The position numbers and the translations under genes are program-made. From a virus (taxonomy: Duplodnaviria > Caudoviricetes), in the IMG/VR virus record IMGVR_UViG_3300025732_000215, positions 1 to 27,544 of that record: a DNA stretch of 27,544 nucleotides; one strand, written 5' to 3'. Of this stretch, positions 1 through 27,544 are shown piece after piece. The notes below the pieces were generated by a model. The model was not told the DNA's origin. It saw nothing but the letters and a program-made list of their open reading frames with translations, and ran no database searches. Position 1 is the first letter of the stretch; every line of letters starts with the position of its first letter.

Positions 1-540
1 TTGAGCACCTATTGAACCCTGAGCTCCTGCAGTACCTTGAGCACCAGCAGCACCTTGAACACCTTGACGACCTTGAACACCTTGAGCTCCTGCAGTACCT
101 TGAGCACCTGCAGTACCCTGAACTCCTTGTGCTCCTACAGTACCTTGAGGTCCTGCTGAACCCTGAACTCCTTGAGCTCCTGCAGTACCTTGAGCACCTG
201 CAGTACCCTGAACTCCTTGTGCTCCTACAGTACCTTGAGGTCCTGCTGAACCCTGAACTCCTTGTGCTCCTACAGTACCTTGAGCGCCTACAGTACCCTG
301 AACTCCTTGTGCTCCTACAGTACCTTGAGGTCCTGCTGAACCTTGAACTCCTTGTGCTCCTGCTGAACCTTGAGGTCCTGAAGAACCTTGAACTCCTTGT
401 GCTCCTACAGTACCTTGAGCGCCTACAGTACCCTGAACTCCTTGTGCTCCTGCTGAACCTTGAGGTCCTAAAGCACCCTGGACGCCTTGAACACCTTGGA
501 CACCTTGAGCACCTTGGACACCTTGAGGTCCTTGTGGTCC
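1..540 (-). repeat. Gly-X-Y coding tandem repeat (>=60 triplets; GAQ/GVQ/GPQ/GTV/GSA)
   Basis: 9-bp periodic units such as ccttgaaca/ccttgagca/ccctgaact. Confidence 0.95.
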
Positions 541-1665
541 TACTGAAGAAAATACTTCCCAAGTAGTTCCGTCATAAATTAAATCTAAAATTGTTCCACC
601 AACATCAACTATTAAATCTGTACTACTTCCTTCAATAGTACTTAAATTTCTTGCAACTGTTAAATTATTAGTGAACCAACTAGCACCATCTGCAATTTTA
701 ATTACAGTTCCTATTGATGGAGATGCTGGTAGTGTAATAGTGAAAGAACCACCAGATGTATCTGCAATAATTTGATCACCATTTGCTGCATTGTATGCAG
801 AAGTTTTTTTGACCCAAGATGCTGCCGATCCTGATGCACCCTGAACTCCTTGTGCTCCTGCTGAACCTTGAGGTCCTGAAGAACCTTGAACTCCTTGTGC
901 TCCTACAGTACCTTGAGGTCCTGCTGAACCCTGAACTCCTTGTGCTCCTGCTGAACCTTGAGGTCCTGAAGAACCTTGAACTCCTTGTGGTCCTTGAAAA
1001 CCTTGAACTCCTTGAGCACCTTGAACACCTTGAGCTCCTGCAGTACCTTGAGGTCCTGCTGAACCTTGAACTCCTTGTGCTCCTGCAGTACCTTGAACTC
1101 CTTGTGCTCCTGCAGTACCTTGAGGTCCTGAAGAACCTTGAACTCCTTGAACTCCTTGTGCTCCTGCAGTACCTTGAGGTCCTGAAGAACCTTGAACTCC
1201 TTGTGCTCCTGCAGTACCTTGAGGTCCTGAAGGACCTTGTGCTCCCACAACACCTTGAGCACCCTGAACTCCTTGAGGTCCTTGTAGTGAAACTTGTTGA
1301 ACATTTGCCCAAGAAACACCAGCACCAGTAGATATAAGAACTGATGAAGCAGTTCCTACATTTCCATAAAAATCTTGAACATTACCTCTAATTCTTAATC
1401 CACCAACAATGTCAAGTTTTTGTGTTGGTAAACTTGTCCCAATACCAACATTTCCTACATTAAAATTAATGTCATAAGCATTAGTTCCTAATCCAACGTC
1501 CCAAGGATTAACAACATATACTGTAGTACCAACCCCTACATTTTTTGATGCAAAAACTTTTCCATCATATGTATTGATAGCTATTTCGCCAAGAGGAATC
1601 TGCGTCTCATTGGGAATTTTGCCAGGTACAGAAGACCTTTTAAATCTAACTTTTGGGTCAGCCAT
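1..1665 (-). CDS. Collagen-like tail fibre/structural protein, 3'-partial (>=555 aa; missing from the ORF track because it has no stop in the window)
   Basis: ATG at 1665 gives MADPKVRFKRSSVPGKIP...LGEIAINTYDGKVF. Frame checked open at several points down to base 1. Two Gly-X-Y tracts are separated by a domain ...IIADTSGGSFTITLPASPSIG...LIYDGTTW, typical of T4-like structural proteins. Confidence 0.9.
   Translation of the reverse strand, partial: MADPKVRFKRSSVPGKIPNETQIPLGEIAINTYDGKVFASKNVGVGTTVYVVNPWDVGLGTNAYDINFNVGNVGIGTSLPTQKLDIVGGLRIRGNVQDFYGNVGTASSVLISTGAGVSWANVQQVSLQGPQGVQGAQGVVGAQGPSGPQGTAGAQGVQGSSGPQGTAGAQGVQGVQGSSGPQGTAGAQGVQGTAGAQGVQGSAGPQGTAGAQGVQGAQGVQGFQGPQGVQGSSGPQGSAGAQGVQGSAGPQGTVGAQGVQGSSGPQGSAGAQGVQGASGSAASWVKKTSAYNAANGDQIIADTSGGSFTITLPASPSIGTVIKIADGASWFTNNLTVARNLSTIEGSSTDLIVDVGGTILDLIYDGTTWEVFSSVGPQGPQGVQGAQGVQGVQGVQGALGPQGSAGAQGVQGTVGAQGTVGAQGVQGSSGPQGSAGAQGVQGSAGPQGTVGAQGVQGTVGAQGTVGAQGVQGSAGPQGTVGAQGVQGTAGAQGTAGAQGVQGSAGPQGTVGAQGVQGTAGAQGTAGAQGVQGRQGVQGAAGAQGTAGAQGSIGAQ
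823..1281 (-). repeat. Gly-X-Y coding tandem repeat (~51 triplets)
   Basis: Runs from GPQGVQG at 1281 to GASGSA at 823. Confidence 0.95.
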
Positions 1666-1693
1666 TCAATGTTATTGTTGGTAGAAACCGTAA

Positions 1694-1724
1694 GAACTCT
1701 TATATAAGAGTTCCTATTATTTAT
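1694..1724 (-). promoter_or_regulatory. Late promoter (ATAAATA, 1718-1724) followed by a perfect 20-bp palindrome (1694-1713) in the 5' leader
   Basis: gaactcttat|ataagagttc; tatttat on the plus strand. Confidence 0.7.
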
Positions 1725-1909
1725 TGAAAATCTTCCTCTGATTTTTTTCTTGTTCTATTATTTTTAATTTTTTCGAGTTCGGATGAAAGTTGTTCTACCT
1801 GATTTCTTAAAGTTCCTACTTGAGTCTCTAAAACAATATTTTTTGTGAATAATTCAAAAGATCTCTGCTGATAAGTTGCAATTATTGCTTTATAATCTTC
1901 TTCTCCCAT
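1721..1909 (-). CDS. Small coiled-coil hypothetical protein (62 aa)
   Basis: GGGAG upstream of the ATG; heptad-like LETQVGTLRNQVEQLSSELEKI. Confidence 0.75.
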   Translation of the reverse strand: MGEEDYKAIIATYQQRSFELFTKNIVLETQVGTLRNQVEQLSSELEKIKNNRTRKKSEEDFQ

Positions 1910-1939
1910 AAAAAAATACTCCCATTTCTGAGAGTATTT
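1910..1939 (-). terminator. Intrinsic terminator after the 493-aa gene, overlapping late promoter ATAAATA (1935-1941)
   Basis: AAAUACUCUCA-GAAA-UGGGAGUAUUU followed by UUUU. Confidence 0.7.
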
Positions 1940-1956
1940 ATGAACTGCTATTTAAA

Positions 1957-3438
1957 TTAGAAACCGCCAGCATCAATTACAATATTTTGCAATTGAAGTT
2001 CATTTCCAGAACATTGAATAACTGGTTGTGAACCACCAGAACAACCATTATTAATGTACAATTCAGCGATTTCGAGTCCAGCATATACTACATTTTCAAG
2101 AACACTTGAATTTTCAGTGATGCTAGATGCAATACCAATTCTTTGAGTAGAATCGTCCCAAAATACAGATGCCTTTCTTGCAGAAGAACCAGTATAATAA
2201 TTTAAAAGCAATCCAATATCTTTATTAGTATCTGATGTTGGTACGTCTAAAACACCACCACCAGTATCAATAAGACCCAAATCAACTAAAGTATCTTTGA
2301 CATTTAATGTTGTGGTATTAACCTGTGTTGTAGATCCATTTACATAAAGATCTCCAGCAACAGTTACATTTGCGCCAGATAAAGTAATCGCAGTAGTACC
2401 ACCGCTAGATTCAATAGTTGTTGCTTCAATTGTTGGAGCACTTAAAGAAGTTCCAACAATAACATCATTTCTAAGAGCAACTGTAATCGTATTTCCTGAT
2501 CCGTTTGTTACTATTTGATTTGCAGCACCTGCAATAGTAAGAGTTTCGGTATCAAAATCAATAGTAAGATTTCCACCAGTATCACCAGCAATTGTTAAAT
2601 TGTCGTCAGTATTTACAACTGCAGCGGCAACATAACTTGCTACTGCAGATGATGTTGGAATAGAAGTTTCTGAAGTACCTACCCCTGTAGATAAAGTATT
2701 AGAAAATTGTGTGATACCAACTCCAGTACCAACAGTTAATGTATTTCCAATACTTACTGCATTAGGAAGTCCAATGGTAACAGTACCATTTGTTCTAGAA
2801 ACTTCTACCTCATTTACAGTTCCATCAATTGTAAGAACAGCACCATTAACACTATCAGCAAGAACTACATTACCTGAAGTAACAGTAAAATCTCCACTAT
2901 TAAAGGATGCAATACCTGCGTTTGTATCACTTGCAAGTTCTGCAGAAATTGTAACTTTATTGTTTGTAACTAAGGTATCAATACCTTCACCGCCTTCAAA
3001 TGTTAAAGTTTCGCCAGTTGTAAAAGTATCAGTACCACTATCGCCTGAGATTGAAAAACTTCCAGAAGGAACTGGTGCCCACTCCAAATCATAATATCCA
3101 CCAGCAACAGATTTAACCTTTAAAAAATCTCCTGTACTTCCATTATTTGTATTTGGAAGACGATATGTTGCAATTCCTGCAAGAGTGTCTGATGATGCAA
3201 TTGAAACATAATTAGAACCGTCTTTATCAACTAAATTGAGTTTTAATGAATTAGTTCCGTTTTCTCTGGTCCAGTAACGATGAGAACCGAAGAATTTATT
3301 GTTTGCTACTGAGGTATCAATACCAATAAAAAAGTCAAAGTTATTTAATGAAATTGCTGGTTCACCTGGACGGAGTGCTGGTACTGTTCCTGCTACTCCT
3401 GCATTACCTCTTTTAAACTGAAGTACTGGTGCAGGCAT
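1957..3438 (-). CDS. Tail fibre/virion structural protein (493 aa)
   Basis: N-terminal LQFKRG...LRPGEPA motif like the 1-1665 gene; repeated 'ISGDSG...TLT..G' modules; G/S/T-rich; ends IDAGGF. Confidence 0.8.
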   Translation of the reverse strand: MPAPVLQFKRGNAGVAGTVPALRPGEPAISLNNFDFFIGIDTSVANNKFFGSHRYWTRENGTNSLKLNLVDKDGSNYVSIASSDTLAGIATYRLPNTNNGSTGDFLKVKSVAGGYYDLEWAPVPSGSFSISGDSGTDTFTTGETLTFEGGEGIDTLVTNNKVTISAELASDTNAGIASFNSGDFTVTSGNVVLADSVNGAVLTIDGTVNEVEVSRTNGTVTIGLPNAVSIGNTLTVGTGVGITQFSNTLSTGVGTSETSIPTSSAVASYVAAAVVNTDDNLTIAGDTGGNLTIDFDTETLTIAGAANQIVTNGSGNTITVALRNDVIVGTSLSAPTIEATTIESSGGTTAITLSGANVTVAGDLYVNGSTTQVNTTTLNVKDTLVDLGLIDTGGGVLDVPTSDTNKDIGLLLNYYTGSSARKASVFWDDSTQRIGIASSITENSSVLENVVYAGLEIAELYINNGCSGGSQPVIQCSGNELQLQNIVIDAGGF

Positions 3439-3462
3439 TTTTTTAGTACTAATCTTTAGTAA

Positions 3463-3469
3463 TATTTAG
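3463..3469 (-). promoter_or_regulatory. Late promoter variant CTAAATA
   Basis: tatttag on the plus strand, ~25 nt upstream of the ATG at 3438. Confidence 0.6.
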
Positions 3470-3482
3470 ATTAACTAAAATA

Positions 3483-3869
3483 CTACCAGTTACCCGCATC
3501 AAGATCAATTCTATTATCTAAATCAATATCAAGTTGGTTTTCAAAATCATTTGGTAATCCTGGTTGAATTGGTTCAGAAACTGATGCAGAAAGAACTGCA
3601 TCCGGATTAACATCTCTCCACTTACCTGATGGCGCATCATACATTAAAACATACTTATCATTTTGTCCACTGATTTCCACATCAAATAAATCGTCTAAGT
3701 TTTGTGGCATAATTTCTAGGTTATATCCGAATGTGACTTTTGGATTGAATGTTTGAGAACGCTTAACTGAATAGTTATTTTCCGATGAGAAGGTAATCTT
3801 TGGTTTTACTGAAGGAGAAAATCTGACAGCGTAATTATCCTCTGATGAAAAAACAACCTTATATTTCAT
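3483..3869 (-). CDS. Hypothetical tail-region protein (128 aa)
   Basis: ATGA overlap with the upstream gene; LDDLFDV...YVLMYD...KW motif; N-terminal ~20-aa repeat. Confidence 0.75.
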   Translation of the reverse strand: MKYKVVFSSEDNYAVRFSPSVKPKITFSSENNYSVKRSQTFNPKVTFGYNLEIMPQNLDDLFDVEISGQNDKYVLMYDAPSGKWRDVNPDAVLSASVSEPIQPGLPNDFENQLDIDLDNRIDLDAGNW

Positions 3870-4201
3870 ACAGATGCACTCTCTACTACTATTGCAGTTC
3901 CTCTAATAACTTTTGTTTTCTTTCCTTCAATTGTTAAAACTACATCAAAATAATTTCTACCTTCTATTAATCTTGATGTTTGTTCGTCAGTTAAAGAAAG
4001 TTTGATAGTTCCAGTACCTGCAGTGATTGTTTTTGAGAATTCTTCATAAGCAGTTGCAGTAGGATACTTACGAATACTTGCATATGATGTAGTTAGTCCA
4101 CTAAGAATAGATGATGATTGATCTGGATCAAAAAGACTAAAAATTGCTTCAAAGTAAGTTCCTTTTTCAATTACAACATTTGTAATTTCAGCAACTGCCA
4201 T
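3866..4201 (-). CDS. Conserved-type tail-region protein (111 aa)
   Basis: IEKGTYF...ASIRKYP...GTIKLSLT..QT..L..GRNYFDV pattern; late promoter upstream. Confidence 0.8.
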   Translation of the reverse strand: MAVAEITNVVIEKGTYFEAIFSLFDPDQSSSILSGLTTSYASIRKYPTATAYEEFSKTITAGTGTIKLSLTDEQTSRLIEGRNYFDVVLTIEGKKTKVIRGTAIVVESASV

Positions 4202-4221
4202 TTTTCTTGAGGATTTTTAAG

Positions 4222-4229
4222 TATTTATA
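4222..4229 (-). promoter_or_regulatory. T4-type late promoter TATAAATA
   Basis: Exact match, ~20 nt upstream of the ATG at 4201. Confidence 0.75.
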
Positions 4230-4688
4230 TTACGGTTCCGTTGGCCAAGTAACGCTCCAAGGAAACCCTGGTTGGTTGGTAATGTCTCTTAGAGACTGTC
4301 TATAACTTGACCAGTTAGTGCTAATTGTATTTGATACATCGGGCAATTGAGTCCAATCAGATTCTTTTAGAAGTTCATTTCTAAGATTTCTTATTTGAGT
4401 GGATTTTGCTTGAATTCTTTCTTGCTTTTGCTCTTCTGTTGCTGGAGAAGAAGTCCAAAATTCAACCCATTTTCCATTCTCAAACTTTGCATTTCTTACC
4501 AAATTAATATCATAAGTTTCTTCTGGTTGTTCAGATGGAGTTACTGGAAAAACATTAAAGAAAGCAGCATCTTCATTCGTGATGATATCTGGAAAACTTG
4601 TATTTGGATTATCAAATCTCAAATCAGTTAATGTATATGGATATTTCTCTATATTTCCATTTGAGTCAAGCTTTACGTAAAACATCAT
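4230..4688 (-). CDS. Tail fibre assembly chaperone (Tfa-like)
   Basis: C-terminal RNELLKESDWTQLPD...W..YRQSLRDITNQPGFPWSVTWP motif. Confidence 0.85.
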   Translation of the reverse strand: MMFYVKLDSNGNIEKYPYTLTDLRFDNPNTSFPDIITNEDAAFFNVFPVTPSEQPEETYDINLVRNAKFENGKWVEFWTSSPATEEQKQERIQAKSTQIRNLRNELLKESDWTQLPDVSNTISTNWSSYRQSLRDITNQPGFPWSVTWPTEP

Positions 4689-4936
4689 TGATCCTCCATT
4701 TCTTGAATTTGATCTTGAATTACATCATGAATGATAATTGCTTTTAACTGTTCGGTTCTATTATCTTCTAATAATTCTATGAGACGATTCTTAAAGTCAA
4801 TCATTTTTTGATTGTCTAAATATTTTTCATCTATTTTTTTAATGCCGCGTTCAAAATTATCAATATTAATTTGATAATTTTGAATTTCTTCAACTCTTGC
4901 TTTTAAATTTTGCTTTAAAATTTCTAATTTGTCCAT
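4685..4936 (-). CDS. Coiled-coil hypothetical protein (83 aa)
   Basis: Helical, charged; coupled to neighbouring genes. Confidence 0.75.
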   Translation of the reverse strand: MDKLEILKQNLKARVEEIQNYQINIDNFERGIKKIDEKYLDNQKMIDFKNRLIELLEDNRTEQLKAIIIHDVIQDQIQEMEDQ

Positions 4937-4945
4937 AATTTTTAA

Positions 4946-6061
4946 TTAATTTCTACTTGTTGAATAACGATCTGAAAAACTAACCGATATCACGTCTGAA
5001 GGAGGAAGTGTTCCGGGATCTGAATATTTAGATCCAAAACCAGTACTGAGGCTAAATTGATAAGCAGTAATGAATGGAGTATTTGAGTGACCAACTACAA
5101 CGGAATATCCGCTAGAAAATGATCTAGCAGTAACGCAATTAGCATTTCCCGCTGGAAGTGTTCCCGGATTTGCCCACTTAGATCCAAATGAACTAAATCC
5201 AAAAGAATAAGCGGTAATATAGGGTGATGTCGTGTGTGCAATAAATACAGTTGACGGATTGATACCAGTATTAATAGATACACCAGAACCAGTTCCTGTC
5301 GGCAAAGTTCCGGGATCTGACCATTTAGATCCAAATCCATTACTAAAATTATATGCGTTTATGTATGGTGAAGCCAAATTTGCTGTAAATATTTGACCGT
5401 TATAAGTAGAAGTCAATCCAAATGTTGTGCTATTTAGTGCAGAAGCAGGATCTGATTTTTTACTACCAAATCCCGTGGATGATGACCAATCCCATGCACT
5501 TATATATGGACTTCCCGCGTGACCAAAAATGAGATATTCACTACCGCCACCAAAGTTATCAGTATGATGAATAACACTATATCCAAAACTTGGAGGAGGA
5601 TATCCTGAGGCTGGATTTGAATATTTTGCTCCAAATCCAGTACTATGATTCCATGCCCATACCGCAATATCCGGAGAATCAGTAACTAGAGCGATGGCAT
5701 AATCAGGAGAACCTACATTTCCTATAAATCTAACATCCCGACCTCCACCAAATACTGTTCCTCCTCCAGGATCACTATATTTTGCACCGAATCCAGATGC
5801 AGTCCATCTATAAGCATCAATTATAGGAGTTCCTGTTCCACATAATGCAAGAGCTTTTTGTGAATAAGAACTAGTCCAACAGGAACCATATCTTGTTCCT
5901 GCAGGAAGAGTTGATGGATTAGAATATTTAGTTCCAAATCCATTATTATAAGAAAATGGAAAAACTGCTACATAAGGACTTGAACCAAAAGTTGCTGCAA
6001 GTTGTGTTTGTCCATTGCTTACAGAACTAGATGATAATAATCTTTGTGTTGTTGGATCCAT
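4946..6061 (-). CDS. Seven-repeat beta-propeller-like protein, candidate receptor-binding adhesin (371 aa from MDPTTQRLL)
   Basis: 7 copies of ~45-aa 'P(Y/F)I.AY.(W/F)...GFG.K(Y/W)S(D/N)P.TLP'; ATG at 6061 lies 2 nt after the upstream stop. Confidence 0.8.
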   Translation of the reverse strand: MDPTTQRLLSSSSVSNGQTQLAATFGSSPYVAVFPFSYNNGFGTKYSNPSTLPAGTRYGSCWTSSYSQKALALCGTGTPIIDAYRWTASGFGAKYSDPGGGTVFGGGRDVRFIGNVGSPDYAIALVTDSPDIAVWAWNHSTGFGAKYSNPASGYPPPSFGYSVIHHTDNFGGGSEYLIFGHAGSPYISAWDWSSSTGFGSKKSDPASALNSTTFGLTSTYNGQIFTANLASPYINAYNFSNGFGSKWSDPGTLPTGTGSGVSINTGINPSTVFIAHTTSPYITAYSFGFSSFGSKWANPGTLPAGNANCVTARSFSSGYSVVVGHSNTPFITAYQFSLSTGFGSKYSDPGTLPPSDVISVSFSDRYSTSRN

Positions 6062-6063
6062 AA

Positions 6064-6447
6064 TCAGTTCGTATAATTGATTAGACTGGAAGCTCTCCAC
6101 CTAGTTCCACCATCATCGGTAACAAACATAAACAAATGAGTTTTTCCTGTAGTTAGAGCTGGCGCAACACCATCTGGCCACTGCACACCGCTAAACCAAG
6201 TAATAGCACCACTAGTATGAGTTAATTCTAAAGTAAAACTATAAGCTCTTGATGTCGGAACATTTGATACCGTAAATGTACTTGCACCATTTATAGTTTT
6301 TGTAAAATAATTTCCACTACTACAATCAATATCTAAAGCACCAACTGCAACTACTGATTGCCTATATGAACCTGTAAGAGTTAACCCAACACCAATAAAA
6401 TTTTGGCTGTTGTCAATTACAGTAGTTCCTGAAATTTGAATTGCCAT
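6064..6447 (-). CDS. Tail-fibre-associated small beta protein (127 aa)
   Basis: MAIQISGTTVIDNS...SFTLELTHTSG...WPDG.AP.LTTGKTHLFMFVTDDGGTRWR. Confidence 0.8.
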   Translation of the reverse strand: MAIQISGTTVIDNSQNFIGVGLTLTGSYRQSVVAVGALDIDCSSGNYFTKTINGASTFTVSNVPTSRAYSFTLELTHTSGAITWFSGVQWPDGVAPALTTGKTHLFMFVTDDGGTRWRASSLINYTN

Positions 6448-6475
6448 CTTCGTGTCTCCACTCGGCGTTTAGTTA

Positions 6476-6482
6476 TATTTAG
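6476..6482 (-). promoter_or_regulatory. Late promoter variant CTAAATA overlapping the upstream stop
   Basis: tatttag on the plus strand. Confidence 0.55.
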
Positions 6483-7999
6483 TTATTTTTTAATTCTTCC
6501 ATTTCTTTTTTGAGTTCTTTAATTGATTCAATCAATACCGCAATTATTCCATTATAATTTACCGTTTTTATTTCTCCATTACTGACAAGATCTGGTAATA
6601 CACTTTCTAATTCTTGTGCGATTATACCGTAAGATTTTTTTCCGTCTTCTTTCCAATCAAAAGATACTCCGCGAAGATTAGAAACTATATCCAAAGAATT
6701 TTCTACTGTTTTTACATTTTCCTTTAGATTTAAATCTGAAGGAGTATTAAAATTAAGTGCAGTTACAATTCCACTAAAAGATCCATTTGTTGCAATAATA
6801 TTGGTTGCAGTTACAATTCCACTAAAACTTCCGTGTCTTGCAGTAATATCAGTAACATCAATATTAGGACTTCCACTCAATCCAGTAGATGTTCCATCGA
6901 GTGAACCTACAAATGTTGTTGCTGTTATGACTCCAACAAAATTTGCATCTGTACCAGTTAAATATTCAATATTAAAACTTCCTGCTTGAAGTGTATTTGA
7001 TACGTTTAAGTTAGTTACAGTTATAGTTCCTGCAGTAAAATCTCCACTAATATCTCTTGCAACTAAAGTATTTGGAGTATTTGCAGTTGTTGCCGCTACA
7101 GATACCGTGATAGCAGCAGATCCATTATAAGTCGTTCCACTGCTATAATTAATAAATGATCCTCTCGTCAAGTTTGCAAGAGTGCTACCAAGAGAAACTC
7201 CAGAAATTGTAGAGTTCTCTAGATTTGCATTTGTAATTCCTGCTGAACCAGACAGATTAGAATTTGTCAGTCCAGTAATAGTATTAACTCCTGCCGAAAT
7301 TGTTTTATTTGTAAGAGTTTCTGTGGTTTCTCTTCCTACTAAGGTATCAGTTGCTGCAGGAAGTGTTAATATACCTAAAGCAGTTGCAGATGCTCTTAAA
7401 TTGGTTGACCCAGAAGATGATCCATTAAAACTAATTCCAGAAGAATTAATAAAACCACCATTAATGGTTGGAGAAGTTAAAGTTTTACTTGATAATGTTT
7501 GAGAATCTGTTGTACCTACAATAGATCCTGAAGGTGGAGTTTTACCTCTTAAGAATGATGCATTTAAGTTGGTAACTTGAGTATCTGAAGATACTACTAA
7601 AGGAGCAGTTCCAGAAGTGACTGTAGAAATAAATTGTCCTGCAGATACATTTCCGCTAACTGTAAGTCTTTGAGAAATAGTGGAGGTTCCTATACCAACA
7701 CTGCCATCTAATCTATAAACATCCTCTCCACCTGTACCAAAAACCCATTGTGCAATTGATGCTTCTACAAGTGGATTTCCATTTAGAGTAAAAGATGATG
7801 CCTCAATATTGCCATTATTAACTGTTAAATTTCCATCAAGATTGGTGTCACCAACTACATGAAGTTTAACTGTAGGATCTGGTGTTCCTATACCAATATA
7901 AGGATTTGTTTCAGTTGCAATGCCAATATTTCCGGTGACATTATCAATGTATATAAAAGAACCAAATTGTGATAATTCTCTATTTCTTATAATAGACAT
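6479..7999 (-). CDS. Tail fibre with C-terminal intramolecular chaperone (peptidase S74-like) domain
   Basis: SDLNLKENV...LRGVSFDWK...GIIAQELE.VLP.LV...VNYNG...LIESIKEL; GIGT..P..KLHV.G motifs; AGGAG SD and CTAAATA (8019-8025) upstream. Confidence 0.88.
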   Translation of the reverse strand: MSIIRNRELSQFGSFIYIDNVTGNIGIATETNPYIGIGTPDPTVKLHVVGDTNLDGNLTVNNGNIEASSFTLNGNPLVEASIAQWVFGTGGEDVYRLDGSVGIGTSTISQRLTVSGNVSAGQFISTVTSGTAPLVVSSDTQVTNLNASFLRGKTPPSGSIVGTTDSQTLSSKTLTSPTINGGFINSSGISFNGSSSGSTNLRASATALGILTLPAATDTLVGRETTETLTNKTISAGVNTITGLTNSNLSGSAGITNANLENSTISGVSLGSTLANLTRGSFINYSSGTTYNGSAAITVSVAATTANTPNTLVARDISGDFTAGTITVTNLNVSNTLQAGSFNIEYLTGTDANFVGVITATTFVGSLDGTSTGLSGSPNIDVTDITARHGSFSGIVTATNIIATNGSFSGIVTALNFNTPSDLNLKENVKTVENSLDIVSNLRGVSFDWKEDGKKSYGIIAQELESVLPDLVSNGEIKTVNYNGIIAVLIESIKELKKEMEELKNN

Positions 8000-8039
8000 T
8001 GACTTCTCCTTATATTATTATTTAGATTTTTGATTAAAA

Positions 8040-8426
8040 TCATTGAGTTGGTTTAACTGGCCAAACGACGTTTAAAGGAAATTCGGGTTGTTCTGTGATA
8101 TTTCTAAGTGATTGCCTATAAGGTTCCCAAAGAGTTTTTGTTTCCTGTGGAACATCTGGAAGTTGAGTCCAATCTGTTTCTTTTAATAATTGATCTCTTT
8201 TACCTCTAATCAAAAGTGCTTCATAATCCAAATCAACTACATAAGGAGCAATTTCACCTGCTTCTCCATCTAATATTCTTTGGTGACATTCTCTTCCATA
8301 CTCGGAAGAATCATTTGGGTGCGCTGTAAAAGGAATCCAACCAAGGTCATGATGCAAAACTTCGCAATCAATTGTGATACCATCACGATTATATTTGGGA
8401 TTACGAATTTCTTGAACTACTGACAT
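8040..8426 (-). CDS. Tail fibre assembly chaperone (Tfa-like), second copy
   Basis: IDCEV.H..LGWIPFTA.P.D N-terminal domain plus RDQLLKETDWTQLPD...YRQSLRNIT.Q..FP.NV.WP. Confidence 0.85.
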   Translation of the reverse strand: MSVVQEIRNPKYNRDGITIDCEVLHHDLGWIPFTAHPNDSSEYGRECHQRILDGEAGEIAPYVVDLDYEALLIRGKRDQLLKETDWTQLPDVPQETKTLWEPYRQSLRNITEQPEFPLNVVWPVKPTQ

Positions 8427-8453
8427 ATTTTATAATATTATTTTTTATATTTA

Positions 8454-10913
8454 TTATGCGATTCTTAACCAAACTGTGGCACTCGCATCCCCTGTTGCAC
8501 TACTAATATCTCCCATGCATCTCCAAGTTCCTGGTGGTGTTGTATTGGTAGGTTCAGATCCAGCTGCATTCGAATATCGTAAATTAGATCCTGCGGTTGT
8601 TGCACCAAAAGAAGTTGCAGTGTTGTCACGAGAACACATAGCATAACATCCTACTTCAGCAGTTGTTGAACTTAAATTTGGAAAATAATTGCTTGTCCAT
8701 ACAACAGCTGAAGCAGCATCTGAACCATGCTTAGCTTTTACATAATAACCAGCTCCAAGTGACTCAATCGATATATCACCGTTGGACCCTCTTTGGAATT
8801 GAGTCTGAGCATTTGAAACATATTCATTATATGCTATTGTACCTCCTGATACATATACTCTGTGAGTATAACCACCAGTTGATGAGAAAAAACTATAAAA
8901 CGTTCCAATATTACTCATTAATGCAGCATCTGATGTAGTAATAGATGATGCAGTATCACCTCTTGCCACAAAAGATCCACTCGATACAGATCCGCCAGCA
9001 GACGATCCTCCAGGATGGATCACGCTTTGTTGGTATCTAACTGCTGGAGCAGATGGTCCAGTTCCATCAACATAGGGACTTGTATCGCCAGTTGCTGTGA
9101 CCATAACAGGGTAAAAGAATCCACCAGTGGTTCCAAGTTCTGCTGCATTAATAAGATTAGAAGGACCTGTTCTACCCTGCACTCCTTGAGCACCTTCAGA
9201 ACCTTGAACACCTTGACGACCTTGAACTCCTTGAGGACCTGCTGTACCTTGGACACCTTGAGGACCTGTACCACCAGCAACCCCTTGAGGTCCTGGAGAG
9301 CCTTGACGACCTTGAACTCCTTGAGGTCCTTGAGTTCCTTGAACACCTTGAACACCTTGAACACCTTGAGGTCCTGCGGATCCTTGAGCACCTTGAGCTC
9401 CAGTTCCCACAGAACCTTGAACACCTTGAATACCTTGAGCACCTAGAGAACCCTGAACACCTTCTGGTCCTTGAGCACCTGGAGAACCCTGAACACCTTG
9501 TGGTCCTGAAGAACCAGTAACTCCTTGTGATCCTACATCGCCTTGAGCACCAGGAGAACCTTGTGCACCCTGTGCACCTTGAACACCTTGAGCACCAGAA
9601 CCACCTCCAGAACCCTGAACACCTTGGACTCCTTGAGGTCCTGGAGAACCCTGAACACCTTGAACACCTTGAGCTCCTGCAGTACCTCCAGAACCCTGAA
9701 CACCTTGAGCTCCCGCAGCACCTTGAACACCTTGAACACCTTGAGCACCAGAACCACCTCCGGCACCCTGAACTCCTTGAGCACCTCCAGAACCCTGAAC
9801 TCCTTGTGCTCCTACAGTACCCTGAACACCTTGGCGTCCTTGAACACCTTGAGCACCAGCGGACCCTTGAGCACCTCCAGAACCCTGAACTCCTTGTGCT
9901 CCTACAGTACCCTGAACACCTTGAGGTCCTGCAGTACCTTGAACACCTTGGCGTCCTTGAGGACCTTGAACACCTTGAACACCTTGTGCTCCTATAGAAC
10001 CTTGAACACCTTGTACTCCTATAGAACCTTGAACACCTTGAGCACCTGATGATCCTTGAGTTCCTGAAGCACCTTGGACACCTTGAGGGCCTTGTGGTCC
10101 TACAAATGGACCTACATTATTCCAAACAGTACCATCAAAAACCCAAAGGTCTCCACTACTTGTTTCAATTACACCATTTCCCGCTGAACGTGGATATACA
10201 CCAGCATTAGTATCGTTTGTTTGATTTCCAAGTAAATATGTTTGTGGAGATGATATTGTTACTGTATCAACGGAACCAATAATAACGACAGATGTTCCAT
10301 CATTACCTTTAGATCCTTGAGCACCTTGAGGTCCAGTTGCCCCTTGGACACCTTGAGCACCTACAGATCCTTGAACACCTTGACGACCTTGAACTCCTTG
10401 ATCTCCTACAGAACCTTGAACACCTTGAGGCCCTGAAGAACCTTGAGCTCCTACAGAACCTTGAACACCTTGAGGTCCTGAAGAACCTTGAACACCTTGA
10501 GCTCCTGCAGTACCTCCAGAACCCTGAACACCTTGAGCACCAGCAGATCCTTGAGTTCCTTCAGATCCCTGAACACCTTGAACACCTTGAGCTCCTTGTG
10601 GACCTGAAGTACCTTGAACACCTTGAGCTCCTGCGGATCCTTGAGCACCTCCAGAACCTTGAGCTCCCGCAGCACCTTGAATACCTTGAGCACCTACAGA
10701 ACCTTGAGCACCGCCAGAACCTTGAATACCTTGAGGTCCTTGAGAACCTTGAACACCTTGAGCACCGTTTTGAGTCCAATATCTTGTTCCATCAACTAAA
10801 GATGCTAATATTTTTCCATCTTCATCAGGAACTCCAAGATATCTCTCTGTTTGGTCTAGAGAAATAAATTGACCGTCTGCACCAACAACCTGTCCGCTAG
10901 TTAAATCTGCCAT
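8454..10913 (-). CDS. Collagen-like tail fibre (819 aa)
   Basis: Two long GAQ/GVQ/GSx tracts, a spacer with DLWVFDGTVWNNVG, C-terminal head ending PGTWRCMG...VWLRIA; followed by a Tfa-like gene. Confidence 0.9.
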   Translation of the reverse strand: MADLTSGQVVGADGQFISLDQTERYLGVPDEDGKILASLVDGTRYWTQNGAQGVQGSQGPQGIQGSGGAQGSVGAQGIQGAAGAQGSGGAQGSAGAQGVQGTSGPQGAQGVQGVQGSEGTQGSAGAQGVQGSGGTAGAQGVQGSSGPQGVQGSVGAQGSSGPQGVQGSVGDQGVQGRQGVQGSVGAQGVQGATGPQGAQGSKGNDGTSVVIIGSVDTVTISSPQTYLLGNQTNDTNAGVYPRSAGNGVIETSSGDLWVFDGTVWNNVGPFVGPQGPQGVQGASGTQGSSGAQGVQGSIGVQGVQGSIGAQGVQGVQGPQGRQGVQGTAGPQGVQGTVGAQGVQGSGGAQGSAGAQGVQGRQGVQGTVGAQGVQGSGGAQGVQGAGGGSGAQGVQGVQGAAGAQGVQGSGGTAGAQGVQGVQGSPGPQGVQGVQGSGGGSGAQGVQGAQGAQGSPGAQGDVGSQGVTGSSGPQGVQGSPGAQGPEGVQGSLGAQGIQGVQGSVGTGAQGAQGSAGPQGVQGVQGVQGTQGPQGVQGRQGSPGPQGVAGGTGPQGVQGTAGPQGVQGRQGVQGSEGAQGVQGRTGPSNLINAAELGTTGGFFYPVMVTATGDTSPYVDGTGPSAPAVRYQQSVIHPGGSSAGGSVSSGSFVARGDTASSITTSDAALMSNIGTFYSFFSSTGGYTHRVYVSGGTIAYNEYVSNAQTQFQRGSNGDISIESLGAGYYVKAKHGSDAASAVVWTSNYFPNLSSTTAEVGCYAMCSRDNTATSFGATTAGSNLRYSNAAGSEPTNTTPPGTWRCMGDISSATGDASATVWLRIA
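9160..10766 (-). repeat. Two Gly-X-Y coding tracts (~9160-10100 and ~10300-10766)
   Basis: 9-bp periodicity, translation G-x-Q. Confidence 0.92.
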
Positions 10914-10917
10914 TTAC

Positions 10918-11259
10918 TTACTTTGCTGATTCTAAAATACTAATAGTAAAGTTCATAACATTATTTGCAGAACCTGCCACTTCGATTTTATCTCCAACTT
11001 CCAAAACAAGACTTCCTCCAATTGGACTTAATGCATCTGTCGTAGGTATTCTTGCATTTTTAATTAGTTCAACTGATCCATAAATATCACCTCGATTATG
11101 GTAGACAGTTACCGTTGCAATTCCAGATGATATATTTGATATGACTGAAAATAAATGAATTGCAGAAACTCCATTGGGAACAGTATAGACTGTGGTGATT
11201 CCAGTTGTAACTGGTGCTCTATAAGTTTTATATGTATTAAGTGCTAATGCTCCTGCCAT
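10918..11259 (-). CDS. Small virion structural-type protein (113 aa)
   Basis: TVYTVP.G...LVLEVGDKI.V...ISILE pattern; packed between fibre genes. Confidence 0.75.
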   Translation of the reverse strand: MAGALALNTYKTYRAPVTTGITTVYTVPNGVSAIHLFSVISNISSGIATVTVYHNRGDIYGSVELIKNARIPTTDALSPIGGSLVLEVGDKIEVAGSANNVMNFTISILESAK

Positions 11260-11262
11260 TTC

Positions 11263-14052
11263 TTATTTTGCCCCTAATGCGATAATAAATGGTGTTACTG
11301 TATTTAGCAAACTACGCTCAAAAGCTCTTCCGCGAATCGTTCCAGTTGCTTGATCAATGACTAAATCATCACCAATTGCAAAGTTTCCGTCTTGATCTGT
11401 ACTTGTATAGACAACTTCCCCACCATCAAGTTTAACAACCTCATTTGCTTGAATAGTTACCCCACCTTTTGATGGTCTAGCAAATTCAATTGCATTTCCT
11501 GCTCCAATATATTCAAACGAATGTGAGGAAACTATCTGTAAACTTTGCCTAAACAGATATGCAGTTGTTCCAATTCCAACATCATTATTTAAAGTTTGTG
11601 CAAAAGTAACTGTAGAAACTCCTGCAGATGGAGTTGTTGCTGTACGAACTTGATAATAAAGTGGTCTAAAAATAGGAGATATTGATACTGTTCCTGATGG
11701 AGGAGAAGGACTTATTGTAGCAGTAACAGTATTTTTATCTGCCTCAGTATAATTTCTACCATTACCAATCATATTAATTGCGCTTATAGAACCACTACTA
11801 GATATTTCCGCAATCGCTTCTGCCTTAATTGCAGATGGTCCTGAAGGATCTCCTAAGAATATAATATTTGGTGGTTCAGTATATCCAGAACCACCACTAT
11901 TAATTGTAACACCAACAATCTCATAGAACAATTCTCCAAAATAAATAACTTGCCCCGAATATGGTTTTTCATTTCCAATTCCACTAAGAACAACAGTTAA
12001 ATCACCTTCTGAAGCATTTGCTGCAACACTTCCAGTGTAACGATATGATGATTTTGAAGTAGTACCAGCAATTCCTTCAGAAACTAATCCGTAAGTACCA
12101 AAAGAAGAGTTTGAGTTTGTAATGTCACATTGCCCACCATTCTTTGTTACAATTGCTTTGTTATCGCAAATTGTAAAGATAGAAACTAACTGTGCATATG
12201 CTCCATTGGAAACTTCAACTCCAATTCCTCCCTGATTATATTGAGTATAAGAGTCAACACTCATCATACCAGTAATTCCCATATCGTCCTTATCACCGGG
12301 ATCTGCGTGGAAACCATCAACTTTCATTCCAATACTGTCTGGAATAAAGTTAGTGCAGTTGCGAATATAAGGACCTTTAATTACATTTCCAACTCCCTGA
12401 GATGGAATATGATTTGGATTTGTAGTTCCAATTCCAGCATTACCTGGATACATTATATTAAAGGATGTTCCAACAACACTTGGACCTTGATCAATAATTG
12501 TAGTTACAACTCCAACACAAGAGTAAATCGCAGATACTACATTCGCACAAGAATTATTATTAATATTTGAACCAGTTGCGGGATCTGGTTGGATACTTAG
12601 ATCCCTAATCTGAGTAAACTCTGATTGATAATTTCCGTCCCAAAGAACGTTATTAATACAAGACTGTGCAATACCTGCAGCATAATGAATAGTATCAATT
12701 GTTTCTGTTTTGACTCCAACAATATGTTGAAGTGTAGGACCGTTATAATATGATAATCCTGCACCTACACACTTTGAATTTCCACCTCGTGTAATATCGT
12801 GGCATACTGCTCTAAAAATATCTTTAATGTCATCTTTACAAGAAGTATAATCTCCACTTGTAAGCGAAAATGGACCATTTGGATAATCAATACTGGTTAA
12901 GAATCCAACTGCCTCTGATGCAATAAAATCAAGATTGTAACGAATCATTCTTGCTGCATCAAAATAGCGATCTGAAGAAACACCAAGCAATGGTTTAAAT
13001 GCGACAACAGATGCACCTGAAGTTGCTGCTTGACCCTGGAAAGATAAATCTGTTAAATGATTTCCATTAGTAACGTGAAATAAATCTGATCCGGTGTTTG
13101 ATGGCCTTACAATACAGTTTCTGAGTTCCGCACCCTCTATTGAAACATCTTCTGGAAGAACAATTGGATTATTTTCCTGATAATCTCCAGGTGAAACCTT
13201 TACAGTATCTCCAGTGCTTGCAATTCCTACTGCTGCCTTAATAGTTCTCTTTGCTAAATTTAAGGACAAACCATCATTTAAATCACTTCCATTCATTGCA
13301 ACATATATTGTTTTTCCTGGAGGGTTGTTAACTCCATTAATAAGAACATCTACTCCATAATCGTTTATACTTGTTACTGTTACTCCAGTTCCAGTAAAAT
13401 TAAGTAATTTAATTGAACTTGCAGTACCAACAGTGTTTCCTTCATCCTGAACGGTAATTCCAATTGATACAATAACTGGTTCGGATACTGGCAATGTCTG
13501 CGAAACAATAATCTCTACACTTTCCTCACCGAAACAAGGATCATTTAATATAATTGTAGATCCATCAGTTGCGGTAAATTCATTCGTCGTAAGTCTTACG
13601 CCATTAATATAAACCTCTACAGCTCCAGGTTCGTATGGAAAATAAAAAGTATCCTGTCCAGGTGAAGCAATTGCTAAAATAGAATTCTTTGAAAGTTTGG
13701 ACCAAGTAACTCCTGTACCTGTGGATACTAATACTTGACCATCTTTTCCTGTAGTATCTCCAATACTTACATAACCATTAAGAAAAATATTATTAAACGT
13801 AGATATTCCTGTTACTTCTAAGTTAGTCGCAGTTATAACGCCAGAATTGATATATGCATTTGACGCATATAAATTGCTGAATGTTGCTACACCTACTGTA
13901 AGATTTGTAGCACCAATACCACCATTAACGTGTAGAGTATATTGTGGATTAGTTGTTGCAATACCTACCTTATTTGAATTCGCATCAGCAAAAATAAGAT
14001 TATTGTTAATCTCTATGCCGTTTTTGACGACAAAATTCTTTTGTACTGCCAT
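11263..14052 (-). CDS. Large tail/virion structural protein (929 aa), probable beta-helix core
   Basis: MAVQKNFVVKNG; IYVAMNGSD.NDG...AKRTIKAA; PYIRNCT; motifs shared with the 2004-aa protein. Confidence 0.8.
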   Translation of the reverse strand: MAVQKNFVVKNGIEINNNLIFADANSNKVGIATTNPQYTLHVNGGIGATNLTVGVATFSNLYASNAYINSGVITATNLEVTGISTFNNIFLNGYVSIGDTTGKDGQVLVSTGTGVTWSKLSKNSILAIASPGQDTFYFPYEPGAVEVYINGVRLTTNEFTATDGSTIILNDPCFGEESVEIIVSQTLPVSEPVIVSIGITVQDEGNTVGTASSIKLLNFTGTGVTVTSINDYGVDVLINGVNNPPGKTIYVAMNGSDLNDGLSLNLAKRTIKAAVGIASTGDTVKVSPGDYQENNPIVLPEDVSIEGAELRNCIVRPSNTGSDLFHVTNGNHLTDLSFQGQAATSGASVVAFKPLLGVSSDRYFDAARMIRYNLDFIASEAVGFLTSIDYPNGPFSLTSGDYTSCKDDIKDIFRAVCHDITRGGNSKCVGAGLSYYNGPTLQHIVGVKTETIDTIHYAAGIAQSCINNVLWDGNYQSEFTQIRDLSIQPDPATGSNINNNSCANVVSAIYSCVGVVTTIIDQGPSVVGTSFNIMYPGNAGIGTTNPNHIPSQGVGNVIKGPYIRNCTNFIPDSIGMKVDGFHADPGDKDDMGITGMMSVDSYTQYNQGGIGVEVSNGAYAQLVSIFTICDNKAIVTKNGGQCDITNSNSSFGTYGLVSEGIAGTTSKSSYRYTGSVAANASEGDLTVVLSGIGNEKPYSGQVIYFGELFYEIVGVTINSGGSGYTEPPNIIFLGDPSGPSAIKAEAIAEISSSGSISAINMIGNGRNYTEADKNTVTATISPSPPSGTVSISPIFRPLYYQVRTATTPSAGVSTVTFAQTLNNDVGIGTTAYLFRQSLQIVSSHSFEYIGAGNAIEFARPSKGGVTIQANEVVKLDGGEVVYTSTDQDGNFAIGDDLVIDQATGTIRGRAFERSLLNTVTPFIIALGAK

Positions 14053-14077
14053 AGGTGGAGAGCGCCAACCTTTCTAG

Positions 14078-14091
14078 TTATTTATAAATAA
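14078..14091. promoter_or_regulatory. Overlapping divergent late promoters (TATAAATA on both strands)
   Basis: Palindrome ttatttataaataa between divergent genes. Confidence 0.8.
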
Positions 14092-14115
14092 TCAAAAGTC
14101 TTTTAAGTAATTTAT

Positions 14116-14439
14116 ATGGCGTCACAAGTTTTAAGCGGAACTAATACAAGTTTAACTTACACAAATTCTACGGGTCAAAATGTGAGAGTTATAATTAATT
14201 ATTTGAGGTATTCAGGTTCTGCTACTATGACCGCAGGAAGTATGTCAGTAACTACAACATCCAGTGGAACCGTGGGTAGAAATTTAGCATATACATCATC
14301 ATCACCTAACGGTTCAAATAATGCAGTAATATCTATTGCAGATGCATTACCTACGGAAGTCATGCTTGCACCTGGACAAGTGTTTTCTGTCTCAGGAACT
14401 ACAACTTACAATATTATAATTATTCCTGAGGCGGGATAA
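14116..14439 (+). CDS. Small structural-type protein (107 aa), the only credible plus-strand gene
   Basis: Fills the intergenic gap, has its own late promoter; MASQVLSG...YTN.TGQNVR...PTEVMLA.G...YNIIIIPE. Confidence 0.8.
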   Translation: MASQVLSGTNTSLTYTNSTGQNVRVIINYLRYSGSATMTAGSMSVTTTSSGTVGRNLAYTSSSPNGSNNAVISIADALPTEVMLAPGQVFSVSGTTTYNIIIIPEAG

Positions 14440-17400
14440 TCAAATAGGAATACTAAATCCGCGAGTAGTAAATGGATAAAGTGCTCCGTTAAAGGTTCCA
14501 ATAACTACTCCACCAGTACCTGTTGCACTAATTGTTGCAACTCCATTTGTCTTGGTTATAGAAACATTAAGTCCAGCAACAACATCAAGAATACCTGTAT
14601 TTGTTATGGTTGATATTGGACCGAATGGACTTGTAATATTAATTCCAGACCCGGCAAGAAGTTGAGAAATAGTCCCTCCACCACTACCAGTAGAAACAGT
14701 AGTCCAAGATAAACCACCAGATCCGTTAGAGGTTAATACTTGACCATTAGTTCCATAAGAGTTTGGAAGCGTGAATAGCAGATTTCCTGGTCCTGTTGGC
14801 GCTTTGATAGCAGAGTATGCGGTTCTGTTGGGATTATAAAGTCTTAATGCACCATTCAGTCCAATATTTCCAATAACATCAAGTTTTTCATTAATCGATG
14901 TTGCTGTTCCAAGTCCAAGAGATCCAGTAGTAGTATAAACTAAAGGTGAAGTATCTCCAACACTGTCATCAACGCGAATAATATTTCCAGAACCACTTGA
15001 TGATTTAATATAAACAGCTTGCTGAGTGCCAGCATCAATTTCTAATTTAGAGGTTGGAATAGTACTTCCAATACCAACAGAACCATTATTAGTAATTACA
15101 AAAGAAGTTTGATCCGAAATTTCATCTTCAACTATAAGAGCATTTCCTGCACCGGTTTGCGAAATTCTTAATAAAGAATTTGAAGAAGAACCTTCAATTG
15201 CAAGACTATTATTTGTATCATTATAAAAGAAAATTGGAACTCCAGAGAATACACTGGAATTATTGTATTGAATAGATTTATTAGGTAATCCTGGACTTGA
15301 TGTTGTACCAATACCAGTTGATGCAGTTCCAATAATACTTACTGTAGCAATACCAGTTATGCTACTGTAATCAGTGGTAACTGTTATTCCATAACCTACA
15401 AAATTAAATTGTGTGGCAAGACCTATAAAAGTATTAAATGGTCCACTAGAAACACCAATTGTCTGTGACTGCGGAGTTGCATTAAAGTTTACTGTAGTTA
15501 TTCCAGAGGTTGCATCATTAATTGCAGTAATTGTTAATCCAGTTCCAGTAATGTTTATTAATGTGGAGAATCCTACGTAATTTCCTCCAGAAGAAATTCC
15601 AACACCATAGGAATAATCTCCAACATCTCCAATAAAACCAAATGATTTCCATTCGTTATTTGTTGTATAAATCCATCCGGCATTACTACCACTTACTGGT
15701 ATTGAATTAAATTCAATATCACCATAGTTTCCGGAGATGGTTGGTTTTTCTGAACCAATACTTATTTTTCTAGAAATTTCTTCTTGTCCTTGTAAGAACA
15801 AAGATTCTACTTCTAATTCTGAGTTTGCAGTAACTTTACTGTTGAAGATAACTGGTCCATTAAATTCTGAGATAGAATTTTTATCTTGACCACCTTCAAC
15901 CTTAATTGAAGATTCTACAAATACTTTTTGAGATTCTGAAATGTTGATAAGATTATTTGAATCATTATCTCCAGTAACTGTTGGAATTGGAATATCATAA
16001 GTTTCTTCTTGACCAGTTGTGGAATTGATCTTTTTGTTTCCTACGTAGAATGCTCCTTCACTATCCATTCCAGTGTAAACAACAATACCACCATCAGTTT
16101 TTGTTGCTTGTGCTAAGAATTTTTCTTCTCTTGAAATTAAGCGATCTTGTTTGTCTGGAAGTGAAGTTGAATAGTTACCTGGACCATAACCAAGATACTC
16201 AAAAGTATGACCAGAAGCACGAATAATAGAATTTCTGCGAAGTTCAACCGGAGTTACCTTAATTCTGCGAACAACTGATCCAACATCGTGAGTTTGCCTT
16301 CTAGTTCCTAAAACTGATCTAAAGACAGAAACTGAATTTGATGTAACTGCAGTTCTAACTCTGAAAATTTCACTATTGATAAGTAGATAATCACCCAATT
16401 GCAGACCAAGAGAAACTGCATTTGGAATGCTTAAATTATTTGTTAGATCGGAATAAGAAGTCAGATATTGTGATGAAATTGTTGTTGTAATTCCAGCATA
16501 CTCATAACTCACACGACCAGAAATATTTTCTGATTCTGCAAGAAGATTGCCGCCAAAAGATGTTAGATATGATCTATATCCATATAACGTTCCGGTTGCA
16601 CTTGTGGAAGTTGTTGCAGAAACTCCTACATTAATTTGTAAGGAGACTAGACTATTGATTCTATTAACAATAAAATCTCCATTGAATGCAGATTCATTCG
16701 CTCCAGAAATTCTGATCTTATTATCAACCAAGAATCCGTGACTTGTTGTAAATCCAACTGTTGCAATTCCTGAGGTTGGAGTATAACTGAATGAAGAGAC
16801 TGTTAAAACTTTTCCTGTAGGAACATACCCAGAATTTATAGTTACAGTTGAATCTAATCCAAGAGGAGTTGTATTAGAAATAGATTCAGAAGAAACGACA
16901 TCAATTTGATTTGATGTGGTAATACCAGTAATTCTATAAAGTGTATTATATCCTGAATTCAGTGCAGATGTGATTCCAGAGACTTTAATTGCATCACCAA
17001 TATTGTCCGAAATAGATTCAACTCTTACTACACCTTGAACAAATCCAGTAGTTGTAGCAACACCAACAACTCTTAACGTATTTCCGATTCCATATGCAGA
17101 ACCACCGTCAATGATTTTGACAGATGTAATGGTTCCAGAACCATCAATTGCAATTACTGCAGTTGCATTTGATCCAGTTGTTGAACCAGCAAATCCAACT
17201 AATTGTGCATTATATAGATTGGTAGGTCCAGTTCCAGACCCATAATTGCTACCACCAGTTACAATACTTACGCTTGTAATTCCAGACAGTCCGTGGTCTA
17301 CTGAGGTGTAAATTGTATGTGTAGTTCCGCTTGAAGAATGAATGTCTGTAATACCAGAACCGACAACAAAAGATTCTAATGTTTCTTTTGTAATACTATT

Positions 17401-20400
17401 TTGCGGATCGTTTACAGTTACCTTACCAATCAGACTTGGCAATGCATATGATCTAGATGCATTTGGATCCGAATTTGAATTATCTTTATTAAGTTGTGGA
17501 TAAAGATTTTCAATTGGTTGAGAAAAATACTCTTGAGTAAATGGAGTTACTGTTGGAGCATTCGAATGATTGACTAAAGTTAGATAATAGATACCATCCT
17601 GAACACCAGAAATGTATGATTGAATTTCTTGTGATTTATAAACTTGATATGTTTTATTATATTTCTTTCTTCCAAAATAAGGGAGGTTCCCATCTCTTGT
17701 AGATGTATCATTTGCAAATAATCCTGGATTTGAATTTAAAGAATATTTAAATTCTTTTAGACTTGGAATTGATGTTACAGTATATGTACCATTGTATCCT
17801 GTTGGATTTACATTTACAATCTCAACTTGATCTCCGGTTTTTAATCCATGAGGAAGTTCAGTTCTAATTGTTACCGCATTAGAACTCCAAGATGCACTTG
17901 CAATGAACTTTGGATTTCTTAATTGTCCTAAACCAGTAATTGCTCCAGAGTCGCTGTAAAGTTGGGAAATTTCGGTTGCACCTGTACCAACAATATTATT
18001 TGATTCTTGTAGAATGAATCCATCAAGAGGTGGTCTTGCTTTAACTGGAGAAGTTTTTGGAAGAACATAACGAATTCTGTATAGAGTATCAATCAAACTT
18101 CTATTATCTGGTTTTCGAGTTGCATAAGATCTGCTAGTTGCATTTCCTATACCACCAGTTCCTAAGGAATTGATTGCATTATAAATTCCATTTGATGAAG
18201 TAGAAACATTAATATACCAATTTCCAGAAAGATCCCACTGAACTGGATGTCCAATGTCTCCTGATTTTTTATCAGATACTCTACTTACAATGTTTAGTGT
18301 TCCACCTTTATTATTAATTTGTATTGCACTTCCAGTAACTCCACCATTAATTGCATCATTTAGTGACTTTGCAATGCGAATTTGATTTGTTCCAATTCCA
18401 GTTGCAGATTCTTTAGTAATTGCATAATAAATCTGATCCTGCTCTAATCCATCAGGTAAATGACCATTATCAGAGACAATACGAATTGATTCACCATTTA
18501 TAAAAGAGTGAGGTTGTGTTAATGTAAGAGTATAATCTGAAGTGTTAATACTATTGATGCCTACAGCACTTCTTCCAACAGCAAATGATTTCCGAGATGA
18601 TGATTGAGTGGAATCATAAGGACCATATGGCATTACAACTCTAGAAGAATAAGTTGTAACAGAACCACTCTGGTAAGATTGAATATTCAATATCTCATTA
18701 CTTTTTGCGCCAATAGAATATCCATCAACAATTACATTTGGTGGATTATTTTGATCTATTTGATTGTAAAGATAGAGTCTATCTGTTGTTCCTGCACCAG
18801 CAGACTTGGATGTGGTTAATCCAACATCAATAGATTCAAATTCTAGGGTAATTTCTTCTGAGTCAATTTCTTTTGGTGGAATAATATGAGTGATATATCC
18901 ATAATCATCTTGAGAAAATGCATCTTTTCTAAATCCAGAAGAAACTAATGCCTTTGCACCGAAGTTGGAGTTTGAATTATTGAGTGCAATATCGCCACCA
19001 TTTTCAGTTACAAAATGTTGGGCATAACCAATAGCAAAAACAGAAACTAACTGTAAGAAAGCATCATTGGTTGCTTTAATATGAAAGTTTTCATATTCTG
19101 GTTTAAATCTTGCTCTGGAATTAGTATGAAGATCAATAATAGACGTTGAATCTCTATAATTTCCTGAACTAGTATCGTATTTTACAAACGCATTATCATC
19201 TTTTTGTAGACCAATACCTGTGTATTGTGCAACAACCATTGACTTAAATCCTGTTGCTTTGTCACCATCAGCAAGTAATCCACACATTCCGTAAACAGAA
19301 CGTAAAGAGCAGTTGAAAATATATGGAGATGCTGAGGTTACTGTATCAACAACAAGGTTTAAAGACGAACCAGGAACAGGTGGTAGTGGATTTGTTGGTG
19401 GATTTTGTACCTGATACGTAATTCTAGTGCTACTTGGAACAGTTGCAATTACATACTGACCATCATAACCACTTGCACCAACACCGCTAATTTGAATTGG
19501 ACTATCTACACTTAATCCTTCAACTGTTTCTATTAAATCGACTGTAATTGTAGATGTAGAAGTGGCTCCATTTCCTGCACGGATACTGCTGATTCCCACA
19601 GAAGCACCTTTAGGACCTACAATACGATATTCATCAATTACTGGTTGAATATCTACAGTTCCTGCACCATAATCTGGAGAAATTTCTCTTCCAGATGAAG
19701 CACCATATGCTGCAGCAACTTTTTCATAATACATATCCAGATCAGTTCTGGTTGTAGAATACGTTAAAAAGTCGTCCTCAATTGAAACAGAGTTTACTCC
19801 ATCTGCATACTCAAAACCAGAAAGTTTGTGGTGAGAAAAATTAGGAACAAATAAATTTTCTGTATAATCCTTGTAACAATTTTCATTTGGATCTGCATCC
19901 AGAATAGTAAATTGCCAGAAATAGCACCCACCAGTAACTCTAAAAATACAAGATCTTTCTATATTATTATTTTGTGGATTTGGTACATATAATGGACGAA
20001 TCTTAGTCTTACGAAGATCCATACCAACAATTGAAGTTCCTCTTGGAACTATTACTCCACCATAAATTGAGTTAAGTTTATATAAATCGTTATCCGGAGT
20101 TGCAAGATCAAAATTAGAGTCAAGATCCCATTGAACAAAATCAGTAAGACCAGTAGCACCACTTCTTGCAGAATATGTGCCTGAAGCAGTTGGAATATAA
20201 CCGGGACGGTTATCTACAATATGATCCCCAGGATAAAGAAGAATTGTTGTTTTATTAAATCTGTCATTATTTAAACCGCGTTGATATGAAAATCTTGCCG
20301 ATTCAATCAACGCTCTTTGAAGAGTTTTAAACGGTCTTGTTAAACTATTTCCAGAATTTTCAATACTATCCGTAGAATCAAGACTATTAGGATCTACATA

Positions 20401-20454
20401 AAGAATTGTCCCTCTAGTGGATTTCAGAAAATTATCTAGACGACTTAATCCCAT
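14440..20454 (-). CDS. Very large virion structural/tail protein (2004 aa)
   Basis: MGLSRLDNFLK...YVDPN..D.TDSIEN.GNSL.RPFKT.QRAL.E start, recognised as cyanophage-type; repeated H.L..GD.V.I.G...YNG.Y.V beta modules. Confidence 0.85.
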   Translation of the reverse strand: MGLSRLDNFLKSTRGTILYVDPNSLDSTDSIENSGNSLTRPFKTLQRALIESARFSYQRGLNNDRFNKTTILLYPGDHIVDNRPGYIPTASGTYSARSGATGLTDFVQWDLDSNFDLATPDNDLYKLNSIYGGVIVPRGTSIVGMDLRKTKIRPLYVPNPQNNNIERSCIFRVTGGCYFWQFTILDADPNENCYKDYTENLFVPNFSHHKLSGFEYADGVNSVSIEDDFLTYSTTRTDLDMYYEKVAAAYGASSGREISPDYGAGTVDIQPVIDEYRIVGPKGASVGISSIRAGNGATSTSTITVDLIETVEGLSVDSPIQISGVGASGYDGQYVIATVPSSTRITYQVQNPPTNPLPPVPGSSLNLVVDTVTSASPYIFNCSLRSVYGMCGLLADGDKATGFKSMVVAQYTGIGLQKDDNAFVKYDTSSGNYRDSTSIIDLHTNSRARFKPEYENFHIKATNDAFLQLVSVFAIGYAQHFVTENGGDIALNNSNSNFGAKALVSSGFRKDAFSQDDYGYITHIIPPKEIDSEEITLEFESIDVGLTTSKSAGAGTTDRLYLYNQIDQNNPPNVIVDGYSIGAKSNEILNIQSYQSGSVTTYSSRVVMPYGPYDSTQSSSRKSFAVGRSAVGINSINTSDYTLTLTQPHSFINGESIRIVSDNGHLPDGLEQDQIYYAITKESATGIGTNQIRIAKSLNDAINGGVTGSAIQINNKGGTLNIVSRVSDKKSGDIGHPVQWDLSGNWYINVSTSSNGIYNAINSLGTGGIGNATSRSYATRKPDNRSLIDTLYRIRYVLPKTSPVKARPPLDGFILQESNNIVGTGATEISQLYSDSGAITGLGQLRNPKFIASASWSSNAVTIRTELPHGLKTGDQVEIVNVNPTGYNGTYTVTSIPSLKEFKYSLNSNPGLFANDTSTRDGNLPYFGRKKYNKTYQVYKSQEIQSYISGVQDGIYYLTLVNHSNAPTVTPFTQEYFSQPIENLYPQLNKDNSNSDPNASRSYALPSLIGKVTVNDPQNSITKETLESFVVGSGITDIHSSSGTTHTIYTSVDHGLSGITSVSIVTGGSNYGSGTGPTNLYNAQLVGFAGSTTGSNATAVIAIDGSGTITSVKIIDGGSAYGIGNTLRVVGVATTTGFVQGVVRVESISDNIGDAIKVSGITSALNSGYNTLYRITGITTSNQIDVVSSESISNTTPLGLDSTVTINSGYVPTGKVLTVSSFSYTPTSGIATVGFTTSHGFLVDNKIRISGANESAFNGDFIVNRINSLVSLQINVGVSATTSTSATGTLYGYRSYLTSFGGNLLAESENISGRVSYEYAGITTTISSQYLTSYSDLTNNLSIPNAVSLGLQLGDYLLINSEIFRVRTAVTSNSVSVFRSVLGTRRQTHDVGSVVRRIKVTPVELRRNSIIRASGHTFEYLGYGPGNYSTSLPDKQDRLISREEKFLAQATKTDGGIVVYTGMDSEGAFYVGNKKINSTTGQEETYDIPIPTVTGDNDSNNLINISESQKVFVESSIKVEGGQDKNSISEFNGPVIFNSKVTANSELEVESLFLQGQEEISRKISIGSEKPTISGNYGDIEFNSIPVSGSNAGWIYTTNNEWKSFGFIGDVGDYSYGVGISSGGNYVGFSTLINITGTGLTITAINDATSGITTVNFNATPQSQTIGVSSGPFNTFIGLATQFNFVGYGITVTTDYSSITGIATVSIIGTASTGIGTTSSPGLPNKSIQYNNSSVFSGVPIFFYNDTNNSLAIEGSSSNSLLRISQTGAGNALIVEDEISDQTSFVITNNGSVGIGSTIPTSKLEIDAGTQQAVYIKSSSGSGNIIRVDDSVGDTSPLVYTTTGSLGLGTATSINEKLDVIGNIGLNGALRLYNPNRTAYSAIKAPTGPGNLLFTLPNSYGTNGQVLTSNGSGGLSWTTVSTGSGGGTISQLLAGSGINITSPFGPISTITNTGILDVVAGLNVSITKTNGVATISATGTGGVVIGTFNGALYPFTTRGFSIPI

Positions 20455-20484
20455 TTTATTAGTGCTTATAGTTCCGTTATGGAT

Positions 20485-20491
20485 TATTTAT
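20485..20491 (-). promoter_or_regulatory. Late promoter ATAAATA for the 2004-aa gene
   Basis: tatttat on the plus strand, directly after a terminator. Confidence 0.65.
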
Positions 20492-20494
20492 CAT

Positions 20495-20519
20495 ACAACA
20501 AAACCCTCTAAAGAGGGTT
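20495..20519 (-). terminator. Intrinsic terminator separating the tRNA/HNH/Mom island from the late structural genes
   Basis: AACCCUC-UUUA-GAGGGUU then UUGUUGU. Confidence 0.75.
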
Positions 20520-20564
20520 CTGAAGTCACACTTTTTGGGTCACTGTAACGATTTCAGTATCGTC
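20495..20564 (-). ncRNA. Candidate ~70-nt small RNA
   Basis: Bracketed by a consensus sigma70 promoter and a terminator; structured; no ORF of its own. Confidence 0.45.
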
Positions 20565-21187
20565 TTTTTTATTATACCACTTTCCTCTTTCCAAGTCAAG
20601 CGTTTCTTGAGTTCTTTATCAAAGATCATCAAATATCTGTGTTTACGACTTCTTTCTCTCCACTCACCTTCAGCACCCTTCACACTTCCCCTTGAATGCT
20701 TTGTACCATCAGCATAGTAAAAGTCTTTTTTAGGTGCTGTTAGACCGTAGTAAGTAAAATTACAATCTCTGTATATAACTCCAGAGTGGTGATTAGCATC
20801 AACGTAACTAAGAATAGCACGAACGCAGGCATCTTTTCGGAACCTCTTTATACAACGACTGACGAACCAAGAGGTAATGTTATACTCTGTTTTCTGAATA
20901 TCCGGATGAACACACAATCTTGATAGTTCATAAAGTCCTTCTTGCTCATGTCTTTGTAATCCAAATGCCCCAACTGCTATTTCTGGGACGGGGATCTTAG
21001 TAAACACACAACAAGCGAGACACCCACCCACACGGAGAACATCAGTAGAGGAAGAGGAAAATAACCCGTAATTATATCCACTTTTAAAGTCCTTTGATTC
21101 GTCTTTTAGATAGTGAAAATTGTAAAGAAGATTTTTGATTTCTTCTTTACTTACTCTATCTATAAAGTACTGAGTATTTTTACTCAT
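20540..21187 (-). CDS. Mom-like (GNAT-fold) DNA modification protein
   Basis: HYL, YELSRL, SY.D..HH.G.IYR..NF.YYG and K.RY motifs resembling Mu Mom-family proteins. Confidence 0.7.
   Translation of the reverse strand: MSKNTQYFIDRVSKEEIKNLLYNFHYLKDESKDFKSGYNYGLFSSSSTDVLRVGGCLACCVFTKIPVPEIAVGAFGLQRHEQEGLYELSRLCVHPDIQKTEYNITSWFVSRCIKRFRKDACVRAILSYVDANHHSGVIYRDCNFTYYGLTAPKKDFYYADGTKHSRGSVKGAEGEWRERSRKHRYLMIFDKELKKRLTWKEESGIIKKTILKSLQ
20571..20599 (-). promoter_or_regulatory. Sigma70-type promoter TTGACT-17-TATAAT with extended -10 TG
   Basis: -35 at 20599-20594, -10 at 20576-20571, inside the 3' end of the Mom-like gene. Confidence 0.7.
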
Positions 21188-21354
21188 TCTTGTGAGGATT
21201 TCATCATATATTCTACGGTTGTTGCAACATCATTCATTGCTGCACGAAGATCTGGTTGCTGTCCAGATTCTTGTTTAAGAATAGGTCTTGAGTCGTCGGT
21301 AAGGGTCCAACGCCATTGCTGCATTTCTTTGCAGTACCAGAGATTTATCTTCAT
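21184..21354 (-). CDS. Hypothetical protein (56 aa, below ORF track cutoff): MKINLWYCKEMQQWRWTLTDD...VEYMMKSSQE
   Basis: ATG 21354, TGA overlapping the Mom-like ATG (ATGA). Confidence 0.75.
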   Translation of the reverse strand: MKINLWYCKEMQQWRWTLTDDSRPILKQESGQQPDLRAAMNDVATTVEYMMKSSQE

Positions 21355-21387
21355 AATAATTCTATTCTTTTATCATTCTAACTTAAT

Positions 21388-21999
21388 TTAGTAACTCTGT
21401 CCAGCCGCATATCTTTCTCTTCTATAATGTCTTCCTTTACCAACATTTTTTCCTTTGTAAGTGTCAGTTTGTGAATGGCAGTTTGGACAAATAAATCTTA
21501 AATTTTCTGGTCTATTATTTTCAGAATTTCCATCTATGTGATCTATCTCCAAAACAATTGATTTTCCATTCCATTCAGTAATATGACAGCAAGAACATTT
21601 GTATCCGTAAGTTTCTGTTAAATATCTTCTAAAAAAATCTCTTGATTTTGTTGTAGAATCTCCATTTATCCAATCAGATAATCTTTGGTTAAAATGATAT
21701 GTTTTTTGACATTTAAGTGAGCAATATTTTGATGCTCCTTTCTTAACTTCATTATCACAGACTAAACAATTTTTTTCTTTTTTTCTTTTAGTGTTAAAAA
21801 ATTTAGCAGAACAAGAACTACTGCAAAATTTATTTTCGTTTTTTCTTTCGTATAATATTCCTTTATTACAGTTTAAACATAATTTAGGATTTTTATAGTA
21901 TTCTTCTTTAATTTTTTTAAATTTTTCTTTTGTTGTTAAACCACCTCTTTGTCCAGCATCAATAATACGCTGGAAACCTTCCTCTGTCCAGTTAGGCAT
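21388..21999 (-). CDS. HNH endonuclease (putative homing endonuclease) with two N-terminal CxxC...(F/Y)CSxxC zinc modules
   Basis: CSCC...LEIDHIDG...NRPENLRFICPNCHSQT. Confidence 0.9.
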   Translation of the reverse strand: MPNWTEEGFQRIIDAGQRGGLTTKEKFKKIKEEYYKNPKLCLNCNKGILYERKNENKFCSSSCSAKFFNTKRKKEKNCLVCDNEVKKGASKYCSLKCQKTYHFNQRLSDWINGDSTTKSRDFFRRYLTETYGYKCSCCHITEWNGKSIVLEIDHIDGNSENNRPENLRFICPNCHSQTDTYKGKNVGKGRHYRRERYAAGQSY

Positions 22000-22025
22000 A
22001 GTTCTACTCTAGATGTCTGCATTTC

Positions 22026-22033
22026 TATTTATA
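22026..22033 (-). promoter_or_regulatory. T4-type late promoter TATAAATA for the 203-aa HNH
   Basis: Exact match, 26 nt upstream of the ATG. Confidence 0.8.
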
Positions 22034-22035
22034 TT

Positions 22036-22059
22036 GAAAAGGAGGGACTTCCACCCTCC
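22036..22059 (-). terminator. Intrinsic terminator upstream of the HNH late promoter
   Basis: GGAGGG-UGGAAGU-CCCUCC-UUUU. Confidence 0.7.
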
Positions 22060-22087
22060 ACCTGAAGTTTGCAGACATCCAGGTGAT
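22036..22087 (-). ncRNA. Candidate ~50-nt antisense small RNA against the HNH leader
   Basis: CTAAATA at 22096-22090; hairpin CACCUGGA/UUCAGGUG; terminator; 13-nt complementarity to 22009-22021. Confidence 0.5.
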
Positions 22088-22099
22088 ATTATTTAGTTA

Positions 22100-22171
22100 A
22101 GCCGAAGACAGGGATCAAACCTGCGACCTGAAATTTACAAAATTCCTGCTCTATCACTGAGCTACTTCGGC
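22100..22171 (-). tRNA. tRNA-Thr (UGU), CCA not encoded
   Basis: GCCGAAG-TA-GCTC-AGTGATA-GAGC-A-GGAAT-TT[TGT]AA-ATTTC-AGGTC-GCAGG-TTTGATC-CCTGT-CTTCGGC-T cloverleaf. Confidence 0.9.
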
Positions 22172-22172
22172 A

Positions 22173-22442
22173 TTAATCCGCAGGCATCATTTCTGGATTT
22201 TCCAGTTCAACTTCAAATAACATTGGATGACACTCTTCATCAATCAAATAGAATGATGATTTGTATAAATCCTCTGGTTCAAAGCGTCTTTCGTTGTCTG
22301 CTAGTTCTATGAGTTCCAAATCATACATAAGACTATCTGGAACATCATCAAAAGTAAAAGGAATATTTTGGATAAAATACATCAGAACAAGTTGTGTTCC
22401 TCTGTTGTACCAAACATATCTGGCATCTATTCTGTATTTCAT
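22173..22442 (-). CDS. Hypothetical protein (89 aa, acidic)
   Basis: AGGA SD; ATAAATA at 22468-22474 upstream; stop 1 nt before the tRNA. Confidence 0.8.
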   Translation of the reverse strand: MKYRIDARYVWYNRGTQLVLMYFIQNIPFTFDDVPDSLMYDLELIELADNERRFEPEDLYKSSFYLIDEECHPMLFEVELENPEMMPAD

Positions 22443-22466
22443 AGAATAGTTCCTAATACTTTTGTT

Positions 22467-22940
22467 TTATTTATTTCTACCTCTATAGGTAGAAGTTTGT
22501 GCGTGGCAGTTTGGACATAATAAACGGAGATTTTCTAAACGATTATCGTAATTAATTCCGTTTATATGGTCTAATTCAATTGGAGTAGGTTGTCCTCTCC
22601 ATTCTGTTATACCACAACACTCACACCGATGAATTTTGATTCCTTCAGATATAAGTCTCAATTTAAGTTTGTGTGATTGAATAGGAACTCCATTTAAATA
22701 TTCTTCTAATGATCTTTTTGGTCCAAATTTTTTATTTTTGTTCCATACTTTAGGATCAGTAAAATGATCTATAGAAATATTCAGTTCTTTTGCTCTTTTA
22801 TGAAAACATTGATAATTTCCACCTGCTGCTTTTAGATTTAATTTAATCAGTGCTTCCCTAATAGAATTAGAGGTCTTTACTGCGTCAACAAATTCAGCAT
22901 CAGAAGATTTATATCCGTTTCTTAGCATTTTAGAAGACAT
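22467..22940 (-). CDS. HNH endonuclease (putative homing endonuclease) with helical N-terminal domain
   Basis: CECC...IELDHING...NRLENLRLLCPNCHAQT. Confidence 0.9.
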   Translation of the reverse strand: MSSKMLRNGYKSSDAEFVDAVKTSNSIREALIKLNLKAAGGNYQCFHKRAKELNISIDHFTDPKVWNKNKKFGPKRSLEEYLNGVPIQSHKLKLRLISEGIKIHRCECCGITEWRGQPTPIELDHINGINYDNRLENLRLLCPNCHAQTSTYRGRNK

Positions 22941-22971
22941 AACTACATTTATTTATACTTATGTCTTCTAA
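22930..22971 (-). promoter_or_regulatory. Start-codon-sequestering 13-bp hairpin with late promoter TATAAATA (22950-22957) in the loop
   Basis: ttagaagacataa (22930-22942) / ttatgtcttctaa (22959-22971) perfect inverted repeat covering the ATG at 22940. Confidence 0.85.
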
Positions 22972-23045
22972 TAGCGGAGATGGGATTCGAACCCATACTG
23001 TACGAATTTTAAGTTCGGTGCCTCCTTCCCTTGGGCTACTCCGCC
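22972..23045 (-). tRNA. tRNA-Leu (UAA), short variable region, no intron, CCA not encoded
   Basis: GGCGGAG-TA-GCC...GGC-A-CCGAA-CT[TAA]AA-TTCGT-ACAGT-ATGGG-TTCGAAT-CCCAT-CTCCGCT-A. Confidence 0.88.
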
Positions 23046-23053
23046 ATAAAAAC

Positions 23054-23233
23054 TCAAAGAGTATTGAGTTGACTATCAGATTCTACCGCATAAGTCGGAG
23101 GATGTAAAGTGCAGTATTCATTAAACGTAATCTTCATTTCTTTGTTCGTAAGATTGCAGTTTGCTGCTGCTTTTGGAAGGTTCCAGCGAGCTGCAAACAG
23201 CATTTCCATTGATTCTCTTGTTTCTGGACGCAT
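23054..23233 (-). CDS. Hypothetical protein (59 aa from MRPETRESMEMLF)
   Basis: ATG at 23233 avoids overlap with the upstream gene; HTH-like WNLPKAAANCNLT. Confidence 0.7.
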   Translation of the reverse strand: MRPETRESMEMLFAARWNLPKAAANCNLTNKEMKITFNEYCTLHPPTYAVESDSQLNTL

Positions 23234-23291
23234 TTGAAAAAAGTAATAAGGGCAATTTTTACCGGGAAAATTTTTCCCCCCTAAATGGATT

Positions 23292-23474
23292 TTAAAGTGG
23301 ATTTGCGTATGAGAGAGTTTCCTCATCTACCGTTGCACGAATAAATTGTAGCACATTCATAAACTCATCAACCGTATCACAGACCACTTCACGTTCTGAT
23401 CCCTCACTTGAGTAAAGATACACTGTTCGTTTCAGAGGGTCAACCACGCATCGTGCAAGGTACTCATCTTTCAT
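23292..23474 (-). CDS. Hypothetical protein (60 aa)
   Basis: First gene after the sigma70-type promoter; AGGA upstream. Confidence 0.75.
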   Translation of the reverse strand: MKDEYLARCVVDPLKRTVYLYSSEGSEREVVCDTVDEFMNVLQFIRATVDEETLSYANPL

Positions 23475-23500
23475 TCGGGAAGTTTCCTGATTACCTAAGT

Positions 23501-23529
23501 ATCATAGCAGGGATTGGTGCTGGTGTCAA
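23501..23529 (-). promoter_or_regulatory. Sigma70-type (early) promoter TTGACA-17-TATGAT
   Basis: -35 at 23529-23524 (contains the upstream TGA stop), -10 at 23506-23501. Confidence 0.8.
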
Positions 23530-25394
23530 GGGCTTAAGGCGATCGTTCCAGTTCTGACAACTCCATCAGATCCTTTGACTCTTACTGTTAACGTAGTGTT
23601 ATTTGTCAACTCAAAAGAAAATGAAGAATTTGAAGTTGGATTTGTAGTTGCAATTAATCCAACCGTAGCAATTCCTGTAATAATAGTGTTTCCAGATACG
23701 TGAAGTTTTGCAGATGGATTTGTAATGGCAACACCAATATTACCGTTCTCTGCAGTATATACAAAAGTTTCTAATTGTTGATCATAACCATAAACTTTGC
23801 CAGTCATTGCAGTACCAACTACTTCAGTACTACTTCCAGCATAGATGACCTTTGTGCTTGCACTCATATCAAATGAGTCTGTGTTTGAAGGTCCTCCACT
23901 GCAATTATTAATAAAAATATTACCTTCACGATTATAGACAATATATCCTGAGGAAGATGCGGTGGCAATAATTTTACCATCAGGCGAACAGGATATTCCT
24001 ACAGAACCACCAGATAAGGAACCTACAAGAGTAAAAGTAGAACCTGAACGATCATAAACTGAAGATGTTGTACCATTTGAAATGATTAATGTATAAGAAT
24101 CCTCACTTATGCATACTTGAGAACCACCTGTTGATAATGTTCCGATTCCAATGTAACCGCCATACTTCTTATCATTTTTTTCAAAGATATGAGTTTTGCC
24201 TGAAGAAGAATCTCCAACTGCAACAATATTTCCATCTAAACTAACGGAAACAGAACTACCAAATTTAACAGGAGATGTTCCAGTTAAGATTCCTACTTTA
24301 TTGTACTTATTATCATTTCTTTCGTAGACAAATGCGGTTCCTCCTTGATATCCAGACTTAGGACATTTTGCACCTGGAGCACCAATTACTACTACTTTTG
24401 CATCTCCACTAATTGCAACAGAGTATCCGAACAAATCTCCTTCAAGTTCTCCTTGAAGTTTTGCAATCTTCTTTACATTTTTAGATCTGCAGATATTTGT
24501 AGTTCCTACACCACAAACAACTGTATTATCTTTCGTTAAATTTCCAGACTCCAAAACTTCACAGAAAGTTGAAGTTCCGATGCCACAACAAACGGGAAGA
24601 GTTCCGACACCACAAGTATCTACTTCTGTAGGTGGAGTATATTCGTATACCCATACAACACCTACTTTTGCAGTTGTTGCCACTCCAACTTTTGTTGGTT
24701 CTCCAATAACATTAGGCCCACCAACAACAAATGTTTTCCCATCAAGAGCCATTGCAACTGCGTGACCATAATCATCATTGCTTGTACTTGCAATTCCAAC
24801 TCCGTGTGTTGCACCTGTCCCTGGATTTGAATATTCTCCAACAATACAATCTCTCTTTACAAATCCATTTGATACTCTTTCGAAAAGGTATGCACTACCA
24901 TAATACGTTGATATTCCTACGGTAGTTGCCATTCCAACAAAATAACCGTCAATAAAAGAATTTTTATTACCAACAATAATTAAACTTCCATCGCCATTTG
25001 TTGCAAGTGTATTTCCGAAATTGCCATAGGTTCCAAATCCAATATGAGTAGGTTCATTTGGATTGTATACACTGGTAGTAAAGGATCCTACAAGATTATA
25101 TCCAGCAATTCCTCCCAAAGAATCTGCCGAAACACTCTTTTCTGATCCAAAAGAATATGCAGAAATTCCTGTCATATTTTTAGGAACAGCTCTAGATCCA
25201 CTAGAAAGATTTCCAGCAACATTTGCTGAAGAATCAACTCTTAAATTTCCTGCATTAATATCTAAAATTTCTTCTGGATCATCTAATGCAGTATAAAGAA
25301 TTGGTCTCGTAAATCCATTGATACCAGTATCAGGGATCTCTATAAATTCTTCTGGCTCTAAAAAATCATTATCATTTACAAATGTATCAGACAC
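23526..25394 (-). CDS. FG-GAP-like repeat (beta-propeller) tail-associated protein; probable GTG start at 25394
   Basis: FG.SV...DG....VG repeats (NFGNTL, DYGHAV, LFGYSV, KFGSSV); GGAGG 7 nt before the GTG; C-terminal fibre motif GNIGVAITNPSAKLHVSG. Confidence 0.75.
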   Translation of the reverse strand: MSDTFVNDNDFLEPEEFIEIPDTGINGFTRPILYTALDDPEEILDINAGNLRVDSSANVAGNLSSGSRAVPKNMTGISAYSFGSEKSVSADSLGGIAGYNLVGSFTTSVYNPNEPTHIGFGTYGNFGNTLATNGDGSLIIVGNKNSFIDGYFVGMATTVGISTYYGSAYLFERVSNGFVKRDCIVGEYSNPGTGATHGVGIASTSNDDYGHAVAMALDGKTFVVGGPNVIGEPTKVGVATTAKVGVVWVYEYTPPTEVDTCGVGTLPVCCGIGTSTFCEVLESGNLTKDNTVVCGVGTTNICRSKNVKKIAKLQGELEGDLFGYSVAISGDAKVVVIGAPGAKCPKSGYQGGTAFVYERNDNKYNKVGILTGTSPVKFGSSVSVSLDGNIVAVGDSSSGKTHIFEKNDKKYGGYIGIGTLSTGGSQVCISEDSYTLIISNGTTSSVYDRSGSTFTLVGSLSGGSVGISCSPDGKIIATASSSGYIVYNREGNIFINNCSGGPSNTDSFDMSASTKVIYAGSSTEVVGTAMTGKVYGYDQQLETFVYTAENGNIGVAITNPSAKLHVSGNTIITGIATVGLIATTNPTSNSSFSFELTNNTTLTVRVKGSDGVVRTGTIALSP

Positions 25395-25396
25395 AA

Positions 25397-26191
25397 TCAA
25401 ACCTCCTCTTTAACGTCATAATGATATCCAGAAATTGAATATTCTGAATTGTCTCCAGGATAATCTGCAGGAGTTTCTCCCTGATATTCTGGAATTAGTT
25501 TTTCTCCATCTATTCTTTCTGCAATAATATGATAGAAACAATCAATAGGCATTCCACTTTTTGCTTGCAGATAAACTTTATTTTCGTCCCATCTTTTGAT
25601 AATGACATCTTGATGAGCACCAATTGGTTGCAAAGTGACTACAATTGATTCAATATCTACAAAGTCTTTCCAATAAGATGGAAGATTGATTTCTGTTTTA
25701 TTTTTAACTCTTCCTTTGATATAAACATCATTTGAAGGTCCTTCAATGCAAGTATGCCTTAGTCTCCATCCTTCTCTTGATGGGTGAGGTATATCAAAGT
25801 TCTTCTTCTTGGAAAGAATATGTTTTCCGCACTGAGATTTTACATTAGACTGTGAGGTGATGTTTGCTCTTGCAAGAACACTAGAACTCACGAACAAATT
25901 TGCTTTAATAGCAGTATTTCCAATCACATACAATGATGGTTTTGTGGGGGTAACTCCACATATAGTTCCAATAACTGCGGGAGTAGGAGAATCGTTATTC
26001 TTTAATGGATTTACCATTAAAGTTGCAGATATTCCCAAATTAGATTTATCATCTCCAACTATTGTGGGTCCTTGAAGATATGCAGCACCATGAATTGATG
26101 CAGGACCTCTACCTAAAGGTTCTGGTGCAGCAGGATCTTTTGTTACGTGGAGTTGACCATGCACCAACTCAAAATCACTAGAACTTGACAT
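25397..26191 (-). CDS. Baseplate/tail-region protein (264 aa)
   Basis: K.FDIPHP...LRH.C.EGP..DVY..G...I.LP.YW C-terminal domain, seen in phage tail proteins. Confidence 0.7.
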   Translation of the reverse strand: MSSSSDFELVHGQLHVTKDPAAPEPLGRGPASIHGAAYLQGPTIVGDDKSNLGISATLMVNPLKNNDSPTPAVIGTICGVTPTKPSLYVIGNTAIKANLFVSSSVLARANITSQSNVKSQCGKHILSKKKNFDIPHPSREGWRLRHTCIEGPSNDVYIKGRVKNKTEINLPSYWKDFVDIESIVVTLQPIGAHQDVIIKRWDENKVYLQAKSGMPIDCFYHIIAERIDGEKLIPEYQGETPADYPGDNSEYSISGYHYDVKEEV

Positions 26192-26194
26192 ATA

Positions 26195-26773
26195 TTACAA
26201 TGGAAATGGGTTTGATAATTGTGTTAAATTGCTTAAAATATCCAAAGTTGGTTGTTTAGCAGCACTCATAGAAGTCATTTTTTGAATGCTACCACCATAA
26301 ATCTTCATAATATTTATTGCACTCTGAAGCATCTCTCCATCAGTGTATATACTGATGGATTCATTTGCGTTAGCAGTAAATCTTTTAGTTTCAATATTTA
26401 CACTCTCATTTGAAATGAGGTTAATAACTCCTTTTGTTGGATCAGGTCCACGAGCAATCAAGTCTATATTTTCTGCTTCTAATCTCAGTCTACCTTTAGT
26501 CTGAATTAAAATATCACTACGATCCGCATTAAACCACATTCCAATTTGATCCTTTGGAATATCATCACCACATTTAACTTGATAACGACCTCTGCATCTA
26601 GAAGTGATCCATCTTTTTCTTGGTTCAGTTTGATCAATTGAAATATATTCAAGAGACTCTTGACCTTGAAGAAATATGGATGATCTTACTTGATCATTAT
26701 GTATTTGGCCAAAACAAATTTGGCCATCCATTGTTCCTTTTCTTACGGATTTATGATTTCTAGATTTAGTCAT
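26195..26773 (-). CDS. Baseplate-region hypothetical protein with beta-strand repeats (192 aa)
   Basis: DILIQTKGRLRLEAENIDL...INL.SNESVNIE; ATGA coupling to the upstream gene. Confidence 0.7.
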   Translation of the reverse strand: MTKSRNHKSVRKGTMDGQICFGQIHNDQVRSSIFLQGQESLEYISIDQTEPRKRWITSRCRGRYQVKCGDDIPKDQIGMWFNADRSDILIQTKGRLRLEAENIDLIARGPDPTKGVINLISNESVNIETKRFTANANESISIYTDGEMLQSAINIMKIYGGSIQKMTSMSAAKQPTLDILSNLTQLSNPFPL

Positions 26774-27543
26774 CGTGGTACTCTATCAAATTCTACTTTT
26801 GGTGGTATTCTTCCTACACAATCAACAACTGAAATTAACTGAGTTCCTGCAGGAATTGTTTGCAACTGTTCTTCTGGAATATTTGCTATAGGAGTTACTT
26901 TAAGAATAGGAATTAATTTTACATTATATCCTCTTGGAGAATTGACTCTAATTTCTGGTAAATCAACAAATCCAATTCCAGGACTTACAACTTTAACTTG
27001 TATTATTTCACCTCTATCATTTATTACAGGTTCTAATATAGATCCTTTATTTGTTCCATCTTCAGTTACTACTTCTAATGTATCACCAATTTCATATCCA
27101 AATCCAGGATCAACAACATACACTTCTTCAATTTCTGTTATCACTGGATATGATGGTATTGTCACATCTGGAGATGATTGAGGTTGTGGAGGTACAAAAA
27201 TATCATCTGGAGGTAATTCCACATTATTAACATTTCCTCCTGGAGGAACATAATATCTATTATCATTTGTTACTACATATCCTTCATTAACATCTTTCCA
27301 TATTCTTCCATTTCCACCCAATGCTCCATTAGGAGCAGAAAGATATCCATCGCCGGGAGCAGTAATAATTATATTCTTAACTTCATAACCACCCTTACCA
27401 TTTCCATTAGATTCGGTTGTAGTTCCAGAGGCGCCACCAGCACCAGCAACTCCACCAGCAACTCCAATTACGGCAACATTAGATGCAGAAGTTCCATATT
27501 CTTGAATTTGAGACAATAAACTTCCACCAGATCCATAACCACA
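26770..27543 (-). CDS. C-terminal part of a larger baseplate protein (possibly gp5-like hub), 5'-partial
   Basis: Frame stays open past the TTG at 27516 to the window edge (CGYGSGGSLL...); PG.G(Y/F) repeats; ends VVDCVG...; identity inferred from remembered cyanophage gene order. Confidence 0.6.
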   Translation of the reverse strand, partial: CGYGSGGSLLSQIQEYGTSASNVAVIGVAGGVAGAGGASGTTTESNGNGKGGYEVKNIIITAPGDGYLSAPNGALGGNGRIWKDVNEGYVVTNDNRYYVPPGGNVNNVELPPDDIFVPPQPQSSPDVTIPSYPVITEIEEVYVVDPGFGYEIGDTLEVVTEDGTNKGSILEPVINDRGEIIQVKVVSPGIGFVDLPEIRVNSPRGYNVKLIPILKVTPIANIPEEQLQTIPAGTQLISVVDCVGRIPPKVEFDRVPR

Positions 27544-27544
27544 T

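Follow-up and report, generated by a model that had tools for sequence, protein, structure and literature searches.

The passages of the T4 reviews on homing endonucleases describe RNA-level control as consisting of cis hairpins, terminators, and RNase E. In T4 I-TevI, I-TevII, I-TevIII, segB, and gene e, and in Aeh1 mobE, long transcripts carry an upstream arm that base-pairs with the initiation region, and a TATAAATA promoter separates the two (PMC2988022, PMC3014915, PMC2677866); the passages on these T-even locks describe no separate RNA. In IS10, as set out in the passages cited, the hairpin loop of RNA-OUT starts pairing with the unstructured 5' end of RNA-IN and blocks ribosome binding; RNA-OUT comes from the opposite strand, and its 35 nt are complementary by construction (PMC4737173, PMC5006887). 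A non-coding RNA is also linked to a homing endonuclease in a cyanophage: CfrI of S-PM2 (psbA / F-CphI), described in the relevant passages as an antisense RNA of ~225 nt (PMC2984593, PMC12197685).

The 100-base stretch described here is one copy of a predicted portable control unit that stands before many unrelated selfish nuclease genes of T4-like cyanophages. The cassette is built on the T4 late-promoter lock and would function most like IS10 antisense control, though from the same strand. The window, meaning the whole stretch of 27,544 nt that was analysed, is inferred from gene content and a match to Synechococcus phage S-SRM01 to be a fragment of a T4-like cyanophage. Along its minus strand, the genes run in the order tRNA-Leu, 157-aa HNH, 89-aa ORF, tRNA-Thr, cassette, 203-aa HNH, 56-aa ORF, and Mom-family gene. 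The features of the locus are listed below; the element coordinates given in a preliminary description of this DNA are all correct on the minus strand.

22100..22171, minus strand: tRNA-Thr(UGU); the cassette-plus-nuclease insertion starts directly 3' of it.
22090..22096, minus strand: P1, a T4-type late-promoter core, CTAAATA, with a start predicted at A22084 from the T4 P23 spacing.
22037..22084, minus strand: predicted small RNA of 48 nt (hairpin 1, terminator hairpin, and U4), from folding and a covariance-model match.
22060..22084, minus strand: hairpin 1; the antisense arm occupies the loop and the 5' strand (22085-22059 in the preliminary description).
22070..22082, minus strand: the antisense arm, or guide, its 3' part within the predicted open loop.
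22037..22059, minus strand: intrinsic-terminator-like hairpin and U tract (stem 22059-22041, U4 at 22040-22037).
22026..22033, minus strand: P2, late-promoter core TATAAATA, with a start predicted at G22020.
22009..22021, minus strand: guide-complementary leader segment and predicted 5' end of the nuclease mRNA.
22000..22011, minus strand: purine-rich stretch before the ATG, conserved in the alignment; a putative ribosome-binding region that the helix end overlaps.
21388..21999, minus strand: free-standing 203-aa HNH endonuclease with Cys-rich repeats, activity predicted (Pfam HNH_3 1.9e-06; PHROG HNH families).

The guide (22082-22070) is complementary to 22021-22009 over 13 bp with one G.U pair, and this target starts at the 5th base after the P2 core and ends 9 nt before the ATG (21999), both as first described. 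The RNA had been expected to span 22087-22036; a discrete upstream unit is indeed kept, but its predicted limits are 22084-22037. G22059 is claimed by both hairpins, a conflict that disappears if the RNA starts at A22084, as predicted. Within the 11-nt loop of hairpin 1 two further pairs are predicted, leaving 6 bases open. By itself, the 55-nt upstream unit folds into two hairpins (-19.3 kcal/mol, z -2.4, 4/200 shuffles), and the 110-nt read-through RNA forms a long arm-leader helix (-32.2 kcal/mol, z -3.7, 0/200 shuffles as good). The opposite strand of the cassette folds less well. Covariance model R1, built with an identical copy included, matches 22036-22086 at 60.3 bits. The U tract in the window is U4 only. 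In the window, the two promoter words occur about as often as chance would give (5 and 9 times, with 2.9 and 6.5 expected), and their significance comes from conservation across copies, not from window counts.

The cassette and the nuclease form one insertion. The empty-allele survey used the 56-aa gene downstream, taking the best 80 of its 560 loci, and tRNA-Thr lies upstream in 73 of the 80; 69 of these 73 lack both the cassette and the space for a nuclease, three have the cassette and a long gap, and one has another insert. The cassette is missing from nuclease-free alleles and therefore arrives together with the nuclease. Its insertion brings a predicted terminator, the single terminator-like site within 21300-23100, into a gene run otherwise without one at that point; that this is the terminator of tRNA-Thr itself was ruled out by its absence from empty alleles. 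The 203-aa protein has the H-N-H motif residues, at residues 151-182. Downstream of its gene lies the Mom-family gene (20540-21187, minus strand; PF25680, 1.1e-17), whose expression may depend on read-through from P2. Distant relatives of the 203-aa HNH in contigs L004, L008, L009, L010, and L012 also adjoin tRNA-Thr(UGU) genes with no cassette upstream, and this adjacency suggests a tRNA-linked target site.

Copies of the cassette are numerous. Pattern scans of IMG/VR, each with a different part left free, found 61, at least 120, and 88 loci, which pool to at least 72 distinct close cassettes with at least 32 guides. Among the pooled matches listed, the arm-leader helix measures 8-15 bp in 69/72 and starts at the 5th base after the P2 core in 59. 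With the promoters left free, TAAATA was found 5-6 nt before hairpin 1 in all 43 distinct hits (43/43) and the second core in 39/43; with the second loop free as well, there were 107 hits, of which 43 carried both cores, one the first core only, and 63 no core at all. With hairpin 1 left free, P1 and hairpin 1 occurred together in 43/63 hits, neither occurred in 20, and one was never found alone. The near-invariance of hairpin 1 in this close set is partly a product of the search patterns. Weaker copies in whole records were found with a covariance model, and divergent copies were sought among 1182 cores in 8 phage records with a descriptor that joins promoter cores, a hairpin-terminator test, and complementarity. 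The descriptor returned 34 rows, or 31 cassettes after removal of 3 duplicate upstream cores, many of them divergent; seven are in cultured S-SRM01 and eight in record G003. On the S-SRM01 sequence NC_070963.1, the P1 cores stand at 17955, 48435, 51249, 55961, 62408, 77561, and 192423. A helix of at least 10 bp was found in 32/78 tandem core pairs vs 63/4000 random pairs. In the divergent copies, both hairpin 1 and the terminator are present but built from other sequences, hence structure is kept, not sequence. Promoter core, hairpin, and terminator, the parts of the upstream unit as first read, are thus all retained across copies.

Phage B3 carries a copy as well. The two-promoter pattern matched 0/5 of Syn9, S-PM2, P-SSM2, S-SM2, and T4, an absence of little weight because the same pattern finds only 4/7 of the S-SRM01 copies and misses that of B3. 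A scan with Rfam 15 at gathering score matched nothing but tRNAs, both in the window and in 13 loci that carry other copies, the best match at the cassette stretch having an E of 0.88; the preliminary description, too, recognised no named RNA family for it. Several simpler readings of the parts were tried and set aside. The cassette loop resembles the tRNA-Cys anticodon loop, and UGRAAGU a T-loop. A degenerate tRNA or special T-loop RNA was rejected because the guide varies freely, divergent copies have other terminator loops, and plain terminators elsewhere share this loop. Such terminators, with a UGAAAGU loop and flanking runs of A and of T, lie in the unrelated phage contigs L205, L206, L210, L217, L220, L226, L228, L233, L259, and L280. 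The AGGAGG...GTG mini-frame of the terminator was rejected because divergent copies have lost it. P1 as a by-product of a stop codon would fit at most 22/69 copies, P1 being no upstream stop codon in 47/69.

Variants of the cassette were also seen. A single-hairpin form has one long terminator-like stem-loop with the antisense arm in the loop, followed by P2 and a nuclease gene (L336:18160-18265, which is S-SRM01 77561; L350:9170-9255; L385:14470-14565, minus strand), and its P1 core is canonical in 1/3 copies. At L037:1469-1571, guide and leader are mismatched at the 5' end, possibly through recombination, and at L027:1501-1554 the upstream unit is intact while P2 and the leader have decayed.

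The guide and the leader change together, which was the check named at the outset: loop and leader co-vary while staying complementary. For 31 guides, with guide and leader anchored independently, 214/217 variable-core cells are paired vs 129.9 +/- 6.9 after shuffling (0/10000), and G.U cells number 31 vs 8 A.C cells on the gene's strand. In a 53-row alignment, which takes in one orphan and some register-shifted rows, the guide-leader helix is 90% paired, all slid controls reaching at most 58%, and two-sided changes number 117 vs 36.0 +/- 4.5 shuffled. The shuffles ignore relatedness, so a spanning tree of 22 distinct cores was used as a rough correction; along it, 28 changes are two-sided compensations, 8 are one-sided and neutral, and 8 break the pairing. 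Between the window and the copy at L003 there are three two-sided changes and zero breaks.

As for specificity, duplex means are -23.7 kcal/mol for cognate vs -10.8 kcal/mol for non-cognate pairs, and 41/52 guides prefer their own leader. Computed net binding is -12 kcal/mol in the window and ranges over the 52 pairs from -7.8 to -21.1. When all late-core leaders of a record are compared, the guide pairs best with the adjacent one in 27/29 cases, and the other 2 tie with a copy that has an identical guide; this gives no support to repression of late transcripts in general, one reading of the suggestion made at the outset. No signal of selection for orthogonal guides within a genome was detected (mean -8.4 both within and between genomes), and no leader lacking its own arm but matching a distant arm was found.

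The genes behind the cassette belong to several families. Among 65 downstream ORFs of at least 40 aa, 46 were scanned, with matches to NUMOD3, I-HmuI-like, HNH, and GIY-YIG families and 9 without a Pfam family; by PHROGs, 9 of 11 proteins encoded with the cassette belong to HNH, homing-endonuclease, or Endo VII families. In the 8 records, the cassette stands at 30/46 nuclease-like ORFs, a figure biased by the use of cassette-borne queries. The guide of the window is found before four different N-termini, and a single guide stands before as many as five different nuclease N-termini. The antisense-RNA/HNH cassette of the preliminary description is real as a cassette, but it stands before HNH, GIY-YIG, and Endo VII-like nucleases and not HNH alone. 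Short ORFs with NUMOD3 only also follow the cassette (L149:767-1090, L197:385-645, L104), with no catalytic domain detected; these are possibly degenerate nucleases or DNA-binding proteins.

This diversity bears on the idea that the nuclease binds the RNA, which would then be either its guide or a type III-like antitoxin. Type III toxin-antitoxin loci combine tandem RNA repeats with a toxin of the ToxN/CptN/TenpN family, and their order of promoter, RNA, terminator, and toxic gene resembles that of the cassette. In the window, the unit is single, not repeated, and the downstream products in the copies are HNH, GIY-YIG, NUMOD3, or Endo VII families or have no match. One such unit, in some cases with an identical guide, stands before these unrelated nuclease families, so that the earlier proposal of binding by the HNH protein is not supported, and the variable part matches its own leader, G.U pairs included. 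We regard nuclease binding as extremely improbable.

Arm and target are always adjacent in intact copies, in an order that permits a cis helix, and that helix is the minimum-energy fold of read-through RNA, so covariation alone cannot tell cis from trans. One reading stays entirely in cis. The terminator would insulate the gene, read-through RNA would fold the arm onto the leader, and P2 would bypass the arm late in infection, the P1 RNA being a by-product. Besides the fold and the adjacency, a plain form of such a lock is present at the neighbouring 157-aa HNH gene, behind tRNA-Leu (22930-22971, minus strand; 13-bp stem, z -6.9), where TATAAATA lies in the loop at 22957-22950 and the stem covers the ATG at 22940. 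The mechanism itself is established for T4 I-TevI, segB, and Aeh1 mobE in the passages on these genes (PMC2988022, PMC3014915). The cassette resembles these T-even locks in two ways: in read-through RNA the initiation region is paired to the upstream arm, as judged from the minimum-energy fold and covariation, and a putative TATAAATA promoter, here P2, whose core is present in 39/43 hits, lies between arm and target. It differs from them in that its helix stops 9 nt before the AUG and covers part of the putative ribosome-binding region, its target beginning at the predicted +1 with the AUG excluded, and in that its arm has a promoter core, a competing hairpin, and a terminator of its own, an arrangement that a simple stem-loop does not describe.

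The geometry at the predicted starts bears on the choice between cis and trans. We take the G that follows the core of T4 P23 to be +1. In the passage on this promoter, five bases and then G follow TATAAATA (PMC7892883). In the cassettes, position 5 is T after P1 in 29/31 and after P2 in 25/30 (129/381 at other cores), and position 6 is G in 16/31 and 25/30, respectively (58/381 at other cores). Hairpin 1 starts at position 5-7 after P1 in 49/53. In 43 of the 52 pairs left once the weak pair at L037 is dropped, the guide helix starts at the 5th or 6th position after P2. Positions 1-4 after P2 are paired in 59/208 cells, below the shuffled 72.0 +/- 4.6. The pairing thus ends at the predicted mRNA start; a cis stem could run on past this point, whereas an mRNA that begins there has no further bases to offer. 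Folding predicts that the five guide bases opposite positions 5-9 after the core are open (0.88-1.0) and that the distal bases are closed.

Four observations are left unexplained by a hairpin acting only in cis and favour the trans reading. First, P1 is kept in 43/43 promoter-free hits and has no role in a cis lock. Second, hairpin 1 competes with the lock, yet it has been rebuilt in several sequences. Third, the helix stops at the predicted +1, which would not be expected of a cis lock. Fourth, the guide bases facing that +1 lie in the predicted open loop. We therefore consider a purely cis lock doubtful. A further cis reading is a timing switch, in which read-through from P1 would fold hairpin 1 first, allow a brief period of translation, and then refold into the stable helix. 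Both of the mutually exclusive pairings of one strand are conserved, as a switch would have it, and short U tracts would permit the read-through; against this, the terminator and second core between arm and leader (39/43) would be counter-productive, and the pairing stop at the predicted P2 start is unexplained. We rate this switch as improbable.

The reading that we favour, and think probable, is that the small RNA, in the manner of IS10 RNA-OUT, pairs in trans with the 5' end of the mRNA, and that the same arm locks read-through RNA in cis. In this model, a separate 48-nt late RNA from the cassette is likely, and it would damp nuclease translation. Late RNA polymerase would start at P1 and stop at the terminator; P2 would give the nuclease mRNA, whose 5' end is the target. 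The free 5' end would pair with the loop and displace the 3' strand of hairpin 1, and the resulting 13-bp helix, ending 9 nt before the AUG, would hinder 30S loading. Transcripts that pass the terminator would form the same helix in cis and also be silent, as in T4. The trans step needs two molecules, so repression would rise with genome copy number, and nuclease output would be capped while P2 goes on transcribing the downstream genes; the model depends on this dosage argument, since RNA and mRNA would come from promoters of one temporal class. The preliminary description had proposed a transcription unit of its own that could repress in trans. Layout and covariation support the core of that proposal, and a discrete RNA and its action in trans are predictions from sequence.

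The duplex at the mRNA 5' end could also have the opposite effect, with the small RNA keeping ribonucleases away from the 5' end and so stabilising or activating the mRNA. It caps the predicted 5' end, and antisense protection in cyanophage infection is reported in the passage cited (PMC3113571). Among the matches listed, however, the helix ends 6-12 nt before the AUG in 67/72 copies, reaching the purine-rich stretch, and the free leader has little structure to open. Such an activating role seems to us very improbable.

Set beside the known systems, the proposed repressor would share with IS10 an open loop facing the extreme 5' end of an mRNA, if the predicted ends and folds are right. It differs in lying upstream on the same strand with a pairing of ~8-15 bp; the opposite-strand, fully complementary arrangement of RNA-OUT is absent (G.U polarity 31 vs 8), and because the pairing is not complementary by construction it must stay matched by covariation. 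In type I toxin-antitoxin systems, a toxic protein is neutralised by a base-pairing RNA. The cassette is similar in that its small RNA is predicted, from covariation, to pair with the mRNA of a harmful protein, and different in that the protein is a homing-type nuclease of 180-400 aa and the genes stand in tandem on one strand. CfrI, as the passages on it present the RNA, shares the link to a cyanophage homing endonuclease gene and differs as an opposite-strand RNA of ~225 nt, the cassette being a predicted 48-nt same-strand unit behind a tRNA; the cassette pattern had no match in S-PM2. In the literature searched, we found no prior description of the cassette, although the motif may be present in the supplementary material of PMC5737381 and PMC10690425. 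A term search of the text available for PMC8557907, the S-SRM01 paper, and for 10.64898/2026.09.22.753630 gave no mention. DNAVirus_5667, which the passage in PMC10690425 gives as 72 nt, with 56 freshwater sequences and NUMOD3 genes downstream, may be the same motif.

Some upstream units stand alone. These orphans represent three deletion types with different breakpoints, at L032, L055/L071, and L322, in which P2, target, and nuclease are gone; the loci observed are L032/L034/L044, L055/L059/L071, and L322. The gene ahead of the orphan in L055/L059/L071 looks to us like one for a small heat-shock protein. For the L322 guide, the best of the 77 late-core leaders in its record is the leader of another cassette (-19.4). 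An orphan unit is identical at 56/56 bases vs 340/388 upstream, and the U tract is shortened in two of the three types. Orphans were rejected as proof of selection in trans because recent homing with co-conversion explains the identity equally well and because of those shortened U tracts; shared ancestry or co-conversion could account for both the L322 pairing and the identity, which makes the orphans a lead and not proof. A bolder idea, to which we give a small chance, is that unrelated cyanophage homing endonucleases share an interchangeable library of guides and leaders acting in trans between co-infecting phages, so that a matching guide, orphans included, silences the nuclease of an invader as a form of RNA-based immunity. 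If true, a phage with a matching guide would resist homing by the nuclease of the invader.

As judged by sequence comparison, the cassette is real and widespread in this phage group. Its natural guides, at least 32 in number, would be a ready set of compact regulator pairs. A same-strand small RNA, carried as a 100-base module and swapped among nuclease families, would add a dosage-sensitive layer to the control of homing endonucleases, and the cassette would show a route from a cis hairpin to a trans regulator. The seven copies in S-SRM01 carry different guides, and the cassette would help to account for the presence of seven or more tolerated nucleases in a single phage.
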